The position numbers and the translations under genes are program-made. Of a stretch of 64,000 bases of DNA, positions 1 through 64,000 are shown one piece after another. Under the pieces are notes generated by a model, which was given only the letters and a program-made list of their open reading frames with translations, was not told where the DNA came from and made no database searches. The stretch covers positions 3,178,408 through 3,242,407 of the forward strand of contig CAJFCJ010000006.1 in the NCBI GenBank assembly GCA_904063045.1, read 5' to 3'. This stretch comes from Dimorphilus gyrociliatus (lineage: Eukaryota > Animalia > Annelida). Position 1 is the first letter of the stretch; the number at the start of each line of letters is the position of its first letter.

Positions 1-440
1 AAATTATATGCGTTTAGAATAATGAAAGAAAAGGTTGCCTTATTAGATGTGGAGAATATTTCAAAAGAATACTAGAAATATTTGGTGAAGTTTTCACAAA
101 ACAGATAATTTTATTGTCATTGCTGTTCTATTGTTCATCTTTTTAAAAGCTTGACATTTAATAACAAGGCTAATAAGCAGCTTTGGACTGATGCTTAGAA
201 TATTTTATACTACAATTCAGTTGGATCAATAATACGTTTAACGGGTACTAGCATATTTGCATAGCTATTAAAAACTCTCCGATGTCTACATATACCTTAA
301 ACTCTTGGTAAACCCACCGACAACATTGCTATATTCGGCATCGGTATTTTTTTCATTCAAATTGCGTCATCGTATTGAACCGACACATACATTGCGTATA
401 AGTTGCAATCTTTGGATAGCACAAGCGTTAAGTTATGTAC

Positions 441-677
441 CTGATCAGCAGCTCTACAAAGCACTCCATAATCAATTTTAGGAATCATTTTTTCCAAAAA
501 TTCCTTATTAAATTCTGTTTCGACTATTTCAATTTGTTGGCACTGTTTGAGAGCGATAATAAAGGAAATGGTTTTATTTTAAAAATTAGTTGATTATACC
601 TCAATTTTTAAGGGGTATCCTTTTGTTACACCCTTTATAATGTTTGATGTCAACATATTGTGAGTTAATAATTTCAT
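441..677 (-). CDS. TRMT112: TRM112 methyltransferase activator subunit, exons 1-2 (677-600, 542-441); 3' exon not found in window
   Basis: Spliced translation MKLLTHNMLTSNIIKGVTKGYPLKIE|CQQIEIVETEFNKEFLEKMIPKIDYGVLCRAADQ matches the TRM112 N-terminus (MKLLTHN..., EFN..F...MIPK). Both exons end at GT donors in phase 0. The expected C-terminal GIPNML part is not visible in 1-440. Confidence 0.9.
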
Positions 678-1169
678 CTTGCAGTATTAAACGATAAAGT
701 AAATCAATTGTTAACACGTATCGGGAGCCAAATTATCTATATCGTATTATTCGATTTCGATTTAGTAAGGGCCTAGACTTTAAGTATGTTCCAAAAATAA
801 GTAATTATTTATAAATTATTAATAGGCGTTTTTTATATCCATTAAACACTTAGAGAATTTTCTTTTATTATGTGATATACATGTGAAATTTTTTTTTTTT
901 GGTAGTACTAGAAATTTTACACTGAATTTTGAATAAAGATTGAGAAGCCTGAGAAAATAATATTCTCATTACATAAGATAAAATAAATGAGTACATTCTA
1001 TAGTTTGTTAAACAAAAAGGTTCTATATTTTCGATTTTATGTAATTGGTAGTGAATACGCTCTTTTAGATAGATTAGGCGTATCATAAGTAACATTCTTA
1101 GAAATTGAAGCCTCGTTTATCGATATAGCTATTATTTGAAACGATTAATTTGAAGACCACATGGGAATT

Positions 1170-1180
1170 TGCGCATGCGT
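1170..1180. promoter_or_regulatory. NRF1-like motif (TGCGCATGCGT) in the divergent TRMT112/PET117 promoter
   Basis: Near-perfect match to the NRF1 palindrome TGCGCATGCGCA, a GC-rich island in AT-rich DNA between two head-to-head housekeeping genes. Confidence 0.5.
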
Positions 1181-1606
1181 ACTAAAGAATTAGCAGAAAA
1201 CACCGCAAATTTTATCCCCCAAGCAGTGTCCAAAATTTTAGTTGTAGTTTATCTTTGAAAAAATCAAATTATTTTCATTTGCGGACAAGAGCCAATCTCA
1301 TTAGTCTAACTATTTCATAAAATTGGTTAAAGTATGATCTTAATTTTTACTCGATAAACTATTTACTTTCAATAACAAATTTTTGTTTTTCGTTATTTTT
1401 ATAAGAAAATTATTTTCTTTAGTGCAAATTTATATGCTTAAAGAAAAATAATCTATCCATCAAATCTCATTAGAAAGCGTGTTTGTTCTTGTTCAAATAT
1501 TGTAATTTACAAATGGGGAACAACTGCAACATTAACCTTTTTAACCTACAGACTGGTATTTGTATTTCGAGATCACGAACGTGACGTGTTTTTAATTGCT
1601 CAAAAG

Positions 1607-1908
1607 ATGAGTCTAGGATCGAAAGTAGCTTTGGCAGGATCAATCGTTTTCACAACAGGAATCATTACGTATGTCCATAATAAACAGAAGCAAGACATTG
1701 AGGTAATTGTTCTTAAATCTAGTATATTTTCGGATAAGATTGTTATAATCGACTTATTATCGTTCAGCGTCTACACGACGGAGTTATAAAAGATGCTGAA
1801 AGACAGGAGATGAGAAAAATAGCTAATCTAAAACACCTACAAGAACAAATTGATCTAACAAAAGCTTTAAAAGCTCAAAGAGATAAGGAGATGAAAACTG
1901 AGAGCTGA
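1607..1908 (+). CDS. PET117: Cytochrome c oxidase assembly factor PET117 (exons 1607-1702, 1768-1908)
   Basis: MSLGSKVALAGSIVFTTGIITYVHNKQKQDIE|RLHDGVIKDAERQEMRKIANLKHLQEQIDLTKALKAQRDKEMKTES*. The VH..Q..D..RLH.GV..D.ERQ pattern is characteristic of PET117; GT-AG phase-0 intron. Confidence 0.92.
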
Positions 1909-2793
1909 TATAATAAAACATTCAATAGAAAAGACTAAAATAACTTTTCTGCATATGTGCTTCTAAAATGAAATATATTATACCTGTCTGTTAAGTATTT
2001 TTTTGTAAATTAGTATACTTATGTAATTTTCACAGATATTTTTGAAATAAAGCTATAAAAATGATTAAATCCAATAATATTTTTTATAGGAACAGTAAAT
2101 ACATTTTCATAATGTTTATATGTTACCTGTACACAAATAAACATTGTTAAAAATTGTTTCAACTAACGACATTGTTAACCATAATAGAACTTAATAGAAT
2201 AATATCTTACTCCATCTATAGGATATTTTTTAAAGGATATATGGCCTCAAAGTTAAACGAAGCTCAAACTCAATCAGAAGTGACACTGAAGAATAGCATT
2301 TACTATACATCTTTTAAATGGATAAACTTATAATTAACACATTTATTGAATTCTTCGACTTTTATAAGGATTTCTACAGGATAGGAATATATAAGTGGCT
2401 GTTTGTTAATAGTGACTATGGATATATATTCTTCAAGAAGGAAATTCCGAATTAAATACTTTGTTTCGTCGTCAATTTAAGCTAGCCGTTTTAAAAAGAT
2501 ACCGAGGAGCTTTAAATGAAATGAAACCAATACTGAACACTTAAAAATTTAGTTAAAAACTTAACTAATTCTGACATTGGCGAACCTAAATTGAGTAGTG
2601 TGTTAGAAGTTTGCCAAATAAAAAAGAGTACACTCAATAAACAACGTTGAAGTTTTCTCCAACGATTCGAATTAAAGGACGAATTTGGCCTCTCATGGCA
2701 GTTCAGCTGCACAAAAAATGAAAAAAAACAAGGCCTGTTGAGTAGATGTAAAATTATAGGCCAACTGTGTTCTAAGCCCTGTCGACTAATTAG

Positions 2794-2820
2794 CCAATGA
2801 ACAGTTGTGTTGTATATAAA
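2794..2820 (+). promoter_or_regulatory. CCAAT box plus TATA box upstream of the TALE gene
   Basis: CCAAT at 2794-2798 and TATATAAA at 2813-2820, about 95 nt upstream of the ATG at 2914. Confidence 0.5.
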
Positions 2821-2913
2821 GCTACCAACCAGCAGCCTCGTATTATTATTCATGAACACCGAGGTACTGTGAGAAAGCACGTTTTAATTACATGACTCAT
2901 ACTTTTTTGTAAA

Positions 2914-5086
2914 ATGGAAGAAGAAAGTTCTGTTCATCCTCTTTCACCTGATATGCTACAAAGTTTTTCATGGAACAGTTCTTCAAGAATTTTTCAAAAC
3001 ATAGTTGACCAAGGTAGGGGAGATTTCACTTGCAAATAACTTTAGAAAAATAACATTTTTTTTTGCTCTGCTTTAAAGATAAAGTTCAGTTTTGGAATCC
3101 ACGGCCATATCTTTCGCCATCCGAATTAGGTAAAGTTCTAGAAATTTTATTTTAACCAATTAAATACAATGCTTAGCGTAAATTTTCTAGTATGCTATAA
3201 GTAGAATTCATTCCACTCTTTAAAGTAAAACTAAAGAACATCTTAGCACTCAATCTTTAATTGTTTTCAACTCATTTTTTAAAAGTACATACTTATTCTT
3301 TCGTTTTGTAAACATTGAGTGAATTCATAACAGAAAATGACAAATTGTGTTGGAGCCAACCCTTATCTGTGAGAAATTATCAAACTGCAGCCGAACCAGG
3401 TAAGCGAAAATAAATTTCATCAACAGAGATGTAAAACGCTTTTCGTTTGAAGCCTTTATATATTCAGATTCAATGACATGGAATCCTCCAGTAAGTGCTC
3501 CATCTGTGCCATGTAGAACTTTTCAAAATGGCTTCGAACAAGGTTGTTATTAAAATACTTTCTGTCATGTGCTTTGCAAGAAATATTATTTTATCTAATT
3601 AGCCTATCCCGTCTTGAATGAGTCCAGTCGTGTAATTATGGATCTTGATACGCAAAATTTTCTTACGCCCAGCAAGACACCCATAAAAAATGAACAGAAC
3701 GTTGTCTGCCTCGGTAAAATGTCCACAGGATCCAATAGCGAGTATCAGCCAAATCTTGTTGACACTCCTCCATCGTCACCAATAGAAATATTTCCTCCGG
3801 GCCCCAGCAAGGTAATTAAAAAGCTTAAAAAGCATGTAAATTTTTTTGTTAATTGTCTTTATTGTATTGAAATTATTAGGTGAAATATCTTCCAAATCCA
3901 CCTCCTGTAGCCACTGTATATCCAACTACAATCGATTTTCCATATGGAGAAAAATTCTATCAAATGTGTGATGTTCAGGAAGAACATAGCCGTATATTAA
4001 GAATGTTTGAAAAAGCAAAAGATAACTTACTTTTAGTTCAAAGTATAGAAGAATTAGCAGATAATTATCAAAAGAGTATCGAGATGATAGAGAGCAAACG
4101 ATACAACACGCTCATGTCGAACGTTTTGGAAGAGGAAATGAAATATTCAATAAATTTACATTTTAATAAACAAAGGTTTGAAGCTGCTCAAAAAGTTCGA
4201 GAAGATTTAGCTGGGTAAAATAAAATTTCTTTTTTAACGTTCTTTATTAAACAATCAGCAATATTATCAGTTTTGGAATTTATGAAGAAGTAAACGAAGA
4301 GGATGGCGATGCTTCCGCTGCAGCTAGGAGTCTTCTCGAATTGTCGAGATCAGCTCCGACAGACTTTCCAGACGATGACGACGAAACTCCTCAGAGGCGG
4401 CGACGGGGAAGTAGATATTTACAAAAAACAGCAGTTAAATTAATGGAGCGATGGTATGCCTCAAACAAAGTACATCCATATCCATCGGATGAAGAAATTG
4501 AACGTTTATCGGCTGAAGGTGGAATTACAAGAGCTCAGGTTAAGAAATGGATGGCCAATAAGAGAGTTAGAAATTGTAACACATTATCTTATAACGGTTC
4601 GCAACTAGTTAATTAATGATCATAAAAATAATCTTCAATTTGCATTAAATAGGTGCCATCCATCCGAGAAAATTAAAACGGATAAAGAGAGAGCAAGCTA
4701 AACTAGACGGAACTTACATTCCAAGTCCCCCAAAAAATTCATTACAACGAAAGTATTTACCGCCCTATGCAGTTTCTGTTTTGTCGGCATGGTTTGATAC
4801 GCATAGGGACAATCCTTATCCGACTGAGCCCGAAAAAAAGGATTTAGCAAAATTGGCAGGAATTTCTGTTTCTCAGGTCCGGCACTGGTTTACCAACAGG
4901 AGAAGGCGGCTTGTAGAATCCCCTATAAAAAAAAAAACATGTCCGAATATGCAATATATGAGTCCTGTAAGCAGTCAGAATAATTTGAATCAATATCCAA
5001 ATATTGGAGTGAGTGATAACCAGATGATTCTGGTGGTTGAGAAAGGAGAGGATGAAATGATGGTTGAAGGAGTTTGTAGCTCATGA
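2914..5086 (+). CDS. Spiralian-type TALE-class homeobox protein with two homeodomains (8 exons, about 531 aa)
   Basis: Exons 2914-3013, 3079-3129, 3334-3399, 3468-3542, 3603-3811, 3880-4214, 4271-4596 and 4653-5086 join in frame through GT-AG introns. HD1 (LMERWYASNKVHPYPS...QVKKWMANKRVR) and HD2 (LSAWFDTHRDNPYPT...QVRHWFTNRRRR) both carry the TALE PYP loop. Exon 6 encodes a helical domain upstream of HD1. Confidence 0.88.
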
Positions 5087-5515
5087 CTTTTTCTTTTTAT
5101 TACTTTCTATTTCATTTATGTGCTTGATTTCTTTGGTTTTTTGGTGCATTCAAAATTGAAACAACTTGAATATCATTCTCTATTTTTTGGTATATATGCA
5201 TGGTTAATAAAAGCAAATTTGTTTTATATTTGAATAAATGCGGTGCGATACCGCAGAAAGTTTCTTACAATTGACTTTATGTGTTGATATATTATTATTT
5301 CAGGTATTAGAAACAATTATTAATTCTTAACCAAAATATTATAAATTTATATTAAATTCAAGTTTACAGTTTTACAGCCTATTTAACTCCAAGAAGTTAG
5401 AGGACTCAATTTGACAAACGGTTGAAACACATTCTTTTCGTTAAAAAAAGCTCAGTCAGGTAGGTCATAACAAATCAATTCAATATATTAGATATATTTC
5501 GCTCACTCCTTTTGA

Positions 5516-7008
5516 TTATCCGATTGCGTTTAATTCACTGGTACTCTTGCAACGAACCAAATCATTTGCATAATTCGCCGTAAAACTGCCATAAACAATC
5601 GAAAAAACATTCTTTTCCCAATTTTGATCAAAACTGAAAAGCTCCTCACCATAATCTCTAACGTACTCGGTCAGAGTAGGTGAAGATGAAGAACTTCTTA
5701 GTCTGGTCCTTTGAATACCCCTTCTCTCCAATTCTTCTTTTGCTTCTTGATTACCGTTTTTAGATGATTTTTTGAAAAGTTCAATGGCAAGGTGTTTATT
5801 TTCCTCTACACCCAAACCATTGTCATAACAAAGCCCAAGATAATATTGTGCTTCGGCGTTTTCTTGTTTGGCTGCTTCTTTGAATAAATTTGCGGCCATC
5901 GTTTGATTCCCATTTCTCATATGTTTAACTCCTACAAATGTTTGTGCTTCTGCAACACCGTATTCAGCTGCTTTGGCAATAAGTTCGTTTCCTCTTTCTA
6001 AATTCAATCCATTGTCTATATATAGTACACCCAAATTGTGCAGAGCAGATGGATGTTCGTCATTTGCCGCTTTCTCATAATAATAGACTGCTTTCTCAAC
6101 ACTCTTTTGGACTCCATGACCCAATTCGTAAGCTAGTCCAAGGTTATAATTAGAAAATGAGTGCCCAAACTTAGCTGATGTCAACCAGGCTTTCACTGCC
6201 TCTGTCTTTTTTCCGACTTGTGCTAATTGTGCTCCCCTTAAACCTTGCAACAGAGCTTCAGTTTCTCTATTAAGTTCGTCAAGGCTCCTATTGGTACGCC
6301 GGCGTTTTTCAGCTTTTCCGATCTCTTTTAACTCCTCCTTTGTTTGCATAGCATTGACTTTGGCTCTGTCGTCATCGCTGAAGAGTTTTTTCAGCTCAGA
6401 ACCTACCGCAATTGCTGATCCCTTGAAAATTGACGAAAAGAAATGAGTTGTTTGATTTATTACTAATTAATTAATATGCAGAAAATGATAGCCTTTGAGT
6501 TATAGTGGAATGATGTTCTATGCCTATACATGATAACAGGCGAGAAAATCATCCAATTTAAAGATTTTGTAATTGTATCAAAGGAAGGCCTATGTTCCAC
6601 ATATTTACTGACACGGTATGACTCATGAAAATATATTTTAACAATTGATATGTAAAGTATCTTACCAGTCCAAATACATCTTTAACCCGACATTCGTTAA
6701 CTATCGACTTTATGAAATCTTGATAGCATTCTGATTTAGTTTTCTTATTGCTTTTCTCTTCATTGTCGATTCCAGATATGAGAGGTTCGGTAGCTCTTGA
6801 AAGTATAAATGAATTGCGTTTCTTTTTTTTTGATTTTTCTTCAGGAGTTATGGAGTTGCACGCGGTCAAGTTACATTGTTGTCGTAAAACTATAAAAAAA
6901 ATATTCGTTATTTTCCGTCAGCGATTTTAAAGTACCGCGCGAATATATGCACTCTTTGATAAAATTCTTAAAAATACCTCTTGTTACTTCTTTTAATGAT
7001 CTCCACAT
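5516..7008 (-). CDS. DELE1: DELE1 (DAP3-binding cell death enhancer 1)-like SEL1-repeat mitochondrial stress sensor
   Basis: Start MWRSLKEVTR (ATG 7008), middle exon ending at 6666 (...KDVFGL), then GSAIAVGSELKKLF leading into ORF 5516-6349 with SEL1 repeats (YNLGLAYELGHGV, AQYYLGLCYDNGLGV) and RLRSSSS near the C-terminus, as in DELE1. Confidence 0.75.
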
Positions 7009-9837
7009 GATGGAGAACCGTAGCTCCGATATTTAACTTGATAATTTTAATCGAAACTCATCAAGATTCGAATTATTTTCGCTGAATTTATCCACTATAT
7101 ATTCGACCAATTATGATCTCCTTTAGAGGTCGACCTTACTGATGTCACAGGGAGGTGTTGTAAGCCTATAGCCTTTACACTAGCTCAAGATGACCATTTC
7201 TCAATAAACAAGCTGAATTTTTATTTCATTTTTATAGTAACTTGTTACAAAACTACCCAACATACGAAAACAAGTTATATTAGTTATTCTCTCTAATAGA
7301 AAAATATATGAATAGAAGAAGAATAGAGCAGTTTAACATTGAACTGAATTCAAACTATATTTATCTGATACTTGAAGAAATTTAGAGCCTTATTTTGTCT
7401 AACTAAATGCCAAAATACCAAAACATGTATATAAGGATTGTAAACAATTGATCTCTTTCTTTTCTTTTCTTTTCCATTTAGAATTAAAGAAAAGTTAAGT
7501 TTAAAAGAAACTTTAATAAGAAAGGAGTATTTATTAAAAAATATTTATCATATAAAATTTGAAAAACTAAAAGCTCTAATGTTTAGTTAATAAAATAGTT
7601 TGTAATCTTGTTAGAGGTCGCTAAAAAATTTGTCGATAGGTGTCTCTATTATTAGAAATATATTCTTACTATAAAAGAAAATGAATACTCCAAATGATTT
7701 TTCTAAATTGCAAATATTTTTATTGTTCTTGAAAATAGATTAGTTATTCTTTATATTTTCTAGGGTTTAGTAAACGATTTCCAAGGAAATCACTGAAGAG
7801 ATATTGTAAGTATTGCGAAAAAGTTTACGAACTAAATTGATTATCTAGTTGAAAACATAAATATTTTGTTTTAAATGAAAATTCTGGCTAAAACGGTTAA
7901 TATATTTATTCAAGTCGATGAAAAAGAGTTTTTTTATTCTATAGAATTAAAGAATAGAAAAAGTACGAAAATGGGCAAAGAAAGAACGTTCCGAGAAAAA
8001 GGAACGTTTTGTACATATCGTTCTAAAAACTAAATATAAAGTAGAGAAAGACACAGAGAAACTTACAAAGAATTGAATAAAAGTGAAGTACTGTATGAAA
8101 TATTATATAATGTTAATAGATAATTATAAATAGTATATTTACTAAGGAGAGTTACAGATAGTTAGATAGATAGATAAGATTTAACATTTTAAAGAATTTT
8201 GCCTTATAGATGGAATTTAAAACATTTAGTAATAATAACTTTTGCATACGTCAACAGTGTATTTTTATTCGTTATGTATAGATTTATAAATACATGTTTA
8301 TATATAAAAAAACATTGTAAAAACAAAATAAATGATCTAAATATAGATAATAAAAAATATAGCATTTATAGTAGTAACTTTGGTAAAGTTTTTTAAACCG
8401 GAATTTTTAGATAAACAAGATAAAGTTTGACAAAACTGTTTAAATATACAGTATATATACAGTATATATATATATATTAGTATATATAACATACATAAAT
8501 TAATATTCTTGTTTCAAAATAAATATTGCATTTATAAATGAAAAGAGCCGAATTCATAAAAGAAAGTACATAGAAAAAAAAGAACTAAATGTTCTTTTAA
8601 TCAAAATATCTTATAGAAAAATCTTACATATCTCTATAATCTTTAGAATAAAATGAAATGATATATACACATATACTATGTATAAAGATATTGTGAAGAT
8701 GCGTGTTTTTTTCTTAAAATTAAGCTTCTTTTCTCTATTATTTATCTGTATATAAATAAATAATATCTATTTTTATATTAAATCACTTCTAGAGTATTTT
8801 ATAATTACGATATTTAATAAAAATCTTGTTATACTCAAGCGACAACAACAAAAAAAGTCTATTTTTGTATTAAAAGTTGAACTCAATGAAAATAAAATAT
8901 GTTATGAAATACCTACTTTATTTAATTAAGGAAAAAAACAGCAAAAAATAAAAACTCGTTCAATTTGGATACTTTTTTTTCTTATTTAAAAAATTTGTAC
9001 TTAACATGTTCTTATAGATATGAAAATATTCTTATGACGATATCAGGTAAAATTTTGATATCAACTATTCTACTTTATTCCTTTTCTTTTCTTTTCTTAG
9101 TCTTATGAATATTGTATGAAATCATATATATTTTGTTTATGTAAATGAACGAAAAAAAACTTTAAATAATAGGGAGAATGTCATCGACCTGCTTATTTAA
9201 CAGAGATATTAATTGACATATAACATGTAACTAGTTCACATTTGTAATTGGTAGGTCCATAATTGGTACCTAACAATATGATCAAACGAACCCAGGCACA
9301 TTATCTTATCTACGTGTAATGAGCAGTCCACTAAGAGTTGCTGAATAAATTGAATATTTCTGCTGTGCTATTCCCATATTGAGTAACCACAACAATAATA
9401 ATGATAAGAATGGTGAAAATTGATACTATTAATAATAATTCTGAAAAAAAGTCAATCACTATCAATTGTTGTTATTGATAGAAATCAGATGAACACAAAA
9501 ACTAATCCTGAACTATTTAATATTATGCTTTCTTATTTATTGAATAAAGATAACTATTTATGGAGTAATGAAAAATGTATGTTAAATAAATAGAGCTAAT
9601 TGAGGATACTATTGGGAATAGAAATAATGCTTAATTCGGTTTAGGAATTCCAGTTTATTTTGGATAAGATTATGAAAAATATTTTTGGCGCTTTCTTTAA
9701 AGACTTTACTAAATACTCTGAAGTGTTTGTATAGCGCTAAAAATATCTATTTTCTTAAGTCGATATCGATAATGTGAGATAATAAATGACGATCGTATCA
9801 AAAGTCATTCAGTAGCTGTTCAAATTCAAGAACGACA

Positions 9838-12800
9838 ATGTCGGTGAGGCCGCCTAAAATCGTTGTGAATGATGCTGATCAGCCGGGCAGCCCAGAATCA
9901 CCTAATTCAGTCGTTTCAGTTCGTCACTTTTAAAAAGACAAACTAATTTTTTTTACTTAATAAATTTTCGTTTTCTTTATTATTCCTTTTTTTTTTACCT
10001 CACTACTTACCTTAACTTTTTTTGTTGTAGTTTTCTGATGATGTTGTCCTTCAGAAGGCTAAAGACAGTAGCAGAACACCTTCTGTTGCTAAGGTAAAAT
10101 CTCCTGCTTCTCAATTAGTCTATTAATTATATCACAAATTCAAACTTTATATTCTTTTAAAAACTTTTATTCAAACGGAAACAGGGTTCATCTCATCACA
10201 AAATTACTCCAGCTTCACTAGATTTGAATAAAATCAGTTTTTCAAAACCTAGAAAGAGGATTTCCAGTCAATATTCAGTACTTATACTTTATCTTTATTT
10301 CCATATATCTCAAATTTATACTTACGGATGTTAGTTGAACAAAATTATTGTTTTATTTTTAATTTTTTCAGAGTCATAGCTATCATGAAATAGAAAACAA
10401 ACAGTTTTTAGAAAAACAGGAAAAGATTACTCCGGCCGTGAGCAACATTTAGTTAATTTTTAAAAATAACAAATATAATAATAATATATTTTATATATTT
10501 CTTAATAGAGACTGCAGAAAATATCTTTGATAAGATGGCTAGTGAACTTTCTAGTGGGCGCTTACGTCGCAGTAATAGCTTTCCTGGTATATATCCTTAT
10601 CAAGTACATCTCGAAAGCGAAGTTTTTAGGCCTCTATGCTTGTAAGTTACATAAAAGATTTCATATAATCTGTCATAAAATTTTTTATAAAATAAGTTCA
10701 AGATATTACGTAACTAATGAGTTTTCTATTCAATTTTTTCTTTCTTATTTCTTCGTCTAATCAATATAGTAACTGAAAAATGCGAAGGAAAAACATGGGC
10801 TTGCCTATTCCTCCCAGGGTTCGTTTGGGTTCTTATCAATTGTGCTCTTATCACTTTGGGATCATATTTGGTTACTTATCATGCTGTAAGTATCTTTTTT
10901 TTAAAGTTCAATTATACATGCTTATGCTTGATATAAAATATTTAAATACAATACGCCTAAATTGTGTAACGATGTAAATATTTAGCCACATGCTGCCGGA
11001 AGTGGAATTCCTCAAATTAAGTGTTACCTAAATGGAATTCGGCTACCTGGACTTCTCAGCTTAAAGACAATGATCGCAAAGGCTGGAGGAGTTGTCCTCT
11101 CAGTAACAGGAGGCTTAGCCTGTGGAAAAGAAGGACCTATGATACACTCTGGTGCAATTTGTGCTTCCGGAATGGCTAGAGGAGATTTTTCAGTAGGGAA
11201 ATGTAAGGCAGAAATAAAGGTAGAAAAATTTATAATTCTGCTATTATTGTAAATTTATTATAAGAGTTTTTAATTTATAGGCGTTTAAGCCGCTAAGAAG
11301 TGATCCAGAGAGAAGAGACTTTGTTGCTGCGGGTGCTGCTTCAGGGGTTTCAGCTGCATTTGGAGCACCAATAGGTTAGTTCGGTATCTTTTAGGACTTT
11401 GGATATTTTTGTGAGTTATTAACTATTATTTCTTGTTAGGCGGAGTTTTGTTCAGTTTGGAAGAGGGCGCTAGTTTTCTTAGTCAAGTGCTAACTTGGCG
11501 AATGGTGAGTTATTGATAAATAGTGTACTTAAACTAGAATTATTATAATAGTGTACATAGAATTGAAGAAAATGCAATTTATTTAACCAGCTCTTCTCCT
11601 CTATGACTGCCTCTCTGTTACTAAACATTTTCATGAGTGCTTTGAAGGGACATCCTGAAAACATGTCAAATCCAGGTCTCGTTAGCTTCGGCATGATGGG
11701 AGTAAGCATTGAAATAGAATGTCAAAAGATAAAAATTAATATCTATGAAATTGTATCGCATAATTAGGACATTAGTTACAAGACGTTTGAACTTCCCATT
11801 TTTATGGTTATGGCTCTTATAGGAGGCTTATCAGGAGCAGGATTCAATTTTTTAAACTATCACATAACCGTCTTAAGAAGAAAGTTAGATGAATAGAATA
11901 TTACAATTTTAAATTAGTTAATTAAATTTTATTTAGATGAAATTAACGTTATACTTGCTGAAAATCATTACAGATACATTAAGGAAAATTGGAAGAAAGT
12001 TGCCGAAGCCGTTTTGGTTGCTGCCAGTAGCGCCATCATTCTCTTAGTGATGATTTTTTCCGTCCCAAATTGCTCTCCAGTTAAAGGATATAACGCAACA
12101 AGTACTGAAAATATGACGAGTCATTCTATTCATAAAAGAGCCGCAGTTCAAGAAAATAGTCATGGAAATGACAACCACAGCGATATGCATACTATTCACT
12201 ATGGTGAACATGGAGACCACGGATATATGTTTAGAGTAAAGTATTCGTTTTATAGATATAATCCTTTTTCTCCATTTGTTAAAATTAATTGTAGGGCAAT
12301 TGTCCATATGGTCAACATAATAGGATGGCTGATATATTATTTAAGACACCCGAGGGAGGTTTACACGCTATGCTACACGAACCCTGGGATTATTGGGATT
12401 TTAAGACCTTGGCAATACTATTCGTTGTTTATCATCTATTAGCAACTTGGACATATGGCCTTATGGTCTCAAGCGGTGTATTTATCCCTTCTCTTCTAAT
12501 TGGAGGTTTATATGGTAGAATAATTGGTATGGCTGTAATCAAACTACTACCAGCGGCAGGAACAAATATTGGTAAATATGTTCTTGTTGGAGCTGCTTGT
12601 CAATTGGGTGGCACAGTAAGAATGACTATTTCTCTTACGGTTATTGTAATTGAGTGCACAGGAGACATTACTTTTGGATTACCTATTATGTTGAGTCTTA
12701 TAATTGCAAAGTGGATGGGTGATTTCTTTAACCCAGTTAGTAAAGTGCAAGGATTGCTTGTTAGAAAAAATTTTATGACTTTGTCTTCTTTTTTTATAAC

Positions 12801-13683
12801 AGGGAATCTACGATTTACATATCGAAATATTAGGAATTCCCCTTCTACCTTGGGAGCCTCCAGAAATGTGCTATGATGTAAAAGCTAGGTTGGTGCAAAA
12901 GTTGAATTAAGAGAATAAAATATTGTAAAATCTTAATCTTTCAAGGGATGTTATGTCAACACCTGTCTTTACTATGAGAAAGACAGAATTGGCTAATCGT
13001 GTTCACCAAGTGCTTAACGAAGGAGAATACTTAAACGGTTTTCCAGTTGTTAGAGAATATGAAACTGCTGATAACGAAAAGGTGAATAACTAATAATTAG
13101 CAAAATAATAGATTACCTGTGGGTATTATTAACTATAATTCTAACTTAGGCCTATTCTACTTATGGAAAACTTTGCGGTTTTATAACCCAAGAGCAATTG
13201 AAGGCAGCCTTAGAGCAACACGTAAGTACTCTTATCGAGATAAGTACGTCCTCTGATAATTTTGCCAATTTTATCAATTGTGCTATTACGTAGGATCAAC
13301 ATTACTCTGATTTGGAGGCTACTATCGATTTGGAACCATTTATGGACACTGGTCCCTTTACAATCTTGGAAGTGAGCAACTGATATAAATTTTTACACTC
13401 AAATCTTTTAGGCAATTTTTCATCATTCTATTAATTTTCAGGATGTTTCACTGCCAAAAATATTTAAACTATTTAGAGGATTAGGAATGCGTCACTTGAC
13501 AGTTGTAGACGAAGATAATAGAGTAAGTTTTGATTAAAAATTTTTCAGTCTATAAAAGATAATAAAACTACAATTTGAATTCAGGTAATTGGAATAATTA
13601 CTCGGCAAGATCTGGCAAGATATCGAAGTGAAGTTCATAAAGGAAAATTCAAGTTTGAAGAACTTCATGTTATAAAAGAATAA
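9838..13683 (+). CDS. CLCN7: CLC-7-like lysosomal H+/Cl- exchanger (CLC-6/7 branch), multi-exon
   Basis: CLC signatures [17 protein letters not shown] (gating Glu), [30 protein letters not shown] (proton Glu), [17 protein letters not shown] (central Tyr) and CBS domains ending [33 protein letters not shown]; stop at 13681-13683. The start exon is inferred from splice signals. Confidence 0.9.
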
Positions 13684-14209
13684 ATAGACTATTTGAATGA
13701 GTTATTTTTATAAAGAACAAAATTAATGATTATTTAAGCTTGATACCTGAACAATTTGCTCAATTGGAAATATTAGTTCAAATGCTTTATTTTTCTTCTA
13801 CGTTTTTGTGCCATGTTGTAGAGAAGTATGATTACTTTTTTTTATCAATTTACTGTTCATTTAGATATAGTCAACAATTACTTTAGATCATAGTTAGAAA
13901 AATTGAATTTTATTGAAATAATATATTTTAAAAACATTTATTACAGTTTTTTGACTGTTTCTCTCACAAGTTTAATATTATTTATTTGTTTTTTTTAAGT
14001 CCAAACATATGTTTATCAAACGTAGTATTTTAAATTAAGTTGAATAGCCAAATTCAAAAAGAAGAGGCGAAAACAAAGAAATTATATACCTACTACTGTA
14101 AATATATAGTTTATTCTTGTTTTTATCAAGATGTAAAATACATAGATTATCCGAAGTTTGTAGAGCATAAATAATCGAACTTTCCTTATATGTATATAAT
14201 AAATAAAAA

Positions 14210-16378
14210 CTACTTACAAGTGTTGATTTGGATACGTGTCACACATCTTTTACATTTTACATAACAGCACCAATAGTACTTGCAATAGCATCTGTGTGAT
14301 TTTTCAATCTGATGAGTAGTAAAGCCTCTCGAACAACACATATCGGAGCAATTATTTTCCTTACACGTTCTACCTTCAGTTCCAGGAGTATGGAAAAAAT
14401 TATCGGGTCTGCAATAATCAGGTGACGGTACGTTATAAACTAATGTAGTTTTTTCCGGTGTATTTTTTGTATGATATTTTGACGGGAACTTTCTTTTAAG
14501 TACTCTCTTCTGTCTTCTCCTATCCAGTCGACTTTTAACGTACATATGATTTTTCGGATTTCTATAGATTTCCTTTGAAGATGGAAGGAATTAATTGTTA
14601 TTATTATAATCCATATGTTTATAATAAATTAAATATATAGTGTATAAAAAGTGTACATTTATTGGAATATATTGTATAGTTAATGCAAATTTACGATAGC
14701 CAATTAAAATATTTCTAATCCAACGAAATATTTTCATTGGGTAATAAAAAGAGAAGAGGAAATGAGTCACGTGACAAAAAAAATTCATTAACATCTATTA
14801 AGATTGTACTTACCATTAAACATCCTTTTAAGTTTGTTATATAGTTACATAATAGTAATAAAGTTTGATTGTCTTGTTTTTTATTTGTATTAAATTGTAT
14901 AAACTTACGTATAAGTCTCTAGCGAGAAATTCGTATGTGGGTACAACTGTCCAACATGTTTTGATAATGCATGTTCCACTGTTACCATGACATTTACACC
15001 TCGTTTCCAGAGCTTTCCTAACTACCTTAGAAATGATAAACAAAGCCGGCCGTTAAATTACCATTAGGAGTTAATTTATCAATTTAACGGTCCATCTTAG
15101 ACACAAAAGTAAACCTACTTCTCTGCCCAGTTCATTATTATGCAGTCTGACCAAATTTCTAGTGTTCAGCTTTCTCGTCCTTGTCCTATTGGATAGTTTA
15201 GCCCTATATCTTTGCTATAAGATTTAACGATGAAAGTGCTTAATTATGAACAAATTTACAAGATTTTACCCTCAGTTTGTAATTCCATTTAACGTCTCCG
15301 AAATAGGTGGCAAACTTTTCAGCGAATCTCGTATTATCAACGCATCCTTTATAGTGAAAAATTTCTTCTTTACCATCCTTTTTAACTTTTTCTTTCTTGT
15401 TTAAGGTTTGACATTGACAGCTCCTAGTCGAATCACTTACGCATGCGCGAGCGATTGTTCTCATTAAGAAGGCGTTGGAAAACGCATGTACATAAGCTAA
15501 TTGTTTTGTACCATAAACGAGGTCACCGCCAAAGTTTGGTGCTTTTCTTGCAGTGGTACAATTCCATCTTTCGTTTTCCAAAGAATTTGGACAGTAATGC
15601 ATAAAGTTTTCGACTGTAGTGTACAACGACTTCATTAGATCTTTTTGTTTTCTGCATATAAGAGCCTGATCCCTTGTGAAGATCCCTTTCTTCCTCAACT
15701 CTGAACATTGACGATTTCTTTCCACTTGAGTTATATTTTCTTTAAAAATTCCCCTATAGAAAAATATGGAAAAAGTAATAGAAGAAAATGTTTAAGGTGT
15801 TGGGAAAATTGCGTTCGAAGGCATAAAATAGCGTTACGAAGTCGTAAAATGTCTTTTCGAGCTTATCGGTTGGGCGACTTTAATGACGGTCGTAAAAAAA
15901 GAGGAAAAAAAACACCCGTTCGGCTTGTAATGTTATTTGATTCTACTGGTATTAATTATTCTATTCCCATTTCTATTGGTATATTTCATTCTTTTCTTAT
16001 TTCTCTCTCTCTCTCTCTCCTTTCTTTCTGTTAATATGATAATTTTTTCTGCTAATTACAATATGCCAATGTAATATTATTGCTCTCCTTTCTGTTCTCC
16101 TCCAAATAAGGCGTAAATCTCTTAAATTCCCCTAACTTTTTAGCTTACTACATAAGTTTAAAAACTTTATACTTACAGCCAGTTAATTGCAAACGAACTG
16201 CAGATAAAACTATTCAATAAAATTGCTTGTAAAAGTAACATTCTCTTATGTATGTCATATAATCTTCTTCAATTGATAAGCTTTTCGATTCAACTGACTC
16301 CTCACTGGACGAATATTGTCTAAACAACCAAGACGAACCAGGTGGCGAAAGAAATAAAAAAAACTACGGTGCTGCTAC
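14210..16378 (-). CDS. WNT11: Wnt ligand, Wnt11-like; the start codon and first exon are unresolved
   Basis: Full Wnt Cys scaffold with RWNCTTARKAPNFGGDLVYGT, LVRLHNNELGRE, CKCHGNSGTCIIKTCW and RCYCKYYWCCYVKC. APN..DL..GT and KY.WCCYV.C are Wnt11-type features. A hydrophobic exon 16378-16340 (SSTVVFFISFATW) is a tentative signal-peptide part. Confidence 0.82.
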
Positions 16379-17244
16379 CTATAAATGGAATTTACCTTGT
16401 CTTTGAGTGAACGAACACAAAGTTTTATAAAAACGTTATGTTGATATTAAATAGATAAAAACAATTTCATGCGTTCTTGTAAAATAAAAAAGACACTACT
16501 GTTTTTCCACCCAATTCTCTAAAACATATGAATATTCATTAGAAGGAATGATATAAATATTCAAATTTATGGACATTGAATTATAAAATATTACGTTAAT
16601 AAGCTATTTATTATAATATTTATTCAAATTATAAGGAGGAAACGATTGATGGAGACCAGTGGTAATCGTTCCCTTAAGATATTTATATCTATAAACAAGA
16701 GAGAGAGAGAGAGAAAGAGAGAGGGAAAGAGTGCAAGTTTACTCTGGTACGAATAGATTAACCCGTTTAATTATATATTACACACCTGTATAAGCTATAA
16801 AAGCCTTTTAAAAAATCATTTAACATTGTAACCGCTTCTAGAAACATGTATATATTGCAAATATATATAAAGTGAACTTGAAAAAACTAGGCTATTCTAG
16901 GCCGAATTCAAACTAATAATAAACAAAAAAAGACATAACAAAGACAAGGATTATTAATAAAAGAAAGAGGAGAAAGAGAGAAGTAATTTAAAATACTTTT
17001 ATACTATAAAATAAAATAAACGAGATCTTTTTTCTTTAAAAAAAAAAAGAATTTCGTATTTATATGTAAATGTTTTGGAAAATTCTATCAAAGTATCGCT
17101 ACCTCACTTAGATTATTTACTTTAAAAGAAATTATTACGTAACATTGTATAATGAACAAGAAGAAAAACAACATAAAAGAATCTATTTCTATTGAAATTG
17201 ACTATCTTTGGTATAATAAAAAAGAAAACGGAATAGTAGTAGTA

Positions 17245-17283
17245 GAAGAAGAAGAAGAAGAAGAAGAAGACGAAGAAGAAGAA
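17245..17283. repeat. (GAA)n microsatellite
   Basis: About 13 GAA units with one GAC interruption, in the Wnt11/TGase intergenic region. Confidence 0.85.
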
Positions 17284-17503
17284 TGGAAAGAAAGGAGAAA
17301 ACCTTTTAAAATTTTTTCTATTAATTACTTGTTACAAGTTTCCTTTATTAAATAAAACCTGCTTCATACTTTCTTGGATTTTATGAATAAAACTGAAGTT
17401 TTAATGAGTTTAATAGTTAATTTTATAGAGAATTTGAAAAAAAAAAACTGTATATCTATAATATATATATATATATATATATAGTTTGTTTGTAAATTTA
17501 AAG

Positions 17504-19864
17504 TTATGCTTGTATTTTGACATCAGCAATTCCAGTGACTCCGGTTAGTTGTGCAGAATGGAAGGATGCCAGTAATGATTTTACCCCGCTATGAACAGGC
17601 ACCATATTTACAGTTGTACTAACTCTTTCGTACGATTCAACATCTCTGCAAAATTGAGAATTTAATTTTAAAGTTTTATGATACTAAATGTTTTATAAAT
17701 ATAGGTTTTACCTGCAAGATATGATTTCTATTAGTCCTCCTGGTCCTTCTACTCTCCATTCGCATTGGGTCAAGGCTACCGGCAAAGTATTCTCTAGTTC
17801 TATTGATAGGTTGCATGGTACGCCTACTCTTACGAGTGGAGGTATTTTAATTGACAATTCAGGGCTCTTTAATCTTCCTCTTTGGACATGTGCATATTGT
17901 TGTCCAGTTTGTTGTACACTTGCTCTTACTGCAACGTCAAAACAAAGATGATCTGTCAGCGTATATATATAGTCTTCATATGTTAGATGTAAGGTAAGAG
18001 TTTCAGCTTTGATGGCTGGTAATTCTATGTCGTACACTCTCTGCTTATTTACCGCTTTCCTTATACCCGTATAGTAGACGCTAAGGACCGCGATTGTCAA
18101 GGTTACGTTCCTTACAGACCTACTACAATTTTGTACTGTAATGGTTACGTCGAACGGGGCTCCGGCAATAAGATCTTCTGGAACAGATGCTTCAATTTTT
18201 ACATCTTCTATTTCGTTAACACTCGACATATCCAATTGCGTGCGAGCGCAAGGCAAATTTGCAGATCGAACTGACGCTCTCTTCTCTTCGCTTCCTATAG
18301 AGAATTTATAGTTAGCACTGATATCCACTTGGAGAGGGAGAACATGTTTATGTGTCTTATCCAACACAGTTACTCCTTTAGGATTTCTCTGGCAAATTCC
18401 AATACTATTTGCTAGGGTGTCTTTTTCAACCCTTTTCATCCATCCTCCATCCTGTCTTCTTAACCAATGAACAACATCAGCATTAAGACTACCAAATGCG
18501 CAATCTGTTCCAAATGGGGCGTAAGCTAAACCTTTTTTTAGGGCACAAACTGATATAGGCCCAGCATATCCAGTGCTTATTGACATATGCCTGGGTAGAG
18601 GATCGACCATCTGCCATCCACCCATTCCTTTTGGTAAATCTCTTCTGGCAAAATAACACTCCAGCCAGACTCTATATGACCATATAAAGTCACTATCCAA
18701 ATTTGACATGGCAGAACCTTTCTCATCCCAATGAAAATCCAATGTTTTGTAGGAATCAAGATCATGAGCTACTGAGAATCCTGTTACTAATCTTGTAACA
18801 ATACCTAATGATTTGAATATAGAAGATAAAACGGCCGAAACTACAGAGCACTGGGCATAGCGAACTTTTTCTTCTTTCTCAAGCCATTTTTCCAGTATAG
18901 AAATGGTACTTAGCCATGCAGTTGGGGCTGTGCTTCCTTGGTATTTACCGTCGAATCTTGTTTCGACTACCCTTTCGCATATTAAAGGTGTTAAAGCTCT
19001 ACAGATGGCGATGACATCACCTCTTGAGTTGATGTCAACCGTTTCCAATAATTTTAGGGCCGAAGTGAGAACTGGAGTTTCATACTGAGAAAATTTCCAC
19101 GGTCTTATACCGGGTTGAAATTCACTTCCGGTTAGGATTCCACCAGTCTCTGAGAGAAGGTGCTCTTCCCTCTCCATTTCGTTATCCAAATATAAGCTAT
19201 CATACTGACAGAAGGGATTTCCTATGATAATTATATGAACTTTGTGCTTATAACTGTAAACAGACTTTAATTCTTCATTCAATCTTAGCGTGTCTATTTT
19301 TAGATTCCACGATCCTATTACACAATCAGGAGGGGAGTTTAATCGTAAATTGACGATATTTCCGTCCGTTGATAGGACATCAACACCCCATTTACACCGT
19401 CTCATTCCAAGATTAAAAGACATTGGTACAGACGTCCCTTTACTGTATCTAGGAGCATCTCCAATTTCGAGAACGACGGCTGCTTCATCTTCTTCGGTTA
19501 GGGGTCTATTAAATTCGACGCTAATATCGAATGATTGGCCTCTTCTAACAATAAGAGTTGCGGGATCCGAAGTACCATTTTCCCATTTAATTGCCCAAGT
19601 TAATTCGTAATTGTGTGTTTTATGATCAAGCGTGTTTTTGTGTACATTTAAGATGACGTCCTTTACCAGGACAGTTTCAGTTTCTATTCCTTCATAATTT
19701 GTATAATCGTTAACAGACCATCCTTTTGGTGGATCACAGCTTCTAACTGCTGTTAGTCGTCCAGTTGCCAGAGGAGGACAACTGCTCTCTGTCTCCGAGA
19801 CCTTACCATCTGGGGATGTTGATCCAGTCATCACCTTATTAAATTTATAGACTTTTTGAATCAT
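17504..19864 (-). CDS. Transglutaminase-fold protein, predicted catalytically impaired (exons 19864/19831-17712 and 17645-17504)
   Basis: TGase N-domain (LIVRRGQSF, SPPDCVIGSW), core (GNPFCQYDSLYL, RPWKFSQY, RYAQCSVV, FSVAHD, WSYRVW, GGWQMVDP) and two C-terminal beta-barrels; the second exon completes the barrel and ends KIQA*. Confidence 0.9.
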
Positions 19865-20206
19865 TTAACTATTATTCTAACAAATTATTGCAGTTTATCA
19901 CTTGCAATTGCAGTATTAATATTTAAAGAAACCATTGGTTTGATTTGATAGATGAAATTGTTAAACTTACTTACCAAAAAAATCAAAAGTTAAAGTTAAT
20001 TGAAGTTTAACGTGTCGTTAGGTTGATAAGACACTTTTTGGTTGTCAGGCAATAACGCTTTAACCGCTGAGGAATCGATTAATAGTATTTGAGCGCGAAG
20101 GTTAAAGCGTGAAAGGCTATCAATTTTTTTATTATTACGACCACGTGATCAATATATTAACCATTCGATATTAAGCATGTTTTAGCGGGTAATTGACTTT
20201 TTGGTA

Positions 20207-20219
20207 AGCGCCATCTGTA
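20207..20219. promoter_or_regulatory. CTCF-like motif AGCGCCATCTGTA
   Basis: Matches the CTCF core (reverse complement TACAGATGGCGCT); lies between the divergent TGase-like and IQCM-like genes. Confidence 0.45.
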
Positions 20220-20966
20220 TTTTAAATGACAGCTGGAAAACAGGATGTCAGTAAGTTTGCAAATATTGGAAAACGGCTAACGTCATATTTGCACTGGAAA
20301 AAAACAAAACAAATTAAAATATAGCGACTGCAAAAAAAGTTAAGATTAATCGAAATATAATTATTAATTATATAATCCCAGAAAATCTTTAATAATACGG
20401 ATATTTAATTAATCGATATTTAATTGTAGCCTTTAAACTATTTACACGGCGACGTGAGGAAAAAATCTTTGACAAACTATTTTAGTCTTTTTGTTTCTTT
20501 TCTAGAATAGCTTGGCAATATGCATTTTATTTTTAGATAATACCTATTGGCTAATTCATTTGCCTAATTAGCATATATGAATACAAATTTGAAGATTTTA
20601 TCAGGATTTCTAAAGAAAAACAGTTAGCAAAAGAAACAAAAAATAGGTAGTTTCTTTTTTGAGCTATTTAGTAAAAGAGAAAAGGAATTATGAAATGTTT
20701 GCACGAACGTGACAAACATTTATTGAAGCGGTAATTTTAATTTATTGACGATAATCAGTCACGCCGGGGTAAACGGTGTGAAACGAACTTTTCATACTAG
20801 TTTTAATTGAATTTTCTTGTCTGTATCACTCTGATTGTCGGAAGAGGACAGTCAAAACAAACACACTGAAAGGGAGAATAAATCTTAGTGAAGATAACTC
20901 ATCGGATCCATCTAAAGATATATAAATAGAGTTGTTTGTATGTTTTTGTTTACTGCTTAAGTAGGG

Positions 20967-22751
20967 ATGTATCAGAATATGAATTGGAAGAAATCCGGAT
21001 TTCTTCCATACTCTCTTAAAGCAAGACAATTAGAATTTACTGATCCAGGATTTGATAGATATTCTTGGTCTGCTGAGGTTCGATTAAAGGAGGAACGACT
21101 TGCTAACGAAAGATTTAGTTTGGAAGCCAGGAAGACGAAAAGGCAAATGAGGTCTAAGCCTTGGTCAGCCGATAAGAGTAAGGCTGAAGAAAGACAGAAA
21201 GTCGGTAGGGAGATAAAACATGTGACTAAATTCAGAAGATGGCTCGAAGAAGAGAGAAAAGCTGCTAAGCAACACCAAATGAACAATGAAGCCAGGAATA
21301 GAGAAAAGATAAGAGAGGAAAGAAAATCAGCGACAGTTTTAGCCAAGGAGAGAGAAAAGGAGAGAGAATTGGAGAAGATAAAAATGAGTAAGGAAATAGA
21401 AGCTTCAATGAAAATAAATAGTATTGTTAAAGGTTTTATTGTAAGAACTAGATTAATGAAAATTCGATTCAGAATTCACAAATCGCATGGAGACTGGAAG
21501 AATTTTATAAATGAATATAAAGGGATTCTGCAAAGAGTACAGAAAAGATATGGTAAACAAAAAATATCAACTCCTTTTAACACAAAAGATATCGTCAGAT
21601 TCATGTCAAGAAAGGAAAAGTATGATAAAACATTTTACAATATGGCGGTCGGTGACAAACTAGCTAAACATAATTTAATGAAGTTTTTTAGGGAGAATAG
21701 TTCTACCTTAACGGAAAGACAAGTAAATATTGCTTTTAGATCTCTATTTCAGAAATGTCAATCTAAAGCAGATATTTTCCTTGTATCCGATTTTTCGCCC
21801 ACCCTCTCGGATACAAGCTTCCGTACAATGCAGACGTTTTTAAAAGAGTTTGTCAGATGTTTGCATATATCAACAGAAAATGTTAGAATAGGATTTAGTC
21901 CTTTTAATACAGATGTTTTTGAAGGGTTTGATATTGATCAATATGGAATTTTATCGGATATTCTTAAGGGTTTAGACTTTGTTAAATACTCTAAAAACAC
22001 TATAACTTTTGAATCGGCTTTTAAGAAAGCTAAAGAAGGACTTCAAAAAAGTAGACGATCAGCTCCAAAGATAATGATAATAATCACTGATTTTTCCGAA
22101 GGAGGCCTCACAATAGACAAACAATCTCTAAAGAAAGACGAAATAAAGATAATTGGTGTTAATGTTGGCGACAGAACAGATGAATCATCCTCTACCTTGC
22201 TCGGGAAAAGTTCAACTTTTCAGTTGAATTCAATTCTAATTTTGGAGAGAATTCGTTTCAAAATGTATAGAAAATTAAAAATAAAGAATTGTCAATATTG
22301 CAACTTTCGAATACCCGAAGATTTCTTAATCGATATGAACAGACCGTTGCACAAGCATGAAATTTTTGAATTAGCTTGGACTCTTTACCCTCCAAGCGGA
22401 GCTGATATTTCAAAAGAGGAACAAATTCAATGGATAGAGAACGGTGGTATTCCAAATTTATATCCAAAGTTGAAATTGCTAAATGAAAAAGTTAAAATCG
22501 AAGAAGGAAAGGAAGAGAAAAGTCTTTGTTGGCAAATTCATTCTAAACTCGATATGAATTTCGATTCGAAGAAGAAAGCCCTTAAAAGTTCGAGTTCAGC
22601 ATCTTGGGAAGATCTAGAAGGAATGGCCGAAGATTATCTTAAGAAGAATAAAAAGCACCAGGTAAAAGAAAAGCTCAAAATAGAACTTGAAGAGAAGAAG
22701 AAAGAAAGGAATAGAAAACCTTTCAATCACCAACAATCACAAGAATCTTGA
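20967..22751 (+). CDS. Intronless coiled-coil + IQ + IQCM-like protein with an internal VWA domain (594 aa)
   Basis: Single 1785-nt ORF. IQ-like INSIVKGFIVRTRL; VWA ADIFLVSDFSPT...VRIGF...PKIMIIITD...IKIIGVNVG; flanking segments (FINEYKGILQRVQKRYG, RKEKYDKTF, ELAWTLYPPSGA) resemble IQCM as I recall it. Confidence 0.8.
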   Translation: MYQNMNWKKSGFLPYSLKARQLEFTDPGFDRYSWSAEVRLKEERLANERFSLEARKTKRQMRSKPWSADKSKAEERQKVGREIKHVTKFRRWLEEERKAAKQHQMNNEARNREKIREERKSATVLAKEREKERELEKIKMSKEIEASMKINSIVKGFIVRTRLMKIRFRIHKSHGDWKNFINEYKGILQRVQKRYGKQKISTPFNTKDIVRFMSRKEKYDKTFYNMAVGDKLAKHNLMKFFRENSSTLTERQVNIAFRSLFQKCQSKADIFLVSDFSPTLSDTSFRTMQTFLKEFVRCLHISTENVRIGFSPFNTDVFEGFDIDQYGILSDILKGLDFVKYSKNTITFESAFKKAKEGLQKSRRSAPKIMIIITDFSEGGLTIDKQSLKKDEIKIIGVNVGDRTDESSSTLLGKSSTFQLNSILILERIRFKMYRKLKIKNCQYCNFRIPEDFLIDMNRPLHKHEIFELAWTLYPPSGADISKEEQIQWIENGGIPNLYPKLKLLNEKVKIEEGKEEKSLCWQIHSKLDMNFDSKKKALKSSSSASWEDLEGMAEDYLKKNKKHQVKEKLKIELEEKKKERNRKPFNHQQSQES

Positions 22752-22817
22752 AGAAAATATATTATTATTAAAGCTGACACCTAATCATATTTTCCACGCA
22801 CGATATCAATGTGAAGA

Positions 22818-22830
22818 AGCGCCCTCTACA
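22818..22830. promoter_or_regulatory. CTCF-like motif AGCGCCCTCTACA
   Basis: CTCF core GCGCCCTCTA, 67 nt after the IQCM-like stop codon. Confidence 0.4.
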
Positions 22831-24083
22831 AAAAAAAAATTAAACTAAATGAATAAATATAATAGTCTATTCAATGTTGTCTATTCCCTTCTTATTAAAA
22901 GTATATAAAGAAATATATAATGAATAGTTGAATTTTTCTTCTGTTTTATGTAAAAAAAGACAAAAAAAAACAATAGATGGCATACATATGCATATATATA
23001 TATATATATTGTTATGTTGGAATACTTCACACAGAGAAGCTATACAGAAAAATATCAGAAGGTACACTTTCTTATGCTTTTGTATAAAAGTGAAGCACAT
23101 AGAGACTACTCAAACTAATATCCGTAGCAAAAAAAAGACACATTTCTGTTGTTGTTATTATCGTTATTCGGGCAAGTAGGAGTAAGATTTTTCTCCTCAT
23201 CCCTTTTTGTAGATAATTCTTTTTCTTTTTTTTTTAAAAAAAAAAGGCATCTATAAGCAAACAGAAGCAAAAAGAAAAAAAAACAAATAAACAGGAGAAA
23301 AAAAAGAGGAGAGAAAGGAACGAAACTAGCATCTTTTTTTATATGTAATATATATTGTATACTTACATACATACATACATATATATATATATAATAAAAC
23401 AAAAGAATGAAGGTCATTTTTTTGTTTTCAAATAGACAAAAAAAGTTTTTGCCTTCTTTACAAGATTTGTATGATTATAAAGAGAGAACAGGCTAATGCA
23501 TATTTTTTTCTCCGTCAATAAATGGAAAAAAGAAATAACGCAAAATGTAAACAAACAAACAAAAAAAACATACATTAAAGTAAACAATTTTTATAAGCAC
23601 CAATATGCAAAAATAAGAACATTTTGTTTTTTTAAAAAAAAATGAGATTAAAAACAGTTATTACAATATAATTATGTCAAGCACTTTGTTCATTTTTCTT
23701 CTACTGCAAAATGAGAAGAAGAAGATGATGAAGAAGAAGAATAAGAATAAGAAGTATTAATAGTAATAGAAGCAAACTTGTTCGTGCTATTTTTTGTCTG
23801 TTTTCTTTTAAACGTATACATAAAATGAAAATAAAGAACTAATAGTCATTTTTTTAAAAAGAAAAAACTAAAAAACAAATGAAAGTAAGAGAGAAGATGT
23901 TTCTTTTTTACTATGGATAGATAGGCCGACGTTTCTAATGTTGACTAGAGTCGGTTGACATTTCCGAAAAAAGAAAATAAAAATGGATGTTGTATAAAGA
24001 TAGAAGGTTTCTTTCTTTTTGTTCTTGTCCTATGCTTTTTTTTTTTTTTACATTTTCTTATTTCGCTATAAAATTGAATAGCA

Positions 24084-24726
24084 CTATACGAATGTGGATA
24101 GAGCGTTGGGAGGATTGATATCAGGCGTTTCTGGAACTTTATCGCCACCGTATTGGCCAATAAACGAACCGTCTTCGCCAAAAGTATTCGGATCGGGATC
24201 CTCATCATACTCTGCCAGAGAATCTGTTTCTGAATCGATTAAATTCCCTTTAGAGTCAATAGAGCCTCCCTTCCGTCTTTTTGATGGCATATCATCTCTA
24301 ATAAAGATAAGAATGAAAAAGGATTACGGATAGGCTGAATAACGAAAGCTACACGTTAAATTCTACTTACGGTCTGCCGAAATCTTTAGCATTACTCTCT
24401 TCATCTTCATCTGGTATTCCGTGTAGACGTTCCTTCTCATAAACTAGAAAGAGTAGAATATTGTTTAATTGTAAAATCAACTAACTAAACTTCTATTTAT
24501 ATATTTATATATATCTTACCTGGATACTTTCCACCTCTATTATATCTATAGCAACAGATAATAGCAATAATGATGAATAGCAACAGAATTATTCCCAAAA
24601 TCACTCCAATAAGTATGTAGTTCATATTGGACTTGGAGACGCTGTCGCCTGTAATATGGATAATAATGAGTTGTTTATTAATTATATAGCAGCTGAGTTT
24701 TTGTATACATTATAATAAATTATTAA

Positions 24727-24757
<31 letters not shown>

Positions 24758-27700
24758 ATGATAATTTTAGATTAGTCTAAGACATGCTTATTTCTTTTGT
24801 TTTCTTTTAATCCATATATATATATACTGTATATATATATATATACAGTATTTGTACAGTATAATCATCTGTATTATTAACAAGCAGTGATATAAATATT
24901 CGTAATAATACTTGAAAAACCAATCTGTATACACTATAAAGTATATAGTGTATTATAGTGTATTGATAAATATTATCGCATGCTTTAGTTTTTAATATAA
25001 CATCATTTGCATCGAAGAGGAGTTTTTATCAGAAAATTTACACCAGCGGTCATTTTAGATAAGTTATAATACACGAGGGCAATAAGAAGAGGAGGAAGAG
25101 GAGTAGGAAAGAGGAAAGGAAAATAAGGAAATAATGATAATCCTTATTAGTACTTTTCTCACATTTGTGTCAAAACTCCTCAATTGACATGAGAAAAAAA
25201 AACCTGTAGTTACCTGTACCTTCAGTTGGTAGCGTTATATTCTCTAAAAGAAATAGGATAATGCAAAAAGAAAAGAAACAAAAAAACATATACAAGAGTA
25301 AGAGAAGAAGAGAATGAATGATTTAGTACAACTTTCTAGTCTCCTAAGCTTATTGAAACGATAATGATGATTGAAAAATGAGGTTAATTTTGCTGAGAAA
25401 TATTTTATTATATACCCTTATATGGATCTTATTATATTGTTCTTAAATCTCTTCGAGGCTACTCTCCACGCGTTTTTAATATATAAATATAGATTAGATT
25501 TAATAAAGGATATATAAATGCTTTTAGAATAGATATTATTCAGTTATAAAAAGGACAAGCGAGAGTAGTACATTGACTAATTAATTATTCTAATAATTTC
25601 CTATTGTAGGCCTAAAACAAAACTGGAAATTTTTATTCCATTTAGCTAATTTAAATAATATATTTTACCTTCCTTAGCAGGATGAACTGTTGGTGCTATC
25701 TCTAAAAAAATATATACCAGTTTATGAAGATATTTTTCATTTAAAAACATAAAAATATTTATAAATCAATATCAAATAGATTATATCATAAGTTTTGAAT
25801 ATATAATTATCATTAGAAGAGAAAGCTTTTTATTGAAAAAATTACAAAAAAAATAAAACCAATCCTAGGCCTTCATCCGTATTTTAGTTTTTTTTTTGTA
25901 GAAATTTGAGAGATTTCTTTTGTAATAAAGTAGAAAAAAAAAAGATACTAAATTATCCATACTAATTAATTAGACTAATGAAATGAAAATAGCATAATTA
26001 AGCATAATTATTCATTAATTTAACGTAATGTAGTAACGCATATTTAGTTAATACAATAAAGAAAGCTATCTATCCGTAGCTAAAGAACCAAAAAGAGATT
26101 TGAAATGAAGAGACCCAATAAAGACCGTTTTTGTTAAAATAAAATGGATAATGATACTTTTTGTGCTTGTATATGAAGGTGATAGATTCTTGATGACGTG
26201 ATGCAAATCATGGTTGAGATATACAATGAATGAATATATTCAAGATGAATATATCTTAATTAATTAGTTTTAGCTAGTTAATTAAATTAGTTATACTTTT
26301 TTCCGAATTATAAAGAAAAAAGTAAAGAGAGAATGAAAAGAAAAAATTCATATGTAAATTAGGTAATTAACTAGGCATATTATGCAAAAAATTATAAAAG
26401 TATTAGATATTGTTATCAATCTGTTTTTTTATGTAGAAATACATCGTTTTATATTAACCATACCGATTTCTTCTGTAGTTAGTATTACTGTTGTTTTTTG
26501 GGTGGTTCCTAACACAACACAACATCAAAAAGAAAGGGGGTTAAATAAACTAAGAACGGAACTAGATAGAATGAAAGCTAGAGGAAAAAATTGGGCTGAA
26601 AGTAAAGAATAATGCAAGATATTTCAAATAAAAATTTCATACTAGATAAAAACTAAACAAACAAGCAAAAATAATAACAAAAACGCAATATTCTGTATTA
26701 CTCTCCAGCGCCATCTAGTGATTAGTTTGTTTGTTTTTGTTTTTGTTTTTGTTTTTGCTTTTTTGTTCGTTTGTATTAGTATGAAAAACCTATCTAGAAA
26801 ATTTAACTTATGATGATGCCGTCTGTCGGCTGTTTTCTACATTATTTCGTTAATTTTTTACATAGTTTGTACTTACTGCGAGTTCCTGTATGGAATTTGA
26901 AATGATCTGATTTGATCCTTTGCGATGTACTTTCGTCTATAGCTCCGTTGGTTGTTGGTCCGAGCATACCAATTATATATCCAATATAAGGTTCATCTTC
27001 TTCCAGGTTTCTTATAATGAGATGATCCTCAAACCCAATTAGTTCGGTTTTATTTAACTCTGGAGTGGAGCTATTCGTATGTAGTTCATTGTAAAATTCA
27101 ACCCTAAAATGAGTTGGTTCAACGCCCTTAGCGCTATCGTCAAATTTCCAGTTGACCTTTACAGATGTAGCATCTTCCTCTTGATAGTCTGCTTTAGGCT
27201 TTTTCAAGATAATAGAACCACAAGACGTTTTGGCCTTTTTAACTGTTGTTGCACCCTCAATCTTTAAATTACCATCAACGTTGAAAGGTGTCAATTCTAT
27301 TGTATAATCTGTACAGTTTTTAACATTATCGGAACAGACAAAATTCTTATCATCAGGCTCGATTTCCTTTTCGCAAACACAACCAGATTGCCCTTCAACT
27401 CTTATACAAACTTTTGTCTTTCCGCCTTCGCCACCTCGTTTGGCATCTTTCGGGTCTTCTACGTTGCATTCAGTATGAAAAAAGCCAGCTTTGCAATCGG
27501 CTTCCAACTCTTTCCCACCAAAAGGCGGTCCCATAGGAGTTCTAAATGATATTGGATCGCTTCCTTTACCTCTATCTCCCCTAAGATTCCTTGCATAAAC
27601 TTGAATAGTGGCCTCTTCGAATGGCTGTAAATCCCTTAAAAGGTCCGTCTCTCGTTTCGAAGATCGTCTAGCTCTTTTTCGCGAAGAGAATTTACAAAAT

Positions 27701-30700
27701 TCATATTTTCTTCCTTTCGAAATGATAAAATGCTGCTCTTTCAAATCTTTATTCTTGTATTTTACTACGACAAGATAATCGTTAAGGTAGCCATTCATCA
27801 ACTTATCGGCTTCTTCCAATGTATTGGCTATTGCATCAAAAGAGATTTTAATATTGTCGATTGATTCCTTATCAAGTAATTTGACGCCAGAAACGCTAAT
27901 ATCATTTGGAGGCACACCTTCTCCACTACGAACGGCATACTCCAAGGAGTGAATATGAGAGCCGATATTATTCTTCGAAGTAACTTTAGCGATGTACTTA
28001 TGGAAAGGCTTAACTTTTTTAAAGACACGACTCTTCTCTGCAAAGTTTGCAACGCTTGCCGCAGGAGGTAGATTATCTTCCGAATCTGATAGTTGTATGT
28101 GATAAGCGAAATCGTGTCCGTTCGTTTCATCGATTTTTATTGGTGTCCAGGTTATGTTTATTGTGTTTGCTGGACTATTTACGGCACACACGTTCGTTGG
28201 ACTCGCCTCTGGCACATCGTCAATCGTCTGGCAAGTTACACGAACAGGTTCCGATTTGCCATATTTATTTATGGCTCTGATATCCCATTCGTATTTAAAA
28301 GAAGCGTCTAGAACTGTATCTATTCCGATTGGCTTTATCTGTGTACTGGTTATGTTAACTTTGGAAGTTCTTTTATAGTGACTACAGCATTTGGCCGTCA
28401 AAAACATTTCTACTTCGTATCCCTTGATGGGATCTCCATTTTCATTACCCTCTCTCAAATAGATGCTCGGTTTACGGCCATCGAGGCATTCGGGTTCAGA
28501 AATCTCCTTTGGCGCATCAGGTCTACCGTGAACAATTATTTTAAAAGACTTGCTTTCGCTGTCTAGCTCTGTTTTCCCTTCGCATGTGTATACTCCTGAC
28601 ATAGTTGTCTGAATTTTAGGAAACTTGAGCACTCGTATATCTTTGTTTTTAGTGTCTACAATAACACCAGGAGTTGATGATGCAAGCTCCTTCTTTATTT
28701 CGCCACTCCCATCATCTCTTTCAACATACCACGTGACCTCTAATTCGGATTTTATACGTTTATCGATTGTAGCCGAACATTTAACTTCTAAAGAGTCGTC
28801 TTCGTATGTAATAAATTGTTTAGGAATAATTTTGGAAGTTGTCAAGTTTGTCAACGAAATGGATGTTTTATTAAAGACTCGTAAGGTTTTCATATCGTGA
28901 CTATTTCCGTATTTGTTATCGAAAAATGAGATATAAATTCCAGCGTCAGCAATTTCCAAATCTTGAACAGCCATTGAATAATTATAATTCGGTTGATTAA
29001 AAATACAAGACCAATATTTCTTATTATGAAGTTTGCATCCAATTTGATTTTGAGTGCCAATGATGTATTTATCTTCTCTGGCTTTAGGATCGAATTTTTC
29101 TCCATCTGGATATTTATAAAATGTAACATTTGGCATAGGTGAACCGAAGACGTTTGAACCGCAAATAAAAGTTTGCTTTTCAACGGCTCTAGCTATTTGC
29201 GGTAGATTTGTTGCCCATTTGATGGGATGCAATTGTAAAACTCTAAGATAGCCATTTGTATAAATATAACCATATTCATTAGAAGCGTTACATTGAACCA
29301 TTAGACGGGTTTTTTCGGAAACTTTAGTAAAAGTTAATTTTGAACCATCAATCTTAACCAATTGTTGATTATACAATACATGATGCTTGGCAACGGTTCC
29401 GTTAATATACCATTCTATTTTCACTTTTGGTTTACCTCCAACGTTACAGTTGAAGACAACATCTGTTGCTTCATCGTCGACGGTATGATTTTCCAAAGGC
29501 GATCGCCAATAGGGCCTTTCGAAGAGCTCTATATTGTAGTGATGGTAAGCTTTTTGGCCATCAGCTTCGGCGTAGCACGTATACCTTCCGGCGTGTTTTT
29601 GCTCAACTTTATCTATAACTATAAATCTATTGTTTAGCTGTCTCGAAACAAGCGTTAGGTTGTCTAAGTCTCTTGGTGTTGTCCAATATAAATCCAGACG
29701 GGCTGGATAACCGTAGACACAGGCAAACTTGAGTTTTTCACCCAAAGCAGCTTTTACAGAGGTGGATTCTCCAGTAGATTCGGGATGCAAACGTTTTATC
29801 TTCCAGAGATTATTGTTACTAATTGTACTATTTTGAATTTTAAAAATGTATTGAGAATGCTTCGCTCTGGTATTTCCGCAACATGGTGGTACTTCTGTGA
29901 AGCATACGAAACTACTTTGAAGTGAATAATTGACTCGAATCAAGAAGATGTCCGTATCGACAAAGGCAAACCATTGACTAGACTCGAAAGGATTGCTTCC
30001 CGACGTTTTCTTAAAGCCAACCTTTGCCATGGGTGGTATGTATTTCATTCCACATGGCAATTTAACAGAATCGTGTAAGTTTAGAGTTCTTTTAACTTGG
30101 GTTGGGTCCCGATCTATTTAAATAGAAAATAGAGAAAATTAATATAAATTGATTTTTCTGCCACATAAATATAAAGAAAATTACCAACCTTCTACACCGT
30201 GAACTTCAATAAACTTTGAATAAGCTACTCCAAATCTATTAAATGCTTTAATCCTATATTTATTAAAAGTTTTTAAGGGTTTTCTTAATTCAAATTGTTG
30301 AGCGTCCATATTCCGTTTATAATCACCCGTAGGTCCCATTTCATTAAAATCTTCCATTAAAACAACGCTAACAATTGGAGAAATAAGAAATGAATTAATA
30401 ATCTCATTAAAGATTTAATATTTAAAAACAAACTGTGGAGTTGGTTTTCCAACGACGTTATACGAAAAAGTTATCTTTGCTGCTTTATTAGCAAGAACAA
30501 CATTACCATCAACCCTAACTCTATCTTCAGGTAAAACCCTAAATTCAAGGATATCCGGTGGTCGTGAAACTGTCCAGAAATAGATTAATTAATTAACAAT
30601 TTATCATTTTAAAAGATATAATTAAGGGTAAGGGATGTATGATTATAAATGTGTTTTTTATTATTCTACAGTAGTTTTTTATTTTGCGGTTTTTATTTCT

Positions 30701-32545
30701 TTCAGGGGGGAAATGATCCATGATAAAGAAACTAAAAAATCACAACAAAAAAGAAGAGAAAATAAAAGATAAACAAACAAATAAAACCTTTACTAGAATT
30801 TTTGAATGAATATATTTAACAAGAGAATGGTCTCTCTTTATTTTAGAAAAAGGAATCGAATTTCTCTTTTCTTTTTCTTTTAACGAAAGAAAAGAAAGTT
30901 AAAACGAGAGAGAGCTGAAATGTTATAAAGATTATGGCAAGCAATTGAAATTCGATAACTTGGCAATTTTTTTGCCAATTCCCAGGCCCAGAGAGAGAGA
31001 GAGAGAGAGAGAATTGGATAAAATAAAGATTGAAAAATTTCTGCGAAATTCTAAACCAAAGTAAAATTTTATTTTAGACTTTAAATGCCAATTAAAATTA
31101 AATGTTACATAAAAAATCTGTTCTTAATAGTCGTTTTTTGTATGAGATAAAAAATATGATCATCAATTCTAGTAAAGTTCTTGTTATATTATATCATTAG
31201 AGTCATTTTCTTTTTTGTTGTAGTTTATACCGATTTTAGAGATGCTATAATAGCTTTCTATACATATATATATATATAATATATATATATATAATAATAA
31301 AAAATTATATAAATACAAAATATTCAATATTTTTTTTTATAGATATATGAATATAAAAGAAAATACTGAATAAAAAAACTTCTACTAAGTAAAAGAGAGC
31401 TGCAGGTGGTTAGAATATTGTATAAATGAAAATATGCAGTATAAATATGTATATATATGTACAAGTAAATATATATATATTGGCTAGAAATAATAAGATA
31501 GTATACTTTTTATGTTTCTGGTAAATAGTAATAAAATAGTAGATGAGAAGAATAAAATAATATAAAAATTAGAGTTAAATAATAATAAAAAAAAGGGTAT
31601 AATATTTATAAATTGATAAGAAAATAAACATGGCAGTTAAGTACTTAATTTTTTAAAATGTGTAATAATGCAAAAAAATTCCCATGCATAATAAAAAGCT
31701 GTTAAGATGATCATTGATGCAGCATTTTGTTTTCGTTCTACCTTTATCTAACTCACGAATCCAAAATTCTCTTGTATATATACTGAACTGAGTTTCATTT
31801 AAAATTGTACCATTGCAGTTTGAACTAAATTCTCCATCTGGAGTATTTTGTATCTCTTGTTCGGTTACTGTTGGTTCATGACCAGAAAAGCTATATGAAT
31901 TGTCAGGTTCTACTATTCCTTCATTAATTGTCTCAAAATCCCATGTTTTATTATAGGCTATACCATCTAAAGAAACGGTATTTGGTTCGTAATTGTTGAC
32001 ATTTAAGCAAAAAGAAATATATAAACATTTATAAAAAGACAACATTTTATAAATATATATAGTTTAAAAAACCATCATGCGTGAAAAAAGAAGAGAAAAT
32101 AAGATATATTAAATAAGTAAATTCCATAGAATTACGTTAATACTGTATATTTAATGAATATACAGTATATATATATATATTATATACATGTATATACTGT
32201 ATATACAGTATATTCTTCTTAAAATCTACATTATTTTTTTAATTGAATATTCTATCGATATATCAAGAAGTTTTGGAATTTTAACTAGAAATCAACATAT
32301 AAATCCTTACCAAGTTGTTCGTCTAATTCCGTCCTATCTGGAAAATATAGAAATTATATTTTTAATTCATTGTTTTAATTAATTTTATATATAAATTAAT
32401 AAGTTTAATTATTGTTTCTTTGTAACTTACTTATATTTAGGTTGCAAATTGGTGCTGTATTCTTCCAATTTAGATTCCAGGTCTTTAAACAATTGGTACT
32501 TATTGATAAGGTTGCAAAGATTATACCAAGATTCACCAGCTCCAT
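24084..32545 (-). CDS. L1-family (neuroglian/NrCAM-like) cell adhesion molecule: 6 Ig + 5 FN3 + TM + FIGQY tail
   Basis: 3237-nt exon 30113-26877 encodes Ig2-FN5. TM exon 24648-24520 ends CCYRYNRGGKYPV. The tail has DSLAEY..DP..FGEDGSFIGQY (ankyrin-binding motif) and a C-terminal STFV. Ig1 is in two exons from 30569. The signal-peptide exon (ATG 32545) and N-terminal exons are inferred and less certain. Confidence 0.88.
26707..26720. promoter_or_regulatory. CTCF-like motif AGCGCCATCTAGTG
   Basis: Best match in the window to the CTCF consensus (reverse complement CACTAGATGGCGCT); in the L1 intron just downstream of the giant exon. Confidence 0.55.
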
Positions 32546-32597
32546 AGCTGTTTCGAATAAAGAAGAAGGCAATGTGTTAGAATGGACAATATCAGAA

Positions 32598-32610
32598 TAC
32601 AGAGGGCGCT
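32598..32610. promoter_or_regulatory. CTCF-like motif TACAGAGGGCGCT
   Basis: 13-mer identical to 51911-51923; 53 nt upstream of the putative L1 ATG. Confidence 0.45.
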
Positions 32611-33514
32611 AGTATTGCACAGTTGCAATTAACTAATATTGATTTCTCTATAATTTATACAGTACAGTTTTTATCATAGCAAGTAGCATTAAGAATGGTT
32701 TATGATTCGGAAATGAATGGCTAACGCCTAAACAGACAATTTTGGAAGACATCGTTAAGGATATAACATCAATGATCAAGGTCGCGTTGAATAGTATCAT
32801 TAAAATACAAATATTATGTGTACTATTCCTAGTGAAAAAGAAGTTTTAAGCTAAAGGCAATAAATAGATTATATAGTTTTTGTAATAAATAACGATTGGA
32901 GAGAAGAATCTCCGTTCGCCAATCGAGATTATAGGGAAATAAAAAAAAAGCCCACAGAAAATCAGTTTGTCCCCCTCATTCTTCATCCACAGGCTAGACA
33001 TTAAGAGAAATAGACAGACAGATAGAGAAAACACGGGTAGGGGGTAAGCAGGGAAGCATGGCGCGTTGATATTAGAAAAAAGAAATTTACGCACTGAATG
33101 AAAAAGTAAAAAGAAAGAGAATGACAGCTTGGACAGACTCGAAGAAAGTAGGATGAAAAAAAAAGAAGGAAAAAGGCTAAAGTAACACCCTAGCGCAGGA
33201 ATACGTAAAATTAAATAATGCAAATGAAGCGGCGTTTGCTGCATTTCAAATTCTAGAAACGATATCATTAAACCAAAAAAAGAGGGAGACAGACAGACAG
33301 AGAGGGAGAGAGAGAGACAGAGAAATAGGCTTAAAGTTTTATAAGAATTTTTCTCTATTAATAATTTCTCATATCCTCAATAAAAACAGAATTATAACAA
33401 TTATTTTATTAAGATAATACACATATAGAAAATTTTGATAGAATTTTAATAACTTTACTAAATAAATTGATTATTAAATACTATGTCTATAGTGTTTCAA
33501 CTCTATTTTCCATC

Positions 33515-33519
<5 letters not shown>

Positions 33520-33552
<33 letters not shown>
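33520..33552. repeat. (TA)n microsatellite (representative; others near 17455-17482, 52175-52235, 53525-53550, 59455-59482)
   Basis: Perfect TA dinucleotide run seen directly. Confidence 0.9.
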
Positions 33553-33555
<3 letters not shown>

Positions 33556-36500
33556 GAAAGAGAAATAATCATATTTATGAAACCTAATAAATACATATGG
33601 TATACATAAATAGATATATAAATAAATATTAATTAAACGTATTTATTATGAATGAAAATAGTCTGAACAAATACTTTGCATTTTTATAACTTTCCATATA
33701 AGAAAATATAATTAGTGGTACTCGGGGATACTATTATTGACCTATATGAGTCAATATACAGATGCCATTAATGACTAAACTGTATTACATTAATAATCTA
33801 GATTATTATTTTTAGGTAATGTTTTATTGCGTAAGAATGATGCATATTTCGTGTATATTTCTGTTTTTCTTTTTTTTTTACATATTCACAAGTCTATTTA
33901 TACTTAGAAATTAAAGATAATTGTATAAATATACTGTATATATTTGTATATAAGGATAGAATAATCCATTTTTACCCAGGTTTCTAGAAATTTTCAGTTG
34001 AAGAAATGACAATAAGACAGGGGGTCGATAATATATAATTAATCCATTTCTAAGTTAGGCTTTGAATGTTGTTCAAATAGTACAATTGTTATTCTTAATT
34101 GCTTCCGTTAACCAGTCATTTTTATGGTATTTATTAACAATCTACAATCGAGTAATTAACTGCAAAGGTTGGCGAACACATTGCGGGATTTCGAAAATCA
34201 AAGTTAATTATACTTTTTCAAGTATGTACTCCTTTTAATGGCTTTACCAATAGTTTTTTATGTAGAAAGAAAAATATGTTACTTCTATACTTTTTCTCCT
34301 AACTCTTCCAGATATATAGATTCTTCTCATAAAAAATATACTGCACTATTTCATGATAATAAAAAAAAACTGCAATAAAAATGTTACTATTTATCTACTA
34401 ATGAATAATGTTAAATAATCAATAAGACTGTTTTAGACAGTTTTTTTCACCTGCAATTGACTAATCTTCAAAGGCATTTTGGCCAATTTTCAAACAAATT
34501 CAATAGAAATCTTTAAAAGTCTTGAGTATTTTTTACGTGCGAGTTAAAGAAAATTCTCTCTGTGTCCCTTTTTCTTCCCTTACTCTATTGTAATAAAAAA
34601 AGTTGAATTTCCCTTCATGCTATTACCCTGTCAAATCAACTGCAAAGTAGGGTAAACAGAGATTTTTTTATAAGTTCTTTGTTCATTATAAATACCTCCC
34701 GTCTTTTTCTCTTTCTTTCTCTCTTTTCTCTCTCCCTTCCTACCTCCCTCACTCGCTCTCTCTCTCTCTCTCTCTCCCTCTTTTCCGCCGTCACCCTTCT
34801 CTCTTTCTCTCTTCTATCATTCACTCTGTTTTTTTCCTTGTTCTCGATTACTCTCGTCTCTTTGTTTTTCATATTACTCATTTCTTACGCCTATCATTGT
34901 TGTTTGTTTTCTTTGATATAGATTTCCTTTCCTCTCTACCACCTCCTTACTTGACAAAAATATGAGTCATAACATGGGATTAAGTGTAGATAAGAGTGAG
35001 AACAAACTAATCCATATAGACTAGTGCTCCTATTAAATTGATATGTCTATGTCTACGTCTGTCTTTAAAATCAGCTTAGCGAAAATAAATTATAAGGTAT
35101 GGCTTCGATATAGAGGATTCTATATTATTTTTTTTTATATACACCAAAGAAAAAAAGAGTTACTTTGTAACATTATAGGCCTATTGATTAGCATAATTCC
35201 ACCCCCTCCCCCTGCCTCCCTCCCTTCTTCCTACTTTCATGGGAACAAAAATTAATAAAGCAATACATTAGTAATTGAATAAGAGATTTATGAATAAATC
35301 ACGAATTATGTAATATTTAAGGACAGCAAAGAAAAAAGAGTTGCTTAACGGTAACGGATATTGATCATTGCTGTTGTGACGTCACATAAAAAAAGAGGAA
35401 AATCCCCGGTTTTCCTGGTATTCTACTTTATAATGTAAGAGCTGGATGTTGCGGCTGTTATTTTTTCCCGCATCATAAAAGCAGAAATAACAAGGTGTAT
35501 CCGAATAGAAAAAACACTTTGCTACAATAGCTTTACCTATGAAGGATTTTAAAATAGGGATGCTAAAATAATATCTCACCTGCAAAAATTATTACAGTTT
35601 TTTTCTATCAACCGCAAAATCTATTCCAGATACACGAATTCGACCTTTCCGAAACAGCTGTAACGTGAAAACAAAAGCAATCAATTATTTAATCATAAAA
35701 ACAAGAATAAAGGGGGCAGCGTCGTTAAGTCTCGTGACCTACTTCCCCTAGACCGTTCGCATTAAGCTTTGCGGTCTATACAACAGCAACAACTGCAAAC
35801 CGTCTAGGCGATCAATAGGCCTAATCTAGACCGCATTGGGATCGAGAAAGAAGGAGAAGGAATAGACTGAATAGATTAGAAATAGCGTATAAGAAATTTT
35901 ACTATTCATTTTAATAACAATAGGAGAAAATTTTAAAACGATAGTTTATAGAATTTCCAAAGATAACACCAGGGAGTATATTATTATTAGAAGATGAAGA
36001 AAAGATGAAGCATAATGATAAGAAAAAGAAGAAGAAGAAGAACATAGAGAAAAATATGAGAAAAAAAAAGAAACAAAAAATCTGCATTCCCTTATTTTTC
36101 CTCAATTGATTAACTTTGTATTATTAATTTATTTCCCTTCCAAGTCTCTTTTGTTACGCCCCATTTAAGTCTACTTTGCTACTACTTGTTCATTTTTATT
36201 TACATAACACAGATATATTATCATGACTGTAGAGAAAGAGAGTAAAACGTAGGCATGGTAACTGAAAAAAGCGCGCGCTATCTGTAAAATATGCATTGGG
36301 AAAACAACAAGCTATTATTAATGGAAAACTAAGTTATAGAAAGAAGCAGGTGATACTATTCTTACTTTTACAGATTTTTTCAATCAATTCTTAAATATTT
36401 TGATAACATATGAATAACTATTTTTACTCCTTTTCATGGCTAATCTTATCTTTAATTAGTTTCTCAGGCTATTTCTATATTCAATACTACGTGTTGTATA

Positions 36501-39500
36501 TTTTATCGCCCTGAATATACACACCTTTTCTCTTTCTCTCTCTGTTTTGCTGTCTATACTTTTCTAACTGAGTATATAGAAAAGTAATATAACAAAGGGA
36601 AAAAATGAACAATGTTTAAACAGATGTAGTTTATGACTGCAAAATATAAAAATATTGCTTGCAGTTCATTGATTATATTTTTTTTTGCGGCGTCATCCGG
36701 AATATTAAACAGGTATTGGTATTCAATAGCACGTTATTCAGTTCTACTTTTAGTCGGTGTTTTCGATGTGAAATTGATTGATTTAGGTGGACGCGATAGT
36801 GTTTGTCTAATCGTTAAACAAATGAAAGGTAATGAGATATTTTCCAAAGTATTTTTGTTGATATAAATGTTTATTCTAGGGTGGTCGGTTTGTCAAAAGG
36901 TTAGCAGATGTACTTGTGTTCAATGATATGCATATATTGATATTTCAGGCCCTAAAGACAGAATATGGTTAAATATTCATATTTAATTCGTCTACATCCT
37001 CTCTGTCTTCCTCTCTTAGGCTTTCCCAATCAATCCATCTCTATCTTATCGTAACTATGTAGAGTAAGGTTATTCTTAAGTATTAGACACATCTATAAAT
37101 CATTCGATAGGCCTACCAATTTGCTAAAGATAAGCTCCCTATTGTAAGCTTACATTTTCACAATAAAAAACGTAAAACACTGTAAAGACGAAACTAAATT
37201 AACCAAATAGAGGCATAATTTGTAATTAAACTTGACGTTGTGTTAATGGAGAGGAGACGCCCAAAACAATCTTTATAAATACAAATTAGCGAGAAAAAAC
37301 CGTGTGTTTTTTTTTGCTCTAATGCCCCTAAAGACATTTTTTCCGGTTAGATTAACAACTATCCCAATTCGATCATCAGGAAGGAAAATCATAGATGCAT
37401 TCGTTTCCTGTTCTATCATTAGTATTTATACAGGAAAAGACAAATTTTGCCGGTTCATAGGTTGTACATTAATCATTCACCCAGATAGAATAAATAAGAA
37501 CTGGCCCGAAAAGTCCCTTAATCAATATAAAGATATACAACTATGTCTTTCTTTCACAACATCTTCTTATCCCTGCCTGCTTGTCTGCCTGTCTGCCTGT
37601 CTCTCTCTCTCACTTACTCACTATCTTTCACTTACTCACAGACTCTCATTCTCTCTCTCTCCTTGTTGCGTTCCTTTTACGACGTCTTTTACTGTCAGTC
37701 AATTTGTCTACGCACGTGATCAAATGCCAAGAAGCTGATTTTTTAAAATAAGACTTCAAGGAAGGAGAAATAAGAAAGAATGCTTGTAAATGGGAGAGAA
37801 CAAATATTACAAGGTTTATAAAAATAAAGAAATTCCAAACTAAAAATAGGAATAGTTTTTCCATCTCTGTTAGTTACGTAAGCGATTAAGATAGGCCTAA
37901 TAGATGTTGCTTTTTTTCAAAATAGAATAATTCGCCCTCTCTCGATCTCTATCTCTATCTATTTCTCTCTCCCCCCCCTCTCTCTCTCTCTCTCTTTAAA
38001 TTACGTACTATCTTTACAAGAATGCGTAATATGTACAGCAATACATAATCATCAATGCATAAACATATTTATCTATTGTATCGTATTCAGCATCTATGCA
38101 ATTAAGATGTCGGTTTGTTTCAGATATAACCTGATCGATTGTCTCGTTTTCCTTTTGTTGTTTTAATTGGGAAAGAGAAGAAGAAAATACAGAAGAGAAA
38201 AGAGACTAAATAGATGAGATATTTCAAATAAATTTTGATATTAATACATTTAATAGCCGTTTCATTCTTTCAAACTAAATGGGATTTATATGAAATATGA
38301 ATAGAGTAATATACAGTATATATCATATATTCTCTCTTACTGTATAAGTAAAATATATATATATATATATATATATTGATAAAAGTTTTAGTATTAATAA
38401 ATAATCAATAACATTTTCACAAAATCTGTTATAAAATAGCCAATCGATACTTTTTTTTATACTCCAGACTATTGGCTAAAAAAATCCTCTAAATCCAATA
38501 GTCCATTCGGTTTTTCGTGTACTATTACTTTCTTTTCAACACCCATTTTTACGGCAAATTTGTGAAAAATAAAAAAAAAATCCTAATCAAATAATCATGC
38601 CATAAATTCCATTTCTGATCAATCTCTCTGTCTCATTCTATCTCTATCTGTTTTCGGTGTTATTACTCTTGTTCTTTCTTTCTATATATTATTATTATAT
38701 ATACAAATCTATTCTTTTAAATAGAGATCAAAGCTTTACACTTTAATTAAGTTTTACGTTGTTGCCTGTTCGCGTAGGAGAACGTGATTTTTTTTTATTC
38801 AAAATGGTGTTTTCTATATAGTAATTGTATCCGTTAAAAAAATTCACTTTTGACCTGTTTATCAAGATCTAACAGTCAATAACAACTTGTTATTCCATGT
38901 AAACTTACATATACAAAAAGCGTTTTTATGTACAATATATCATATTTGTATATATAGTATACATTTTACAATATGTGCCATTCATGATTACGCTATCGAT
39001 TTAGACATCATAAAAAAATTTTACTATCATTTGATTGTAAAAATATACTATGAAAAGATTTTAAGAGGTATAAACTAATTTATTTTCAAATGTTGACTTT
39101 ACAAAATGTCTGATAAATATGTATATTTATTTTCTTTCCTCTTCAATTACAACTTCTGCTAAATGGCTACAAATCGTAACAAACTTTCAATAGTTATGTA
39201 TATTTATATATATAGTACAATGTGTACATACTATTCACTATAGACAGCTTTATATACTGTAATATTCAGTTTAAATATACTTTTACAAACTTTTCATAGG
39301 CCTATGTTACTTCTTTCACAAAATAGCAAAGATTTTTTTGGATATTTATATTTTTAGATCGATCAGGCATAATTCTTTTGAATAATAAAGACAAAGAGAG
39401 GAAAAGAGAAGAGTTGAGTGAGATGGAGAAAGAGAGTTCTTTTCGGTCTATATAGTTGATTGGGGTCGATTAGTATAATGACGGTAATTTACTAACCAGT

Positions 39501-42500
39501 AAGTTATTTAAAAATTCGAAACTCTGAGAAATAAACGGTCGAAAATGGCTCGAGGGAAATAATTATTGTGTTGGAGAAAGGCAATCGACCAAGGGTCAGT
39601 TATTAACCGAAAATGTCAAATAATATTTAATCAACCGGAAATAGTTAATTATTCAATTAAGTTATATAAGATTTACCTTGCGAAACGTTACAAAAAGTAA
39701 GAGCATTTTGTATGTCAATAATTATTCTATTATTACAAAAATTTGAGAGCAGTAGAGTAAAAATTTACTAAAGGATTTACAAGATTAACACAACTGAAAA
39801 GAGTAGGTCATGAATATTTATATACAGCACGTTCCTTTTTCGACATTGTTTGTAATCGCTTCGTAAACGATTTAAGCTCACCAATTACCGCCTATTTATT
39901 CTTTCATATCAATTAAAAAGTAATAGAGTATATTGTAGTATACATATGTATCTAATATATAGGATATAATAGGTGTTACAATGAATCTTTTCTACTTTTT
40001 ATAGTACGCCAATCCTAGAAAAACAATTTGATCACTGTATAATCTTATATAGAACACTACTTCCATTGGGAAATAATATCCTGTAATCTTCCTCTAATGG
40101 AACATTTCTACTTCCGTTTTCGCCTGACTTTACTAATTATATATTGTACATTGTGTAAAACCGTGAAGGAGAGATGCCGTTATTTATTCCGGTCGATACG
40201 AAGCTTTTTTATGGCCTGTCAGTCAACTCACACTTCTCCTTTTTATTTCCTTCGATCAATCTATAAAATCCTACAGTTTCTATTCAGATTTGAAGAGAAT
40301 GTGCTGTTTTCACTCAACTAATTTTTCTATTTTTAAAACTCAATGCATGAATAATTCAAAGTTAAAATTAGTAAATAATGTATAAATTATGCAAATACGT
40401 TATAAAAGCCTATGTATTTTACATAGAACAAAGATTACTTTATTAGACATATTCTCTCAAGGACACATTAGTAACTTTAAACCATCCTATTGTATGAATT
40501 ATAATACAATTCCTTATTTCAAATTTCTTAACAAAGGTTATGTAATAAAACAAAGAAATAAAAAAAACAGTAGATATTAATCTTCATTAAAATTTTTGTT
40601 TTTATCAGAAAACTAGGTAATTTATGAAAAAAAAGAAAAGAAATAAGGTCACAGGTTATTTCCAACAAGTAGGAAAGGTCTTATTTACTTAACGAACCAT
40701 TAAGATATGAATCAGTCCCTTTTACAACGGTTAGAAGTTAGTGAACATGTTCTATTCTTAAAATTCCTTTCATGTACAACGATTACTATTACACGCAATT
40801 TTCCCTCTCTCTCTTTCCATCTCTGACTCAATCATTCTCTTTTATATGTACATTTACGCATGAAATCGTTTAAATCGCCATTTTTAGGTGTTTTATTAAT
40901 ACATTTTCTGGCTAATATCAATTTGATATTGCTGAATTGCTACTTTCCTATTAACGTGATTTATCCTTTCAGTATATTTATAGAGGCTTAAAATGGCGTA
41001 ATATTCACATTTACTTCATGTTGTATTGCCAATTAATTCATTGTACAAAACGATCAACCGTCAAATTCTCAATTAAGTAATGCCACTGTCAAAAGGTTTT
41101 ACCATCTGCTAAGAATATCCATTTACACTTTGCAGATAAACTCGATATCCCGTTATGAAATAACCCAAGAAATAAAGCGTCGAATAAGAAAGGACAAACG
41201 AGAGGCAAAAAAAAGGGGGGGGAACGAAATGACAGGCGTCTATTTGATATGGTTCTTTAAATAAATATGTTTTTATCCCTTAAGCGCATTAGACCATTCG
41301 TATTCTTACTCGATATTAGCAAACATCGTGAACAAATCAACAAAGTTTGACATCTTTGTTTTACTCCTTATTTAATATAAAGAAACTGGAATTGTATATC
41401 GTGACAAAGTATGAGCAGGTGCGCGGGACGTTTGGGAGAATGGTTTCGCAGAAAAAAAAGAGTAGAAAAATAGACGCTTTACTCAGAGTTCTCTTGACGA
41501 TTTCAACAGCTACTTTAAACAAACATGCAAAGTGTCACTTGTGCATAAAAACATTTGCTTAAAACGCTATCAACTGCTCTCTATTCTGTAGTATCATGCC
41601 TCCGAATTTTTCAAACAATACCTATTCGCGGGATGTCTCCTGGGGCGTCCATGACTCATCGGCGTTGTCACGCAACGTCTACGAGGGGATTATATGGTAG
41701 AATGCTATTTGATTACGAAATCTGATTGGGGAGGAAAATTAGCCAAAAATATTCTTATTAAATCCAGCGCTATTGTCCAAAAAAGATGTTACCAATTGGA
41801 AGATAACAACTACAAAATTATTCTTTTTCTATTCCAAACGTGCCCTCTTCTATAAGTGTCTACTGTATTTTTAATATAATTGACTGCCGTCTGATTCTTT
41901 TTCCTTTTACGGTTAAATAAGAGAGAAAGAAGGAAAAAACCGGCATCTTTCAAGCGTCATTTCTTTCATGCATCGTTAGTTTTCTTTCTCTTTTTTTTTC
42001 CTTATAAATCATTATTAAAAAGATTAAAAAGGAAAAAAACCTAATAGGTGGCCATTAAACAATACTATTGTTTACTAAAAAATCTCTTTTGGATTCTAAT
42101 CCACTTTAGTTTTATATAATACAGAGAAAAACCATGAAAATTTAGTTATTTCAAATCCTCCGAGAATTTTCAATAGACAGATGGAAAGAATGGAAGAGAG
42201 TAGGTGAATAAATAGTAAAGATATAAAAAAATACAAAAGTATGCAAATTCTACGAATAATAGGATAGATAGAGAGATGAACAAAAAAGAAATTCCCGCAA
42301 GTGCTAGAGTAAATTTCGAAGAACGTGATAAAAAACACATGGAATAATTTCATAGCTGCAGGAAACTTTTAACTCGTAAAACAAGCCGAAAAGAAAGACG
42401 AAAGTGAATGAGATCACGTGATACACCTATTCCTCCTCGAAATAGTCACTACAGGAAGCTATTGATTAAGTCTGGTTTCTTTTTACTGTTTAAAAAGGAA

Positions 42501-42922
42501 TGCTTTTGGTTTACAGGCGAATTATAGATTAACTTTATTGTAGATAATAAAATTGTAAGAACAGACAATTGTACTTTTTTCACCAACTAAATAGGAGGAG
42601 GTTGACCCAATTTATGTGTTAAGCGATTTAGAGTTCATGTTAAAAATAAAGTAATTTAACCGATTAAGTTACAGCATTTAGGCGCCAAAAATAATGCCTT
42701 CATACATGAACCTTCTTAACCTAAACGAACTATGAAACATTAATTGCATAATCTTACGAAACAAATGTATAAACTATACAAGCACTTAATGGAAAGATAG
42801 AGAGAAAATACTGGAGAAACAGAGAGAGAGAGAGAGAAATACGGATGAAAATAGCCTATGACATTTTTAATTAGGCGTGGTTCCTATTTTATTTCATTCG
42901 TTTCTCAGCTCTTATACCTCCT

Positions 42923-42956
<34 letters not shown>

Positions 42957-45900
42957 TCCTCCCTCGCTCCTTCGATCTATCTATCTCTCTATCTACCTCT
43001 CTTTAAGTGCACTTGTTATGAAATAAATCATCCTATAAGAAAAGGCCCTATTCTATTCTCATCTATTTGTTATAAGTAGCCATGCTTGAATTTTGTGAAT
43101 AACTGTTGAATCATTTCATATAATAGAGTTTTTGTCACTATCTTTATATACATATATACTATATAAATTTTACCATTAACTATTATACAAGTCATGTGAC
43201 CCTGCGGCAAAAATCTACTTTTAGAAAGCTTGTTATAAGATTAACTGGTTATACGATTTTTAGGGTATGATAGGGATTAAGGGATAAGTTCTTTTACTCC
43301 AATATGTTCATAAAAATAGCAAAATAGATATGAAAAACTATTAGGGATTTTGCTATTATAACTGAATTTATTCTATTATATAATAATATTCATATTGAAC
43401 TATTCGATTTACACAGTAAATTATAGCAGAAGAGAGAAAATGAGAACAATTAGAAATTGATTGTTATTTAATATTTTACGGAGAGTATTTAGTAATACAT
43501 ATTGAGAAGGAAAATACATGGGAAGATGTGTGAATGATCATATGATACCGGTAGAAGCCTTTGGACAGAATCTCTCCCTCTACACGCCCCCTTAAGATCT
43601 TATCGTTTACAGCTCCAGGGCACGCTGATAAAATCGGACGTTGGAAATTTTTCATGGCTAAATCAGCGGATTAGGGCGGACGTTATAGGTGGAACAGACC
43701 TGTATAAAAATACGTCTGTCCATTTCCCACGTAATAAGATTGCGGAAAATAGAGAATATAGTCTAGAGCTTTAAAAAGGTCACGTGGCGCTGGAAGAAAG
43801 CTCTTCGTCGGGCCCTTGAGATGTAGTATATTTCGCTTCTCTAGAGGGGGAGAGCTTTACCATTCACCCTCTTTCTCTTAATAATTGATCAACTTTCTGC
43901 CTACATTTTCCTATTTACCTTAACAAAATTAATTAAAGCGAGGTAAAACGGTTGATTTAATGAAAACTTTCAAAGGTTTCTTTTCATCTGTATCCGCCTA
44001 ATTTTTTCCGCCATTTTGAACAAATTACAAACAAAGAGAGAAAAAAAGAACGCCTGCAAGACATGCGAAAGAAACTTGTACAAATAAAATAGGAAAAAAC
44101 ATGGGGCAAAAAAAAGGGAAAAGCTACTAAGGTGACAGATGCGAGATAAGCATAAACTTTCGGTATAAAATAGGCTGATAAAAAGGTTATTGACCCATTT
44201 TTCACTATGACCCAGCTCCCCAACCTTTCTTCCTCCATTACGATGACAGATGCTTCCGTAAATGACGGCTTTTAAAACGTTCCCATAGCGTTCTTTTACA
44301 CTATTGCAGATGCGTTTGAATGTTACGCTTTAAATGTTTCTTATCTTAAATTTTTTTCCTTTTAAAGCAAACTTTAAAATAACCTTATTCAAGTATATAT
44401 TTCACAAATATATACAGGACATACGTGTACGAATAAATATAAAATGCATATTAAGGGATATAGTATAATGTTCTACTTTAGCGCCAGTTGGCCCATGTGG
44501 CGCCCGTTATTTTCCACATGTTGTTTGTCTTTCCTCAAAAAAAAATGCTCAATGTACACACAGCCTTTGTTACAAACTTTTTGTTTTCTGAGAGAGATTT
44601 TCATAACTTATATGATTTAATAATAAAAAAAAACCAAATCAAAACAAAATCTCAATATTATAGACATAGGAATAGGGGAAAAAAACACAGTACAATAGAA
44701 CGTTTATTGAGTGAATTAGAACCCCTATAATACAGCCCCAAAAAATACCCCTCGTTATTCTGTTCTCTTCCACTTTCTCTTTCATTCTTCGCGAACGATA
44801 TTAGACTGACAAGCAAATATTTGCAGACTCTAATTCCAGTTTAAATATGGATTTCTTTAAAACATTACGCGTCCGATTTCAAATTGGTATTATATAAAAA
44901 GTGCATTGTTTATGATAAAAAACAAATATAATGAATAATCTAACATTGCGTAACAATTGATGAATAGCTTATAAATGATAGGAAAAGGTATTAAAAGTGG
45001 GTATTGTGAAATTGAACTTTGACCTCAAACAGAGGGAATACGGATTAATCGGGTATTAGCGCGTTTCTTATTGATGTGGAGATTTTTTTTCAGCGTTTAC
45101 AAAGGGAAATCGCTATCGGTTCTGGGAATGAAAGTGAGCGTTTAGCTCGTCTACTAATAATTTTTTTTCGTCAATAAAAGAAAAAATAAAAGGACGGAAA
45201 GGAGAACAACAGCACAAGAGAGAAAGAGAGGAAGAGTAGAACGAGCTTGAGAAACAAAAGAGAAAGAATATCGGTGGAAAAATTAAAAAGCACGATCTAT
45301 ATTGCAGCGGAAACGCCAGTGTATGCCTTTCTTTTAACAGTTGGAACATAATGATGATAGATGCGTCTATAACTTAGTGCATGACTCAACTTCAATATCG
45401 ACGCTCTTAATCTGCGTGTGTGAGCGTGTATGTGTTGTTTTTACTATGGGCGTTTAATATCTTCGGAGAATAATAATAAATTAATTTGTTACAATCGTTC
45501 TCAACCCTTTCTCAGTAGATTAATAAGGATAGTCTTCAAGTATTAGATAAGAAGTTTCTTACATCTTAAGTACGCTAAGCGTATAAAGAACTAAGAAAAA
45601 GTGGAAGGAAAAAGAAGGAAAAGGAGGAGAAGAATAATAGAAATCTTTATACTTCAAAGAATTACGCTAATTAATTTAATAGAGTCTTAGGCTTTTGTTG
45701 AATATTAATGAGTAGATAACAACTTTCTGCTTCTTATATAATGTATAATCGAATAGAATAGACATTGTCATCAGTAAACGGATTGTCTGTATTAAATTAT
45801 AAATAGCCTAGATTCTAGAATATAACATGTGTCCTCCTACTGTGTAACGTATAAAAAAAACGGCCAAAGGGAATCAAAAAAAAGAGAGAAAAAGTTTTGT

Positions 45901-47229
45901 CTAACTAAAAAAAGAGAAGAAAAGCCTATAACAGAGAAGAGAGGATGGAGAATGGGCTTTGGCAAAAAATCTTTCCAAGTAGCATCCTCCTACAACTTCC
46001 TTATTCTAAAATATTCTCAATTACATAACCGTTAACATTCCTATTCGTTATACTATCACGCACTATTGCTATTTACTCAAAAATTGAATGATAAATTGCC
46101 CCTTGCACCTGGCTATTATCTACACCACCTGACTCTTTTAATGACCATCGTCCGGTAATTCTTCATAAATAAAACTTATATCAAAGAATGAACAGGAAGG
46201 CGAAGAACTTTTCCATTAAGGAAACATTTGCTCTTACGCTTGTTTGTTTGTTTTTTTTTTTTAATATAACCGAAAACCGCAGATCACTTGGCAAAATTAA
46301 AAGTAAATCGTATCAGAAATTGTGTTATCTAATTGTTAATTTGTTACTTAATCTGGCTACTCTTTAATCTATATTTCAATAGAAATAACGGAGAATACAA
46401 CATCTATAACAGATAGTGTTTAAAGGCCTATTTCGAATTTTTTAATACTGATCAATATTGATTATTAAATACCAACCTCTTTAATGAAATTGTCAGAGAA
46501 CACACATGTATAAAAGCTATAAGAAATGTGCTCTATGCAGATATCCTATGTACCGAACAGCGTATTCAACATATATGTGTGATTCTTCGATTCCATTAGA
46601 AGACTAGCAGTGTCCTCTAGAAAGGGTAATAATAATTGTGAAAAAAATTATTGGCGCCATCTTTCGTCAGTTCCAGAAATAAACTATGTAGACGCTCAGA
46701 AATTTTTAAAACTTGTAATATTTTTTATGAATTAAACTTAATTTATTGCATTTTCGAAAAATATTTACATATTTATAAATATCTACCCGTTTTGATAAAA
46801 ACATCCGCTAATTATGAAATTCTATATTTGATAAAATATTCGAATATATTTCTATAGTAATAGTTGTAAATGGATTGTGTCCAAATTAGGATAACCTCTA
46901 TAAGTATAGGATATTATGTTTGCATTGGGCCATAAAACTCAAATAATTGTTTAGCAAGCCTGTCCTATCTATCCATCAATCTATTTATCTCTGTCTCTCT
47001 TTCTTACAAAAGGATTAGTTGTTAATTATAAAAAATAAAAACTGCCTAAATTTCTGTATTTCACAATTTCTGTCTTTTTTATAAGTTTTATTAACATTAT
47101 ATTTCTAAAGAGGCGCCAACTAGTTTTATAAATCAAGTGATATTTAGCTATTCTTATCTAATCAGTTGGAAAAAGTATAAAAACTGTATAAAAGATTAGA
47201 AGGTAGTAAGATAATTATTTTCTATTATC

Positions 47230-48690
47230 ATGTTTAAGGTTAGAAGCTCACATACTGTGGCAATATGCATTTCTTTTGTAATTTGTAGTTTATATATATA
47301 CAATAAGTTATTAAATTCTTTGGAGGAACCTATAAAATCCCATACCATTTTACTACAAAGAATAATTGAGAACCAAATGACTTTTCAGAATAGAATAGAT
47401 GATTTAATAGATTTTTGTGAAGATGAGCTGATGAGAATTAAACAATTTGAATATAACAATTTTTCATACTGGACAAACTATGTTATTAATTCGACAGAGG
47501 AAACCTATTTTCAGTGGATCTCTGGAAGAGATTCAATTGCTACAATTGTTGTATGGAGGAATCAAGTTAATTTTACTCTAAGGAGTGATTATTATAATTA
47601 CATATCCAATAACTGTGATATTCTAACGAATGATATATACGGAGGAACTTTTGGAGTGGATAATTACAATTTAACGTGCTTCACTAATGAATTTAGTGCA
47701 TTTAAGAACAAAAAAACTTTAAGCAATTCTGTTTTCAAGATAGGATTACCGCAAAATTCTGTAAAATATCTCAGACGTGTATGGAATAGAAGCGACAACG
47801 ACTTTCCATTAAGTTACATTCATATAGCACATAATGCTTTTGTTAATATAGACGGTGATGTTTGGAAGGATGACTATAAAATCTTAACGCAAAGATGCTT
47901 CCAATCAGGCCACAATTTGAGGATTCCGTTACTGACATATTTTTTCTTTGCTAGAAGTTATGATAGAGTATTTGTGCTAACTCAAAAATCTTCGGATGCC
48001 TACTTTCACTTTACAGTGGAAAATCTGCCAAGATTAATGCCATATTATAAATGGTTATTGAAAAAAGAATCTATAAAAATACTACTGGCTAAACCAAAGT
48101 ATGAAAAATACTTTCAAGAGGTCGTTTCAGCTTTAAAAATACCCAAAAGTAGGATTATACATGATGAATATATAAAAGCAAGAATTCTATATTATCCTGC
48201 AGGAGGAACTTGCGGTAGATCACCAATTTACGGAACTCAATTACTAGCTAATTATTTCAATAATTCCAATAATCAAGAGAATAAGACAAGAATAATTATT
48301 CTGATGAAACGATCGTCGCCTACAAGACAATGGTTAAGGCATAAATATATTCTTCAAATGGTTGAAAGAATCGCTAAAGAACATTTACTAGAAGTAATGG
48401 AATTTTCTGATAATCCAGCTCCGTCTTTTACAGAGACTGTTGAGTATTTTTCTAGGGCAAAGCTGATTCTAGGTCCGCACGGAGCAGGTTTATCGAATAT
48501 CATTTGGGCATCTAAAGATGCTATAATTATTGAAGGTCTATGCAAAATCACTCCTCAACAATCCAATTTATGTTATAGAAATTTGGCAGCCGTTTTGGGG
48601 CTGAGATGGTACGGGATTTCTGATGGCTGTTTGAATTTGAAAGAAGAGGTTCTTGAGCCAATTATTAGAGAGTCTCTGAAGTTTACGTGA
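47230..48690 (+). CDS. Intronless type II membrane glycosyltransferase, GT61/DUF563-like (486 aa)
   Basis: N-terminal TM (HTVAICISFVICSLYIY), stem region, then AYFHFTVENLPRL, RSSPTRQW and FSRAKLILGPHGAGLSNIIW...IIE, the conserved GT61 C-terminal HGAGL.N motif. Confidence 0.82.
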   Translation: MFKVRSSHTVAICISFVICSLYIYNKLLNSLEEPIKSHTILLQRIIENQMTFQNRIDDLIDFCEDELMRIKQFEYNNFSYWTNYVINSTEETYFQWISGRDSIATIVVWRNQVNFTLRSDYYNYISNNCDILTNDIYGGTFGVDNYNLTCFTNEFSAFKNKKTLSNSVFKIGLPQNSVKYLRRVWNRSDNDFPLSYIHIAHNAFVNIDGDVWKDDYKILTQRCFQSGHNLRIPLLTYFFFARSYDRVFVLTQKSSDAYFHFTVENLPRLMPYYKWLLKKESIKILLAKPKYEKYFQEVVSALKIPKSRIIHDEYIKARILYYPAGGTCGRSPIYGTQLLANYFNNSNNQENKTRIIILMKRSSPTRQWLRHKYILQMVERIAKEHLLEVMEFSDNPAPSFTETVEYFSRAKLILGPHGAGLSNIIWASKDAIIIEGLCKITPQQSNLCYRNLAAVLGLRWYGISDGCLNLKEEVLEPIIRESLKFT

Positions 48691-50419
48691 TAGGTTAGCG
48701 TCGTCATAGAAAAGGCGATATGACGAGTATTGTCCAATTATGAATGACATATTATTGTTTAAAAGTACCTAGTCATATAAAACGTATGTTATGTATACAG
48801 AATAAATGCCACATATGTGTTTACTTCAGGGACCATTCATTCTCTTAAACATTTTCATTTGTGATTTTTTAGTGCAAAAAGAAAAAATAGATTAGTGCCT
48901 AGACTGAGTAAAGGTCATCTAGGACACAGTCCTCTGTCTTTCTCCACCCCCTCCCCCTAGTCTCTTTCTCTCTCACTCTTTATATACATATATATATGTA
49001 TATATATCTTATAACCACTCGTCGCTCAACCACCCCCTTTTCTACCTAGATTCTCTCTCCTATTCATAAACTCTTATTTCTACTTAAATTTAAGGAAAAT
49101 TAAAATGATTAATGATTTTTCTAGAAGATTTGATTATGTTATTAATTAAATAAATAAAGGAATATAAAAGGTAATAAAGATAAAATATAAAAATCAATCA
49201 AATTCTTTAAATAAAACTTCCATTATAGTTATTAACTTCAAATTTAAAGATTAGATTCTTCTAATTATCCCTTCCGTTACTGTTATTGTTTGTTTAGGAG
49301 AGATAAGGTATAGAGAATAGGAGAGATATAGATGCAACACGTATAAAAGTCTATTTATATATACTGTATACATATATACAATTTAACGTGCCTAATAAAC
49401 TTGTATCGATGTACTCTTTGTTTAAAATTAGAATATTAAAATAGTGAAATTTCACTAGAAATACGACGTAAATTATTGCGTAAATAGATTTTCTGTAGAC
49501 CTATTATTGCCTTTTTTTTTTACATACATTTTGCTTTCTACTGCAAAAAAAGAATAAAATGATGCAGAACAATGTTCTGCTAATGTATAGGCTTAGTAAA
49601 GTAAATGATTATAAGGCAAAAAAAATTAAGTATTAAAAAGACTTATATATACTGTATATACAGTAAAAATGCGGTTCTATAAAACACTGTTTTGTTTTGT
49701 TCTTGTGTATATTAATTCTTTATTTTTTTCTTTTCGTAAAAAAAAAAGCAAATAATCTAGAAAGAAAATAGGGAATTGATGGTAAATTAAAAGGGAAATA
49801 TAAGAAAAAAATCATAATTAAGTTAATTTATTGTAGGAGAATAGAGATGGGTGGTAAGGGGGACGGGAAGGGGGGGAGGCGAGAGGGAAGAAAAGAGAAT
49901 TAATTTATGGAAGAATTAGTTTTATAGGCTATTTGATGATATATTTACTATAAAGTAGAAATACGCCTGGTTAGTAAAAGTAAACTTAATCTCTGTATTA
50001 GATTACTATCTAATTTATTCTATTCTATCAGCTAGTTTGTTTTCATCACCTTTTCATAACAGTTTTGTCTCATATAATCTTAAATTGATACAAAACTATA
50101 TAAACATAACTGCAAAACTATACAATTTATTCATATATATGTTACAATATCGGTTTTTGACTGAATAAAGTTTCATGTAGATGATGTTTGTTTACTATAG
50201 AAGTAATCAATGAAGTATAATATTTTCGATAAACATAGTATTTTAAACAAACTAAATTTTTGTATACATAATATAGAGTATTGAGTACTTTTTATACACA
50301 TTATAAAAACACGCTCTTGCAATGAGAGAACGACAATTATTTGGAAAATTATCCCTTTCTTCTGCCAATGAGTACATTTCCTCTTCCAGTTGGTCTATAA
50401 TTTGCGAGTACAAATTCCG

Positions 50420-51871
50420 TCAACAAATTACATCGCACTTGTCTAATTTCAGTTTCAGCCAAGCTAAAAGTTCGCTATTTAAAGCTTGACAATTGATAAC
50501 ATCTAATTCTTTGAGATTTTCCAGTTTAATTAAATATTTTAAACCAAAACGAGTAATTAAACAGCAACCAGATAATGATAATGATTTTAAATGCTTAAAA
50601 TTTGAACAACATTCAAGACCCTTGTCGCTTATTTCCTTACACCATCTTAGTGATAGAGTGACTAGAGTAGTCGAGATTGGTAGTAAATATTTCAAGCCTA
50701 TATTTGTTATTTGAGAACACCTGGAAAAGAAGAAAAATAGTATAATGAATGATTAATTATATGCATATATATTAATATATATAGAGAGATATATTATACA
50801 GTATGTATTGTGTATATTTTAAGAAAAAGGTATTAACCTATCTAAGTATAATTCCTCTAAAACATTTTCTTTAAATGCAATCATTTTCAGGCTTCTATTT
50901 GTCAATTTTATACACCAGGACAAGTTCAGTGACCTCAAATGCAATAAACTATCCGAAATAATTTCAACGCTATCGTCAGTAATCTTGGAACAGCCTGCCA
51001 AACTTAGTTCGTTTAAACCATTCAAGCATTGACAGATACTCAAAACGCCATCGTCCGTTATTTCCCAGCAAAATTCCAATTTTAAAGTTCTTATGTGTAG
51101 ATTAAAACGGAAATAGGCCAAAGACGCATCAGTCATATGATAAGATTGTAGATGTAAGTAATTTAAAGATGGTAATGATTCTGCAATAGCTTCAACTGCA
51201 TTGTCTGTCAAATAAACGCTATCTAATGATACTAATTTAACAATGCTAGAAGTAAGAGAATCCCACATGCTCTCCTCTGTCAAATTATTACAACTGAGAA
51301 ATTCTATTTCGGTTATTGAATATTTACGTAACATAGCCACTACCGTTCCATCGTTAATAACACAATCTTGAAAACACAATCCACTGATTGTTGAAGTATT
51401 AACGGACACCATAAAGTCCTCTATATCTTCGTTGTTAGCTCTAATAAGACGAATCGAAGTAGTGTCTCTATTGATAATGTTGTCGTAGGCCAATCTTCTT
51501 TCGCCATCTGTCATCTGCAGAAAATCAACAATTTGAGCCACATTTTTTAATAGACCAGTAGTATTCAAGATGTTATTCCAATTGGAACAAACAGAAGTGA
51601 ACGAGCATCTTTGCAGTGGTGAGAAATATAAGAAGAACTTTGATAAGAATTTTTTACTTGAAAATAACTTTGTAACTTCTCTTTTTCTTTCAAGGGAACC
51701 AGTCCAACAATCTCTATCAGCCTTAGATGATCGAAAACAGCTAAAAGTCGCTCGGGCCGTCACTTTCGATTTGGCCAATTTTAATGCTTTCAATAATCCA
51801 CTTCTATCAGATTTATTTATTTTTTGATTCTTTAATATAGAGAATTCTGACTGCGTTCGACTCAAAGGCAT
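50420..51871 (-). CDS. FBXL16: F-box/LRR-repeat protein 16-like (2 exons)
   Basis: FLSKFFLYFSPLQRCSFTSVCSNW (F-box), then LRRs with LQSYHMTDASLAYF, CWEITDDG, LSLAGCSKITDD, LNLSWC, LEELYLDR|C and LSLRWC, all typical of FBXL16. Confidence 0.85.
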
Positions 51872-51910
51872 GATGAAGAATGAGAAACAAGACTAGATTA
51901 TATTTTCCAT

Positions 51911-51923
51911 TACAGAGGGCGCT
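51911..51923. promoter_or_regulatory. CTCF-like motif TACAGAGGGCGCT
   Basis: 13-mer identical to 32598-32610; 40 nt upstream of the FBXL16 ATG. Confidence 0.45.
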
Positions 51924-52172
51924 TATTTTCTAATATTCAGTGTAAAATGAACAATAAGACGTTAACATACCTTATTACTTACATTAACACAAAGTATTAT
52001 AATTATAAATTATAATTTTTCCTAACGTTTGTTTATATCGTTGTTTACATATTTTTTTTTATTAAATTCTATTATATAGAAAAGGAATAGCTGGTAATTT
52101 GAGGATACCATGTCAAGTCTACTGGATGATACTTTATTAAAAGATTAATTGTTCATACTCTATTCTCTTCTA

Positions 52173-52215
<43 letters not shown>

Positions 52216-54675
52216 TATATATATATAATATATATAGATTCTAATAAAAGCCTTTTTTATATAACACATGTTCAGCATAAATATATATAAAGTATATTGT
52301 AAATTACCTATCACTGGAAGAAAAACAATCAATACCCTTGACAAAGCTCATGATTACAACTAAGATTATGATACTAGTGATATCAGTAACAAAGTTACAA
52401 GGATGTATAAAAAAAATGACAGAAACACAAAAGACTTTACTAAAATAGTAATTGACTAAAAGTACTGCAGTAGCTTGTGTGAAGGACGTATTATGACAGT
52501 CAAGCGTTATATATGCACCAACTGTAGCAAAGACAAGTGCCACATCCATACAGATCGTTATAATTACTCCAATTGTCGAATATATTGTATTATCCGGAAT
52601 GAAAATGAATTTTTTTCCTTCATTCTCTTTTTATATTCATTATATCTTTTAGTTTTATTAAAAATAAAATTGTAAAATTTACATTTAAAAAGAAAACATA
52701 CTTTTTTTATCTTTCTATTTAAAAATAAACTTAAAAAGCATCCTTTTGTTTCTTTTGTTGAAATGACAAAAAAGTAAATTATCTTACTACTATTTCCTAG
52801 AAAAATTACAGCTAAATGCACTAGAATAAAAGATATAAGATACAATATGCAATTGATACATTTATACTAACAGTATAAAAGAGTTTATTTCCTTTCTTCA
52901 TAACCTTTAACCCCTTTTCTCCAACCACCCTTTTTTGTAATTTTTTTTCACTGTCTCTTTTCCTCCTACCTGTTTTTTTATTCTTGTTTTTTTGCTTTTA
53001 TTTTTTTCCTAGCCCATAAACTATAGCGTTGTTTATTACAAAAAAATACTACTTGGATTAATAAAGTATTAAAAGCTTTTATAAATTTGTATTGTTTGTT
53101 CTTTTTATGAACAGTAATAATTCATAAAGACGTCAAATTGAATATAAATATATATGTTTATATATACAGAATATACTAATATATATATATAGATATATAT
53201 ATATAAGAAATACGACCAGCATTAAAGATTTACCTTATAAACCTATCACAATGTTTGGTTTTAATAAGATCTTATCGATATGTTAACAAAATTTCGAGTT
53301 TCTTTTATTACTTAATATATAAATTGTTTGACATTATATAGGATTGTGTAAGTTGGATATTTGTTTGTTTGTTTTTAATCCTTCTCTCTCTCTCTTTCTC
53401 TCTCTCTCTTTCTCTCTCTCTTCCTAACATGTTTAAGTTATTGTTAAACCAAAAAACGTATAAGGAATTAATCATTTATGTTTGTGTGCTTTCTTTTCCT
53501 TTCTATCTTTCTCTCACTCTCTAGTTATATATATATATATATATATATATTTCTCTAGGGATTATCTTACTATCCGAACCAGGGTATAATAACATTTATT
53601 TAAAGAACACTTTACTACGACGGAAATTCAAATTTTAATTGAATTTCTCTATAAAGAAAACCTATATCATAAAAAGTCATAAATATATAGTTATTTTATT
53701 ATTATTCTTCTGAAAATTGATTTCTAGTTGAACTCTAACTTTATGCAAAATAAATCTATTGATTTATTTAGTTTTTCAACATTTTCAAATAGAATAAAAA
53801 ATTAAGTACATTTAAATTTAGCATAATAACTTTTCTCTTATATAAACGTTGACTTAAACTTGAATAATTCATATATATAGCCGTAATGTCATCGAAATTC
53901 ACAGTTAGATTTTGCAAAGTTAGCTTAAATGTCTTCTTTAAGGGTATATATATATATACAAAGAAAAAGAATATGTGAAGGAATCTAATCAAATATATTC
54001 CTGGATGTAGTGGAACAAATTATAGTAATTATACATAGATAATACAAGTTTTCGCTATAATCCGTTAGATGTCACTCTAGCACATATTTCATAAGATATA
54101 GATTATAAAATTATTGCGTACTAGGTAGGTAACTGACCGTCTCTAAAGTCCTTTGTTAAGTAATAAAGGTGTAATAATAAATATAAAGAATAACTAATCT
54201 AAAGGTCATTGATCTCTTCATAACGTTTTAATAATTTTTCAACAGTTAACGTAGCAGAAAAGCGGTCAAATGTATATTAATAACATACCTATTTTTCCCT
54301 TGATTAATAAAGACAAATAGATAATAAGTAATTTCATAATAAATATTGTATTTAATTATATATTAAGAAATATCTCAAAAAAGAAAAAAAATGAGTTAAA
54401 AAACCATTTTCTTTGAACGTTACAACAACATGCAAATAATCAAAAGTTTATAATTATATCTTAATATACAATACTAGTAATATTTTGTTATTTAGACAGA
54501 AATCGAATATTAACTGTTATTTTTTCTGTATTTTATGGAGATCAGTAACAGAATATACGATATTTTCAGCGATAATAATTGGTTTCGCTTCATTATTTCT
54601 AATTAATATGCAACTGTTTTTTTAATCACTATAATTCTCTGTTATTGTATGATAATTTTTTTTATTTTATCTATT

Positions 54676-54843
54676 TCCTCTCCCTCCCTCTCTCCCTCCC
54701 TCCCTCCCTCCCTCTTCTCTCTCTCTTAGTTTTCTTCCTTCTTTCCAATTTTCAATCCATATTAAGCCCCCTCTCTGTTTATTGTTTTATTCTTTATATT
54801 TTCTCTCACTCCCCCCTCCCTCCCTCCCTCCCTCTCTCTTCCC
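54676..54843. repeat. Two (CCCT)n/(CT)n polypyrimidine tracts (GGGA repeats on the minus strand)
   Basis: Tracts at 54676-54726 and 54810-54843 each contain at least four tandem CCCT units. Confidence 0.8.
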
Positions 54844-55115
54844 TAGCCATTGATTAATTTTCTTTAGTTATCTTGTTTTTTTTTAACCATAGTGACTCTC
54901 CATATAAGAGGTGAAGAACACTAAGTGCTGCAATTAATTTTGTTGAATTTAGGAATAAACAGTACTCCTCTCTTCTCGTTATTTCCTCTCTGCTTTATCC
55001 TAATGGAGCAATAAAAAATGTAGGTCAATAATGACGATGATGATTTCAACAGTCCTTTGTCTGTTTATTCTTGAACCCCCTATGATGTAATTATATTATT
55101 CATGAGAAGTGATTA

Positions 55116-55568
55116 TTAACGACATTTAGCGCCAACGCGGGAGAGCTTTTTTCTATTGGTGGGAGAAGTTGACTCAACAATCCTACTTTCTGAGCATAAT
55201 CCCGTATCGTCTCTAATTTTGAGAAAAGCAGAAAAATGAACTTGCTTATGTCTCGGCGCCTTTGGTTTTTTCGCCTCATCCAAAATTTTGTCACCAGATT
55301 CAGTTATTGTATAACTTCTTAACAGAGGAATATCTTGAGTTTTCTTTGCCTTTGTTTGAACATCGTAAAATTCCTCCATTTTCTTATTCATCTTTATCTT
55401 CGGTTTGGTTTTACAATATATTGTATTTTCGTTTCTATTCTCGTGATTATCTTGATCTCTTGTCATATGGTCTCCATCCGAGGAGACTGACCAAAGGTCC
55501 ACTGAATCTAGACTAACGTTTAACGTGTCGAAATTTTTCATATTCACTAGTACTTTCCTCTTTGTCAT
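55116..55568 (-). CDS. Orphan 150-aa hydrophilic protein with an RVxF-type PP1-docking motif
   Basis: Uninterrupted 453-nt ORF of higher GC content than its flanks, charged and disordered composition, with KQVHF at 55233-55247. No family recognised. Confidence 0.55.
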   Translation of the reverse strand: MTKRKVLVNMKNFDTLNVSLDSVDLWSVSSDGDHMTRDQDNHENRNENTIYCKTKPKIKMNKKMEEFYDVQTKAKKTQDIPLLRSYTITESGDKILDEAKKPKAPRHKQVHFSAFLKIRDDTGLCSESRIVESTSPTNRKKLSRVGAKCR

Positions 55569-58500
55569 CGATAACTTAACTGAATCGAAGCTCGACTTCT
55601 ACGTCGTCTATGTTAATGTTTACCAAGGTTATGCGCATGTCAAAAGAACCCACGTGATTAACAAGGCCTTATTAGGTCGATACAATCCAGTGTTTCATAT
55701 GAAAATGCTGGAGAAATATGTTCAGACACGAAAGTTCGTACGTACTTACTTAGCAAGGGTTGCAGTTGTTTGTAAACAGCTCTCTGGTGATATTGACTAA
55801 TTGAAGTTTATGAATAATGTAAAAGTTTTATGATAATCCATTCGTAATTAAAAATTTAAAGCCAAATCTACTGCAATATAAGAAACTGGAATAAATAATT
55901 TTCGTATATTTTAATATCATGTAATTACAATTGACAGAAATAAATAGCTTAAAATATAAATATTCAGTAATCCATAAAAAATAATCTCTACATTTGCCTC
56001 TTATCGTAAATATTAATAAACAATAGATATTACGCAATAAGACGAAAAAGCAATATCCTACTTAACGGATAAAGTTAATCGTGTTTTGAAAATAAGTCTA
56101 TTTTTGAACATACCAATATATATTAAAATGGTTCCTGGTACGGATAAAACGTTAAAAAAACTTTGACCTTTCCTCTGGTTTTAGGAAAAGACTAGTAAAT
56201 AAAATAGGGATTAAAGACTAAGTGGGGGAGTTGAGAAGTGGATGTTAAACATTGAAAGCTGGTTAATATGCGTGGGGTAAGATTAATAAGAATTTGCCCC
56301 TAATAGACAAAATCTAAGAATGGTATGCGTCACAACATTTTATATTTCTTTTCATAATCCTATGGTTATTAGTTTTAAAAATCTTTACACAATTTCTGTT
56401 GTATGAATATATAATCTGATTATATAATATTATCCATGTTCTATTCAACGAAAGGAGAAAAGTAGTTTTGATTAAACAGCAAAGGTTTTGAGTGGGAAAT
56501 GAAAAGATTGTACTAATTACAGAACAAGACGTTTGATCTCTCCCTTTCTAACTAGTTAGGCTTAATGTCATAGATAAAGTTGATTTTTCTTCTACCTAGA
56601 TCCTATATTTACAAATATTTACATGTAAAGCATATTTACGGTATTTAAACATAAACAAAACTTTTTCCATAGCATTACAAACCTCCTTTGAAATTCAGTT
56701 TGAAATTCAATCGAGGAGAGCATTATTCATTAACCAATGGCAAATTTCAATATATACTTTATGTATGTATATATAGTATATCATAACCGTAAATTATACG
56801 TAATATCTATAAATGATTAAGAATAAAAGATACACAGATACAAAATATTTTGTAGCTGTCTACGTAAGCAATATATATATATATATATAAACTTATGCTG
56901 CAATACTGCAGTATACGTATGCAACCAGTGTTTTTATTATTCAAAAATTATAATATCCTTTCTTCTTTATATGCAAATATTGAATAATTGTAAATGATAA
57001 TGAGAATCTTTTCTTCGATTATTATCTATTTATTTTAATATACCCTGTTTTAGATTTTCAGTGGGAGGGTATAGAAATTGTTTGGGAATTATAAATATAG
57101 TAAGCTTTTGGATGTTCATTAAACGATCGTTCCCTCACCTTTACCACCCCCTTAATTTTTATTGTTTCCTTTGATTTCTTGAAAACCATTAACGTGGAAG
57201 TATGATTCATCAATTTCTGTTGAAAAAAATAAAGCTATTCTAATTTCCAATCAATAACAGAAAAACACAGGGTGAATTTAGTCATTTTTTTTCTACCTTT
57301 AAATTGACTTTATCGATTGGTAAAATCTTAAAATAAACTCGAATTAGTATCAGAGTAATGCTATTACGTATTTTGGTTTGAATAAAAGAAGATTGCATTA
57401 TTTATTCTATAAATAACGGGCTGCTCTTTCTCCCTTTCTCTCTTTCTCTTTACGCTGACTCATTAGTGGCTAAAACTTAAACTCCACGTATAAAAGAGTT
57501 AATATCATATAGATGGCACCACGTATAGTACAAACTAAGAACAAATTATAACCAATTATACTTGTATTCAAGCTATTTTGCAAAAGGATCAGTACGGATA
57601 AAGAAACTCAATAAATACAAATTATGTTTAAGTAACCATTAAAAATTAATCCTGGCCCTCCTTCTTCTCTGTCTCTTAGTCTCTTTTCTCTCTCTCTCTT
57701 TCTTTCTTCCTTTCTTCCATTTTCTTAATAACCTACGAGGAAATCAATAAAAGATCCTGACCAGAATAAAATGTTTTGGTTTTAACAAAATAAAGACTAT
57801 TAACTGTTAACTAATGTCAGTTTATTCAATGTTAAAATGATTTAACATGATTTTTATGCATATTAGATGTATTTATACAATATTGTATCTATACGTTTTA
57901 TTTTCTTATATAATAAATTTAATAAGATATTCTTGATAAAAATAATGAGAACAACAGATAAAATGGTGGCATAATTTATTACGAAAATTACAAATAATGG
58001 CACAAACAGAGAGAATAAATAAATATAGATATATCTTTCCAGATTATTAGATTACTCTATTGAAATAAGATATCAGCGCTTTATTAGATGAATTTATTAA
58101 AATTATAATAATAATAAAATTTCTATTATTCTATTGAAAATATAAATATAGTCTGCTAAAGAGAGAATATAAATATATAAAGATATATATTATATATTAT
58201 TTACAAGTTGGAATAAGTTGTTTTCTCCTTTTTTCATTTAAGTAAAATAATTCAATTAATTAACTTTAATACGCATTTGTAATTCTATTATCGGTTTATA
58301 TTTCTATTTTGTTTTTTTTTCTCCACTTAGCCTTATATTGTTTCATTTATAACTTCCGGTTTAATGGAGTAACAAAGTTAATTGCTATTTAGTATGAAAA
58401 TTTTGCTATCTATGTTATTATATATTGTACATTTATATTAAAAAAGGTTTCTTCTTTTGTCTTCTGCTATTAATACTATATATTTGTTATTTATAATTAT

Positions 58501-59455
58501 TTATATTAAAGAGTAAGCTGCTTTAATGGATTTTATATGTTTAAAAGTTAATGTTACTTAAATAAAAGTTACAAATAAACAAATGCTCTTCTTTCTATGT
58601 TAAAATTAACATTTATCAAAACTTTTCTATGCCTTATGAATATTCATAAGCTATATATTTATAGCTTTTCTTCAAACATTTTCCAAACGTATTTAGGTGC
58701 ATACAGTACATACAGATATACATTCACAGTGATATTGAATAAATTATCTCATGGGGATAAATATACACCTACATACAGTACATTCTCCATTTTGTTTTTT
58801 AGTTTGTAACTAAAAAAATCTTATATTTTCTTTTTCTACGGTTATTTTTACAGGTGATTTAAGGGATTTTAACCAGAAACGTATTTTATAACTAACTCAT
58901 CACTCCAACTGCTAAACAAATGTATTTGTAACCTAGAAAAAATATAATAAAAAAATATTAAGTATGGACTAAACAGTGTGTTAAAGTCCTTTATTCAATA
59001 TAGTAAAAGTTTTACTTGTTGTTATCTAATATTTATACTTAAATTAGTCTTCTAATTGTCCAATAACTCTGTTATATATATGGTAAAGCGAAATTAATAG
59101 GGAAAGAATCGAAGATTCTCTTTTATATTTTACCGCCATTCGCCTTGGACATTAGATAGCTTCCGGTTTTAACTTGGAACTCACTTGTGATTTATTGAGT
59201 ACTTTGATTGTACTCAAAGATATTAGATGGCCATTTTTGTGTAAAAGTAAAGTTTTTAACCTAGACCTCAATAAATGACTAGATATATATATATAGAACA
59301 TCATAATTTCCAGTACCACACGCTCTAAAAACACATTTAGATTAACTTTGTAGTTTTTTTTAACTATTTTTCTCGTTTATTCTTGGAAAAAAAGAAGCTA
59401 CATTTTGGTAATTAATAATAGAATTTCCTGAATAAAAGCGTTTCCACATAAGAGA

Positions 59456-59486
<31 letters not shown>

Positions 59487-60057
59487 GTAGGTATGCAGTA
59501 TATATATATACTTGTATACATGTTATGTGTACAAAATGTAACATACACAATCGACGTATATACTATATATATACAAACATAAAACGCTCTCTATAGACTG
59601 GTATATTAATAAAAATATATATATGTATACATATACATATTATCATTAACGCTATTACAAATTTATAACTGATATTGCTATAGCAGAGATTCTAACAAAT
59701 GTAATTTCTTAATATAGACAGATATTTCTTTTTTTCCGCGTGCATAGTCTTACGTGATCGTAAATATGGCTGTTTTAGTCTTAAAAATAGCACAATATAT
59801 AGATAATTTCTTATATGTATACATACATATAAGAAAGAAAACGGAAAAACAGCAAGTATGAAAAGAAAACAAAGAGAAAAAAACATACTGCTAGCAAAAA
59901 AGAGGCAAGCAGCACTACATTTTTGACACTAGTAAAAAGCGATAACGAAATAGGGGTAAAACCCATAAAGATTCATTAATTTTGAATTGAACACAATTTT
60001 AAATACATTTAAATGTATAAATAAGATGTCCGTTTTATATATGTTTTTAATTTTTAA

Positions 60058-63000
60058 TCAGAGAGGAGTTTCTTTTTTTAACGGAAGTCCGTGTGGTCTC
60101 TCGACTAATTTCTGACTAGTCGTATTCTGCGTTGCTACCAAGGAACTGGAGTTTCCGTTCGGACTATATTCTAATGTATCCGGAAGATTTGATAATTTAT
60201 TGTAATATCCGTGTCCGTTTGAAACGGCAAAATTCGGATTTGTAACAATACCGTTACGATTTTGTTTTTTCTGCCTCGAATCCGATTTCTTTTGACCTTT
60301 CACGTACATCTGCTTCTGCCAAACTGGTTCCTGGCTACCATCGTCGCTATTCGGTTCGCTAACTGGACTGAGGATTTTTGATTTTCTGTTCGACGGATGA
60401 ACAGATTGTTGCAACTGCTGTGTAAAAGATAAAGACTGCGAATCGCCAACGTGAAGAAGACCGGAAGAGGAAGAATTACTCCTTTCTGTAAGACTAGAAC
60501 TTTTCGATGAATGGTTTGACACAACACTTCTGCGTTTATCATTTGGTGAATTTTGCGGGGATTTTACGGCATTCATATTTGCGAGAGGGGGTACACCGTA
60601 CTCTTCCAAAAGCCGAACGACCCGATTATGACCACCTTTTAAAGCTACTCTCGTAGCAGTCCTACCTGTAACAGAGAATTTCACTTATAAATTACAAAGC
60701 GAGCAATGATTAATTTTTAGCGTTTGTTTACCATATTGATCTGCGTGCTGAGCGTTAGCCCTATGTTGTAATAAAACTCTAACCACATCCTCGTGTCCCT
60801 CTTGGGATGATATGCACAAAGCAGTGGCTCCTTGGGAACAAGTTCTATCTACCTCTGCTCCGTGATCTAAGAGAGCACACACTACAGCCGCATGTCCCTG
60901 CCAAGCGGCGCTCTGAAGTGGTGTACGGCCGTCCAAATCAGTACAATCAGGCATGGCACCGTGGCTCAGTAACGTAGTAACGATGTCCAGGTGGCCTTGC
61001 CAGCAGGCAACGTGTAGAGCTGTTCGACCTTCGCAATCACCTATCTCTAAGTTTGCTCCCCTTGACAGAAAGTGCTTCAACATTGTCACTTGATTTTCCA
61101 AAGCTAATAAATAAAGCGTCGATCGTCCGTCTAAATCCGTATAATTAAGATCGGCACCATGAGATAAAAGCAACTCAACAACCTCAATATGTCCGTTCAG
61201 GGCGGCTGCCCTCAACGGGGTCCTTCCATCATGTGCCCGAAATTCTATATCGGCTCCTAAGCCTATTAAAGAACGTACAACGTTTGTATGTCCTTCTTGG
61301 GAGCCCAATGTTAAACCTGTTCTGCCATCGTTATCGCAACTGTCCAATAATTTTATATCCCATTCTATTAACAATTCGCAGACCTGTTTAGAACAATACA
61401 TACATAAACATACATATTAGTATATATAGATAAATACAGTATATAAATTTATATACTGTATAAAAACTAATACGCTCTCAAAGGTATTAATAACGCAACA
61501 AAGGGTCCTTAATTCAATTTAGATAGAAAAAAAGGAGATCATCGTTATAAAAAAAAAAACAGATGGTTTCTGGTAATAGTTTAGACAGATTCTCAGCGTG
61601 AGAGGAGGGAGTTATTCGCGACGATCATCACGAATCGTAAAGGAAAACTAGGCCAGTGAATGGAAAACATCAGTACAAACACGGTACGTTTACCTCTCTA
61701 TGGCCTTCGAAGCAGGCTAAATGCAGCGCGTTCCAACCGATATTATCGCGGTGCATTTCATCCAATCCCCTCTCCAACAGCTCCTTAACAACACTCGTTG
61801 AACCATGAAGAGCTGCTAATCCTAAAACGCTCCTACCATCGGCATCTATTGTATCTATGGCCGCTCCCCAAATCAGCAGTAATTTAACCACCTTACAGTG
61901 GCCGGCACTCCCAGCTAATTGCAAAGCCGTTCGTCCGGATTGATCGATATGGTCGACGTTAGCATCGTTTTCAAGGAGTAGCTCGCAAACTTGTGCATGG
62001 CCTTCATGAGCAGCGACGAGTAACGGTGTGAGACCATCAGTATCTTCGTGATCCACTTCCGCTCCTTTCTCTAAGAGAAGTGACACGACGTCAGAGTGAA
62101 GTCCACTTGTCGCAGGCATACAAAGTGCGGCTACTGATAAAGCGGTTCTATTGTCGCAATCCGCCTGGTTAATCTCGGCTCCTGCCGCTAAAAGAATTTG
62201 AACAATGTTAGTGTGCGCCATATAAGAGGCGGCTATCAGGGCTGTACGACCCTCGGCATCAGCCTTATTTACATCCGCACCGGCTGATATAAGTTTGTTT
62301 ACAATATCTTCGTGTCCACTCCACGCTGCGGCTCGTAATGCTGTCCTCCTCTCGTTATCCGCATTATCAACTGCCGCGTTGTAATTCAACAGGACTTCCA
62401 CGACTTCCATGTGACCACCCCATGCTGCTGACCTTAGCGGTGTCCATCCTTCGTGATCGCCGCAATCAACGTCAGCTCCTGCATTCAACAATTGTTTTAC
62501 AACTTCCACATGACCCTGGCGGGATGCTAGTATTAAAGCATTTTGACCACTCCTATCAACAATATCAAGTTCGGCTCCTTTATTTAGTAATACTTCAACT
62601 GCCTTATAATCACCGTCATGAGCTGCCGAACATAAATAAGTTCTTCCTGTGTTCATATTAGGTATATTTAGGGCAGCATCGTCAACTCTCTCGAGTAGAC
62701 GCTCCAAAGTATCCGTTCTATCTGTTAGAGAAGTTGCAAAAGATGTCACAGAGGTTGTCATTGCATCCGGCGAACTCTGTGGTAATTTAGCACCGGCATC
62801 TTGTAATAATCTAACGACTAGAGGATCGTTGGGTATTGTAGAATTCAAGCAATTTTCAATATCCGCTTGGGTTAAAGTCAACCAGAGAGGCAAGTGATAT
62901 AATTGTAAAGTTGGAGTTAAGCCAGACTTAGATATGTGTAAAGCCAATTCGTGAATTTGTTTTGCGCTTAAAGAACTCGATCTTTCGGTCATACTCATAG

Positions 63001-64000
63001 CCAACATGGCATGGCCATCGGAAACAGTACACAAATATTTTTGAGTACAATGTTTGACATCTAAAAGCCATTCGGCAAAGCTATGGTGAAATAGTATCTT
63101 GGTTCCCCCTTCACCATCCGATAATAATTTGCACAACAGTTGTAAATTGCTACTGAATTCTTTGGCGGTTAATTGGATATTCCTCGTACACACGCACCTA
63201 TATAATTCAATTTCCGTTAAAGGGCTTCTGGCAGCTAGCAAGACATTCAATATCGGTTCGACAGCATGGAATTGTTTTTTGGCGAACAAACGTTGGCAAA
63301 GCCAAGAGTACCATCCGTTTAACGTACCGGGAATTTCTTTGATTTCCCGCAACATAATAAAGTTGTTCGCCACACCGTCCAATACTTTTTCCAGATATAG
63401 AAAGCAACCATTAGATTTTATGTGCAATTGATTAAGATTCTCTGCTGTTTCCCTGCTTAGATGATGCCTCAGCTGTTCTTCATCGTCCAGTCTGCATAAT
63501 ATATATTGTTGAACGTCCTTAACAACGTGAGCTTTTCTTAAATCGTCCAAACAGATTTTTCGAAACCCAGTAAACAATTTCGTAATAGTTCTACTCTGTT
63601 TTCGGGCGGAGCACACCAAAAATAACCAGTCAGGCAGCTGATGAGCATGTTTGGCTATTAGTTCCGCTATCGTCTTACTATTTTCACTTGCTTCGCAGGG
63701 TAAAGTCTGTAAGAAGGACTCGTCAATGGAGTCGATTAATAATAGAAGGGGCCGGCCCGGGTGAGGAAGATTATTCAACGGTTGTATAAAAGCTGTCTGG
63801 AAGGCTTGATCAGGATTCTTTTCTATATCCACATTTTCTAGGAGAAGGTCTGGAAAAGACGGCAAGAGAGGACAGGAAGAAACCTGTTTGACCAAGCATC
63901 CTATGAAATACGACAAGCTGAGCGTGTGGATATCATGAGCTTGGCAAAAATAGTGCGCTATCAATCTCTTATTCAGAGACCTTTGTTTGCCACTAGTGGT
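60058..64000 (-). CDS. ANKRD50: Ankyrin repeat domain-containing protein 50 (NTPase-like + ankyrin repeats); 5' end beyond the window
   Basis: FTGFRKICLDDLRKAHVVKDVQQYILCRLD, LNQLHIKSNGCFLYLEKVLDGV and FHHSFAEWLLDVKHCTQKYLC closely match ANKRD50, followed by a long ankyrin array over three exons joined by GT-AG introns; stop at 60058. Confidence 0.93.

Follow-up and report, generated by a model that had tools for sequence, protein, structure and literature searches.

A VWA module nested in the core of an IQCM-like protein of Dimorphilus gyrociliatus and its lophotrochozoan relatives

A VWA domain of the kind known from the extracellular matrix, lying inside a protein that otherwise resembles IQCM, raises the question of whether the two are truly parts of one gene and, if so, how one came to be placed within the other. 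The locus examined here belongs to the annelid Dimorphilus gyrociliatus and lies in a window of 64,000 nucleotides, which is the whole stretch of DNA analysed (contig CAJFCJ010000006.1, positions 3,178,408 to 3,242,407; all coordinates below are those of the window). The ORF list gives a complete intronless frame on the + strand, 20967..22751, which encodes an IQCM-like protein of 594 aa plus stop with a VWA domain nested in it. A preliminary description, made from the letters alone, had delimited the same single ORF and had placed its features correctly to within a few residues. Our results show that the window gene is no new kind of system. It is a member of an old, conserved and so far undescribed family of lophotrochozoan IQCM paralogs, and the explanation that we favor, with a probability of roughly 0.8, is that a VWA module was shuffled into a phase-1 intron of such a conserved paralog and that the introns were later lost.

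The two ends of the protein lie outside the region in which the nesting occurs. Towards the N terminus, DSSP assignments on the AF2 model place charged long helices at aa 34-60 and 86-173 (21066..21485, +), where the preliminary description had seen a charged coiled coil; pLDDT is 74-92 over aa 90-173, and the second helix reaches into the IQ-like motif that had also been noted. This motif, at aa 150-160 (21414..21446, +), reads I-N-x3-K-G-x3-R and aligns with IQxxxRGxxxR of the orthologs. It is degenerate, and calmodulin binding may therefore be weakened; Pfam IQ gives no match to the window protein even at E 1, and matches 24 of 40 family members. The C-terminal tail, aa 492-594 (22440..22748, +), is divergent and charged, and a motif conserved in other members, S-T-W-x-N-P-I-x-D-G, is absent from it. 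In an 82%-identical relative (L001) the protein is 30 aa shorter, the stop of its ORF falling 30 codons before that of the window ORF. In the surrounding DNA, a strongly conserved noncoding block is present upstream of the ORF at 20690-20860. An Rfam scan of 20000-23500 returned nothing credible, and a scan for bacterial-type promoters and terminators was set aside as irrelevant to a eukaryotic gene.

Between these ends, the two sides of the VWA domain were recognized as separated parts of an IQCM core. The N-terminal part, aa 177-263 (21495..21755, +), comprises the helices of EF-hand-like motif 1 and the entering helix of motif 2, and the C-terminal part, aa 458-491 (22338..22439, +), contributes a short strand and the exiting helix of motif 2, with pLDDT values of ~90 in both. 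The latter part includes TLYPP at aa 472-476, confirming the segment that had been placed downstream of the VWA domain. The N-flank matches IQCM and its relatives: used alone as a query against a library of 1.8 billion proteins, it found the named IQCM proteins of Caretta, Pelodiscus, Latimeria and Centrocercus with E values from 3.7e-6 to 6.5e-4. In VWA-less IQCM proteins the C-terminal part aligns straight after the N-terminal part, and when profiles of VWA-bearing and VWA-less proteins were compared with hhalign, a single alignment (probability 100%, E 1e-47) spanned the join and skipped the whole VWA as one gap. The proposal that the flanks correspond to one contiguous region of IQCM thus holds. 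Because both flanks are homologous to IQCM and contiguous there, the VWA domain is a true nested insertion, and the core that is contiguous in the IQCM family is interrupted in the window protein by ~180 residues of VWA.

Structural models indicate what kind of domain the insertion interrupts. The equivalent region in a model of turtle IQCM matches EF-hand pairs by VIA with Z scores of 7-8.5, a range that the tool grades as middling, and with an rmsd of 2.2-3.0 over 73-86 residues; nearly all of the top 50 matches are EF-hand proteins. Foldseek relates the host core to EF-hand pairs with a probability of at least 0.9, at E values of only 0.08-0.5. Read by eye in the alignment, neither loop contains the canonical 12-residue calcium loop (DxDxDG...E). 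As modeled, the host core has an EF-hand-pair-like fold of four helices and two loops with a short antiparallel sheet, and it is the loop of the second EF-hand-like motif that accommodates the VWA domain. A beta bridge assigned by DSSP at aa 461-462 of the AF2 model, together with homology, suggests that the two flanks would pair as one host domain.

The insert itself, aa 264-443 (21756..22295, +), is identified as a VWA module both by Pfam and by its fold. PF00092 covers aa 269-411 (E 4.4e-15; 56.8 bits, with a gathering cut-off of 23.8), and a sequence search of the PDB returned VWA matches only, led by collagen VI alpha3 and the integrin alpha1 I domain. AF2 predicts an alpha/beta domain of strands and helices over aa 268-436, to which Foldseek matches collagen VI N2 (E 3e-10, TM 0.75), vWF A1/A3 and integrin I domains, with TM scores of 0.70-0.81 by target; the predicted model therefore has the alpha/beta Rossmann-like VWA fold. 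The module begins with Cys264, which directly precedes the domain, and ends just past Cys442, which directly follows it together with Cys445. The last of these cysteines belongs to a linker at aa 444-457 (22296..22337, +), defined by alignment and overlapping a stretch with pLDDT <50 at aa 440-456, and appears in the alignment as the remnant of a C-x3-C-x2-C-(H) cluster of brachiopod, nemertean and limpet orthologs.

The MIDAS was traced by alignment with orthologs. Its first loop, D275-F-S-P-T279 (21789..21803, +), reads DxSxT where the canonical form is DxSxS; the canonical form is kept in 20 of 25 family members, and since the window protein has Thr at the third position, metal binding may be weakened. 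The candidate region for the MIDAS Thr, N-T-I-T-F at aa 344-348 (21996..22010, +), corresponds to T-R-T-D of the orthologs, and the residue is T345 or T347, the alignment register being uncertain by 1 residue. The MIDAS Asp on strand beta4 is D375, in I-T-D at 373-375 (22083..22091, +), which aligns with the conserved TDG motif of the orthologs. A complete VWA domain of matrix type, bounded by Cys-containing ends and carrying a near-intact MIDAS, had been claimed from the letters; the domain, its cysteines and its resemblance by sequence and fold to the domains of collagen VI, vWF-A and integrin I are now confirmed, and candidate residues are present for each of the three MIDAS elements.

The same architecture, with the VWA domain at the same site, was found in at least 24 proteins from molluscs, annelids, a brachiopod and nemerteans, further mollusc members having come from a profile word search. 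In databases these proteins are unnamed or misnamed "collagen-like". Among the VWA-bearing proteins that were aligned, the domain occupies an identical alignment site in every case (17/17). The novelty claimed in the preliminary description does not hold in full: the family is so far undescribed, but the architecture is not unique to this gene. The possibility raised there, that spiralian IQCM orthologs routinely carry the domain, also proved half right, as a VWA-bearing paralog family does exist and a VWA-less IQCM-type paralog persists beside it in the same animals. Dimorphilus gyrociliatus is one of these; its VWA-less gene lies on contig C13, and the exons of that gene match best to the long VWA-less lophotrochozoan group. 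In a tree calculated without the VWA columns, the deuterostome IQCM proteins are united in a clade with support of 99/96, as are the two lophotrochozoan groups taken together (99/96). The window gene falls in the lophotrochozoan clade, which contains two paralog groups, and is not a one-to-one ortholog of vertebrate IQCM. The VWA-bearing group is monophyletic in 43% of bootstrap trees, and a single origin is not rejected (AU p 0.49).

The mode of entry can be read from the introns. VWA-less genes of Glandiceps, Pinctada and D. gyrociliatus (contig C13) have a single phase-1 intron exactly at the insertion site (the contig that holds the VWA-less gene of Lingula ends before this site). The VWA-bearing genes of Owenia, Lingula and Mytilus have phase-1 introns on both edges of the VWA block, and these pairs match the limits of the module in the window protein; in Tubulanus, an intron was mapped at the N edge of the VWA only. 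Within the module, internal introns of phases 1, 0 and 1 are common to the intron-bearing orthologs, with the first two present in Tubulanus. By Patthy's 1-1 rule, phase 1-1 boundaries are typical of matrix modules that have been shuffled, and a phase-1 intron at the empty site combined with a 1-1 bracketed VWA is what exon shuffling classically leaves behind. The window gene, being intronless, has no phase-1 introns around its VWA domain. As this loss is derived, the missing introns are no argument against membership in the family.

The alternative that survives best, although we regard it as improbable, is that the VWA domain was ancestral in IQCM and was removed by two exact exon deletions, one in deuterostomes and one in the VWA-less lophotrochozoan paralog. 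A 1-1 block that was cleanly excised would likewise leave one phase-1 intron behind, and the tree gives no firm order of branching for the two lophotrochozoan groups. On the same tree, however, this history costs two losses instead of one gain, and neither a full HMMER search nor a profile word search found a VWA-bearing member outside Lophotrochozoa.

Most VWA proteins of the PF00092 type are secreted or belong to the matrix, and it must be asked whether the product of the window gene does so as well. Its VWA is nearest to those of collagen VI, vWF-A and integrin I domains, and it keeps the terminal Cys pair typical of matrix VWA modules closed by a disulfide. We nevertheless consider secretion very unlikely. 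A Kyte-Doolittle scan, a crude measure and not SignalP, detected an N-terminal hydrophobic leader in none of 25 members, where the sole membrane-like peak belongs to the long Lottia model (KD 2.2 at residue 295); it found no signal-peptide-like or transmembrane-like stretch in the window protein, in agreement with the preliminary description. In addition, the parts of the host that derive from IQCM, the IQ and EF-hand-like elements, are typical of cytoplasmic proteins. We infer that the product is a cytoplasmic scaffold with a MIDAS-type protein-binding module, which would have binding partners and may have a ciliary or sperm role.

The window gene is under strong purifying selection despite fast sequence evolution. 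Its 82%-identical relative is collinear with it, with 1 in-frame indel over the aligned coding region, and dN/dS between the two is ~0.05 (0.04-0.06) in each segment for which dS can be estimated; dN is ~0.1 against a saturated dS, and in the VWA segment dN is 0.106 and dS is saturated beyond computing. Judged from the open frame and its conservation alone, one continuous transcript would be expected in D. gyrociliatus. Word searches with the whole protein and with the C-flank (aa 443-540) found nothing beyond the protein itself and a single close relative, an orphan-like result that, taken alone, would suit an insertion private to D. gyrociliatus or an assembly or gene-model chimera of an IQ gene and a VWA gene. 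These near-empty searches reflect fast divergence, the stem branch of the window protein and its relative being 1.39, together with low-complexity words, and relatives do exist. The order N-flank, VWA, C-flank recurs in independently assembled genomes of four phyla (Mollusca, Annelida, Brachiopoda and Nemertea), and an independent Logan contig from a related species contains the same uninterrupted ORF; these orthologs refute a one-off insertion and make an assembly chimera very unlikely. Equally hard to credit is a dead processed pseudogene, an intronless retrocopy whose frame is open by chance: it would account for the lack of introns where at least 9 were mapped in each of the Owenia, Lingula, Tubulanus and Mytilus orthologs, but is contradicted by the dN/dS values and the VWA dN given above, by the lack of a possible parent, the genome having no second VWA-bearing copy, and by the conserved noncoding block upstream.

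How the introns were lost is a separate matter. The window gene is the intronless counterpart of intron-bearing genes, as a retrogene would be. The only candidate remnant of a poly-A tail is an A10 run ~100 nt past the stop, in AT-rich DNA. Neighboring genes in Owenia (TGF-beta and OATP) and in Lingula (DnaJ/DJC28, Mago-bind and GCN5L1) differ between these two species and from the neighbors in the window, and a search of the D. gyrociliatus genome for the OATP and DJC28_CD families found no copy near the window locus. The introns may have been lost through a retrocopy or in place.

For the shuffling of a VWA module into a conserved IQCM paralog, we propose the following history. In the IQCM core, an EF-hand-pair-like domain follows an IQ helix. 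After a duplication of IQCM in the lophotrochozoan stem, a matrix-type VWA module, with Cys at both ends and boundary introns of phase 1-1, would have entered the pre-existing phase-1 intron of one copy, an intron that divides the loop of the second EF-hand-like motif. Since the N and C termini of a VWA domain are adjacent, the host domain would still have been able to close around the insert. All introns of the gene would have been lost afterwards in the lineage of D. gyrociliatus, where the sequence changed fast but remained under strong purifying selection. The resulting product would combine a long charged helix, whose IQ site for calmodulin or a light chain is weakened, with a pseudo-EF-hand pair and with a VWA domain that has a putative MIDAS-type (DxSxT) protein-binding face.

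Comparisons with known systems help to place this architecture. Vertebrate IQCM shares the whole core by homology, from the IQ helix through EF-hand-like motifs 1 and 2 to T-x-Y-P-P, and core intron positions and phases are common to the family and a hemichordate relative of IQCM. It differs in having a linker of ~8-10 residues where the window protein has its module of ~180 residues; the IQ motif of the window protein is degenerate, and the closer counterpart of vertebrate IQCM in D. gyrociliatus is the gene on contig C13. The literature searched mentions IQCM in gene lists only, where the human gene is given as testis-specific and of unknown function (PMC7436996). For the insert, the best sequence and structure matches are the A-domains of collagen VI, collagen XXVIII, matrilin and vWF, which share with it the Cys at module start and end and the phase-1 boundary introns; in contrast to these, the window family has a single VWA in a non-secreted host, and three internal introns split the module in intron-bearing orthologs. 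Copines, Rpn10, Ku, Sec23/24 and TFIIH p44 provide precedent for cytoplasmic or nuclear VWA domains that act as protein-binding modules. These proteins form their own VWA subfamilies, in which the domain is terminal and not nested, and none of them is among the Pfam, PDB or Foldseek matches. An IQ helix and a non-canonical EF-hand-like pair also occur together, within a single chain, in the C-terminal domain of voltage-gated sodium channels. The EF-hand domain of NaV1.5 is within the list of fold matches, and one family member has a Pfam IQ_SCN5A_C match. The two elements come in the opposite order in these channels and the sequences are not homologous, so that the likeness is no more than a resemblance.

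The window protein and the integrin alpha I domain have in common a VWA fold (TM ~0.7-0.76) set into a loop of the domain that hosts it, an arrangement that works because the VWA termini are adjacent. The integrin host is an extracellular beta-propeller, whereas the host here is an EF-hand-like pair in a protein without a signal peptide, and allosteric coupling in the window protein is conjectural. By analogy, we raise the tentative and rather doubtful idea that the nested VWA turns the IQCM paralog into an intracellular integrin-like switch. Binding of a ligand or metal at the MIDAS may shift the C-terminal helix of the VWA domain. As this helix leads directly into the second EF-hand-like motif, such a shift would alter the EF-hand pair and the IQ helix, and the grip on calmodulin or a light chain may change as a result, possibly in a ciliary or sperm setting. 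The Cys cluster that follows the VWA domain in several orthologs (C-x3-C-x2-C-H) may be a candidate zinc clasp, which in the reducing cytoplasm would stand in for the disulfide of matrix-type modules.

The family offers an unusually clean case of exon shuffling into a cytoplasmic host, in which the intron, its phase, the 1-1 module and both paralogs are still visible, both edges of the module having been mapped in three phyla and its N edge in one more. A family assignment is gained for mollusc, annelid, brachiopod and nemertean proteins that are now "uncharacterized" or wrongly "collagen-like", and IQCM itself is assigned a fold in which an EF-hand-like pair follows an IQ helix. Besides integrins, this is a second natural VWA nested in a host domain, and it provides a system for asking whether nesting brings allosteric coupling.

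The preliminary description read this gene as intronless, with a matrix-type VWA domain nested in an IQCM-like protein, and the ORF, an uninterrupted 594 aa at window positions 20967..22751 (+), is accurately described. Pfam places VWA (PF00092) at aa 269-411 with an E value of 4.4e-15, well over the curated cut-off, and the closest solved structures by sequence are collagen VI alpha3 and the integrin alpha1/alpha2 I domains. An AlphaFold2 model with 25 family sequences as input (mean pLDDT 73.7) predicts that aa 34-60 and 86-173 form long helices, followed by a helical region at aa 177-261 (pLDDT ~90), an alpha/beta domain at aa 268-436, a disordered linker at aa 440-456, and helices at aa 463-491 (pLDDT ~90). 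Foldseek groups the alpha/beta domain with collagen VI N2, vWF A1/A2/A3, and integrin I domains (E ~1e-9 to 1e-10; TM by target 0.70-0.81), and the matrix-type affiliation is thus upheld by sequence and by fold. The domain is bounded by cysteines as claimed, with Cys264 before it and Cys442/Cys445 after it. Its near-intact MIDAS was found at D275-x-S-x-T279, T345/T347, and D375, with the caveat that the third position is Thr: DxSxS is kept in 20 of the 25 family members scanned, and DxSxT occurs in the window protein and its relative, encoded by Logan contig L001 of a related species. The proposed IQ-like motif is present as I-N-x3-K-G-x3-R but degenerate, and no Pfam IQ domain was found at a threshold as loose as E 1.

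The two flanks of the VWA domain correspond to one contiguous IQCM region. A language-model look-up, taken as a lead only, linked aa 140-262 with IQCM clusters at a score of 0.91. When that N-flank alone (window:21384-21752) was run by full HMMER against 1.84 billion representatives, 39 matches reached E 1e-3 or better; they include a hemichordate relative from Glandiceps and, at E 3.7e-6 to 6.5e-4, the IQCM proteins of Caretta, Pelodiscus, Latimeria, and Centrocercus. In IQCM-type matches, a segment resembling the C-flank comes within ~15-20 residues of the N-flank match, and in a multiple alignment the flank equivalents of VWA-less proteins are contiguous save for an 8-10 residue linker. Profile-profile comparison of 16 VWA-bearing with 19 VWA-less sequences, using natural full-length proteins in place of artificially fused flanks, returned one alignment through both flanks (probability 100%, E 1e-47) in which the entire VWA domain is a single gap, which settles the flank check that the preliminary description had asked for.

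Mapping ortholog exons to their genomic loci located the introns at the insertion site. The VWA-less genes examined have one phase-1 intron precisely there: after K461 in Glandiceps, after H275 in Pinctada, and inside the Gly codon after Y-R of exon C in the VWA-less paralog of the Dimorphilus genome. VWA-bearing genes carry a phase-1 intron at the identical place, the N-terminal edge of the domain (after K424 in Owenia, R365 in Lingula, R439 in Tubulanus, and R236 in Mytilus), and another phase-1 intron at the far edge (after S607 in Owenia, L547 in Lingula, and P418 in Mytilus). Three internal VWA introns, of phases 1, 0, and 1, are common to Owenia, Lingula, and Mytilus, and mapping in Tubulanus recovered the first two. 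The exon-defined module starts with Cys in Lingula, where another Cys adjoins its end, and in Tubulanus; Owenia keeps the end Cys and not the start Cys. Patthy's rule treats a symmetric 1-1 block seated within a phase-1 intron as the classic sign of exon shuffling of matrix modules.

Pfam VWA is present in 17 of the 40 sequences collected, and phmmer by parts found N-flank, VWA, and C-flank in this order in every complete VWA-bearing member. These come from annelids (Owenia, Lamellibrachia, the window species, and its relative), molluscs (Sinanodonta, Gigantopelta, Saccostrea, Solemya, Mytilus, Pinctada, Argopecten, Lottia, and Patella), a brachiopod (Lingula), and nemerteans (Lineus and Tubulanus). 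Further members, from Haliotis, Mizuhopecten, Potamilus, Mytilus edulis, Mercenaria, Tegillarca, and Ruditapes, emerged from a profile word search; outside the family this search matched, via VWA alone, only collagens VI and XXVIII, integrin alpha11, and one Lottia multi-domain protein named "chitinase" in UniRef. IQCM with a nested VWA domain is conserved in four phyla and present in databases, yet it is undescribed in the literature searched, where nothing links IQCM and VWA in one protein and the terms co-occur only in an unrelated peptidome study; the uniqueness implied by the preliminary description does not hold. Database names of the VWA-bearing members are absent, "VWFA domain-containing", or collagen-like, a misnomer. 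P0074 (Ruditapes) and P0066 (Mizuhopecten) are auto-named "collagen alpha-1(XIV) chain-like" and "Collagen alpha...", evidently because of VWA alone.

The limpet orthologs P0023 (Lottia) and P0024 (Patella) carry, between VWA and the regular C-flank, a tandem second C-flank motif, the exiting helix with its T-x-Y/S-P-P segment. Lingula, Lineus, Tubulanus, a Logan sequence, Lottia, and Patella have a cluster C-x3-C-x2-C-(H) just after VWA, which has shrunk to C-x2-C in the window protein (aa 442-445) and has been lost in bivalves. Members with the cluster, the two limpets excepted, also keep a Cys at the N edge of VWA, and the cluster might serve as a metal site or be left over from a matrix-type disulfide.

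Spiralian IQCM relatives that routinely carry the VWA domain would have counted against the preliminary description, and this was only half borne out: VWA-bearing paralogs were found, but a VWA-less IQCM-type gene persists as well. This second protein, mostly long (1400-1770 aa), exists in the same animals as the VWA form, having been seen in Lingula, Tubulanus, Haliotis, Ylistrum, Ruditapes, Physella, and Pinctada. In the window genome it is represented by L004 (G000:C13:515767-519009, ~854-3063, minus strand), with at least four exons, introns of ~55-80 nt (both core introns in phase 1), and two IQ motifs; its exons (L004:1525-1770, 1322-1461, and 1100-1249, minus strand), each compared singly, best match the VWA-less lophotrochozoan group. 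In a tree built with VWA columns removed and the truncated P0009 and P0015 left out, deuterostome IQCM forms one clade and all lophotrochozoan sequences with and without VWA form another (support 99/96 for each). The VWA-bearing group was not resolved within the latter, and a single clade was not rejected (AU p 0.49, lnL difference 0.2). The most economical account is that the gene duplicated in the lophotrochozoan stem and that VWA was gained once. The stem branch of the window protein and its relative is long (1.39 changes per column), which explains the blank-looking word searches with the window protein.

The intronless state is shared and old, since the independent contig L001 (run SRR23372216; also L002) encodes a 564-aa, 82%-identical protein collinear with the window ORF as far as its stop, which falls earlier; the alignment needs only one in-frame indel. 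A pseudogene reading is rejected: dN is ~0.1 against saturated dS, and dN/dS is 0.04-0.06 in each segment with estimable dS, indicating a functional gene; the VWA segment has a dN of 0.106 and a dS too saturated to compute. No second VWA-bearing copy was found in the window genome (77,897,245 bases and 349 contigs searched). The introns could have been lost either via retrocopying or in place. The published Dimorphilus gyrociliatus assembly comprises ~78 Mb in ~350 scaffolds, with introns that are sparse and have a median length of 66 bp (PMC7854359).

The neighbouring DNA includes a strongly conserved noncoding block at window 20690-20860, which lies 100-280 nt ahead of the start codon. Against the relative's contig it aligns without gaps at 91% identity (98% in the core, 20701-20750), compared with only 56% at codon third positions and 35-50% in the remaining flanking DNA; a shorter conserved patch lies at ~20381-20445. 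The block is single copy, has three short palindromes and a fold z-score of -1.9, and gave no Rfam match or notable ORF. It sits in a 1.1-kb head-to-head intergenic region shared with a divergent, intronless transglutaminase-like gene (window 17708-19864, minus strand, 718 aa), in whose product Pfam finds Transglut_N and Transglut_C clearly and the catalytic core weakly (E 3.2e-5, 24.6 bits).

The fold of the host was approached through turtle IQCM, whose AF2 model is confident over a core at aa 167-312: a long IQ helix and then two helices enclosing a short strand, followed by another two helices that likewise enclose a short strand. When compared with 48,161 chains by VIA-align, nearly all listed matches were EF-hand proteins, among them an axonemal doublet-microtubule chain, troponin C, centrin, calmodulin, and myosin light chains (Z 7-8.5, rmsd 2.2-3.0, 73-86 residues). 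Foldseek (E 0.08-0.5) and an Atlas structure search agree weakly. Because the Z values are middling by the tool's own scale, we regard the modelled core as probably, rather than provably, EF-hand-pair-like; a canonical calcium-binding sequence is absent from both loops, as judged by eye from the alignment. By alignment, the second EF-hand-like motif holds VWA in its loop, with the entering helix before it and the short strand after it. The corresponding elements of the window model are aa 206-226, 228-232, 234-244, and 250-261, then VWA, then 461-462 and 463-473, and we infer that the halves on either side of VWA pack together. Separately, P0028, a 278-aa protein, has five tandem matches to the EF-hand-like motif 1 part of the N-flank (flank query aa 74-113).

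In line with the claimed lack of a signal peptide, a crude Kyte-Doolittle hydrophobicity scan of the window protein showed neither a leader nor a membrane segment, and a membrane-like peak appeared in one of 25 family members scanned, the long Lottia model (KD 2.2 at residue 295). In the literature searched, human IQCM appears in gene lists only, as testis-specific and of unknown function (PMC7436996), and a ciliary or sperm role for the window protein is for this reason only a guess. On the best reading it is a putative cytoplasmic scaffold, in which the nested VWA domain would add a MIDAS-type protein-binding face to an IQ and pseudo-EF-hand module.
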